Assembly: GCA_021640525.1 (NCBI GenBank)
Contig: JAJXBQ010000001.1
Coordinates: forward strand, 1 to 41,573
Reading direction: 5' to 3'
Source: Segatella copri
Lineage (GTDB): Bacteria; Bacteroidota; Bacteroidia; Bacteroidales; Bacteroidaceae
Length of the DNA stretch: 41,573 nucleotides
The position numbers were made by a program, and so were the translations under genes. Positions 1-41,573 of this stretch are shown here, piece by piece. The stretch's first letter is position 1. Each line of letters opens with the position of its first letter. The notes under the pieces are model-generated. The model was given only the letters and a program-made list of their open reading frames with translations. It was not told where the DNA came from and made no database searches.

Positions 1-147
1 GTAGAGTATATGACAGAATTAAGAGATAAATCCGTACTTCATGAAGCCCAGACTCACTTAGAAGCATATAAGCGAGGTGAAGAATGGGCAAAGAAGGACG
101 TATTTGATAATGTGGATGATTTAATGGCTGATTTAATGAAGGATTGA
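1..147 (+). CDS. 3' end of a small protein, RelB/DinJ-like antitoxin C-terminus (partial)
   Basis: Frame 1 is open from the window start to TGA at 145-147: VEYMTELRDKSVLHEAQTHLEAYKRGEEWAKKDVFDNVDDLMADLMKD. The ending FDNVDDLMADL resembles DinJ/RelB-type tails. Confidence 0.5.
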   Translation, partial: VEYMTELRDKSVLHEAQTHLEAYKRGEEWAKKDVFDNVDDLMADLMKD

Positions 148-175
148 AACTGATTCATTAAATAATATGATGGCT

Positions 176-209
176 AAGCCCCGACTGCCGTTCTGCAGTC
201 GGGGCTTTT
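176..209 (+). terminator. Intrinsic terminator
   Basis: 13-bp perfect stem AAGCCCCGACTGC/GCAGTCGGGGCTT, 6-nt loop, T-run. Confidence 0.85.
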
Positions 210-281
210 CGTGCCTTTTCTAAGGAGAATTTGACCTTTTTTGCTTTTCTTCCGTACTTTCTTGTATAATTGCTCAAAAGA

Positions 282-313
282 TTTGGTGGTTACGAGTTTT
301 TATTGTACTTTTG
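282..313 (+). promoter_or_regulatory. Bacteroidetes sigma70 promoter (-33/-7) for the HU-like gene
   Basis: TTTG 282-285, 20-nt spacer, TACTTTTG 306-313. Confidence 0.65.
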
Positions 314-385
314 TATGCAGTAAGGCAAGTAGGTTTAGCAGGGTATGTTTGTACAACTGAGAGCTTATAACAGCTTAACTTTGCG

Positions 386-473
386 ACTCACACCGAACGG
401 TGTGAGTGCGTGCATCGAACGAAGTAAGAGCGTGCGGCGTTCGATGTGAGCACGTGCATCGTTCGATGCACGT
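386..473. repeat. Four tandem 22-bp palindromic units
   Basis: ACTCACACCGAACGGTGTGAGT / GCGTGCATCGAACGAAGTAAGA / GCGTGCGGCGTTCGATGTGAGC / ACGTGCATCGTTCGATGCACGT. Units 1 and 4 are perfect 10-bp stems around AA or TT. Confidence 0.85.
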
Positions 474-558
474 CGGAAAGTCCAGCAACTTCAAGCTTAT
501 ATCATTAGTACTTAGCACCTTATAACATACTTGTGATAACAGCTAATAATACTAAACT

Positions 559-1227
559 ATGGCAATAAAGTATGAAATCCATTCCATCCATAACTCGAAG
601 GGCGAAGGTGGAGAACAGAAATTTGTCCGGTTGCGTGACCACGAACCGATGACCAGTAAGCAGATAGAGCAGCATATAGAGCAAGCATGTTCGCTTACCA
701 GGGGTGATGTGCAGGCTGTAATGACATCGCTGCACGATCTTATCGTGACCGAGCTCTCTCAGGGCGCCCGTTTCTATCTTCCACAAGTGGGCTATCTCTC
801 GCTGTCTGTTACAACGGAGTTGCCGGAAGGTAAATCCATGGATAAGGTGACGGGCAATAATATCCGCTTGCGTAACATCAACTTCAAGCCTACTGCCGAA
901 TTACTGAACGAGGTGGGTAGAAATGTAAGGTTCGAACGCTCTAAATACACCACGAAGTCTCGCAGATACACCGAAGAACAGTTGTGGGATAAGATTGTGG
1001 CTTTCATAAAAGAGCATGACTATATTTGCCGGCGCGATATGGAATACCATTTCTCCCTGCGCCAGCAGACAGCCTTGAAATGGTTGAAGCATTTTACCGA
1101 GAAAGGGCTTCTGGTAAAGGAGGGGGCAATAAATGCTCCTATCTATTTCCTGGCAAAAGACAATAAAGACAATAAAGGCAATGAAGACAATGGAATCTCC
1201 CTTCACACTAAACGGCTTGAACCATAG
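559..1227 (+). CDS. Bacteroidales HU-like (histone-like) DNA-binding protein with C-terminal winged-helix-like domain
   Basis: N-half IEQACSLTRGDVQAV...LPQVGYLSLSV...INFKP is the long HU-like pattern. C-half ICRRDME...TALKWLKHFTEKGLL looks like a wHTH. Confidence 0.8.
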   Translation: MAIKYEIHSIHNSKGEGGEQKFVRLRDHEPMTSKQIEQHIEQACSLTRGDVQAVMTSLHDLIVTELSQGARFYLPQVGYLSLSVTTELPEGKSMDKVTGNNIRLRNINFKPTAELLNEVGRNVRFERSKYTTKSRRYTEEQLWDKIVAFIKEHDYICRRDMEYHFSLRQQTALKWLKHFTEKGLLVKEGAINAPIYFLAKDNKDNKGNEDNGISLHTKRLEP

Positions 1228-1289
1228 ATGTTTAGCGCAGTTGTGAAAGGAGAAATGAAAATGAAATTTAAAATTAATACCTGATAAAA

Positions 1290-3125
1290 ATGAATAATTT
1301 GATCACTAAAACTTGGAAACCGCTGCTGTCGCTGCTCTTCGGCGTGGCAGTGATGCTGTTCTGGGCTGTGCCGTATATGGCAGGGCTCTGCTTTCAGGAA
1401 CAGTATCAGCTGTTTCTCTTTGATATCGGCTATTTCCTGGAGCGCATTGTGCTGCCGGGAGGATTGGCTGACTATATCAGTGAGTTTCTGGTACAGTTCT
1501 ACTATATGCCAGTATTGGGTGGTGCCTTCATCGGACTGCTCCTGATAGGCATTCAGACTGCCGTATGGGGACTGATGAAGCAATATGGAGCCAAGCATGA
1601 TTTCCCGGGCTATCTCCTGAGTTTCCTTCCAAGCATCGCCCTGTGGTGCGCTATGGGCGACCAGAACATCCTGCTTTCTTTTGTGGTTGCACTTTTCGGA
1701 GCCTTAGTAATAGGATGGATTCATAACCGATTCCACAACCGTTTGGTAAAGGTGGTGTTCGAACTGGTAAGCACGGCATTGGTTTATTGGTTCCTGGGTT
1801 CGGTAGTGTTCCTTTATGCCGCCCTGATGATAGGTGATACGCTGAAGAATGCGCAGCAGAAGGGCAACTTCCTTTCCGGAATAGGTTATTCTGCCTGCAT
1901 CCTTGTGCTTACCATAGCCTGGATTCTGCTGAGCACGCAGACTCTGCAGTATCCGATGCAACGCATCTTTGCCGGACTCAATTATTATCGCTATCCGGGT
2001 GCAGTATCTCCGTTGCCTTTTGTTGTGATGGTATGGGCTGTTGTGATTCCTTTCCTGGGGATGATTCCGTGCCGCCAGAAATCCTTGCAGAAGTTGCAGC
2101 AATCCAAAGTGGTCATAGTGTTGAGCTATGTATTGGTGATTGTGGCTTCATGGTTTGGTATCAAGGCATCTTTTGATGAAATGACCTACGACCTGATAGA
2201 TTATGATTTCCTGGTTCGCACCGAACAGTGGGATAAGATCATTGAGAAGGCTGAGAAGAAGCCGGCAACCACACCGCTCAGTGTTTCGTGTGTGAATCTT
2301 GCCTTGAGTCAGAAAGGTATGCTTGCTGACCGCCTTTTCGAGTTCTATCAGAATGGAGGCGAGGGCTTGTTCCCTACCTTTACCCGCGATATGATTTCGC
2401 CAGTATCTACTGCAGAAATCTTCTTCCGTCTGGGAATGGTGAATGATGCCGAAAGATATATGTTCGAAGCGCAGGAGGCGATACCTAATTATCGCAAGAG
2501 TGCCCGATTGACCCGCAGGATTATAGAGTGCGAAATCATCAACGGCAATTACAAGGTAGCAGCCAAGCTGCTCCGCCGACTGCAGAAGACGCTCTTCTAT
2601 AGCAACTGGGCTAACCAGACCATGGCGCTGCTGGGCAATGAGAAGGCTATCAACCGGCATCCCGTTTATGGAAAGTTGAGAAAGTATCGTGAGAAGAAGC
2701 AGGACTTCCTCTTCAGCGACCAGGAAATGGACCAGATGTTGGGCTTGCTCTTCCTGAACGATAACCATAACAGGATGGCATACGAATATCTGATGTGCTA
2801 CGAACTTCTGCAGCGTGATATGGAGAAGTTCATGCAGTATTATCCGCTGGGCAGATTCGTGGGTTATGACCATATTCCACGTTCCTTCCAGGAGATTCTC
2901 ATCGGAAACTGGATGAAGACGCATAGCGATCCACGTACCATCCCATATAGTGTGGATGCACAGAACGTGAACAATACGCTCAACTTCATTCAGCTCTATA
3001 TGCAGAATCCGAAGAATCCTCAGCTTGATCAGCAGCCGTATGTATCCAATGCCTGGCACTATGTGATGGTGCAGGGGGCTGATAAGGCTGCCGGAAAGAA
3101 GGAGGGAATGAAAGAGGTTTATTAG
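1290..3125 (+). CDS. DUF6057-like polytopic membrane protein with TPR-like C-terminal region (copy 1)
   Basis: 611 aa. FQEQYQLFLF...PGGLADYISEFLVQFYY signature, multiple TM helices, helical soluble C-half. Confidence 0.75.
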   Translation: MNNLITKTWKPLLSLLFGVAVMLFWAVPYMAGLCFQEQYQLFLFDIGYFLERIVLPGGLADYISEFLVQFYYMPVLGGAFIGLLLIGIQTAVWGLMKQYGAKHDFPGYLLSFLPSIALWCAMGDQNILLSFVVALFGALVIGWIHNRFHNRLVKVVFELVSTALVYWFLGSVVFLYAALMIGDTLKNAQQKGNFLSGIGYSACILVLTIAWILLSTQTLQYPMQRIFAGLNYYRYPGAVSPLPFVVMVWAVVIPFLGMIPCRQKSLQKLQQSKVVIVLSYVLVIVASWFGIKASFDEMTYDLIDYDFLVRTEQWDKIIEKAEKKPATTPLSVSCVNLALSQKGMLADRLFEFYQNGGEGLFPTFTRDMISPVSTAEIFFRLGMVNDAERYMFEAQEAIPNYRKSARLTRRIIECEIINGNYKVAAKLLRRLQKTLFYSNWANQTMALLGNEKAINRHPVYGKLRKYREKKQDFLFSDQEMDQMLGLLFLNDNHNRMAYEYLMCYELLQRDMEKFMQYYPLGRFVGYDHIPRSFQEILIGNWMKTHSDPRTIPYSVDAQNVNNTLNFIQLYMQNPKNPQLDQQPYVSNAWHYVMVQGADKAAGKKEGMKEVY

Positions 3126-3152
3126 AATGTAGAATGATAATACTGGAATGAT

Positions 3153-4646
3153 ATGAAAACAATCAAATATCTGTTGTGTGTCCTGTTGGTTGTGATGGGG
3201 ATGGCTACTCTCGATTCCTGTTGCTATCCTTCACCATGGAGTGAGGCAAAAGAAATCAAACAATTGCCTGAAATCTTCCCTGATTACATCGGGGTTACAG
3301 TTCCTGTCAACATCGCTCCGCTTAATTTCAATATGACGGATGACGATGTAGATGAAATGTTAGTGAGTGTGGCAGGATCGAAGACCATCGAGGAAATCTC
3401 TTCTTTCGGAAAAGAGTATGCGGACTTTGATGTAGAGGAGTGGCACGACTTCTTGAGAAAAAATAAGGGCGGAAAACTCACCGTCTCTGTGTTTGTATTG
3501 AAAAATGGTGAAAGGTTCAAGTATCAGGACTTCGATATATATGTCAGCCCATACGAGCTGAACGACTGGGGACTTACTTACCGTCGCATCGCTCCTGGTT
3601 ATGAGGTGTATGGCAAGTTGGGCATCTATCAGCGCAACTTGAGTAACTTTGAGGAAACGGCAATCCTTGAGAATACCGCAGCGCCGGGTGCCTGTCTCAA
3701 CTGTCATACGGCAAACAGAACCAATCCCGATCAGTTTACCTTCCATGTGCGTGGCGACCATGGTGCTACCTTGGTTTCTCAGAACGGAAAGCGGGAGTGG
3801 CTGAAGGCTAAGAATGATTCTCTGAAGGGTTCGATGGTTTATCCTTATTGGCATCCGTCGGGCAAGTATTGCGCCTACAGTACCAATACCACCCATCAGA
3901 GTTTCCATGCCGTGAAGGATGAGCGCATCGAAGTTTTCGACCAGGCATCGGATGTCTTTGTCTATGAACCTGCAACCCATAAACTGATATTGGATTCTCT
4001 CCTGATGACGAAAGACCATTATGAGACTTATCCGGTATTCTCGCCTGATGGCAAGACACTCTATTTCTGCTCTTCTACGGCAGAACCTATCCCAAGCGGT
4101 TACAAGGATATCAAGTATAATATCTGCAAGATAGGTTTCGATGCCGCTACGGGTAAGTTTGGCAGCCAGGTGGATACCATCTTCAATGCCCGTGAACTGG
4201 GCAAGAGTGCCACCCATCCACGTCCTTCGTATGATGGCAAGTACATCATATTTACGATGAGTGATTATGGCTGTTTCCCTATCTGGCATAAGGAAGCGGA
4301 TAACTGGTTGCTGGATTTGAAGACGGGGCAGGCGCGACCAATGACGGCTGCCAATAGCAGGAATACAGATAGCTGGCACAACTGGAGTAGGGATTCCCAT
4401 TGGTTTGTCTTTACATCCCGCCGTGGTGATGGTCTCTATACCCGTCTTTATCTTGCCTGCATCGATGACAAGGGCAATGTAAGCAAGCCGTTCCTTTTGC
4501 CTCAGCGCAATCCGAAGAAGTACTACGACGAGTTGCTGGATTCCTATAATACCCCAGATTTCACTTCGAAGCCAGTAGAGCTGGATGCCCGTGCGGCAGG
4601 AAATGAAATCATGAGTGATAAGAGGATTCCGACGAAGGTTAGATAA
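3153..4646 (+). CDS. Lipoprotein with CxxCH motif and PD40/TolB-like beta-propeller (copy 1)
   Basis: Signal peptide ending LDSC. PDYIGVTVPVNIAPLNF, CLNCH, YPYWHPSG, PVFSPDGK, WFVFTSRR repeats. Confidence 0.8.
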   Translation: MKTIKYLLCVLLVVMGMATLDSCCYPSPWSEAKEIKQLPEIFPDYIGVTVPVNIAPLNFNMTDDDVDEMLVSVAGSKTIEEISSFGKEYADFDVEEWHDFLRKNKGGKLTVSVFVLKNGERFKYQDFDIYVSPYELNDWGLTYRRIAPGYEVYGKLGIYQRNLSNFEETAILENTAAPGACLNCHTANRTNPDQFTFHVRGDHGATLVSQNGKREWLKAKNDSLKGSMVYPYWHPSGKYCAYSTNTTHQSFHAVKDERIEVFDQASDVFVYEPATHKLILDSLLMTKDHYETYPVFSPDGKTLYFCSSTAEPIPSGYKDIKYNICKIGFDAATGKFGSQVDTIFNARELGKSATHPRPSYDGKYIIFTMSDYGCFPIWHKEADNWLLDLKTGQARPMTAANSRNTDSWHNWSRDSHWFVFTSRRGDGLYTRLYLACIDDKGNVSKPFLLPQRNPKKYYDELLDSYNTPDFTSKPVELDARAAGNEIMSDKRIPTKVR

Positions 4647-4660
4647 TCCAATAAAAATAT

Positions 4661-4695
4661 AAAAAAGCCCGAGCCATTATCAGCTCGGGCTTTTT
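4661..4695. terminator. Bidirectional terminator between the convergent propeller genes
   Basis: AAAAAAGCCCGAGC-8nt-GCTCGGGCTTTTT. Confidence 0.9.
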
Positions 4696-4715
4696 GTGTT
4701 TATTGGATACTGTGT

Positions 4716-6191
4716 TTATTTAAACTTTTCTGCTTCCTGTTTCATCACATTCTCAACATCGATGGCATTGAATGGAACGGGACCACGACTCAGCTCCGGG
4801 ATGTTGAAACTCTTCAGGCAATCGTCGTAGAAGGTTGGTTCCCTCTGCGGCAAGACGAAAGGCTTGTGAGCCTTGCCATGCTCATCAAAATAGCAGAAGT
4901 AAGGCTTGCCGTAGAGTCCGTCATCGCGCTTGCTTGCAAAGACAAACCATCTGCCGGAATGCGACCAGCTGTGATAGGTATCACTTTTCCTGCTGTTTAC
5001 GATGTTGAGGCTGTCTATCTTTCCGGTCTGCAGGTCGAGCATACGGAGGTCTGCCTCTGGATGCCAGATAGGGAAGGTGCCATAGTCGGCAACGGTGAAG
5101 AGACAGTATCTGCCGTCTGGACTTATCTTGGGATGGCATACCGAGCGCTCCGTGTAGAGGGTATCTACCTTCGAACCGAATGTTCCTGTTCTATCCTCGA
5201 AAGGGATGCGGACAAGGGCATATTTCAATCCCTTCAGATTCTTTGTCTTCAGACCTTTCTTATCTGCTACGCAATAGTAGATGTATCGGCCGTTAGACGA
5301 GAAGGTTGGGAAGGTCTCGAGTTTTGTGCTGTCGCTGGTGAGCGGCGATGAGATGATGATGTTGTTGTCGAGGTCGGCAACATACACATCACTCTTCGAA
5401 TCATATACCTCCAGCCGCTTGTCGGGGTTGGCATGGAAGGCAGGGATGATGATGTTGGTAGAAAACGTGACGTATCTGCCCGAAGGGTCGAACCCGTAAT
5501 ATACGCTCGATGAAACCATGTTGGCAGTCTTCAGATTGAGTTTGCGCAGCTTGCCGTTGCGGTTGAGAATGGCTCCACCGTTTTCGCCTCTTACATATAC
5601 CATGCTGAGGTTCGGGTTCTGGTTGCCGAAGGCATGACAGTTCATGCAGCGGTTTTCCTGCAGATGATGGTCGGTGAGAATCGTCTCCTTCCAGTTCTCC
5701 ACGCATCGCTGCCTGATCTGTATCTTGTTCCATACCTCGTAGTCGGGTTCTATCAGTCGGTAGGTGAGATAGGGATCAATGCTGTCGCCTACCACCTGCC
5801 ATTTGAAGGACTTGAATGCGGTCCATTCTCCGTCATCGCTCTTGGAGTAGATCTGCACCTTCACGTTTTTGTTCACCGCCTTCTGAAGGAATGCTTTCCA
5901 GTCGTCGAGATCGAACTTCAGGTTCTGGCTGTTGCTTGTAGCGGTTAATGTGTTGTCGGCATCGTTGGCATCAGCGCCCTCGATGGTGAGAATGGTTTCG
6001 ATGTTGGTGAGGTGCTTGTCGCGAATCTCGAAATTGAGCGGGGCGATATTCACCGGAATCGTTACATCTGCATAGTCGGGATACATATTGGGGTAGTGAT
6101 CTACCTGTTCTGCATTCTCGTGAGTCTGGGCGCAGGAGACGAGCAGAATAAGGCTCGCCGCTGCACCATATAGTATATTCTGGAATTTCAT
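4716..6191 (-). CDS. Lipoprotein with CxxCH motif and PD40/TolB-like beta-propeller (copy 2)
   Basis: Lipobox LVSC. PDYADVTIPVNIAPLNF, CMNCH, DYGTFPIWHPEAD; clearly paralogous to 3153-4646. Confidence 0.8.
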   Translation of the reverse strand: MKFQNILYGAAASLILLVSCAQTHENAEQVDHYPNMYPDYADVTIPVNIAPLNFEIRDKHLTNIETILTIEGADANDADNTLTATSNSQNLKFDLDDWKAFLQKAVNKNVKVQIYSKSDDGEWTAFKSFKWQVVGDSIDPYLTYRLIEPDYEVWNKIQIRQRCVENWKETILTDHHLQENRCMNCHAFGNQNPNLSMVYVRGENGGAILNRNGKLRKLNLKTANMVSSSVYYGFDPSGRYVTFSTNIIIPAFHANPDKRLEVYDSKSDVYVADLDNNIIISSPLTSDSTKLETFPTFSSNGRYIYYCVADKKGLKTKNLKGLKYALVRIPFEDRTGTFGSKVDTLYTERSVCHPKISPDGRYCLFTVADYGTFPIWHPEADLRMLDLQTGKIDSLNIVNSRKSDTYHSWSHSGRWFVFASKRDDGLYGKPYFCYFDEHGKAHKPFVLPQREPTFYDDCLKSFNIPELSRGPVPFNAIDVENVMKQEAEKFK

Positions 6192-6232
6192 ATTTCTCTA
6201 TTTTAGAAGATGAATCGTATCAAGTATTTGCG

Positions 6233-7918
6233 CTAGTTGTTGTTCAGCTTAGGTGCCTCTGCCTTGTCGAAGTAATACCAGTAGGTATCCTTGAAGGCTG
6301 GGTTGCCTCGCTGCTCATTATACAGCTTGAATCTCTGCAATACATCCTGCCTCTTGATATACTTTGCCCATTCGGCAGGCGGAGCCTTTGTTCCTGCCAG
6401 ATAGATGGCAAGTGCCTCCTGGTATAGCTTCTCGTAAGTTACATTCTGCTGCTTGAGATAATAGGCATCGTAATCGTGCTTGAAGGTTTCCATATCCTTC
6501 AGGAGTAGGTCGCTGCAGAGCATATAGTTGACGGCGATGTTGTTGTTGGGGTTGCTTTCCATCAGTTCGCTCATGATGGTGTGGCAGTTGTCGTTCAGGC
6601 GCAGCGTATCTCGGGTGTTGAGATAGGGGCGCTTGTCGATGTATTGCTGCAGGAGGGCTTTGTCATAGGATGAAGCCTTTCTGCCAAGGGCATCAAAAGC
6701 ACGGTTGGCCCATCTGCTCCATACGAATGTCTTCTGCAGGATGCGGAGATATTTGCGGGCGGCATCATAATCGCCCTTTACCAGATTGATCTCTGCAAGG
6801 CGCTTCATCATCCGGATGTTGCGATTTTCCGGCGAACATACGTTGGCGAGCATGGCGGCACGCTCACAGAAGGTCATGTCGCCCAATATCCAATACAGTT
6901 CGTTGAGGGTCTTGATGGTGAGGGGTGGCGTGTCGGGACCCAGTGTCTCGAAGGTACCGAGGTTGTTGCTTGGGAATTTCAGCAGTACTGCGGGGAGACT
7001 GCGTCCCTGTGCAGAAATCAGGTTATAATAGAACTTCATATAGGAGTTAGGCTCCTTGTCTTTTTCTATCATATTGACCACCTTGTTGTAGTTGCCGAAG
7101 TAGTATTCGCAATCTGCAGCCAGGGTTTTCTCCAGGTCCATCTGCGGCTTAACAAACTTACCTAAGCCCGGGTAGGTATATAATGTATGGAAATCGATGA
7201 AATACAGGCGTTTGTCAAGCATGATGATGAATAGGGGGATGGCAATGGCTGCCAGACGGGTATAGTTGCCTGGCTTGTTGATATACTTGATGCAGCCTAT
7301 CAGTACGAGGGCTGCGTATATCCACATGCCACAGCCAAAGAACCAGTGGCAAACCAGCATACTGATGAAGATGCTGACTGCTGTAATCCACTGGGGTAAT
7401 CTCGTTCCGTCTATGGAAGTATGTCGCAGTGCCTGATTTTCCAGCTTCTTGATAGACATACGGGTGGAGACAAGAATCTTGGTGCTGAACCGGAAGACAT
7501 TGGCTCCACCGGCAACGGCAATGATGCTGCTGAGCCTATAGTCGTAGTGCAAACTGAAGCACACGAGCATCGTCATCACAGCGATGGCTATGGTGTATGG
7601 TATCCAGGTGCCCTTGATGTCGGCATCCTCTACGCCACATCTTACGTTGTATCCAGCCATAAGGATGGATAGGGTCAGGATGGTAGGACCGGCATATCGG
7701 TAATAATAAAACTGTGTGAGGAAGTCGCCTGTCAGGCAAGCTAGCCAACCCGGCTTGTCGAGATAGGTGGTAATATAGTCCCACGAAAACAGAAACAGTT
7801 GGTTCTGCTCCTGGTAAAAGAGATGATAGGGATAGAAGAATTGGAAAAACACAAAACTTGCTATTGCCCCCAATAAGATGAGTACGTGTACTCCGGGTTT
7901 GGTAATCAGACTGTTCAT
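6233..7918 (-). CDS. DUF6057-like polytopic membrane protein (copy 2)
   Basis: YQEQNQLFLF...PGWLACLTGDFLTQFYY; paralogous to 1290-3125. Confidence 0.75.
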   Translation of the reverse strand: MNSLITKPGVHVLILLGAIASFVFFQFFYPYHLFYQEQNQLFLFSWDYITTYLDKPGWLACLTGDFLTQFYYYRYAGPTILTLSILMAGYNVRCGVEDADIKGTWIPYTIAIAVMTMLVCFSLHYDYRLSSIIAVAGGANVFRFSTKILVSTRMSIKKLENQALRHTSIDGTRLPQWITAVSIFISMLVCHWFFGCGMWIYAALVLIGCIKYINKPGNYTRLAAIAIPLFIIMLDKRLYFIDFHTLYTYPGLGKFVKPQMDLEKTLAADCEYYFGNYNKVVNMIEKDKEPNSYMKFYYNLISAQGRSLPAVLLKFPSNNLGTFETLGPDTPPLTIKTLNELYWILGDMTFCERAAMLANVCSPENRNIRMMKRLAEINLVKGDYDAARKYLRILQKTFVWSRWANRAFDALGRKASSYDKALLQQYIDKRPYLNTRDTLRLNDNCHTIMSELMESNPNNNIAVNYMLCSDLLLKDMETFKHDYDAYYLKQQNVTYEKLYQEALAIYLAGTKAPPAEWAKYIKRQDVLQRFKLYNEQRGNPAFKDTYWYYFDKAEAPKLNNN

Positions 7919-7967
7919 TCTACTATTATTTAGACTACAAAGTTACACAAAAATATTAAGAATGAAT

Positions 7968-8012
7968 AAAAAAAAAGCAGAAAAATGACATTTTCTTATC
8001 ATTTTTCTGCTT
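7968..8012 (-). terminator. Intrinsic terminator of the Rid-family gene
   Basis: 14-bp stem AAGCAGAAAAATGA/TCATTTTTCTGCTT, with an A-run on the left (U-tail on the minus strand). Confidence 0.75.
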
Positions 8013-8077
8013 ATTCGTATATAATGTAGGTTTGATATTTCTGATATCAGAGTATTCTGATACTTTTCTTTAGAACC

Positions 8078-9130
8078 TTATTCCTTCTCAGCAATGCATT
8101 CCATTTCTATCAACCAGCCTGGTCGGCATACTTTTGCCTCCACGATGATGCGGGGTATCTGTGGATAAAACTGCTGCATCATTCTATCTACCGTATGATA
8201 ATCGGAGATGTCGCGCAGATAGATGATGAAGTATTGGATATCATTCATCGTGGCATCGCCATCTTTCAGCAGGGCGCCGATGTTCTCAAGCAGTCTGCCG
8301 GTCTGGCGCACGATGTCTCCTTCATAGACTACATCTCCATGCTTGTCGATGCTGGCAGTGCCGGAGATGAAGTATTGTTGCTTGAACTGCTGGCTTCCTT
8401 CTGGATGGAGAGTATGGGTAGGTAGCGTAAGCCGGGTTCCTCGTTCGAAGGCTACTCCATATTCATGGGTAGGATTCAGATGATCGAGTGCCTGAAGATA
8501 CTTCTTGTCCTCTTCCTTGATATGGGGGATGGTGAGGAAGTCGATGGCTACAGCTGCGTGGCGTACCGGAGTGGCACCACCGATACCCGTGCTGGCAATG
8601 TAGTGGGTGTCGGCAGTCAATCCCTCTTTGTCGAAGATGTCATTGCGGGCTTCTACTACGCCCTGATAGTTTACATCGATGTTGGTGACGTATATCCAGG
8701 TGCGAACCAGGTTGCGTTCCATGGTCATATCCGTACCTTCGATAGTCTTCAGATATTTATTGAAGAGAAAATGGGTCTGCTCGTACGAATCCTTTCCCTT
8801 TGCTTCCTCTTCTGTAAGGCGAAGACTGTGGAATAAGATAGGTGTAGTTTCATCCGTAGTCTTGATCAGCAGGCTCACCTTGCTGCCATTCAGTGGAGGC
8901 TGTTCCACGATAGTGAGGTTTGCGCCTTTCAGAAATTCCTGATAAAGGAGAGATTCTTCTAACTCTTTTATCTGGTTCTGGGAGTCGCTGAGGAATACCT
9001 TACAATATTGCAAGGTACGATTTTCCAGTTTCTCTGTATCGAGAAAGTTACCTAGTCTTAGATACAGAAAGTTAAGGCGATCATTGAATGAACCCTTAGC
9101 TTCTGGTGAAAGTATTATGTACTTGTCCAT
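8078..9130 (-). CDS. Rid/YjgF (L-PSP)-superfamily, chorismatase-like two-domain protein
   Basis: LVRTWIYV, YGVAFERGT, ISGTASID, VCRPGWLIEMECIA motifs. Confidence 0.75.
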   Translation of the reverse strand: MDKYIILSPEAKGSFNDRLNFLYLRLGNFLDTEKLENRTLQYCKVFLSDSQNQIKELEESLLYQEFLKGANLTIVEQPPLNGSKVSLLIKTTDETTPILFHSLRLTEEEAKGKDSYEQTHFLFNKYLKTIEGTDMTMERNLVRTWIYVTNIDVNYQGVVEARNDIFDKEGLTADTHYIASTGIGGATPVRHAAVAIDFLTIPHIKEEDKKYLQALDHLNPTHEYGVAFERGTRLTLPTHTLHPEGSQQFKQQYFISGTASIDKHGDVVYEGDIVRQTGRLLENIGALLKDGDATMNDIQYFIIYLRDISDYHTVDRMMQQFYPQIPRIIVEAKVCRPGWLIEMECIAEKE

Positions 9131-9310
9131 CTTGTTTTTCTTTTTTCGCCAGCAAAGGTACGGATAATATCTGAGATATAAGAATATAGACAGGATGAAA
9201 AGATAAAAATACCGAGATATGGGGATAGGAACAGGCTGGATAGAACGGAAAAGAGGGAAATAAAGGCTTGCTTTCCTTTACTTCCCCCTATCTTTTTCTT
9301 ATTTCCTGTT

Positions 9311-10273
9311 TTAGAGTGATTCGAGCATACGCTTGATGACAACCTCGGCTGAAATCTCACGGTTGGCTGCCTCTGGAATCACCAGACTGTTCTTGCTCTC
9401 GATGACATCATCGGTAACAATCAGTCCACGGCGTACTGGCAGACAGTGCATGAAGCAACCATCGTTGGTCCAGCTCATGTGCTCCTCGTCGATGGTCCAG
9501 CTCATATCCTTGCTCAGGATTTCGCCATACTGTGCTGGGTCTTTCACACCCGGACAGCTCCAGTTCTTGGCATAAACGAAGTCTGTACCTTCCAGAGCCT
9601 TTTTCTGGTTGTACTCCACTTTGGCATTGCCTACGAACTTAGGATCCAGCTCGTAGCCCTCTGGGTGAGTAACCACGAAATCAACATCGGCTGCGTTCAT
9701 CCACTGAGCGAATGAGTTTGGCACAGCCTGAGGCAAGGCACGGCAATGAGGAGCCCAGGTCAGGACTACCTTTGGACGAGCCACCTTCTTGTGCTCCTCG
9801 ATGGTGATGAGGTCGGCGAATGCCTGGAGTGGGTGAACGGTAGCTGTCTCCATAGCGAAGACTGGGCGACCGCTGTACTTTACGAACTGGTTCACGATGG
9901 TCTCGGCATAATCGTAGTCACGGTCTTTCAAACCTGCGAAGCTACGTACACCGATAAGGTCGCAGAAGCTACCCATCACTGGGATAGCCTCCAACAGGTG
10001 CTCGCTCTTGTCGCCATCCATGATAACGCCACGCTCTGTCTCCAGTTTCCAGGCACCTGCGTTCACGTCGAGCACGATCACATTCATGCCCAGGTTCATC
10101 GCAGCCTTCTGTGTACTCAGTCGGGTGCGGAGACTGTTATTGAAGAATATCATCAGCAAGGTTTTGTTCTTGCCTAACTCCTGATAACCGAAACGGTTTG
10201 CTTTTACTTCCTGTGCCTCGGCGAGCGCTGCTTTCAAGTCGCCAAGGTCTTCAACATTAAAGAATGTCTTCAT
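9311..10273 (-). CDS. argF: N-acyl(succinyl/acetyl)-ornithine carbamoyltransferase (ArgF')
   Basis: FFNNSLRTR carbamoyl-phosphate motif variant, HPLQAFAD, FMHCLPVRR; lies in the arg/pro cluster. Confidence 0.92.
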   Translation of the reverse strand: MKTFFNVEDLGDLKAALAEAQEVKANRFGYQELGKNKTLLMIFFNNSLRTRLSTQKAAMNLGMNVIVLDVNAGAWKLETERGVIMDGDKSEHLLEAIPVMGSFCDLIGVRSFAGLKDRDYDYAETIVNQFVKYSGRPVFAMETATVHPLQAFADLITIEEHKKVARPKVVLTWAPHCRALPQAVPNSFAQWMNAADVDFVVTHPEGYELDPKFVGNAKVEYNQKKALEGTDFVYAKNWSCPGVKDPAQYGEILSKDMSWTIDEEHMSWTNDGCFMHCLPVRRGLIVTDDVIESKNSLVIPEAANREISAEVVIKRMLESL

Positions 10274-10315
10274 TGTTATTTCGTTTTTTTGTTTATTATT
10301 TCTAATATAAAGCTA

Positions 10316-10351
10316 TTGAATTCTTCACTCTTCACTTTTCGTTCTTCACTT
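10316..10351 (-). repeat. Solo copy of the heptamer arm that flanks the four-helix-bundle gene
   Basis: TTGAATTCTTCACTCTTCACTTTTCGTTCTTCACTT, 35/36 identical to 37366-37401; overlaps the proA stop codon. Confidence 0.92.
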
Positions 10352-11680
10352 CCTCGTCTGTCCATTTCCTGTAATCAACCACTTGTAGGTGGTAATCTCT
10401 TCTAGCGCCATTGGTCCGCGGGCTCCGAGCTTCTGGGTACTGATGCCAATCTCTGCGCCCAATCCAAACTGTGCACCATCGGTAAAGCTGGTAGGAGCGT
10501 TTACATAAACGCAGGCTGCATCTACCAATGCCTGGAATTTCTTCTGGGCAGCTTCGTTGTTGGAAACGATGCTCTCGCTGTGTCCGCTTCCGTAGGTAGC
10601 GATATGGTCGAGCGCTTCATCTTCCGAAGTGACGGTCTTGATACCCATCTGCATGCTGAGCCATTCGGTGTTCCAGATGCTCTTCACGTTGGCATCAGCC
10701 TCTGTTGAGTCTGCGGATTTGCAATCCGCAGTCAGCAAACCTGCCTCCTTCATCTTCGCTTCGCTTTCCTCTGCCTTATATAATAATAAGGTATCAGGAT
10801 AGTGTCCCTTTAAGGCTTCGTAAGCCTTGGCATCTGCATGAATCTTGGTCTGTTTCTCGGCGAGCCCCTCGCAGAGAGCAGGGAGGTCGCTTAATCTGCT
10901 TTCGTGAATCAGCAGACAGTCGAGCGCATTGCATACACTTACTCTTCGGCATTTGGCATTGGTGATGATGCGTTTGCCCATCTCCAGGTCGCCATCCTTA
11001 TCGAAGTAGCAGTGTACCACGCCGGCTCCGGTCTCTATAACCGGTACTTTGGCAGTATCACGCACGAAGTTGATGAGCTTCTTTCCGCCACGAGGAATAC
11101 AGAGGTCGATATAGCCCACGGCATTCAGCATTTCGCCGGTAGCCTCATGGGTAGCAGGGAGGAGCGTACATACGTTTGGATCCACGCCATACTTTATCAA
11201 CACCCTGTGGATAAGTTCGACACCTGCTGAGTTTGAGGCGTTTGCATCCTTTCCACCTTTCAGTACGCAAGCATTTCCGCTCTTGAAACAGAGTGAAAAA
11301 ACATCGTAGGTAACATTAGGACGGGCCTCGTAAATCATGCCGATGACTCCGAATGGAACGGCTACTCGCTGCAGGTGCAAACCATTTTCGAGTGTTTTGT
11401 CTTTGAGAACTCTTCCGAGTGGTGAAGGCAGGGTACTTACGTGTCTCATATCCGAAGCTATATCTTGGAGTCGCTGCTCGGTGAGTTGCAATCGGTCGTA
11501 GAGTGGGTTAGCCTTGTCCATCTTCGCCAAGTCCTCCGCATTTGCTTTCAAGAGCGCTGGAGTCTCAGCGATGATAGCGTCAGCCACCGCCTGCAGGATT
11601 TCATTACGTTGTTCGTCGCTGAGCAAGCCCAGTGTCTTGCTGGCTGCCTTCACTTTTTGGAAAGTCTCTTTCAGTTCCAT
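10346..11680 (-). CDS. proA: Gamma-glutamyl phosphate reductase
   Basis: [50 protein letters not shown]. Confidence 0.97.
10698..10747. repeat. REP-like palindrome inside proA, bracketed by GCCTC direct repeats 45 bp apart
   Basis: CTGCGGATT-TGC-AATCCGCAG at 10711-10731; GCCTC at 10698-10702 and 10743-10747. Confidence 0.7.
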
Positions 11681-11817
11681 TTGCTATTTCCTTTCTTATT
11701 TGATGATAAGATATTTGGTAATGTGTTATGAGTTTCCTCTTAACAACGGCAAAGGTAAGCATAAATATCGGAAATTGCAAACTTTATGCAAGAAAAAGTG
11801 ATGATTTTATAGATAAA

Positions 11818-11831
11818 TGGATAGTTATGCG
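11818..11831. promoter_or_regulatory. Candidate ARG box upstream of the proA-argF' promoter
   Basis: TGGATAGTTATGCG fits TGxAT-W4-ATxCA loosely; minus-strand TACCTTTG promoter at about 11750-11757. Confidence 0.35.
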
Positions 11832-11854
11832 AAAATGAGATAAAAAAGGGCAGA

Positions 11855-12313
11855 CTATGCCTGACCTTTTTGTAATGGTGCCTCCTTGTCTTCTACTCGT
11901 ATATGACGCTCGTAATGAGACCAAGGAAGAAACCGTAACTCGAATTGGGCAGGCGGTGTCTGCCCTTTTTGAAAGTGCGAAGATAATTCATCAGACAGTG
12001 TCTGCTGAATTTCTAAGTTGTTGAAAATCAGGAAGAATTTTCTGAATGTTCTTATGCTTGTCTCAGAGAATCCCTTCCCGAATTCCTCAGTAAGAGCGGC
12101 CGAAGCTACCTCTATTACATGCTTTCCGTATTCAGCACGTGATGCTCCGTTCTGTTCCTGTTCCACAATACGTTGTCCTATTCTCCAGTTTCTTTCCACC
12201 AGAGAATAATTGACGGCAGCAAATGCTTTGCTGCGAGCCTTGCTGACGATGGAGCGCAAGTCGTTGACGAGCATGTTGTCTTCATCGTTATATTTCTTTC
12301 CGGGTTCTTTCAT
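11855..12313 (-). pseudogene. Truncated DUF1016/YhcG-family gene (N-terminal domain only)
   Basis: VERNWRIGQRIVEQEQNGASRAEYGK...FGKGFS...LPWSHYER, then a stop shortly after VEDKEA; the PD-(D/E)xK C-terminal domain is absent. Confidence 0.75.
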
Positions 12314-12332
12314 GATGGTACTTTATAGTAAA

Positions 12333-12382
12333 GGCAAAGGTACAACTATTTCTTGAATGTGCAAAAGAAAATGGCAGAAAGT
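12333..12382 (-). repeat. 50-bp promoter/terminator-arm module, copy A
   Basis: 49/50 identical to 15966-16015. Contains minus-strand TTTG-N19-TACCTTTG and one arm of the hairpin at about 12370-12406. Confidence 0.9.
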
Positions 12383-12424
12383 ATATTTCTCAACTTTCTG
12401 CCAATTATGATGCATTTTTTAAAA

Positions 12425-12895
12425 TTACTTAATCTTCTTGAATGTGATTGTGCTAGGATATGAAGCATTGCCATCCAGATTGTATTTTAAAACCATAGTT
12501 GTCGAACTAATACTCTGTATGGTATATACATCTAAAACGTTGATACCATCTTCTTCGTATGTAGTTAATTTGTTGCCTGAGATAGTATAGGCTTCTCCGG
12601 AACACTCTATCTTCCATTTGCTTCCTGTCCAAATATACTCATTGAAAGTGCCACCTTGCTTGAATTCGAAAGAGATAGCATCATCAATGTCTATGTCCTG
12701 ATCTACTTTAGCCGGCTGGTCGTTTTCATCCCAGTCATAGCCTTTTACATGTGTAGGTTGCCACATTCCAATGATGTTAGTCTGGACATCTTCTGTGGAA
12801 GGTGTGTCATCGTCATCCGAAGAACAAGCAGTGAAAGACACCATTGCAAACAAGGCGAAAAATATCGCCAACAGAGAAAAATGTAACTTTTTCAT
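12425..12895 (-). CDS. Surface lipoprotein, lipocalin-like domain
   Basis: Signal peptide ...SFTAC followed by acidic SSDDDD (Bacteroidetes lipoprotein export signal); IIGMW lipocalin-like strand. Confidence 0.75.
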   Translation of the reverse strand: MKKLHFSLLAIFFALFAMVSFTACSSDDDDTPSTEDVQTNIIGMWQPTHVKGYDWDENDQPAKVDQDIDIDDAISFEFKQGGTFNEYIWTGSKWKIECSGEAYTISGNKLTTYEEDGINVLDVYTIQSISSTTMVLKYNLDGNASYPSTITFKKIK

Positions 12896-12982
12896 GAATT
12901 TTGCCCGTTATGCCGATAGCTAAGCTTTTAATGTTATTAAATTAGTTAACTGGATAGATTGCGAAGCCATCGTTCTACATAA

Positions 12983-13131
12983 CCTACGGATACAAACACG
13001 TGGACGAAACTTGTCCAAATTGCAGCCGTAGGAAAAGCTGATTAGAACAACAAGTAACGCCCACGATATAGCGGACGTTCACTATCTGTCGTTTCTAATG
13101 CTCTTTTTGAAATTTCCTACGTTCCAATTTG
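12983..13131 (-). ncRNA. Candidate structured 5'-leader RNA
   Basis: Nested stems 13016-22/13125-31, 13027-35/13113-21, 13041-47/13093-99 and 13056-64/13071-79. The last stem pairs fully, using G-U, only on the minus strand. Confidence 0.5.
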
Positions 13132-13208
13132 CATGACCGAATAGCAAACGCTAATTTAACCATCAAAAATATGGAAGTCCTCACAATAGTGTGATTCGAT
13201 TCCAACTG

Positions 13209-13239
13209 CAAAGATAAGGATAATTCTTGAAATAGCAAA
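13209..13239 (-). promoter_or_regulatory. Bacteroidetes sigma70 promoter about 300 nt upstream of the lipoprotein gene
   Basis: Minus strand TTTG (13236-39), N19, TATCTTTG (13209-16). Confidence 0.7.
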
Positions 13240-13350
13240 ATAAAACCCAGAATTTTTAAAGGAAAAGTTTTCTTTTTGCCTTGCTTCTGTTCTTTTTAAA
13301 CTTGTCTGCACAGCCCTCTTGCTTATCTTTAAATGTCAAAGGATAGTTCT

Positions 13351-13394
13351 ATGATGAACGTTTCTTACTCTATCTTATACATTGTTGATGATGT
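13351..13394 (+). pseudogene. Decayed fragment of a paralog of the 14439-14669 gene
   Basis: Matches 14566-14620 as 22/25 nt, an 11-nt gap, then 18/19 nt. Confidence 0.6.
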
Positions 13395-13696
13395 TGTATA
13401 ACAAGAGAATTGTTGTCGTGCGATTAACAGGTGTTTCCTCTATAGTCAGCAGAGCTGCTGAGCCTAGTGACAATCTTCGAGAAGCTATATTTTCTTACTT
13501 AAGAAACTATAAACAGACGGCTGTGCTTAGGAGGCAATACTTTTCTATCTCTTGAAACAAAGAAGGTCTGTCTAACCCCAGTAAAATCAGGAAGCCCAAA
13601 AAAACGTTTTTTCGTTTAAAAAGTTGCAGATAATAATTGTATTTCCAAAAGAAAGTAGTATCTTTGCATCATCGTTTAATATAAAACATAAATATT

Positions 13697-13924
13697 ATGG
13701 GTACAGCAGAAACTCAACAGGCATTGGCTTTTGCAACGATGTGCGTCGATCTTGCTGCAAAGGCAGAAGGATGCAGTAGGCAAGAAATGTACTTGCGGAT
13801 GAAAAAGGTTGGACTGATACATGGTCTTACCACAAGGCTTGATGCCCTTCATACACAGAGTAAAGATTATGTTGTAGCAGCTTTGCAAACTGCCCTTCAT
13901 CGTCTGGAAACAGCAAATAATTAA
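13697..13924 (+). CDS. Small helical protein, DUF3791-like
   Basis: 75 aa; ...GLIHGLTTRLDALHTQSKDYVV resembles the DUF3791 LHTQ motif; TATCTTTG promoter at 13659-66. Confidence 0.65.
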   Translation: MGTAETQQALAFATMCVDLAAKAEGCSRQEMYLRMKKVGLIHGLTTRLDALHTQSKDYVVAALQTALHRLETANN

Positions 13925-13929
13925 TAACT

Positions 13930-14445
13930 ATGCGTACGGTTTTTCATGGTGCAACTCGAATAGTGGAATATCCACTTTGTCATATCGGACGAGATAATCT
14001 CGATTTCGGTAAGGGATTTTATGTTACAGACATTCGTAATCAGGCTATCAGTTGGGCTAAAAGAGTTGTGAACTTGGGTTTGCCTCAATGGCTAAATATT
14101 TATGAACTAGACGAAAATTACATTAAGCAAAATGCTCGTTGTAAAATATTCACGGCTTACGATAATGAATGGCTCAAATTTATAGTAAAAAGTAGAGCTG
14201 GAGAGATGCCCTGGAGAGAATATGATTACGTTGAAGGTGGTATTGCCGATGACCGAGTCATTACAACGATAGAAGATTATTTAAATGGAGATATTTCTAT
14301 GGAATATGCTTTGAAACGATTGTCAGAGCATCAACCGAATAATCAAATATGTATTATCTCTCAAAATATACTTGATGATAGTTTACATTTCATATCTGCG
14401 GAGCCGTTGAACGATTTAGCTAGAAAGGAGGTAAAGTCATGTTAA
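13930..14445 (+). CDS. DUF3990-family protein (ADP-ribosyltransferase-like motifs)
   Basis: VFHGAT, DFGKGFYVT, EWLKFI, YDYVEGGIADD, NQICI. Confidence 0.8.
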   Translation: MRTVFHGATRIVEYPLCHIGRDNLDFGKGFYVTDIRNQAISWAKRVVNLGLPQWLNIYELDENYIKQNARCKIFTAYDNEWLKFIVKSRAGEMPWREYDYVEGGIADDRVITTIEDYLNGDISMEYALKRLSEHQPNNQICIISQNILDDSLHFISAEPLNDLARKEVKSC

Positions 14446-14669
14446 GAGATTCACAGCTTTGGATTAAGATAGGCAGAATATGCACTTTGTTGGCAAAGCG
14501 ATTGGATATTTCTCCAGAAAGAGCGTTTGATATTTTTCAAATGAGTAAGACCAACGAACTGCTCCATGATGAACGTTCTTTGCTCTATCTAATGAGTGAT
14601 TTATATATTGTTGATGATGTGATTATGGAATTACAATCAGCAGATGGACCTCACAGAATTTATAAGTAG
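14439..14669 (+). CDS. Small protein, DUF3791-like
   Basis: 76 aa, overlaps the DUF3990 stop; LAKRLDISPERAFDIFQMSKTNELLHDE...YIVDDV. Confidence 0.65.
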   Translation: MLRDSQLWIKIGRICTLLAKRLDISPERAFDIFQMSKTNELLHDERSLLYLMSDLYIVDDVIMELQSADGPHRIYK

Positions 14670-14718
14670 AATTCTTCTAGTGTGGAATTCTACGACTGTG
14701 GCTGGTGCAATATCTAAG

Positions 14719-14785
14719 AAAATGTGCTTTAAACGTGCGGAATCTATCTTTTTTAAGCACATTCCGCACGTTTAAAGCACATTTT
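14719..14785. terminator. 25-bp perfect inverted repeat, probable bidirectional terminator
   Basis: AAAATGTGCTTTAAACGTGCGGAAT (14719-43) / ATTCCGCACGTTTAAAGCACATTTT (14761-85) between convergent genes. Confidence 0.8.
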
Positions 14786-14790
14786 ATTGT

Positions 14791-15927
14791 TTATATTCTC
14801 TTTAACCACAGATCCATGAATCTGTCGTAGATGATGTAGCCTTCATTGGTTCTATATACCAATTCCTTGTCTTCCAGGACCTTGAGGGCTGCCTTTACGC
14901 TGCTGGCTCCACTCAGCTTATGCTCCTTGATGAACTTGCCTGATGTTGGCTGGGCAACAATGCTATTCTTGGCAATAGCCTTCAGAAGCGAGAACTGGTT
15001 CTCTGTGAAGAACTGAACCAGGTTTTCGAATTGAGGTTCCCTGCCTTGTAAGATGGAGAGTAAGGCTGCATTCACCTGTTCGATATTGAGAATGGTAAGC
15101 TCCGTTTCATATAGACGATTCATGATGCATTGGATATACCAGGTATGGCCATTAAACTGGTGGTAGATTCGCTCGAATACATCCTTCGATAGATTACCGT
15201 CTTTCTGCTTGAAGAAGTTTTGGCAGAAGTCATAATAAATGCTGCAATCCAATGGCTTCAGTCCCATCATCTCAGTGCTTTGGTAAAATGGATGTTTCGG
15301 CGAGCCGAATATCTCAGCCATCAGATGATGCTTGCTGCCGGAGAAGATGAAATGCACATGTTGGGCAAACTGGATATAAGAACGTAGCAATGCCTCTGTG
15401 CCTTTCTCTGGATATTCTGCAATCTGTTGAAACTCATCGATGGCGATATATACCTCTTTTCCACTCTCATTGAGATAGTTGAAGATGCTGCGGATAGTGA
15501 TGTCCTCTTGGGATGGCTCTATTGTGATAGATACGCTAGGTTCACCAGTTAATGGATCCATGCTGAGTACAGGGCGCAAGGCACTGAAGAAGGCGATGGT
15601 TTTCTCTATGAATGAGGAGTTCTTGCGGACGATGTCATTGATAACCATTATGCCAAATTGTTCCACAAAGTCGTGCAAGTTCTTGGTGGCGAATATGTCA
15701 AGGTATAGGCATGCTGTATCCTTCTCTTCTTTATCCAGATGATAGAATGTATTCTTTATAAGCCCTGTTTTTCCTATTCTTCGAGGAGAAATGAGGGTAA
15801 CGTTCCTTCCATTCTTCAGGTGCGATATCAAAGTCTTTGTTTCAGCCTCTCTGTCGCAGAAATACTCGGGACTTTCATAACCTTGGTAGATGAAAGGATT
15901 TGCTAATTTCTTGTTACTTAGTTTCAT
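14791..15927 (-). CDS. AAA/archaeal-type (ATPase_2-like) ATPase with C-terminal wHTH
   Basis: NPF..G...FCDRE, Walker A SPRRIGKT, Walker B IAIDEFQ, FSGS, FNGHTWY. Confidence 0.85.
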   Translation of the reverse strand: MKLSNKKLANPFIYQGYESPEYFCDREAETKTLISHLKNGRNVTLISPRRIGKTGLIKNTFYHLDKEEKDTACLYLDIFATKNLHDFVEQFGIMVINDIVRKNSSFIEKTIAFFSALRPVLSMDPLTGEPSVSITIEPSQEDITIRSIFNYLNESGKEVYIAIDEFQQIAEYPEKGTEALLRSYIQFAQHVHFIFSGSKHHLMAEIFGSPKHPFYQSTEMMGLKPLDCSIYYDFCQNFFKQKDGNLSKDVFERIYHQFNGHTWYIQCIMNRLYETELTILNIEQVNAALLSILQGREPQFENLVQFFTENQFSLLKAIAKNSIVAQPTSGKFIKEHKLSGASSVKAALKVLEDKELVYRTNEGYIIYDRFMDLWLKRI

Positions 15928-15965
15928 ACGCCATTACATCTTTAGTGTTACAACTTTTATGTAAT

Positions 15966-16015
15966 GGCAAAGGTACAACTATTTCTTGAATGAGCAAAAG
16001 AAAATGGCAGAAAGT
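15966..16015 (-). repeat. 50-bp promoter/terminator-arm module, copy B
   Basis: 49/50 identical to 12333-12382; its hairpin (about 16002-16044) abuts the stop codon of the SusR-like gene. Confidence 0.9.
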
Positions 16016-16045
16016 TGAGGAACATACTCAATTTTCTGCCATTTA

Positions 16046-17662
16046 TTAGCCTATCACATTGCATAGTCGGTTGATGGCTGCATCAAAAGTGGTGAGGTCT
16101 TTGGCTCGCTTTCTGATGGCTGTCTTGTAATTATAGATGGTTTGCGTAGAATAGAACAGGAGGGTGGCCAGTTCCTGACCATCCGTAATTCCTAGTCGCA
16201 TCAGTGCATAGATACGCAGTTCCTTGGTGAGACTGTTAGGGGCAGGGAGTACAATCTGCTTTTCCGGCAGCAGCAGTTGGTTGAACTCTTCTACGAAATT
16301 CGGATACAAGTCAATGAATGCCTTGTCGAAGCGAATATAGAAGTTGGCAGCCTCTTCTTCTGCCAGCTTGTAGCTGCTGATGGCAGTCAGAAGATCGGCA
16401 GTTTGTTTTGCCTTGATTTTGCGACTTACCAATTTGCGATAATCATCCAACTTCTTGATATAGACGGCACTGATGTCCAGGAATAAATGCATATAGGTCT
16501 CTCTTCGCTTATTGGTATTGAGCAGTTTCTGGTTCAATTCCTCCAAGAGCGTATTCTGGCTCTTCACCTCCCTACGACTCTTCGCCAAACGCTTGTTCAT
16601 CTTGAACGCAAAGAAAGCCATGGCAAGGAATCCTAGCGACAGGACACTCACGATGACGAGGGATGCTGTTACGATGCGGTTCTTGCGTACTTCTGCCTGA
16701 TGGTTCGTTTCTGTGATAAGGGGAAGTATGCGTGAAATCTCAACCATGCGGAGACGGTTGTTGTAGAATTGTGCATCCTCCATGGAGCAATAGATGTATT
16801 TGGAAGCCCTCTTTGCATAGGAGACATCCTTATTATATAGATAGGTGGAAAGTTCCTGAAGGGCAAGATTCTCCTTCAGGGGACATATCTGGTCTGAGAT
16901 GGCAGCTTCTACAATATACTTCTCATATAAATCCTTTTGGTCGATATCATAATAATAGCGGGCAATGCAATATGCCGAAGAGGCATGTACACGACTGTTC
17001 AGGGGACTGGCTGAAAGCGCCTTTATGTAGAACTGAAGCATCTTTTTGCTTGTACGCTGCTTTAGAAATTCAAACTCTCCTGAAAGATAGTAATAAAGAG
17101 CGGATTCCTTGTTGCCGATATGCTCAAGAGTCTTGCCTAAATAAAAACGTTTCTTGGCTAACAATCCTTCTTGAAATTCCGACTTGTTGCAAAAAGTTTC
17201 CCAATAGTTATATACCCAAGTCAAGGTGTAATAATAGTATTGCAATAACTTAGGTGACATTTTCTCCACATCCATTGCGAGCATTAAGTCTTCTGCCTGG
17301 CTGTAGAAACCGCCAGTTGACAGCACTGCCGCGCGATTGATTTTATTCAGGTTGACGAAATAATCATCCTGAAGTTGTACTGCCAGCTGGTAGCCCTTCT
17401 TGGCGTATGTCATGGCAGAGTCGTAACGGTAGGTATAATACTCCCTGTAGATTTGGTTATAGAGACTAAGCTGGCTGCGTTTGTCGGAAGTCATGTGTAG
17501 TTGCTTTTTGAGTCTTAGCAGTTTCGCTTCTTTTCTTTGGGTAAACTTGCTTCGCTGAGCGATGTAACTGTCTAAACGATGGAACAGCTGTTCCTCGTTT
17601 ACGGAAGAAGCACTTGCCAGCAATGGCATAAGCATCATAAAGAACCACAATACTACTTTCAT
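16046..17662 (-). CDS. SusR-like (DUF6377) membrane-spanning transcriptional regulator
   Basis: Signal peptide, TPR-like periplasmic region, one TM helix, FDKAFIDLYPNFV...ELRIYALMRLGI...YSTQTIYNYK HTH. Confidence 0.88.
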   Translation of the reverse strand: MKVVLWFFMMLMPLLASASSVNEEQLFHRLDSYIAQRSKFTQRKEAKLLRLKKQLHMTSDKRSQLSLYNQIYREYYTYRYDSAMTYAKKGYQLAVQLQDDYFVNLNKINRAAVLSTGGFYSQAEDLMLAMDVEKMSPKLLQYYYYTLTWVYNYWETFCNKSEFQEGLLAKKRFYLGKTLEHIGNKESALYYYLSGEFEFLKQRTSKKMLQFYIKALSASPLNSRVHASSAYCIARYYYDIDQKDLYEKYIVEAAISDQICPLKENLALQELSTYLYNKDVSYAKRASKYIYCSMEDAQFYNNRLRMVEISRILPLITETNHQAEVRKNRIVTASLVIVSVLSLGFLAMAFFAFKMNKRLAKSRREVKSQNTLLEELNQKLLNTNKRRETYMHLFLDISAVYIKKLDDYRKLVSRKIKAKQTADLLTAISSYKLAEEEAANFYIRFDKAFIDLYPNFVEEFNQLLLPEKQIVLPAPNSLTKELRIYALMRLGITDGQELATLLFYSTQTIYNYKTAIRKRAKDLTTFDAAINRLCNVIG

Positions 17663-17830
17663 AACTATTCTTTTAATTGTTATTGTTACTATCAGATAGG
17701 CTATTAGAGTGCCTTATAATTGTATTTTTCTGCAAAGATACTACTTTTATTCCTCTTTTTATCATCTACTCTATTAAAAAGTATTAATATCTTTGATGGC
17801 TTGATTATTAATAGGTTATGAATTTGATAA

Positions 17831-17895
17831 ACCTACCATTTATCTACTCGTAACCTACACACGATGCCTATGTCTGAAAAATCTCCTTAACTTTG
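17831..17895 (+). promoter_or_regulatory. TonB-receptor promoter with three phased AYCTAC repeats
   Basis: ACCTAC 17831, ATCTAC 17842, ACCTAC 17853 (11-bp period); -7 TAACTTTG at 17888-95 with no canonical -33 TTTG. Confidence 0.55.
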
Positions 17896-17965
17896 CAACC
17901 GCAATCGAATCGCATTCGGTGGCAAGTGAAATCATGTCAAATCAAGAATAAACAACTGTAAGATT

Positions 17966-20272
17966 ATGAACTTAAGAATCCGTACATTTTCTATGGCTTT
18001 GGTAGCGATGTCAGCTGCAAGCCAAGTGTATGCACTTCCTTCTGACGATTCTGAAAACAAGGAGAAAAAGGAAGAGCGAAATGTGATGCTCAACGCATCT
18101 GATGCCAACAAGCCTCGTGAAATCCAGATAGGATTGCCAAGCGAGGATGTAACCGTATATGAGAACGGTCTGCCTGCCGTTTACTCTTCTTCCGTACACA
18201 AACTCTCTGCCCATTGGCGAAGCGATGCCTCACTGAAAGGTACCGATTTGATGACTCCATCTGAGTCTGCCATTGCTACAGGTAATATTGCATACGCAGT
18301 TTCTTCTTTCAGCGAGTTGGGACAGAAAGAGTTCAAGGGCAAACTCAACTATAAGGCAAACCATTTTGGTATGCAGAATGTAGATCTCAATCTGTCTGGT
18401 GGCATCGGTGACAATTGGCTTTATACAGCCAGTATGTATCAGAATTTCGATCCAGGTAGTTTCAAGCTTCGCTTTACTGATTATGCCGACCGTACTCAAC
18501 TTTATCATTTCGGCATCACTCGTATCTTGAATGATGGAAAGGGACGTATCTCCTTATTATATAAGTATTCCAACAGCAAGAATCCCGGCAATTTTGCCAA
18601 TGCAGCCCCATTTATCTATTCTGGCGACGGCAGTATCAAGAAGATTGATGGCTTTGATCCAGGTATGGACTCATACGTGCAGCGTCAAGGTTCTTTCCAA
18701 TACTTGAATACAAAGTCAGGAAAGATGGAGACATGGAATATGAGCGATGGCAGTGAGAATCACGCCAACGAGATTGCCCTCATCAGCCAGTACCAGTTTG
18801 ACAACGGATGGTTGTGGAAATTCAACGCTAAATACATGAATGCTCCTCGCGCCAACTACGTGGATTACGGTGGCAGCTCTATCTCGGAGGTGAGCGAGGC
18901 TGATGGCTATCAACTCTCCGACGGCTCAGCTTATAGCGGACTCATCGAGGGACGACGCACTTGGTTGCATGTAGGAAAGGTGAGCAATGCTCTCATGACG
19001 ACTGAAATCAGCAAGCAGTTGAACAACCACAAGTTGATGATTGGTCTGAACGAGTGGTATTATCACCTCGACTACTATTCATCATCTTACCAGTGGGCAG
19101 GTACCGTGGAGCCTTATCCTCGCACATTGAGCCAAATGTACGTAAACCCTCTTGACCCTACACAGACCGCACGTCGCTCAGAGACCTTCGGATATAACGA
19201 GCTGAGTCCTGAATACACCAAGGGTTCGGAGAACAAGTTGGCTGTTTATTTTACCGACGAATGGAAGGTAACCCCTAAGTTCAAAGTCTTCTATGGCGGA
19301 CGACTGGAATACTATCGCATGTCGGCAGACCAGATTTCAACCTCACGCTTCAAGGGATTCCATATCGGTAATTACAATACCTATTCTACAGCGGAGGATG
19401 GTTCTATCGTAGCCACAGCACATAACATCGAACCAGCCAAGGTGACCAAGGATAAGCTGAACTATGCGGCTACCCTGCAGTTGACATACAACCTCACCAA
19501 CCAGTTTGGTCTGACAGCCGACGGAACCATTGCCACCCGCTTCCCACGCATCAGCGAGTATGCAGGAACAGGTCCTACCGAAGAACAGTACAAGCGAGTT
19601 ACAATCCCGTTGATTCGTGGTGGAATCTTCTACAAGAACGATTGGATAGACTTGTCTTCCATGATTACTTACATCTCGAAGTCGAACAACATCGACCAGC
19701 AGAACCTCACCAAGCCTGGTACATCAGAAGGCAAGACCGTGTTGCTCATCTACAACATCCAGACCTTGGGTTGGACCACCTCTGCCGAGATCAATCCATT
19801 CAAGAACTTCCACATGCACGCGCTCTTCACCTATCAGAAGCCAGTATATAAGAACTACAATGCAAGCGTAACGTTCAACGACGGCCAGACTATGGGTGTA
19901 AATGCTAACAACATGATAGTGAAGGAGATTCCACAGGTACTCATTGAGTTGGACCCTAAGTATGACATCACCAAGAACTTGAACGCTTGGTTGAGCTTCC
20001 GTTACTTCGGCAAGACCTACGCCAACCTCCAGGAGGCACTCTATTTCAATGGTCACTGGGAGACTTTCGGCGGTATCAACTGGAACGTGAACAAGAAACT
20101 GAGTCTCGGTGTGAGCGTTATCAACATCCTCAACGAGAAGGGTGCCAAAGGTACCATAAACGGTTCGGAGTTGATTACCAAGGAAGAAGCCGGCAAATAT
20201 GCAGGTAAGTATATGAGCGGCAACTATCTTCGCCCATTCACCGTAGAATTCTCCGCAGGAATCAAATTCTAA
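17966..20272 (+). CDS. TonB-dependent outer-membrane receptor (non-SusC type)
   Basis: Signal peptide, short plug-like NVMLNAS...PREIQIGLP...VYENGLP, amphipathic beta strands, terminal Phe (AGIKF). Confidence 0.8.
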   Translation: MNLRIRTFSMALVAMSAASQVYALPSDDSENKEKKEERNVMLNASDANKPREIQIGLPSEDVTVYENGLPAVYSSSVHKLSAHWRSDASLKGTDLMTPSESAIATGNIAYAVSSFSELGQKEFKGKLNYKANHFGMQNVDLNLSGGIGDNWLYTASMYQNFDPGSFKLRFTDYADRTQLYHFGITRILNDGKGRISLLYKYSNSKNPGNFANAAPFIYSGDGSIKKIDGFDPGMDSYVQRQGSFQYLNTKSGKMETWNMSDGSENHANEIALISQYQFDNGWLWKFNAKYMNAPRANYVDYGGSSISEVSEADGYQLSDGSAYSGLIEGRRTWLHVGKVSNALMTTEISKQLNNHKLMIGLNEWYYHLDYYSSSYQWAGTVEPYPRTLSQMYVNPLDPTQTARRSETFGYNELSPEYTKGSENKLAVYFTDEWKVTPKFKVFYGGRLEYYRMSADQISTSRFKGFHIGNYNTYSTAEDGSIVATAHNIEPAKVTKDKLNYAATLQLTYNLTNQFGLTADGTIATRFPRISEYAGTGPTEEQYKRVTIPLIRGGIFYKNDWIDLSSMITYISKSNNIDQQNLTKPGTSEGKTVLLIYNIQTLGWTTSAEINPFKNFHMHALFTYQKPVYKNYNASVTFNDGQTMGVNANNMIVKEIPQVLIELDPKYDITKNLNAWLSFRYFGKTYANLQEALYFNGHWETFGGINWNVNKKLSLGVSVINILNEKGAKGTINGSELITKEEAGKYAGKYMSGNYLRPFTVEFSAGIKF

Positions 20273-20334
20273 GATAATAACGAAAGTTTCATAACGTTTA
20301 TATAATATAGCAATCACATAAAAACCAAAGAACG

Positions 20335-22515
20335 ATGAAAAAGGTATTTATGATTATCGCAGCGATGTGTATGACATCTATCATGGCATCTGCTCAAAAG
20401 ACCATCAGAGTGTCAACAAACAAGACCGACCTCGTGATGCAAGTTTCTCCTAAGGGTCGCCTCTACCAAGTGTATCTGGGTGACAAGTTGAAGAATCCTT
20501 CAGATTACAATCATCTGAAGTGGGATGTATATGCTGCTTCTGATGGTGCCGTCTGCCAGCGAGGTCATGAGGTTTATGCAACCTCTGGTGCTGAAGATTT
20601 CTTCGAGCCGGCAGTGGCAGTGACCCATGCAGATGGTAATATGACCACCTATTTGTATTACCAGTCTTCTGAAGAAAAGGCTATCAGTGGAGGTGTTGAG
20701 ACCATCATCACTCTTAAGGACAAGGTGTATCCGCTGACCGTGAAGCTCCACTATGCTGCTTATCCTAAGGAGAACGTTATCAAGGCATGGAGCGAAATCT
20801 CTCATAAGGAGAAAGCTCCGGTTACACTTTGGAGATATAGCTCTACAATGCTTTATTTTAAGGCAAACAAGTATTTCGTTACCAATTATCATAGCGACTG
20901 GGCTAAGGAAGGACAGCCTGAGACTTGTCAGTTGACTGCTGGTAAGAAGATTGTTGATACCAAGTTGGGTACCCGTGCAGCCATGCAGGAGGAGCCGTTC
21001 TTTGAACTGGGATTCGATGAGCCTGCCAAGGAGAATGAGGGCAAGGTGATGCTTGGAACCATCGGATGGCCTGGCAACTTCCGCTTTACCTTCGAGGTAG
21101 ATAATGTGGGAGCCCTTCGTGTTATTCCTGCCATCAATCCATACGCCTCTAATTATAAGCTGAAGGCTGGTGAGACGTTCACTACCCCTGAGTTTATCTT
21201 TGCCATGAGTGATAATGGTATTGGTGAGGCTTCCCGTAATTTGCACAATTGGGCTCGCCAGTATCAGGTAAACATGGGTATGGAAGATCGCCTTACGCTC
21301 TTGAACAACTGGGAGAATACCGGCTTCGACTTCAACCAGCAGAGTCTTGCTGAGTTGATGAAGGATGCCAAGGACCTGGGGGTAGATATGTTTTTGCTTG
21401 ATGATGGTTGGTTTGCCAACAAGTATCCTCGTAAGGACGACCATGCAGGTCTCGGCGACTGGGAGGCTACCAAGAGCAAGCTGCCTGATGGAATACCTGG
21501 ATTGGTAAGAGATGCCAAGAAGGCTGGTGTGAAGTTTGGTATTTGGATTGAGCCAGAGATGGTGAATCCTAAGAGTGAACTCTTTGAGAAGCATCCCGAC
21601 TGGGTGATTATGCAGCCAAAGCGTGATACCTATTATTACCGCAACCAGCTGGTACTTGATATCAGCAATCCTAAGGTACAGGATTATGTGTTCGGCATCG
21701 TGGATCGTATCATGACGGAGAATCCGGATGTGGCTTACTTCAAGTGGGACTGCAACAGTGTGATTACCAATATCTATTCTCCATATCATAAGGGAAATCA
21801 GGGTAATTTCTATATAGACCATGTTCGTGGTATCTACAAGGTGCTTACCCGTATTCATAACAAGTATCCTAAGTTGCCGATGATGCTCTGCTCTGGTGGT
21901 GGTGGCAGAATGGATTACGAGATGCTTAAGTATTTCACTGAGTTCTGGTGTTCGGACGATACGGATCCATACGAGCGCATCTATATCCAGTGGAGCTTGT
22001 CGAAGTTCTTCCCTGCCAAGACCATGGGTTCGCATGTAACTAACTGGAACAAGAATACCAGTGTGAAGTTCCGCACCGATGTTTGCAGTTCATGTAAGTT
22101 GGGCTTTGATATCGACCTCAAGTCGCTTTCTGGTGATGACTACAAGTTTGTGCAGAATGCTGTAAAGAACTACGATAACATGAAGCCGATGATTCTCGAG
22201 GGCGACCAGTATCGCCTGGTTTCTCCATACGAAGGCAACCACTGTGCCATTAACTATGTAAGTAAGGACAAGCAGCGTGCCGTTCTCTTTGCTTACGACT
22301 TGCATCCACGCTACAAGGAGCCTGTGATGAATGTGAAGATGCAGGGATTGGATGCCGATAAGGTTTATACCGTAAAGGAGACTAATCTGATGCCTGGCAA
22401 GGAGTCTGATTTGGAGTGCAATGGCAAGCAGTACAGCGGTGACTATCTGATGAAAGTCGGTTTGAATGTATTCAGCCAGACCGATGGAACCAGCCACGTA
22501 TTGGTATTAGAATAA
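20335..22515 (+). CDS. Alpha-galactosidase, glycoside hydrolase family 36 (secreted/periplasmic)
   Basis: LLNNWE, FLLDDGWF, FGIWIEPEMV, YFKWDCN (nucleophile), CSGGGGR, WCSDDTD (acid/base); signal peptide. Confidence 0.95.
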   Translation: MKKVFMIIAAMCMTSIMASAQKTIRVSTNKTDLVMQVSPKGRLYQVYLGDKLKNPSDYNHLKWDVYAASDGAVCQRGHEVYATSGAEDFFEPAVAVTHADGNMTTYLYYQSSEEKAISGGVETIITLKDKVYPLTVKLHYAAYPKENVIKAWSEISHKEKAPVTLWRYSSTMLYFKANKYFVTNYHSDWAKEGQPETCQLTAGKKIVDTKLGTRAAMQEEPFFELGFDEPAKENEGKVMLGTIGWPGNFRFTFEVDNVGALRVIPAINPYASNYKLKAGETFTTPEFIFAMSDNGIGEASRNLHNWARQYQVNMGMEDRLTLLNNWENTGFDFNQQSLAELMKDAKDLGVDMFLLDDGWFANKYPRKDDHAGLGDWEATKSKLPDGIPGLVRDAKKAGVKFGIWIEPEMVNPKSELFEKHPDWVIMQPKRDTYYYRNQLVLDISNPKVQDYVFGIVDRIMTENPDVAYFKWDCNSVITNIYSPYHKGNQGNFYIDHVRGIYKVLTRIHNKYPKLPMMLCSGGGGRMDYEMLKYFTEFWCSDDTDPYERIYIQWSLSKFFPAKTMGSHVTNWNKNTSVKFRTDVCSSCKLGFDIDLKSLSGDDYKFVQNAVKNYDNMKPMILEGDQYRLVSPYEGNHCAINYVSKDKQRAVLFAYDLHPRYKEPVMNVKMQGLDADKVYTVKETNLMPGKESDLECNGKQYSGDYLMKVGLNVFSQTDGTSHVLVLE

Positions 22516-22541
22516 CGTATCAACTATTCATAATAAAAACG

Positions 22542-22579
22542 AAAAGCAGCAAAGTCTATAATAGGCTTGCTGCTTTTTT
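22542..22579. terminator. Bidirectional terminator between GH36 and proB
   Basis: AAAAGCAGCAA...TTGCTGCTTTTTT. Confidence 0.85.
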
Positions 22580-22609
22580 AGGTTTCTGTATTTCTTATCC
22601 CTAATGATT

Positions 22610-23392
22610 TTACTTGTTTAGCGGTCTTGCCACAAACTCAGTATGAAGGGTCTCCATCGGATGCTCCTTCAGATTGATGAGGATGTTTGGCGTATTGCCG
22701 TTGGCAATGATTACCTTGATGCCGGCATTGGCTACGTCGTGAGCGGTCTTTACTTTCGAAGTCATTCCGCCTCTGCCGTGGCTGCTCTTGCTGGCAAGGA
22801 TGTATTCACTGATGTCGCGGTCGTAATAAACCGATGGGATGATGCGGGTGGTAGGCTCGCTTGGGTCACCATTGTAGATGCCATCCACATTACTTAATAG
22901 AATCAAGGTGTCGGCATTCATCATCTTGGCAATCAAGCCAGACAACTCATCGTTATCCGTAAACATCAGCTCGGTGATGCACACGGTATCGTTCTCGTTG
23001 ACGATAGGGAGCACGTTGTTTTCCAGCATCACCTGCATGCAGGCCTCCTGGTTCTTGTACTGCTCTTCGGCACCGAAATTCTCCTTCATGGTCAATACCT
23101 GACCAATCTTTATCTTATATTCACGGAAAAGGTTGTAATAGAGACCTACGAGTTTCACCTGTCCGATGGCAGAGAACAGCTGGCGCTGCTCCACGCTGTC
23201 CAGATGATGGTCAACATGCAGTTCGGCTCTTCCGGCAGCCACGGCACCAGAAGAAACCAGAATCACCTCATAGTCGTGCTTTCTGAGCCAGACAATCTGA
23301 TCAACAATCGCCGACATTCTCGTTACATCCAGTTTTCCGTCTTCTCGGGTCAGCACGTTGCTGCCCACCTTTACTACGATTCTTTTTCCCAT
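22610..23392 (-). CDS. proB: Glutamate 5-kinase, short form without PUA domain
   Basis: IVVKVGS, LVSSGAV, PIVNENDTV, FTDNDELS, GRGGMTSKV; 260 aa. Confidence 0.95.
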   Translation of the reverse strand: MGKRIVVKVGSNVLTREDGKLDVTRMSAIVDQIVWLRKHDYEVILVSSGAVAAGRAELHVDHHLDSVEQRQLFSAIGQVKLVGLYYNLFREYKIKIGQVLTMKENFGAEEQYKNQEACMQVMLENNVLPIVNENDTVCITELMFTDNDELSGLIAKMMNADTLILLSNVDGIYNGDPSEPTTRIIPSVYYDRDISEYILASKSSHGRGGMTSKVKTAHDVANAGIKVIIANGNTPNILINLKEHPMETLHTEFVARPLNK

Positions 23393-23455
23393 TTTATGCC
23401 GATATTTAGTTGGAGCAAGGAATCTGTTGTTTCAAATTCCTTGCCCCTTCAATCA

Positions 23456-25117
23456 TTATTTCTTTTTATTGTCTTTTTCTCGAATCTCTACTCTTCGAAT
23501 CTTGCCCGAGATGGTCTTTGGCAGTTCATCTACGAATTCGATGATGCGAGGATATTTATAAGGGGCAGTCTCATGCTTTACATGATCCTGCAACTTCTTG
23601 ATGAGGTCAGGGCCCGCCATACTCTTGTATTCGTCCTTCAGTACGACGGTAGCCTTGACTACCATACCGCGGATTGGGTCTGGCACACCGGTGATGGCGC
23701 ACTCTACTACGGCAGGGTGAGTCATCAGGGCATTCTCTACCTCGAAAGGACCGATACGGTAACCAGAACTCTTGATCACGTCATCGATTCTTCCCTCAAA
23801 CCAGAAGTAGCCTTCCTCATCACGCCAAGCCATATCGCCCGTGTGATAGTAACCATCATGCCAAACCGATTTGGTCTGCTTTTCATCACGATAGTAATAT
23901 TTGAAGAGGCCGATAGGCTTGTCGTCGCCGATGCGGATGCAAATCTCGCCCTTTTCACCATCTTCGCATTCCGTCATGTCTGGGCGAAGGATGTGAACAT
24001 CATATTGTGGGTTTGGCTTGCCCATGCTTCCTGGCTTTGGTTTGATCCAAGGGAAGGTTCCGAGTGTCATCGTGGTCTCAGTCTGTCCGAAGCCCTCGTA
24101 AATCTGAACACCAGTAAGTTTCTGGAAGGTCTCTGCCACGGATGGGTTCATAGCCTCGCCCGCAGTGGTGCAGTATTCAAGACTGCTGAGGTCATACTTA
24201 GAGAAATCTTCCTGAATCATGAAGCGGTAGATAGTAGGAGGGGCACAGAAAGAGGTGATGTGGTACTTCTCAATCTGGCGCATGATCTTATCCGCCGTAA
24301 ACTTCTCGTGATCGAAGACGAAGACGGTGGCTCCGGCAAACCATTGTCCGTAGAGCTTGCCCCATACAGCTTTGCCCCAACCGGTATCGGCTACGGTAAG
24401 ATGGATGGAGTTCTCATGGAGATTGTGCCAATATACACCCGTGGTCAGATGACCGAGCGCATAGAGGTGATCATGTGCCACCATCTTTGGCTCACCTGTG
24501 GTTCCCGATGTGAAGTACATCAGCAGGGTATCTTCATTAGAGTTTACATGTTCTGGACGAACGAAAGGAGCGCATTCGTTCCATTCCTTCATCCAGTCGT
24601 GGAAACCTTCAGGGATATCCGGACCGATACTAATCAATGTCTTGACAGTCGGACTCTCTGGCATTGCCTGATTAACCTGCTCTACCACGTAATCATCGCC
24701 GCAGCAGATGATAGCCTTCACGCTTGCTGCATTGTTGCGGTAAACGATGTCGTGCTTGGTAAGCATGTGGGTAGCTGGGATGGCTACGGCACCCAACTTG
24801 TGGAGACCGAGCATGGCAAGCCACCACTGATAGTGACGCTTCAGAATCAGCATCACCTTATCATCGTGACCGATGCCGAGACTCTGGAAGTAAGCAGCAG
24901 CCTTGTCGCTCTGCTCCTTCAGGTCCTTGTATGTAAAACGGATTTCTTCGCCACGTTCACTTGCCCAAAGCAGCGCCACGTGGTCTGGTTTGATCTTTGC
25001 CCATTCATCCATCACGTCGTAGGCAAAGTTGAAATCTTCTGGTATGATAAACTCCAGATGCTCCTTGAAGTCTTGCTCTGAAGTGAATTTTGTCTGTTTT
25101 AGAAATCTCTCGATCAT
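23456..25117 (-). CDS. AMP-forming acyl-CoA synthetase (acetyl-CoA synthetase-like)
   Basis: YFTSGTTGEPK, YEGFGQTE, YHTGD, GRIDDVIKSSGYRIGPFEVE, LPKTISGKIRR. Confidence 0.93.
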   Translation of the reverse strand: MIERFLKQTKFTSEQDFKEHLEFIIPEDFNFAYDVMDEWAKIKPDHVALLWASERGEEIRFTYKDLKEQSDKAAAYFQSLGIGHDDKVMLILKRHYQWWLAMLGLHKLGAVAIPATHMLTKHDIVYRNNAASVKAIICCGDDYVVEQVNQAMPESPTVKTLISIGPDIPEGFHDWMKEWNECAPFVRPEHVNSNEDTLLMYFTSGTTGEPKMVAHDHLYALGHLTTGVYWHNLHENSIHLTVADTGWGKAVWGKLYGQWFAGATVFVFDHEKFTADKIMRQIEKYHITSFCAPPTIYRFMIQEDFSKYDLSSLEYCTTAGEAMNPSVAETFQKLTGVQIYEGFGQTETTMTLGTFPWIKPKPGSMGKPNPQYDVHILRPDMTECEDGEKGEICIRIGDDKPIGLFKYYYRDEKQTKSVWHDGYYHTGDMAWRDEEGYFWFEGRIDDVIKSSGYRIGPFEVENALMTHPAVVECAITGVPDPIRGMVVKATVVLKDEYKSMAGPDLIKKLQDHVKHETAPYKYPRIIEFVDELPKTISGKIRRVEIREKDNKKK

Positions 25118-25127
25118 AGTTACTCTT

Positions 25128-25682
25128 CTAGATAATTATACAAAGGAACTTGGCTGGCTCATTGTTGAGTGAGCGGAAGCAATGCGACTTTCTACTGTCG
25201 AAGTAGATGCTGTCGCCTGGGTTCAGCACCATCACTTTTTCTTCGATGGTTACTTCGAGCTGTCCCTCAATCACATAATCATATTCCTGTCCGTCGTGTC
25301 CGTTCTTGTTTGGCTTCTTGTCGCCTGGCAACGGATCCACCTGTACCATGAACGGATTCACCTTTCTATCCTTGAATCCTACGGCAAGGCTCTGGTATTT
25401 ATACTGGTTGTTGCGGTCTATCTCCGGTCCCTGTCCCTTGCGGGTAACGTAGTATCCCTTCATGCGAGGTTCCTCGCCGAAGAGCAATACGTCAAGGTCG
25501 ATGCCGTATCGCTTAGAGATTTTTGACAGGCGATAAACAGAAGGATCCGCCTCACCGGATTCTATCTTGAGGTAATGATCAAGACTGATTTCGCACAGTT
25601 CTGCAATTTCCTCGGCAGGAATATTGAGAACCTCGCGGAGACCTTTCAGCCTTTCACCGATTTGTTTGATTGCTTCGTCCAT
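25128..25682 (-). CDS. XRE-family HTH + cupin transcriptional regulator
   Basis: IGERLKGLRE...YLKIESGE HTH; HDGQEYDYV...LNPGDSIYFDS..H cupin. Confidence 0.92.
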   Translation of the reverse strand: MDEAIKQIGERLKGLREVLNIPAEEIAELCEISLDHYLKIESGEADPSVYRLSKISKRYGIDLDVLLFGEEPRMKGYYVTRKGQGPEIDRNNQYKYQSLAVGFKDRKVNPFMVQVDPLPGDKKPNKNGHDGQEYDYVIEGQLEVTIEEKVMVLNPGDSIYFDSRKSHCFRSLNNEPAKFLCIII

Positions 25683-25829
25683 AAAATATTCTTTTTATTG
25701 TTTGCTTTGATAATACATCGAACAGTTGCTGATGGGCAATTTCGAAATGTAAGCGCAAAGATACGAAAAATATTTAAAACGGCTCAAAAAACTTACGTTT
25801 TTATAACTCTTTGTGCTTATAAAAACGAA

Positions 25830-25863
25830 AATGCTGCACAAATAAAGTAATCTGTGCAGCATT
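25830..25863 (-). terminator. Terminator after proC
   Basis: AATGCTGCACA/TGTGCAGCATT stem with an A-run on the left. Confidence 0.7.
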
Positions 25864-25878
25864 CATTGTATCATTTTC

Positions 25879-26661
25879 TTATTTTTTTCCTGCCAATAAA
25901 CCATTGATTACTGCGCTGGTAAAGCCGCCTTGTTCCATGGTGTTGAGGCCCTTGATGGTGCAGCCGCCAGGAGTTGTTACTTTATCAATGGCAGCCTCTG
26001 GGTGTTCGCCAGTTTCCTGAAGCAGTTCTACGGCACCCTTGATGGTCTGCAAGACAATCTTCTGGGCATCCTTTGCCTTGAAGCCCATCTCTATGCCGCC
26101 TTCTACATTGGCTCTTACATAGCGCATGGCGTAAGCGATGGCACACGACATAGCGGTAGCTGCTGGGAAGAGACGTTCTTCCATGATGAGGCTTTCGCCC
26201 AATTCATCGAAGATTTCTGTAATCTGCTGGATTTCTGTAGCAGATGCATCTACAGGAGTGATGAAGGTCATCGACTGCTTGTAGGCGATGGCGATGTTTG
26301 GCATCACGAGGAAGAAGGTTGGGGTGATACCATCCTTGTCCAGCCACTCCTTGATGTTGGCTGATGGCACACCGGCTGCTACCACTACGAGTTTCTGACT
26401 CTTGTAGTTGAGTGCATCCTTGATTCCCTTCAATGTCTTCTCCACGCACCAAGGTTTTACTACTACGCAAATGATGTCTGCGCCGTGGCAAGCCAACTGG
26501 TTGTCGAGGGTTACACTGGCTCCTTCGCTTGCGAAGTGATCCAATACTGGTTGGTTATGGTCAGATACCGTAATATCTGATGGAGTGAACTTCTCGCTCT
26601 GCAAGAGTCCTTCAGCCATGGCACCGCCCATAGCACCTGCTCCGATAATTGTTATTTTCAT
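25879..26661 (-). CDS. proC: Pyrroline-5-carboxylate reductase (start re-called at ATG 26661)
   Basis: MKITIIGAGAMG, VVKP, VMPN, VTTPGGCTIKGL. Confidence 0.95.
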   Translation of the reverse strand: MKITIIGAGAMGGAMAEGLLQSEKFTPSDITVSDHNQPVLDHFASEGASVTLDNQLACHGADIICVVVKPWCVEKTLKGIKDALNYKSQKLVVVAAGVPSANIKEWLDKDGITPTFFLVMPNIAIAYKQSMTFITPVDASATEIQQITEIFDELGESLIMEERLFPAATAMSCAIAYAMRYVRANVEGGIEMGFKAKDAQKIVLQTIKGAVELLQETGEHPEAAIDKVTTPGGCTIKGLNTMEQGGFTSAVINGLLAGKK

Positions 26662-26723
26662 TGTCGTCTTATAGTTAAAATGCAATTACGGTGCAAAGAT
26701 ACTACTTTTATCTGAAAATAGCG

Positions 26724-26794
26724 TGTTTATAGACGATTTTTTAAGAAAGTACGCTTGTTTACTGACGATTTTTTAAGAAATTCGCTAGTTTACT
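26724..26794. repeat. Tandem ~32-bp direct repeat (two units plus a partial third)
   Basis: TGTTTATAGACGATTTTTTAAGAAAGTACGCT / TGTTTACTGACGATTTTTTAAGAAATTCGCT / AGTTTACT. Confidence 0.85.
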
Positions 26795-28860
26795 CCCATT
26801 CTGGAAGTATCCACGTCCTTGGTTCTCTTCTCCTTGTACTTGCCTATCTTATAGATGATGGAGATGGAGGCTGATGCCCAATCTTGCTTGATGTTCATGT
26901 GATAGTCTTGATTGCCTTGTACTGATTTTGTAGAGAATCCCTCGTTGAAGATGTTGCTGCCTTTAACCACAATGCTCCATTTATCATTATCGGAAGCCCA
27001 TCTCAACATAGCATTCAGGAGAAAGACTGATTTGATGTCATAGAGTCCTTGAATGGCTTTCGACTGATAGAATGGGTTTAGTATGAAATGGATGTGATGG
27101 CTTCGGCTAAGCTGGACGGATAGATTTCCGGCAAGAATGGCAGAGATATGTTTGCGATTGAAGGGCAAGTCAAAGAAATCGTTACTCTTGTCATGTCTGT
27201 AGATTCCTGTTGCCGAAACACTTCCGTTCATCCAATTGCCTATTCCGAAAGTCGTCGATGCTCTAATGCCCATAGTATGGTTATAGTCGAAATTGGTCTC
27301 CTTCATGATGACTGCCAGGTGGTCGGTAGTCTGATAAGGCAACTGTACTGAATAGTTGGGTTGGAACTCTGCAAATACCATCAATGTATGGCGACTTTTG
27401 ATCGTCCACATCAAGTTGGTTTCGTATGTAGAGTAAGGTTTGAGATGAGGATTTCCCCATATCTCCATATAGGTAGAGGCATAGTAAATGCTGCTCATAG
27501 TTGACCAATAGCTAGGAAACTGTGAGCTGGAACTGAAGGATAAGTTGAGTATGTTGCCAGGATTGGCTTTCCACGATGCATTAAGTGTGGGATAAATATG
27601 CCATTTGTTCCATTGTGGAGAATGGTACTGCTCTGCTTCGACAGAGGCTTCCAAGCTGATTCGCTCGTTTAGCTGTTTGCTTATGCCGCCATAGAAACTC
27701 AGGATTCTTTCTTCGATATTCACCTGGCTGGTTGCATCTGGAATGTCTGCTCCATCCTTGTTGGTCGTGGCTTGGTAGCTTCTGTTGTTGCTGTTTTGGA
27801 ATTTCATACCATACGACAGTTCCCAACCCTTCTTCAATGAGTGGGATTGATCGGCGGTGAAAAGCCATTTGTCTATTACCTGCTTGCTGTTTGTGTATAG
27901 AATACGTTCTTCGTCAAGCATCATTCCTTCCAAATATTGCTGGCTGGGATTTTGGTAGTTGAGATAGGATATTCCTATTTGTAGTCCAAAGGGCAGGTTG
28001 TAGTTGGCATCTACATTGTGCAGGTAGGTATGTTCATTGCCCTGTTGCTGGGAGGTGCCTGTTCCCATCGTTTCATGATGAGGATGACTACTGTCCCATT
28101 TTCCTGTATATGCCAGGGATAGCTGGTGGTTATCAGCAAATGCATAACTCAGTCCCAAGCGATAGTTGTGAGTCAATCCAGGGGTCTTCTGTGAGGTCTT
28201 GTCATGATACGCTACTCGTTTCCCTTGAAGCGGATGATTGGCATTGGTAGTAGTCTCACCGTATGATGTTCCATCTGTAAATGAATACATGGCATCCAGT
28301 CCGAATTTTCCTTTTTGGAACAGCAGGTTGGCTTTGCCTTCCCCTTCTCCGTATTTGCTTTGGCTCCAGATGCTTTGTATTTGTCCTGAAAGCAGGTTCT
28401 TTCCTACATAGTCTTTGGTAATCAGGTTGATGACCATTCCACGAACATGTAAGCGTGCTGGCGCTGTCAGCATCACTTCGGCTTTGGCTAATTGTGATGC
28501 GGGCATGGCTTTTAATCGCTCTGCCAGTTGTGCGTAATTGAGCGTGGTTGGTTTGCCGTTGATGATGAGAGTCAGTTCCTTTCCTGCATAATTAATGTTG
28601 CCGTTTAGTTCGTTTATTCCTGGTATTCGGGTAAGGGCATCATAAGCGTTGTCTGCCGGCATTTTCTCTATGAGCAGTGGCATGTTGTAAACCAACTGTC
28701 CTCTTTCTGCCTTGACGATAGGACGTGTCGCCTTGACGAAAACCTCTGGCAGGTTTTGCATCATCATCTGGGCGGTAAGCGTGTCTTTTGCCTCTTCGTT
28801 TTGAGCGCAAAGGGGCTGGCTCAGCAATAATGCTGAACCTAAGATGAAAATTATTTTCAT
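26785..28860 (-). CDS. Outer-membrane beta-barrel protein, TonB-receptor-like (OMP_b-brl_3-like)
   Basis: Signal peptide, LPEVFVKA, ALTRIPG, INGK plug; GNPHLKP; C-terminal IIYKIG...SRMG. Confidence 0.8.
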   Translation of the reverse strand: MKIIFILGSALLLSQPLCAQNEEAKDTLTAQMMMQNLPEVFVKATRPIVKAERGQLVYNMPLLIEKMPADNAYDALTRIPGINELNGNINYAGKELTLIINGKPTTLNYAQLAERLKAMPASQLAKAEVMLTAPARLHVRGMVINLITKDYVGKNLLSGQIQSIWSQSKYGEGEGKANLLFQKGKFGLDAMYSFTDGTSYGETTTNANHPLQGKRVAYHDKTSQKTPGLTHNYRLGLSYAFADNHQLSLAYTGKWDSSHPHHETMGTGTSQQQGNEHTYLHNVDANYNLPFGLQIGISYLNYQNPSQQYLEGMMLDEERILYTNSKQVIDKWLFTADQSHSLKKGWELSYGMKFQNSNNRSYQATTNKDGADIPDATSQVNIEERILSFYGGISKQLNERISLEASVEAEQYHSPQWNKWHIYPTLNASWKANPGNILNLSFSSSSQFPSYWSTMSSIYYASTYMEIWGNPHLKPYSTYETNLMWTIKSRHTLMVFAEFQPNYSVQLPYQTTDHLAVIMKETNFDYNHTMGIRASTTFGIGNWMNGSVSATGIYRHDKSNDFFDLPFNRKHISAILAGNLSVQLSRSHHIHFILNPFYQSKAIQGLYDIKSVFLLNAMLRWASDNDKWSIVVKGSNIFNEGFSTKSVQGNQDYHMNIKQDWASASISIIYKIGKYKEKRTKDVDTSRMGVN

Positions 28861-28881
28861 GTATTTATGTGAGTTTGATGG

Positions 28882-29940
28882 TTATTGCTTGAGTTGCTCT
28901 TTGGCTTTAGATATGAGTTGTGCTGCCTCTTTTTTATCTTCCAGTCTGTTTGCATTTGCTAAGAACATCTGGAGATACAGTTTCGCTTTCAGTTTGTTCT
29001 TGGAAGCGATGAACATTTGGGCGGCATTGTAATAGTTGAGAGGATTATCTTCCTCATCGTATAGGGTGCATAACTCAAAGTCACGTGCAGCGTCTGCATA
29101 TCGGTTGTGTTGAAAATGTAAGTCGGCTAACCATTTATAGGTTCGCAATGCTCTGCCTTTGGGTAGGGAGACTTCTAGCGACTGATTGAAATGAGCCATG
29201 GATAGCGAATCCATGTTGAAGGCTTTCTCTACCAAAGCCAAGTGGAAAAGACAAGTGGCATTGTCGCTCTTGAATTGAACGGCTTTCTGGTAATGCTTCA
29301 GTGCCTTCTCATTGTCCGGCTGGTCCTCATAACAGAGACCAAGGATGAAGTTGGATTCAAAATTGTCAAAGCCTTGCACTATCAGTTTCTCATACAAGGG
29401 TATAGCCTCATCGTATTTGAATTGCATGAATAGGGAATAAGCATATTCCTTGTTGATATACAAGTTCGTGGAATCACATTTGTAGATGTAATTCTTTGCC
29501 ACTTCCTCGGCTCTGCCAGGTTGGTTTGCTCCATTGTAATGAGAGGCAAGCGAAGCAATAATCTCGCTGTCGTATGGAAATGAAGAGGCTATGCGCTCGC
29601 CCCAAAGAGAAACCTTGTCATTGTTGTTCTGATTGAGATACGCATAATAGTACATTCGCATGTCTTCGTGTTTGATGCTATCTGATGGAATCTTGTCAAG
29701 GCAAGAAATGCAGGCGGTGTAGTTGCCTACTTTCCGATAGCAGGAAGCCAGTTTCCTGCGTGCTTCCAGGTGAGAAGGATTTGCTTCCAGATACATTTGA
29801 TAGTATTGGGTTGCATGAAACACATCATATCTACTCAAACAGCTATCTCCTTGTTGAAGTAGATTAGCTGTTGTCTCGTTGGCCTTGGCATTCATTGCCA
29901 TACATAGGCACAATATAAGGATCAATCTAAACTGTTTCAT
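28882..29940 (-). CDS. Secreted TPR-repeat protein
   Basis: Signal peptide; repeated TPR helices (LASCYRKVGNY, LGLCYE, YYNAAQ). Confidence 0.8.
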   Translation of the reverse strand: MKQFRLILILCLCMAMNAKANETTANLLQQGDSCLSRYDVFHATQYYQMYLEANPSHLEARRKLASCYRKVGNYTACISCLDKIPSDSIKHEDMRMYYYAYLNQNNNDKVSLWGERIASSFPYDSEIIASLASHYNGANQPGRAEEVAKNYIYKCDSTNLYINKEYAYSLFMQFKYDEAIPLYEKLIVQGFDNFESNFILGLCYEDQPDNEKALKHYQKAVQFKSDNATCLFHLALVEKAFNMDSLSMAHFNQSLEVSLPKGRALRTYKWLADLHFQHNRYADAARDFELCTLYDEEDNPLNYYNAAQMFIASKNKLKAKLYLQMFLANANRLEDKKEAAQLISKAKEQLKQ

Positions 29941-29952
29941 TGTTTTTGCTGA

Positions 29953-30474
29953 TTATTTCTTTCTTACTTCGGGAGTGAAAACGACAGGCAAGGTAAACTC
30001 CATGTTTACTTCCTCGCCATCGGAGAGTCGGGCAGGCTTCCAATGGGGACTTTTCTTGAGAAGTTCAATCACAGTCTGCTCGTAGGCTTTTTCTTTGGGA
30101 GCTTCGAGAACTTTAAACAATCCCAATGTTCCATCCTTTTGAACGGTGAAGTTGATGACGACTCGCGCAGGCTTGTCTTCCAATCCTTTAGGATATTGGA
30201 TGTTTGTCATCACCCATCTCAAGAAATCGTTGATGTCGCCATTGCCGTTGAAGATTGGCATCTGACCACCTTCCGGTAAAACAGCTATTGTCTTTAATAC
30301 ATGAGGTTGTGATACGCTTTGCGGTTTGAACATAAGGACGATGGTTATACCTATTATTGCTATTACGCAAGCGGCAATCCCAAATACCTTTTTATATATA
30401 TGAGATTTTGTGTATCTTGTTTCCTGTGCTTTGCCCAGGAAATAAGTTTCTTCCTGATTGTTTTTTTCTTTCAT
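29953..30474 (-). CDS. TonB C-terminal domain protein, single TM anchor
   Basis: TM helix, then MPIFNG...NIQYP...VVINFTVQKDG...SPHWKPA...FTLPVVF. Confidence 0.85.
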   Translation of the reverse strand: MKEKNNQEETYFLGKAQETRYTKSHIYKKVFGIAACVIAIIGITIVLMFKPQSVSQPHVLKTIAVLPEGGQMPIFNGNGDINDFLRWVMTNIQYPKGLEDKPARVVINFTVQKDGTLGLFKVLEAPKEKAYEQTVIELLKKSPHWKPARLSDGEEVNMEFTLPVVFTPEVRKK

Positions 30475-30479
30475 ACCTT

Positions 30480-30848
30480 TTACGATTTTATGGAGTTGTC
30501 TAAAAGTGCTTTTAATTGTTTGAGTGGTTCCTTGCTGACGTGCAGGGTGAATTTCTCGCTAAACCGCTCGTTGTACAACACTAGTTCTGAAGTGTTGAGG
30601 TTGATGCTGAAAATGTGCTGACTATTAATAATGTAGTTTCTGCCAACACGAGCGAAGAAGTGTGCCGTTTGGGCAAGTTGCTCTACTATTTTCTTCTCAA
30701 AGGCCACAAGGTTGAACGAGAAGGTGTATTCATCGCCGTTGGTGAGTCGGAGATTGCAATAGCTTCCTTCCGAACAGACGTATGCTATCTGTTCGGAAGC
30801 CACTCTGAGCAAGAAGTTGGCATTTGATATGATGAGATATTCTTCCAT
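30480..30848 (-). CDS. Stand-alone LytTR DNA-binding-domain protein
   Basis: IAYVCSEGSYC, FARVGRNYIIN...I; 122 aa, no receiver domain. Confidence 0.85.
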   Translation of the reverse strand: MEEYLIISNANFLLRVASEQIAYVCSEGSYCNLRLTNGDEYTFSFNLVAFEKKIVEQLAQTAHFFARVGRNYIINSQHIFSINLNTSELVLYNERFSEKFTLHVSKEPLKQLKALLDNSIKS

Positions 30849-31108
30849 ACTGATAAGTTTGGTGCAAAGATAAGCAAAATATTTAAAAAGTATGGCTGGA
30901 TGTAGCGTGTTTTTTGTGAACCAATGGATTCGTTTTATAAAATACGTATTTAACCCATAAAATACGAGAAAAACAAGTTTTATTTCGGAATTTCATCTGT
31001 TTTTTATTCTTTTCTTCCCATTTTAGCGATTTTTTTCGTATATTCGCATTCGCAATCGGGAAACCGACAACGCAAAAAACTAAAAATGAATGCAAAAACA
31101 AATATCTT

Positions 31109-31389
31109 ATGGCAAAGATTATTGTAAGAAACCAAACGATAAAGACGCTAACCAAGGATGGTGTTGATTACATCTGCATTACCGATATAGCAAGGCAGAA
31201 GAATCCCATTGAGCCCAAAGATGTGGTAAAGAATTGGTTGCGTACCAAAAATACCTTAGAGTACTTGGGACTTTTGGAGCAGTTGAACAACCCTAATTTT
31301 AAGGGGGCGAATTCGACCCCCTTTTGAAAGAAGCGGGCTCAAATGTTTTTACGATGAGTCCGACTCGATGGGTGGAACTAACCCATGCT
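31109..31389 (+). pseudogene. KilA-N domain gene, frameshifted and truncated
   Basis: DYICITDIAR...VKNWLRTKNTLEYLG..EQLNNPNFKG. After the G5 run at 31303-07 the expected continuation EFDPLLKEAGSNVFTMSPTRWVELTHA is in another frame, then similarity stops. Confidence 0.85.
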
Positions 31390-31414
31390 GTAGTATTATT
31401 AAATTTTATCAACT

Positions 31415-32023
31415 ATGAATAGTAAGAATTTATACTTTACAATCTTCTCTTTAATCCTTTTAGGATTTATCTCTTCTTGTGCAGAGAATAGTAATAAGTG
31501 TAGTCCTTCTTATGCAAGCAACATAGAACAACTTAATGAAAAGTTATATGATTCTTATGCAAATGTTGCAGTAAGGAAAAACAACACAACATCTGATGAC
31601 ATAATAACACCAGAATATTTTGGAGGCTCATATGTCAAGGCAAATAAACTTATTGTCATGGTCAAAAATGGAAGTCCAAAAGGAATAGAAGATATAAAGA
31701 AAAGACTAGGCACGGATTCAAATGTGACATTTGTATCTTGTACTTATTCTCTTCAAGAATTAAAAGAATTAAACGCTAAATTGAAAGTATCTTTTGCCAA
31801 GAAAGCTGCATTGCGAGACGAAATTGGGGGGGTTGCTGTTGGTATCAGACCTATTCAAAATAGAATTGTCGTATATTTGAATAATGCTTCTAATAAAAAT
31901 ATCTCTAAATTCAAGAATGAAATTTGCAATTCAGATAAAATAATTTTTGATCAGTTGGAAATAGAGCCAATTGAAATACAAAAAGATACAGCAAAAGACG
32001 AAAAAGTAGAAAGTCCCTCATAA
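31415..32023 (+). CDS. AT-rich lipoprotein, possibly a C-terminally truncated protease pro-region-like protein
   Basis: Lipobox ISSC; PEYFGGSY...YSLQELKEL...NRIVVYL; the stop codon lies inside the first 33-bp-period repeat. Confidence 0.55.
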   Translation: MNSKNLYFTIFSLILLGFISSCAENSNKCSPSYASNIEQLNEKLYDSYANVAVRKNNTTSDDIITPEYFGGSYVKANKLIVMVKNGSPKGIEDIKKRLGTDSNVTFVSCTYSLQELKELNAKLKVSFAKKAALRDEIGGVAVGIRPIQNRIVVYLNNASNKNISKFKNEICNSDKIIFDQLEIEPIEIQKDTAKDEKVESPS

Positions 32024-32095
32024 AAGTGTATGGATAACTCGAAAAGTCCCTCATAAAAGTGTGTTAATCTTCTAAAAAGTCCCTCATAAAAATGT
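32010..32095. repeat. Three 20-bp direct repeats with exact 33-bp period
   Basis: AAAGTCCCTCATAAAAGTGT at 32010 and 32043; AAAGTCCCTCATAAAAATGT at 32076; 13-bp unlike spacers. Confidence 0.93.
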
Positions 32096-32208
32096 GATAG
32101 ATTTTGCCATTTCATTGTTTTTCAGTCTTTTGCAGCAAGAATACAATAATGATACCATGAGTATATGAAGGAGGTGATGTCGCATCGCAACCTTTTTGAT
32201 GGCTTTTC

Positions 32209-32316
32209 TGTCTAATAACTAGACAGCAGTGTCAAGTATTTAGACAGGTCGTTTTATGGACTTTGTTTCTATATATTCTGATAATCAATTATTTATGTTT
32301 TTGGCATAGCCGTTGC
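32209..32316 (+). promoter_or_regulatory. Sigma-54 promoter with two upstream palindromes and an IHF-like site
   Basis: TGTCTAATAACTAGACA 32209-25 and TGTCAAGTATTTAGACA 32230-46; AATCAATTATTTA 32283-95 fits WATCAANNNNTTR; TGGCATAGCCGTTGC 32302-16 is GG-N10-GC. Confidence 0.7.
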
Positions 32317-32369
32317 CTTGCTATTTTGCAACAAATAAGAATAGTAACAACATAAAGAATAATAAGACA

Positions 32370-34496
32370 ATGAAAAGACTTGCGTTAGTAGCATCCTTCT
32401 GTGGCATTACCATAACACAGATGATGGCACAGAACATCAACGGCGAACAGATTTCCGACACGACCCTATTTGATAAGTTCTCCAAAGAACTTGGCGAAGT
32501 GGTGGTGAAAGCTCATCTTCCTCAATATAAGAAGACCCACGAAGGACTGCTGACCAATGTGGCAGGAACCGTGCTTAGCAAGATAGGTACGGCTGAAGAT
32601 GTATTGAAGCATGTGCCGAGCATCGTGAAGAAGAAAGATGGATATGAGGTGGTCGGCAAGGGTACACCTATTATATATATCAACGGCAGGAAGATGCAAG
32701 ACATCAGTGAGTTGGATAACATCAAATCTTCCGACATCAAGAGTGTGGAAGTCATCCAGAATCCTGGAGCTACCTACGATGCTTCGGTAAATGCGGTAAT
32801 CAAAATCAAGACCATCAAGAAGAAAGGCGAAGGCTTCGGCTTTGATACTCGCTCTGTGTATTGGTACAATAAGCACGACAATACCATCCAACAGGTTAAC
32901 ATGAACTATCGTCATAATGGACTGAATCTCTTTGCCACTTATAAGTTCTCTGATGCAACATGGATGCAAAAGGCCACCTACGATCAGACTGTACATGTCG
33001 ATACGCTTTGGCAACAGCATAACAACAACGAAGTAACAGGTCGCATAGAATCGCACCGTCTTATCAGTGGTTTTAGCTATGATTTCAATGCCAATCATTC
33101 CATTGGTGCGAGATACACCTTGACCTCGCCAGGCTATTCTCGCTCAAAAGATTTTTTCGATAGTCAGGTGACTGCCGACGGTAAATTTTACGACTATATC
33201 AAAACCGATGGTCTGACGGTTGACAAGGACAATCCTAGCCATCAATTGAATGCCTACTACAACGGCACATTGGGCAAGACCACTATTGATCTGAATACCG
33301 ACCTCTATTTCAGTACAAACAGGGCTTATGCCTATAGCGATGAACAGAGCCAGGAGCACGATTCTCGTAACGTCAACTCCAAGAATCGTGTGAGCAATAA
33401 GATGGTAGCCACCAAACTCGTAATTACCTCTCCTCTCTTAGGAGGTAATCTCTCCTATGGAGCTGAGTATATCCATACCCGTCGCAACGATGACTACGAA
33501 GTGAATCGCACCGACCTCCTCGCCAACTCTTATAGCAAGTTGGAGGAGCAGACGGCAAGTCCATTTATCCAATACGCGCGTCTCACCCCGATAGGAAACA
33601 TCACGGCGGGATTGCGATACGAGTATGTAAGATTCAAGTATTATGATGCAGGCATCTATCAGCCCGAGCAGAGTCGCTCCTTCCGCAACCTCTTTCCTAC
33701 CATCAGCTATGGTGCGAAGATAGGTAAGGTAATGGCACAGTTGAGCTATTCGGTAAAGACCTCTCGTCCTTCATACAGTCAACTGAGCAATAATGTATCT
33801 TATATGAATCGATTTACTCGCCAAACAGGTAATCCTTATCTCGACAACGAAACCAATCACAGAGTGGAATTATCGGGTGTATGGAAGTTCATCCAGTTTA
33901 TGGTCAATTACAAGGACTCTCGCAATGCCATCATCTATTGGGCGGAGCAAATACCTGGGAACGAAGCTATTACCATGATAAGTCGTAAGAACGTGAAGAG
34001 TCTCAAGAGCATGACTGCCTTCATTAGTGCCGCTCCAAAGATAGGCATTTGGGCGCCGCAAATCAACTTGGGCATGCAGAAGCCCTGGCTCACCCTCCAT
34101 ACTGATGTGGCATCTTATCGCTTGAATCGTCCTATTTTCATGGGCAACTTCAACAATGCCTTCTCCTTGTCATGCGGCATCACCCTTAACGTGGATTATC
34201 GCTATCAGAGCAAGGGTAACACGATGAATGTATATCTTGCCAAAGAGCAGCATGTACTGGATGTCAGCATCAGTAAGTCATTCCTAAAGGATGCCCTTAC
34301 CTTGGAAATAAAAGGCAACGACCTGCTTTATAAATGTTGGGATGCCGACCTGCTCTATAACCAGAAGATGGAACTCTTGCAAGTATCTAAGCGGGGTACG
34401 AGAGACCTGCAACTCACCCTTCGCTATAAGTTCAATACCACACGCAGCAAGTACAAGGGAACTGGTGCCGGTAATGCAGAGCTGAATCGACTATAA
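32370..34496 (+). CDS. Outer-membrane beta-barrel protein, TonB-receptor-like (start re-called at ATG 32370)
   Basis: MKRLALVASF signal, LGEVVVKA, IYINGR, IKSVEVIQNPGATYDA, GNPYL, RYKFNTTRSKYKGTGAG..E.NRL. Confidence 0.85.
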   Translation: MKRLALVASFCGITITQMMAQNINGEQISDTTLFDKFSKELGEVVVKAHLPQYKKTHEGLLTNVAGTVLSKIGTAEDVLKHVPSIVKKKDGYEVVGKGTPIIYINGRKMQDISELDNIKSSDIKSVEVIQNPGATYDASVNAVIKIKTIKKKGEGFGFDTRSVYWYNKHDNTIQQVNMNYRHNGLNLFATYKFSDATWMQKATYDQTVHVDTLWQQHNNNEVTGRIESHRLISGFSYDFNANHSIGARYTLTSPGYSRSKDFFDSQVTADGKFYDYIKTDGLTVDKDNPSHQLNAYYNGTLGKTTIDLNTDLYFSTNRAYAYSDEQSQEHDSRNVNSKNRVSNKMVATKLVITSPLLGGNLSYGAEYIHTRRNDDYEVNRTDLLANSYSKLEEQTASPFIQYARLTPIGNITAGLRYEYVRFKYYDAGIYQPEQSRSFRNLFPTISYGAKIGKVMAQLSYSVKTSRPSYSQLSNNVSYMNRFTRQTGNPYLDNETNHRVELSGVWKFIQFMVNYKDSRNAIIYWAEQIPGNEAITMISRKNVKSLKSMTAFISAAPKIGIWAPQINLGMQKPWLTLHTDVASYRLNRPIFMGNFNNAFSLSCGITLNVDYRYQSKGNTMNVYLAKEQHVLDVSISKSFLKDALTLEIKGNDLLYKCWDADLLYNQKMELLQVSKRGTRDLQLTLRYKFNTTRSKYKGTGAGNAELNRL

Positions 34497-34558
34497 ATAT
34501 CTTTTATTACTTTTATTCGAAAGTAGAGACATTTAAGATGTTTTCCTATAAGGGGAAC

Positions 34559-34591
34559 AAAAAAGCAGCAAACCGCAAAGGGCTTGCTGCT
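34559..34591 (-). terminator. Terminator after argD
   Basis: AAAAAAGCAGCAAACCGCAAAGGGCTTGCTGCT; U-tail on the minus strand. Confidence 0.75.
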
Positions 34592-34657
34592 CACGATAGG
34601 AGTGTTTCCTATTTCTTTTATGGGTTGAGTTTTCTTTATATCCTTATCTCAATGGGT

Positions 34658-35800
34658 TTATACTTCCTTCAATACAGTTTCCAGTCTTCCGATGAAGTCA
34701 TCCACATTTTCCTTGGTCAATACCAATGGAGGGAGGATACGGAGGATGTTGGTGCCGGCGCAACCGGTGAAGCAGTGCTGCTCGTGGATGAGCTTGCTGC
34801 GAACTTCCTTGTGAGGAATATCGAGTACGGCGCCTACCATCAAGCCACGGCCACGAACCTCTGTGATGTGGCTGTTACGCTTCTGCAACTCCTTCAGCTG
34901 GGCGATGAGATATTCACCAACCTCATGCGCATTCTGTACCAGGTTCTCCTTCTCGAATACATCAAGAACGGCGAGAGCTGCTGTACATGCCAGGTGGTTG
35001 CCACCGAAAGTAGTACCCAGCTGACCATATACAGGAGTAAACTCTGGAGAAATCAACACGCCACCCATAGGGAAACCATTGCCGATACCCTTGGCTACGG
35101 TGATGAGATCAGGCTTGATGCCCAACCACTGGTGAGCGAAGAACTTACCGCTTCTGCCATAACCGCACTGGATTTCATCGCAAATCAGGATGGTGCCGTA
35201 TTTCTTGCAGGCTGCCTGCAATCCCTGAGCAAACTCAGGAGTTACCATGTTGCAACCACCTACGCCCTGGATGGCCTCGATGATACAAGCACATACATCG
35301 CCCTTGGCAAGTTCCTTCTCCCAAGCCTCCAAATCGTTGATAGGAAGATAGGTTACGTGACCATTATCATTGATAGGAGCGATGATCTTAGGATTATTTG
35401 TTACCTCTACGGCAAGGGATGTTCTGCCGTGGAAAGCCTTTTCTAAAGAGAGCACGCGGGTTCTGCCGTTGGTGAAGGAAGCCAGCTTCAAGGCATTCTC
35501 GTTTGCTTCGGCACCCGAGTTGATGAGGAAGAACTGATAATCTTCATAACCGCTTATCTTGCCCAGACGCTCAGCGAGTTTCACCTGCAACTTGTTGATG
35601 ACAGAGTTGGAATAGAAACCCAGGTTGTTCAACTGGTTGGTGAGCATCTCTACATAGTGAGGATGGCAATGACCGATGCTGATAACGGCATGACCGCCAT
35701 AAAGGTCGAGATATTCCTGACCCTTGTCGTCCCATACCTTGCAGCCCTTACCTTTTACAATATTAATATCGAAAAGAGGATATACGTCGTAAAGCTTCAT
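34658..35800 (-). CDS. argD: Acetyl/succinylornithine aminotransferase (start re-called at ATG 35800)
   Basis: YLDLYGGHAV, NSGAEANE, FHGRT, DEIQCGYGRSG, AKGIGNGFPMG, GTTFGGN. Confidence 0.93.
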   Translation of the reverse strand: MKLYDVYPLFDINIVKGKGCKVWDDKGQEYLDLYGGHAVISIGHCHPHYVEMLTNQLNNLGFYSNSVINKLQVKLAERLGKISGYEDYQFFLINSGAEANENALKLASFTNGRTRVLSLEKAFHGRTSLAVEVTNNPKIIAPINDNGHVTYLPINDLEAWEKELAKGDVCACIIEAIQGVGGCNMVTPEFAQGLQAACKKYGTILICDEIQCGYGRSGKFFAHQWLGIKPDLITVAKGIGNGFPMGGVLISPEFTPVYGQLGTTFGGNHLACTAALAVLDVFEKENLVQNAHEVGEYLIAQLKELQKRNSHITEVRGRGLMVGAVLDIPHKEVRSKLIHEQHCFTGCAGTNILRILPPLVLTKENVDDFIGRLETVLKEV

Positions 35801-35909
35801 GTTAAATCTATGTTTTAAGAAAGACAACTCATAGAGTTATCTTATTACAAACTATTTTTTATGATAGAAGAACGAATGATTTTTCATCCGTTCTTCCGAA
35901 TTCTTTTAT

Positions 35910-36911
35910 CTAAAATGCTGATGGCTTGAGTTTCAAACCTGCTGTCTGGTCGAGACCAAACATGATGTTCATGTTCTGAACAGCCTGACCTACGGCACCC
36001 TTCAGAAGATTGTCGATGCAGGAAGTAATCAGTAGCTTATCGCCATACTTATCCACATGAACCAGGCACTTGTTGGTATTCACAACCTGCTTCAAGTCGA
36101 TTGCCTTATCCACATAGTGGGTGAACTTGGCATCCTTGTAGAACTCCTTGTAACCTGCCACGATTTCCTCGATTGGCTTATCGGTCTTTACCACTTCTGT
36201 AGCGAAGATGCCACGGGCGAAGTCGCCACGGTAAGGGATGAAGTCGATGGCTGCATCGAGATAACCCTGTGTCTGCTTCAGACTCTGACGAATCTCTGGC
36301 ACGTGCTGATGGTTGAATGCCTTGTAGATGCTCATGTTGTTGTTGCGCCATGAGAAATGGGTAGTGGCGCCTGGCTTCTGACCAGCACCGGTGCTACCGG
36401 TAATGGCGTTGACAGATACATCGCTGTTGATGAGGCCCATCTTAGCAGCAGGCAACAAACCAAGTTGAATGCAGGTTGCAAAACAACCTGGGTTTGCCAC
36501 GTGCTGAGCTACGGCTATTTTTGATTCATTTATTTCTGGAAGACCATATACAAAATCGTGAGCGGCTGGGGTTGGCTGCTGGGTAGCAACCACTGTCTCT
36601 GGGGCAAGACGAAAGTCCTGTGCCAGGTCGATAATCTTCACGTTCTCCGGAACATTGTGCTCCTTCAGGAACGCCTCGCTCTTGCCATGACCGAAGCAGA
36701 AGAAGATAACATCCACCTGATCGAAAGGCATCTCGGCGGTAAACTTCAAGTCGGTCTCGCCATACAATCCCTCGTGAACCTCAGCCACTAGGTTGCCGGC
36801 GTTACTCTCGCTGTTGGCAAATACAATCTCTGCCTCAGGATGGTTGATAAGGAGGCGAATCAACTCACCTCCTGTATAACCAGCTGCTCCTAAAATACCT
36901 ACTTTTACCAT
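35910..36911 (-). CDS. argC: N-acetyl-gamma-glutamyl-phosphate reductase
   Basis: GAAGYTGGEL, VANPGCFAT, GSTGAG, IDNLLKGAVGQAVQNMN. Confidence 0.97.
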   Translation of the reverse strand: MVKVGILGAAGYTGGELIRLLINHPEAEIVFANSESNAGNLVAEVHEGLYGETDLKFTAEMPFDQVDVIFFCFGHGKSEAFLKEHNVPENVKIIDLAQDFRLAPETVVATQQPTPAAHDFVYGLPEINESKIAVAQHVANPGCFATCIQLGLLPAAKMGLINSDVSVNAITGSTGAGQKPGATTHFSWRNNNMSIYKAFNHQHVPEIRQSLKQTQGYLDAAIDFIPYRGDFARGIFATEVVKTDKPIEEIVAGYKEFYKDAKFTHYVDKAIDLKQVVNTNKCLVHVDKYGDKLLITSCIDNLLKGAVGQAVQNMNIMFGLDQTAGLKLKPSAF

Positions 36912-36914
36912 AAT

Positions 36915-37403
36915 TTAAGTGAAGAGTGAAGAACGAAGAGTGAAGAATTCTCTTGTCCTTCTGATTATTTGTTGTTTCTTTGTTTTGTCGTCTTTATGGA
37001 TGAAACGAGGAGTGCAATCAATTCATTACAGTCATTGAGCATACTTTCGAATGCATTTTGGTCAATGTAGTCTGTGTCATGAAGAAGGTTCAGCCAATAG
37101 TAAGTTTCGTTTCCTTCTTTTAGAGCTATGGAAAGTTTGTTGGCAAAGTCTTGTGGACTTTGAGCAAACTCAGCTTCTCTAACTAAAGCTCCTATGGCAG
37201 TTCCTGAGCGAAGAATTTGATTTGTAATGGTAAACTCCTTTTTGCAAGAATTGATATGTTTAACCATTTTTACAATTCTCACTGCAAAGAGATAACTCTT
37301 CGTATGTAAAGGAGAATTCTCCCTATTATATTCGTTAATATTTTTAAATCCCATCACAAAAGCATTTGAATTCTTCACTCTTCACTCTTCGTTCTTCACT
37401 TAA
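36915..37403. mobile_element. Candidate element: four-helix-bundle gene between 36-bp inverted heptamer arms
   Basis: Left arm 36915-36950 and right arm 37368-37403 are inverted, 32/36 identical, each ending in TTAA; the unit fills the argG-argC gap. Confidence 0.6.
36965..37354 (-). CDS. Four-helix-bundle protein (23S rRNA IVP / TIGR02436-like), 129 aa from ATG 37354
   Basis: KSYLFAVRIV...QILRSGTAIGALVREAEFAQS..DFANKLSIALKEGNETYYWLNLL...EL..LL.SSIKT. Confidence 0.92.
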   Translation of the reverse strand: MGFKNINEYNRENSPLHTKSYLFAVRIVKMVKHINSCKKEFTITNQILRSGTAIGALVREAEFAQSPQDFANKLSIALKEGNETYYWLNLLHDTDYIDQNAFESMLNDCNELIALLVSSIKTTKQRNNK

Positions 37404-37404
37404 C

Positions 37405-38607
37405 TTATCTTTGTTCGTCTGGGTGCATACCATAATAAACACGGAGTGGGGTAGAGCTTACCTTGATGAAGCCCTTTGCATCCTCGGCTGTCCAACCGTG
37501 CTGCATCTCACCATACTCACCGAGCTTAGACTTGGTCAAATCGTCTGGTGAATCGACACCAACAGTCTGGAAGCTAAATGGACGGAGTTTCAGGATAGCT
37601 GTACCGTTTACGTTGCGCTGAGAAGAAGTCAGCATTGCCTCGATATCCGGCATCACTGGCTCCAGGTACTGGCTCTCGTGGAGGAACATTCCGTACCAGT
37701 TGCCTACCTGATCCTTCCAATACTGCTGCCACTTGCTCAATGTGCTCTTCTCCAACAGACGGTGAGCCTCGATGATGAGCTTAGGAGCTGCAGCCTCGAA
37801 ACCTACACGACCCTTGATACCGATGATGGTGTCACCCACGTTGCAGTCGCGACCGATAGCGTAAGATGCACCAATCTCCTCAATCTTCTGGATGGCTGCA
37901 ATCTTATCATCAAACTTCTCGCCGTTGACAGCCACAATCTCACCCTTCTCGAAGGTAATCTTCAGTTCGGCCTCTTCTTCCTTGGCAGTAACGTGCTTCA
38001 GGTAAGCCTCCTCTGGGAGACCTTGGGTTGGGTCGAGAATCTCACCACCACAGATGCTGGTTCCCCAGATACCTACGTTATATGAATACTTCAACTTGGT
38101 GAAGTCTGCATAGAAGCCGTGCTCGTTCAGGTAGTCAACCTCCTCCTTACGAGAAAGCGCCTTGTCACGTGTCAAGGTGATAATCTCTACACCAGGAGCC
38201 ATCACCAGGAAGGTCATGTCGAAACGAATCTGGTCGTTGCCGGCACCTGTACTTCCGTGAGCGATAGCATCTGCACCAATCTCCTTGGCGTAACGTGCGA
38301 TGGCGATAGCCTGGAAGATACGCTCAGAAGATACAGAGATAGGGTAGCAGTTGTTGCGGAGCACATTACCGAAAATCATGTATTTCAATGATTTCTCGTA
38401 ATACTCGTGGGTAACGTCGAGAGTGACGTATGCCTTGGCGCCCAACTTATATGCATTTTCCTCGTTGGTCTTCAACTGCTCGGCAGAGAAACCACCTGTG
38501 TTAGCGCATGCTGCATAAACATCCCAGCCATCCTGGGTCAACTTCATTACTGTGTATGATGTATCGAGACCGCCGCTGAAAGCGACTACTACTTTTTTAT
38601 TTGCCAT
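37405..38607 (-). CDS. argG: Argininosuccinate synthase
   Basis: VVAFSGGLDTS, AHGSTGAGNDQIRF, IGIKGRVGFEA. Confidence 0.97.
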   Translation of the reverse strand: MANKKVVVAFSGGLDTSYTVMKLTQDGWDVYAACANTGGFSAEQLKTNEENAYKLGAKAYVTLDVTHEYYEKSLKYMIFGNVLRNNCYPISVSSERIFQAIAIARYAKEIGADAIAHGSTGAGNDQIRFDMTFLVMAPGVEIITLTRDKALSRKEEVDYLNEHGFYADFTKLKYSYNVGIWGTSICGGEILDPTQGLPEEAYLKHVTAKEEEAELKITFEKGEIVAVNGEKFDDKIAAIQKIEEIGASYAIGRDCNVGDTIIGIKGRVGFEAAAPKLIIEAHRLLEKSTLSKWQQYWKDQVGNWYGMFLHESQYLEPVMPDIEAMLTSSQRNVNGTAILKLRPFSFQTVGVDSPDDLTKSKLGEYGEMQHGWTAEDAKGFIKVSSTPLRVYYGMHPDEQR

Positions 38608-38683
38608 TTTATTTTATGTTTAATATGTGGTGAATAATGTTTAGATGGCATTCTTGCCAACACCTTAAATTATATATAAGGAT

Positions 38684-39295
38684 TTAAATTTCTGCAGATG
38701 GACCGTCAATCTTGCGGATTCTCTCAATCACTTCCTGAGGAAGCTTGATAGGCAGATGCTCCTCTGGGTCGAAGAGCATGGCGGTGCAGATGCAGTATTT
38801 GCGGTTGGTACGATGGAGGACATCCACGTTGATGCAACCCTCGCAACCACGCCAGAATGACTCATCATCGGTCAGGTCGGCGAAGGTAACAGGAAGATAA
38901 CCCAACTGGGTGTTCATCTTCATGACAGCCGAACCGGATGTCAAAGAGAAAATCTTGGCATGAGGCCATCGCTGTCGGGCAAGCGTAAAGGTCAGGTTCT
39001 TGATACGCTTAGCCAGTCCCATACCACGGAAGTCTGGGTGAACGATCAAACCTGATGTGGTAACATAGTGCTTGTTGCCCCATGTTTCGATGTAGCTGAA
39101 ACCTGCGAACTTTTCGCCCTGGAGAGCGATGACCGCCTTGGCTTCGCGCATCTTGGTGGCAACATACTCTGGTGAACGCTTGGCGATACCAGAACCACGC
39201 TTCTTTGCAGCTTCTGCAATTGTAGTCAGAATGGTGTCGATGTACTTGATGTGACTTTCGTCAGCCACCATTACTTTAACTTCTGCTTCTTCCAT
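38684..39295 (-). CDS. GNAT N-acyltransferase, probable ArgA-equivalent
   Basis: SGLIVHPDFRGMGLA acyl-CoA motif; FWRGCEGC...C.C; lies between argR and argG. Confidence 0.8.
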   Translation of the reverse strand: MEEAEVKVMVADESHIKYIDTILTTIAEAAKKRGSGIAKRSPEYVATKMREAKAVIALQGEKFAGFSYIETWGNKHYVTTSGLIVHPDFRGMGLAKRIKNLTFTLARQRWPHAKIFSLTSGSAVMKMNTQLGYLPVTFADLTDDESFWRGCEGCINVDVLHRTNRKYCICTAMLFDPEEHLPIKLPQEVIERIRKIDGPSAEI

Positions 39296-39363
39296 TTTTT
39301 CTCTTCTATCTTAAAATGTTTTTGTTTTAATATTCTTTCTTTATATTAATAAAGTGTATATTT

Positions 39364-39377
39364 TGCATAAAAATGTA
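39364..39377. promoter_or_regulatory. Candidate ARG box between argR and the GNAT gene
   Basis: TGCATAAAAATGTA. Confidence 0.4.
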
Positions 39378-39383
39378 AACACC

Positions 39384-39872
39384 TTATACATATTTATGGT
39401 GAACGTCTGGAATAACCTCTGCTAGTGCATTGATGATTTCCTCTTCTGTTGTACCTTTCTTCTTAACCAGAAAAATGGTGTCGTCACCTGCAATGGTTCC
39501 CAGAATTTGGGGAATATCGCTATTATCTATATTATAGGCAATGCTGCTTGCATATCCCGGACGGGTCTTGATCACGACCATGTTCCCGGAGAAGTTGATA
39601 GACTGGAATCCGGTATTCACCATCATCTTGCTCACTGGAATATGGTTTGATACTCTCTTATATAATGTATCGTTGGGCAGGACATACGCATATTTTCCAC
39701 TCGAAGATGCTGCCTTTGCCACCTTGAGCAGTTTTAAGTCACGGCTCAATGTGGCTTGTGTAATCTTAAAGCCTTCTTTGTGAAGAGCCTCCAAAAGTTG
39801 GTCTTGCGAACTTAACTCCTGACTTGATATAAGCATCTTCAAAGTTTCCAATCTGCTATTCTTTGCCTTCAT
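39384..39872 (-). CDS. argR: Arginine repressor (start re-called at ATG 39872)
   Basis: SSQDQL, TQATLSRDL, KTRPGYA, GTIAGDDT. Confidence 0.97.
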   Translation of the reverse strand: MKAKNSRLETLKMLISSQELSSQDQLLEALHKEGFKITQATLSRDLKLLKVAKAASSSGKYAYVLPNDTLYKRVSNHIPVSKMMVNTGFQSINFSGNMVVIKTRPGYASSIAYNIDNSDIPQILGTIAGDDTIFLVKKKGTTEEEIINALAEVIPDVHHKYV

Positions 39873-39876
39873 ATGC

Positions 39877-40010
39877 TGTATTTTTATTCGTTTAACGGCT
39901 GCAAAATTACAATATATTTTGTAAATAACCAAATAAAATGAAAGAAAAATGCATAAAATAACATTATTTTGTCTTTTGTTATGCATAAATGCGGAATAAA
40001 TATGCATATA
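39877..40010 (-). promoter_or_regulatory. argR promoter with candidate ARG boxes
   Basis: Minus-strand TAATTTTG at 39902-09; TGTATTTTTATTCG 39877-90; several TGCATA half-sites at 39950-40010. Confidence 0.5.
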
Positions 40011-40203
40011 TTGCCTTCTTTCATACAAATATTCTACACTTGGCTTTTGATGCAGAATAGCCTTTTTATCCATTTTAAGCTAATTATTGTAAATTATTGA
40101 AAAAAAGTCTACGGAAACCGCATCGGTTCAATTAGTTTTTGTTATCTTTGCAGACACAATTCTTAGATTATAATCAACTTAATATAAAATAAACCTTTAG
40201 AAG

Positions 40204-41532
40204 ATGGAAAAAATGAATGTTAAACCAGCAGAAGGTAAGCTGGGAATCTTGGTTGTTGGTTGTGGCGCAGTAGCTACTACCTTCATGACCGGTGTTTTCA
40301 TGACTCGTAAGGGACTTGCAAAGCCAGTAGGTTCAATGACTCAGTACGACAAGATTCGTGTCGGCAAGGGTGCAGACAAGAAATATTTGCACTATAAGGA
40401 CATCGTTCCACTTGCAGACCTTAATGATATCGTATTCGGTACTTGGGATGTTTATCCGCAGAATGCTTATCAGGCAGCTATGTATGCTGAGGTATTGAAG
40501 GAGAAAGATATCAATCCTGTACGCGAGGAGTTGGAGAAGGTAGTACCAATGAAGGCTGCTTTCGACAAGAACTATGCAAAGCGTCTTGATGGCGATAATG
40601 TGAAAGATTGCAAGACTCGCTGGGAGATGGTAGAGGCTCTTCGTCAGGATATCCGCGACTTCAAGGAGAAGAACGGTTGTGCCCGTATCGTTGTTATCTG
40701 GGCAGCATCTACCGAAATCTATGTTCCTGTAGATATGGAGATTCATGGTACATTGGCAGCACTTGAGGCTGCAATGAAGGCTGACGACCGCCAGCATGTA
40801 GCTCCATCCATGTGCTACGCTTATGCTGCTTTGACAGAGGGTGCTCCTTTCATCATGGGCGCTCCTAATACAACTGTTGATATTCCTGCAATGTGGGAAC
40901 TCGCAGAGAAGACCAAGATGCCTATTGCCGGTAAGGACTTCAAGACAGGCCAGACTCTTGTCAAGAGTGGTTTCGCTCCTATCATCGGTACCCGTTGTCT
41001 CGGCTTGAATGGCTGGTTCTCTACCAATATTCTCGGCAACCGTGATGGTCTCGTTCTCGATGAGCCAGCAAACTTCCATACCAAGGAGGTAAGTAAACTC
41101 TCTACTCTTGAGACAATCCTGAAACCAGAAGCTCAGCCAGATCTCTATGGTCATGGTAACGATGAAGATACTCAGTACTATCACAAGGTACGTATCAACT
41201 ATTATCCACCTCGCAACGATAACAAGGAGGGTTGGGATAATATCGATATCTTCGGCTGGATGGGTTACCCAATGCAGATTAAGATTAACTTCCTCTGCCG
41301 TGATTCAATCCTTGCTGCTCCATTGCTGCTCGACCTTACATTGTTGAGCGATCTTGCTGCTCGTGCAGGCCGTTTCGGAATCCAGCGTTTCTTGAGTTTC
41401 TTCCTTAAGGCACCTATGCACGATTATACTAAGGGTGAAGAGCCTGTAAACCATCTCTACCAGCAGTATACGATGCTGAAGAATGCTATTCGTGAGATGG
41501 GAGGTTACGAGGCCGATGAGGAAATCGACTAA
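40204..41532 (+). CDS. ino1: Myo-inositol-1-phosphate synthase
   Basis: VGCGAVATT, WAASTE, GKDFKTGQT, NILGNRDG, DNKEGWD, CRDSILAAPL; TATCTTTG promoter at 40143-50. Confidence 0.95.
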   Translation: MEKMNVKPAEGKLGILVVGCGAVATTFMTGVFMTRKGLAKPVGSMTQYDKIRVGKGADKKYLHYKDIVPLADLNDIVFGTWDVYPQNAYQAAMYAEVLKEKDINPVREELEKVVPMKAAFDKNYAKRLDGDNVKDCKTRWEMVEALRQDIRDFKEKNGCARIVVIWAASTEIYVPVDMEIHGTLAALEAAMKADDRQHVAPSMCYAYAALTEGAPFIMGAPNTTVDIPAMWELAEKTKMPIAGKDFKTGQTLVKSGFAPIIGTRCLGLNGWFSTNILGNRDGLVLDEPANFHTKEVSKLSTLETILKPEAQPDLYGHGNDEDTQYYHKVRINYYPPRNDNKEGWDNIDIFGWMGYPMQIKINFLCRDSILAAPLLLDLTLLSDLAARAGRFGIQRFLSFFLKAPMHDYTKGEEPVNHLYQQYTMLKNAIREMGGYEADEEID

Positions 41533-41573
41533 TTAGGTTATTTCATTTAATACTACACCTTATTATATAAGGC

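Follow-up and report, generated by a model that had tools for sequence, protein, structure and literature searches.

A four-helix-bundle gene between inverted heptamer arms in the argG-argC gap of Segatella copri points to a little-described kind of selfish cassette

The gap between argG and argC in a Segatella copri genome (assembly GCA_021640525.1; the window analysed is positions 1 to 41,573 of contig JAJXBQ010000001.1) holds a small gene enclosed by two inverted arrays of 7-base repeats. The best explanation, to which we give a probability of roughly 55%, is that this unit is a promoterless selfish cassette, in which a gene for a four-helix-bundle (IVS-protein/Avd-like) protein is enclosed by a pair of inverted arms, each made up of roughly four or five 7-mers. 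The cassette fills the stop-to-start gap of its host operon in the host direction, strains differ by its presence or absence, and gene-less, half and chimeric copies litter the genome. Selfish cassettes of this kind seem to have been little described so far; that this one moves over evolutionary time is well supported. The features of the locus are as follows.

37405–38607, minus strand: argG, argininosuccinate synthase, upstream host gene; stop TAA at 37405–37407; NCBIfam argG E 5.8e-72, 243 bits, below the cut-off of 268
37401–37407, minus strand: upstream copy of a 7-bp direct repeat, TAAGTTA (TAAATTA in allele B, described below); contains the argG stop
37368–37403, minus strand: 5' arm of the mRNA, TTAA plus four GTGAAGA-type heptamers plus ATTC
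36965–37354, minus strand: four-helix-bundle gene, 129 aa from its ATG (PF05635/TIGR02436)
36915–36950, minus strand: 3' arm of the mRNA, reverse complement of the 5' arm; spans -39 to -4 relative to the argC ATG
36911–36917, minus strand: downstream copy of the 7-bp direct repeat, TAAATTA; contains the A of the argC ATG
36918–37400, minus strand: cassette proper, 483 bp, with ends AGTGAAGA ... TCTTCACT
36913–37404: segment missing from the commonest empty allele, 492 nt
35910–36911, minus strand: argC, N-acetyl-gamma-glutamyl-phosphate reductase, downstream host gene; TIGR01850 307 bits, cut-off 234
10322–10349, minus strand: solo copy of the same heptamer arm where an aldehyde-dehydrogenase-family gene (probably proA) ends, ahead of a carbamoyltransferase gene

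Both arms are 36 nt long, identical at 32/36 positions and different solely in the place of the ACGAAGA unit; one lies 1 nt from the argG stop and the other 3 nt from the argC ATG (36911), exactly as the sequence-only reading had described. The enclosed ORF is more AT-rich than its neighbours, as had also been claimed (GC 0.346 vs 0.486–0.502 for argD, argC, argG and the GNAT gene), and its GC3 is 0.32 vs 0.57–0.58 for the neighbouring genes. An in-frame GTG at 37378 falls within the arm, and most close homologues of the protein are 129 aa long. In agreement with the same reading, transposase and integrase families found no match among the window ORFs scanned (26 ORFs and 12 window proteins; at about 22600–25100 of the window the automatic pick probably represents opposite-strand frames). 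Rfam gave no match in 34000–41573, and the cassette thus lies outside any rRNA gene. A terminator scan of the locus returned 0 sites and a sigma-70 promoter scan 3 sites vs 1.7 expected, with a consensus that is the wrong one for the host phylum; PADLOC matched 0 families, short of its anti-phage defence model, and PHROGs matched 0.

Elsewhere in the window, the junctions at about 23400 (acyl-CoA synthetase|proB), about 25800 (proC|XRE-cupin) and 35830–35910 (argC|argD) hold same-clade cassettes in other species, which suggests that this pro/arg cluster is a cassette hot spot and points to local hopping. Other short repeat or hairpin families occupy the argG|argC and argC|argD gaps at four loci of more distant relatives, one of them being another heptamer pair.

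The protein had been related from its sequence to IVS proteins and to Avd, and both profiles and structures bear this out. The ORF scored 101.4 bits against TIGR02436 (cut-off 24) and 87 bits against PF05635 (cut-off 33.8), and close homologues are labelled 'four helix bundle protein [Prevotella sp.]'. An AlphaFold model (pLDDT 90) has helices at residues 15–37, 42–61, 67–93 and 99–128. It superposes on BT_0352 (2RLD) with TM 0.79–0.82, 52–57% identity and an rmsd of 0.8–2.4 Å, it also matches XCC0516 (2GSC) and, more weakly, Avd with TM 0.66 (4DWL) and 0.67 (8UB7), the Avd comparisons ranging over the query from 0.62 to 0.67 at weak Foldseek E-values of 0.05–0.075 and 14–17% identity. Profile searches retrieved 2RLD at E 1e-41 and XCC0516 (2GSC) at E 1e-27, and each of these solved structures contains five chains. 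Members of the PF05635-type family occur in 317/401 genomes of the genus. Comparing the two filled alleles A and B of this locus, dN/dS of the four-helix gene is 0.07–0.08, and the protein is therefore conserved under purifying selection; dS is 0.58–0.60 in this gene vs 0.20–0.26 in the flanks.

We then asked how regularly such genes carry arms, calling a locus armed when an inverted arm pair scored at least 15. Matches were obtained for 200 of 202 submitted family loci, leaving 103 non-redundant at 90%, mostly from the same genus with a few metagenome contigs of other origin. Arms were present at 77/103 family loci (median length 35 nt) vs 7/127 neighbouring control genes and 19/300 swapped pairs, with 26/103 under the threshold. 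A set of 80 loci from many phyla, five of them too close to a contig end, gave 61/75 armed vs 18/300 swapped pairs, with period 7 in all 61, and loci on viral contigs were armed in 12/16 cases. Other four-helix paralogues are thus flanked by inverted arms, as the sequence-only reading had anticipated. These counts, with the arm-word comparison below, effectively refute the idea that an ordinary transferred gene came to lie by chance between two independent dispersed repeats: same-word arrays are indeed frequent in the source genome (27–32 copies), but each pair of arms in the family is self-complementary with its own word, at rates far from the 7/127 of the controls.

The arm words follow the protein. 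The 77 armed loci occupy 39 sites, and the cosine of arm 5-mers between unrelated sites rises from 0.04–0.05 at protein identities below 50% to 0.30–0.34 at 50–69% and 0.57 at 70% or more, over pairs that are not independent of one another. Period-7 words characterise the clade of this protein and periods of mostly 8–10 the other main clade; the inner stems co-vary too (ATTC/GAAT, ATCC/GGAT, ATTTGCTACCGC/GCGGAAGCAAAT). Paralogues within one genome carry differing arm words, sister cassettes with the words TGTTGAA, TGAACTT and GGAGTTAA form natural word/protein pairs, and argG|argC itself is occupied by members of at least two protein subclades. Since related proteins bear related arm words at unrelated junctions, gene and arms travel as one unit, and we consider it highly likely that this unit has moved between sites. 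Among the loci collected no recent insertion was caught, and identical cassettes were found only at the same site. Given the co-variation of word and protein and the RNA binding described for Avd in the available text of bioRxiv 10.1101/2023.10.23.563531, we think it somewhat probable that the protein binds its arm word. Against the selfish-cassette reading, arm words also change in place, with several words among ten loci at sdhA|sdhB. At this site, the ten loci show at least five different 8-mer words, each pair self-complementary, which suggests concerted change in place or repeated replacement.

The occupied sites are junctions of housekeeping operons, for example argC|argD, sdhA|sdhB, rpoB|rpoC, pta|ackA and dxr|rseP (names inferred from Pfam matches). 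Armed loci are co-oriented with both flanking genes in 69/77 cases, the 5' arm begins within 15 nt of a stop codon in 48/75, and the 3' arm ends within 20 nt of the next ATG in 49/71, so that the earlier description of a small element at stop codons within operons can be extended to the family. Among 75 neighbouring genes, none matched a transposase, integrase or reverse transcriptase family, and six matched nothing.

To follow the history of the argG|argC site, 401 genomes of the genus were searched at the DNA level, which gave 30 loci of this junction. The closest set comprised the 25 loci with argC at least 97% identical, source genome included; of the five distant ones set aside, four hold a cassette and one a pspC gene. 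Within the closest set 17 alleles are empty, three are filled, three contain a pspC-domain gene and two contain short remnants. The natural empty alleles read TAA-T-ATG, TAA-TT-ATG or TAA-ATT-ATG, rather than the TAA-G-TTAA-ATT-ATG that the sequence-only reading had expected after removal of the unit. The check that it had suggested, an alignment of relatives to look for empty sites, found them at 17/25 loci, but the TTAA duplication that it had also asked about is absent. Of 19 public sequencing runs, all available as assembled contigs rather than raw reads, four were compared with this site, and the joint 36912>37405 (a 492-nt skip) was present in 2/2 DNA-type assemblies and in 0/2 RNA-run assemblies. 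Contig depth in the two DNA-type runs was 73 and 42 for the joined form and 5 and 20 for the cassette interior, depths of this kind being unable to rank genes.

Metagenome contigs supplied the second filled allele, B, with a protein 91% identical and a perfect 7-bp direct repeat, TAAATTA, at its borders. Removing the 490 nt between the repeats from allele B yields the empty allele of genome G168 at 122/123 positions. All 17 empty alleles match allele B in their argG 3' haplotype, which codes for NEER (a silent change sets one of them apart), and the haplotype coding DEQR is shared by allele A and five relatives of the pspC/remnant group. Several alleles of that group retain one arm or a piece of one, and at this junction more distant species encode proteins that are 78–83% identical. 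On the tree of the flanks, filled and empty alleles are intermingled, and dS is higher in the cassette than in its flanks, which indicates that alleles have been exchanged by recombination. The empty allele here would most simply be the product of a later precise loss between the 7-bp repeats rather than a pre-insertion site, and a single old insertion followed by precise loss may be the simplest history of argG|argC. Such loss between short direct repeats bordering inverted repeats resembles the precise excision of Tn10. What this locus adds is a base-precise pair of filled and empty alleles in close strains, evidence on direction, and a negative answer on target duplication. In several relatives a 65-aa PspC-domain gene replaces the cassette, often beside one leftover arm.

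The same pair of alleles could be read in the opposite direction, as the insertion of a non-autonomous, MITE-like DNA transposon whose terminal inverted repeats are served by a transposase in trans and whose 7-bp target duplication is TAAATTA. Allele B does correspond to the empty allele with 483 bp and one 7-bp copy added, 122/123 flank positions being identical, and gene-less inverted pairs exist, as expected of such elements (16 in the source genome, plus one on contig C139). Nevertheless, we regard this reading as very improbable. Direct repeats of at least 6 nt at the arm ends were no commoner than chance (9/77 vs 191/2000 swapped pairs). Five further polymorphic sites, occupied by a cassette in relatives, carry an unrelated short spacer in the source genome, with no duplication. 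The strict sense orientation, the wholly different terminal words of the subfamilies and the lack of an adjoining transposase among the 75 neighbours speak against it as well. A TTAA or any other target duplication was rejected as a family rule on the basis of the five polymorphic sites and the 9/77 vs 191/2000 comparison.

Beyond the cassette, a genome search for GTGAAGA-type arms, which the sequence-only reading had called for, showed numerous arrays; the cassette gene is the sole PF05635 gene found in the assembly (489 contigs). In total, the source genome contains 196 period-7 arrays placed like orphan arms, with 5'-type words mostly after stops and their complements before starts; 116/134 lie between co-oriented genes vs 846/1310 background gaps. 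Several of its abundant array words border four-helix genes in the genomes of close relatives, and most of its heptamer families are without a cognate protein in the assembly. Chimeras of a GTGAAGA 5' arm with the 3' arm of another family number five by strict pattern, and that 3' arm occurs 17 times. Among 30 arrays taken from five relatives, an orthologous junction existed in the source genome for 23, with the array present in 14 and absent in 9 by a crude flag. Conversely, at 31 source-genome junction matches where relatives hold a cassette, an array was found in only 4 by the score used, all of other words, which means that a simple relic origin does not account for the solo arrays at the junctions sampled. 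The notion that they are relics where relatives hold cassettes accordingly has little support in this sample (4/31).

Some of these copies have unusual structures. A gene-less miniature at C139:6361-6501, within an ABC-transporter operon, has both arms and an 85-bp interior that shares short motifs with the inner ends of the cassette. Chimeric spacers in which a GTGAAGA 5' arm meets a TCATAAAG-TTCAAAG 3' arm show a near-identical junction on C238, C276, C398, C411, C414 and other contigs and at loci L350, L358 and L366, and the TCATAAAG-TTCAAAG arm is also joined to other 5' words. A small inverted heptamer pair stands within a coding sequence at C352:1794-2065, which looks like trpE, and its counterpart in genome G074 (L348) is three units longer, in frame. 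Five arrays on C270, C363, C211 and C461 run on into a conserved G+C-rich module starting ACAACGTTCGGCG, which may be an independent small hairpin that accompanies the arm.

The abundance of arrays raises the question of whether the protein is instead a domesticated RNA-binding regulator, with heptamer sites at its own gene and at many stop/start junctions forming a post-transcriptional regulon that acts on translation coupling or mRNA stability. Strong purifying selection would fit such a role, as would the roughly 30 same-word arrays at gene ends, several of them near amino-acid and pyrimidine synthesis genes as judged by N-termini, and the position of the 3' arm over the argC initiation region; a regulatory role has also been proposed for TAACTGA repeats (PMC4679880, in its available part). 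We nonetheless hold this account to be improbable, because the gene is absent from this site in 17/25 of the closest genomes, and five genomes without the cassette at argG|argC keep 5–20 exact arm motifs each with no close copy of this protein found. Moreover, the arrays are polymorphic (missing at the 9/23 orthologous junctions), and most array families of the source genome lack a matching protein.

At the RNA level, the arms are predicted to form a duplex of -46.4 kcal/mol that is interrupted by a single 2x2 loop; the second pair of mismatches becomes G-U on the minus strand. The ~36-bp duplex with a 2x2 loop proposed from the letters is therefore reproduced by folding, but a slipped register with a perfect 22-bp duplex competes with it, and the mean in-register pair probability is 0.39. 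Positions -39 to -4 of argC lie buried in the folded model, so that an effect of the stem on argC coupling is plausible. Arm mismatches across the loci showed no sense-strand excess of G-U (41 vs 65; 38 vs 37; from an ungapped alignment in which the register is ambiguous), and selection on an RNA stem is thus not shown.

Such a stem could also mark a true mRNA intervening sequence, in which RNase III would cut the stem, free the gene-bearing loop and split the argG and argC messages without re-ligation; the arms would then be mainly a processing signal. This account is compatible with a selfish cassette, but we judge it unlikely. The predicted 36-bp stem and an RNase III gene in the source genome agree with it, and a precedent exists in the IVS of Coxiella burnetii, where heptamers occupy the 5' part and RNase III cleaves at the first of them (PMC4990558, available part). 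Weakly against it, the two RNA-run assemblies, as contigs, contain no joint across the cassette, and in run X14 a 468-nt contig over 36925-37392 overlaps contigs that enter the arms from argC and from argG, in a library that may include DNA. The missing sense-strand G-U bias also speaks against it, as does the purifying selection on the gene, in contrast to the decay of the Coxiella ORF. Arm-to-arm joints in X14 that skip 398–417 nt were rejected as signs of excision, as other or unknown letters lie between the arms, and are best read as gene-less hairpins elsewhere; missing cover over the cassette in run X13 carries no evidential weight. For the relative BT_0352, the supplement files searched of a B. 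thetaiotaomicron dRNA-seq study (PMC7366714) list only predicted terminators adjoining the gene and no associated transcript, and the available part of PMC8700078 contains mentions only.

Returning to the selfish cassette, we propose that it is transcribed together with its host operon and that its arms may pair as a stem that rejoins the host stop and start. The insert would be tolerated because of this rejoining, much as the stem of an rRNA IVS replaces an rRNA helix. The encoded protein, which like its solved relatives is probably pentameric, would recognise its cognate repeat word on nucleic acid in single-stranded form. This recognition could favour the persistence of the cassette or its arrival at new junctions by way of host enzymes, on which it would have to rely because it encodes no recombinase. 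From an occupied site, the cassette would spread between strains by homologous recombination in the flanking genes and be lost by deletion, here presumably precisely between the 7-bp direct repeats. Cleavage of the stem by RNase III in the mRNA is a tentative addition that we lean against, and participation of a reverse transcriptase in new insertions is doubtful. A bolder, speculative version would make the cassette one of a widespread class of mobile elements without an enzyme of their own, in which an Avd-like pentamer reads its cognate arms on the transcript, recruits host reverse transcriptase or recombination machinery, and places the cassette, or its arms alone, at further stop|start junctions with no duplication of the target; rRNA IVS would be copies that landed in rRNA genes, and the abundant bacterial heptamer repeats their footprints. 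We think this version unlikely to hold as a whole.

The cassette links three loose ends, namely a large protein family, the origin of rRNA IVS and the over-represented intergenic heptamer repeats, and the 7-base repeats that many bacteria carry without explanation may derive from such cassettes. Should the protein read a 7-base word that varies along with its own sequence, it would also be a small sequence-specific nucleic-acid binder. Near-identical gut strains with and without the cassette differ by one clean segment of 490–492 nt, so the question is testable.

MITEs and REP-type repeats are short non-autonomous inverted-repeat units in intergenic DNA that have gene-less copies. The cassette resembles MITEs and other transposons with terminal inverted repeats in its own terminal inverted repeats and gene-less copies, and it differs in having no general target duplication, in carrying a conserved non-enzymatic gene and in an arm sequence that turns over with the protein. 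It fails as a MITE on target duplication, one site alone fitting a 7-bp repeat. Published heptamer repeats, such as GGGAATC of Xanthomonas and GGGGA(C/T)T of Nostoc (PMC4692102) and TAACTGA of Beggiatoaceae, cyanobacteria and Bacteroidetes (PMC4679880), are alike in period 7, mostly about four units, an intergenic position by start or stop codons and frequent inverted pairs (70 in X. campestris). Unlike our account of the arms, the available parts of both papers propose roles as G-quadruplexes or translational regulators, name no carrier gene and lack the words 'four helix'. Likewise, a literature search that covered a minority of subscription journals found no description linking PF05635-type genes to inverted heptamer arms at operon junctions.

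Avd of the diversity-generating retroelements (DGRs) is described as a positively charged, barrel-shaped pentamer that resembles S23 proteins and binds an RNA element of the DGR (bioRxiv 10.1101/2023.10.23.563531; PMC10053308; available parts). The cassette protein shares its four-helix-bundle fold (TM 0.62–0.67, with weak E-values), but no reverse transcriptase was found among the window ORFs or the 75 neighbours, the two RT loci of the source genome being on other contigs, and the cassette is not a DGR. The closest solved relatives are BT_0352 and XCC0516, whose entry titles give no function or nucleic-acid ligand. The nearest system overall is the ORF-bearing 23S rRNA IVS, known from helix 45 of Coxiella burnetii and from Leptospira (PMC4990558, available part), IVP ORFs residing also in CPR rRNA insertions (bioRxiv 10.1101/2024.02.27.582315, available part). 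Shared features are a PF05635 protein, a similar size (428–444 nt vs 483 bp), terminal inverted repeats able to form a stem (predicted here), heptamers in the 5' part, the lack of a mobility gene and a position within a transcribed unit. In contrast to rRNA IVS, the cassette lies between protein-coding genes, has no Rfam match and occupies dozens of different sites; its ORF is under purifying selection where that of Coxiella decays, and cleavage of its stem is putative where rRNA IVS are cut by RNase III. In its anatomy the cassette is an ORF-bearing IVS that, standing outside rRNA, falls outside the IVS class.
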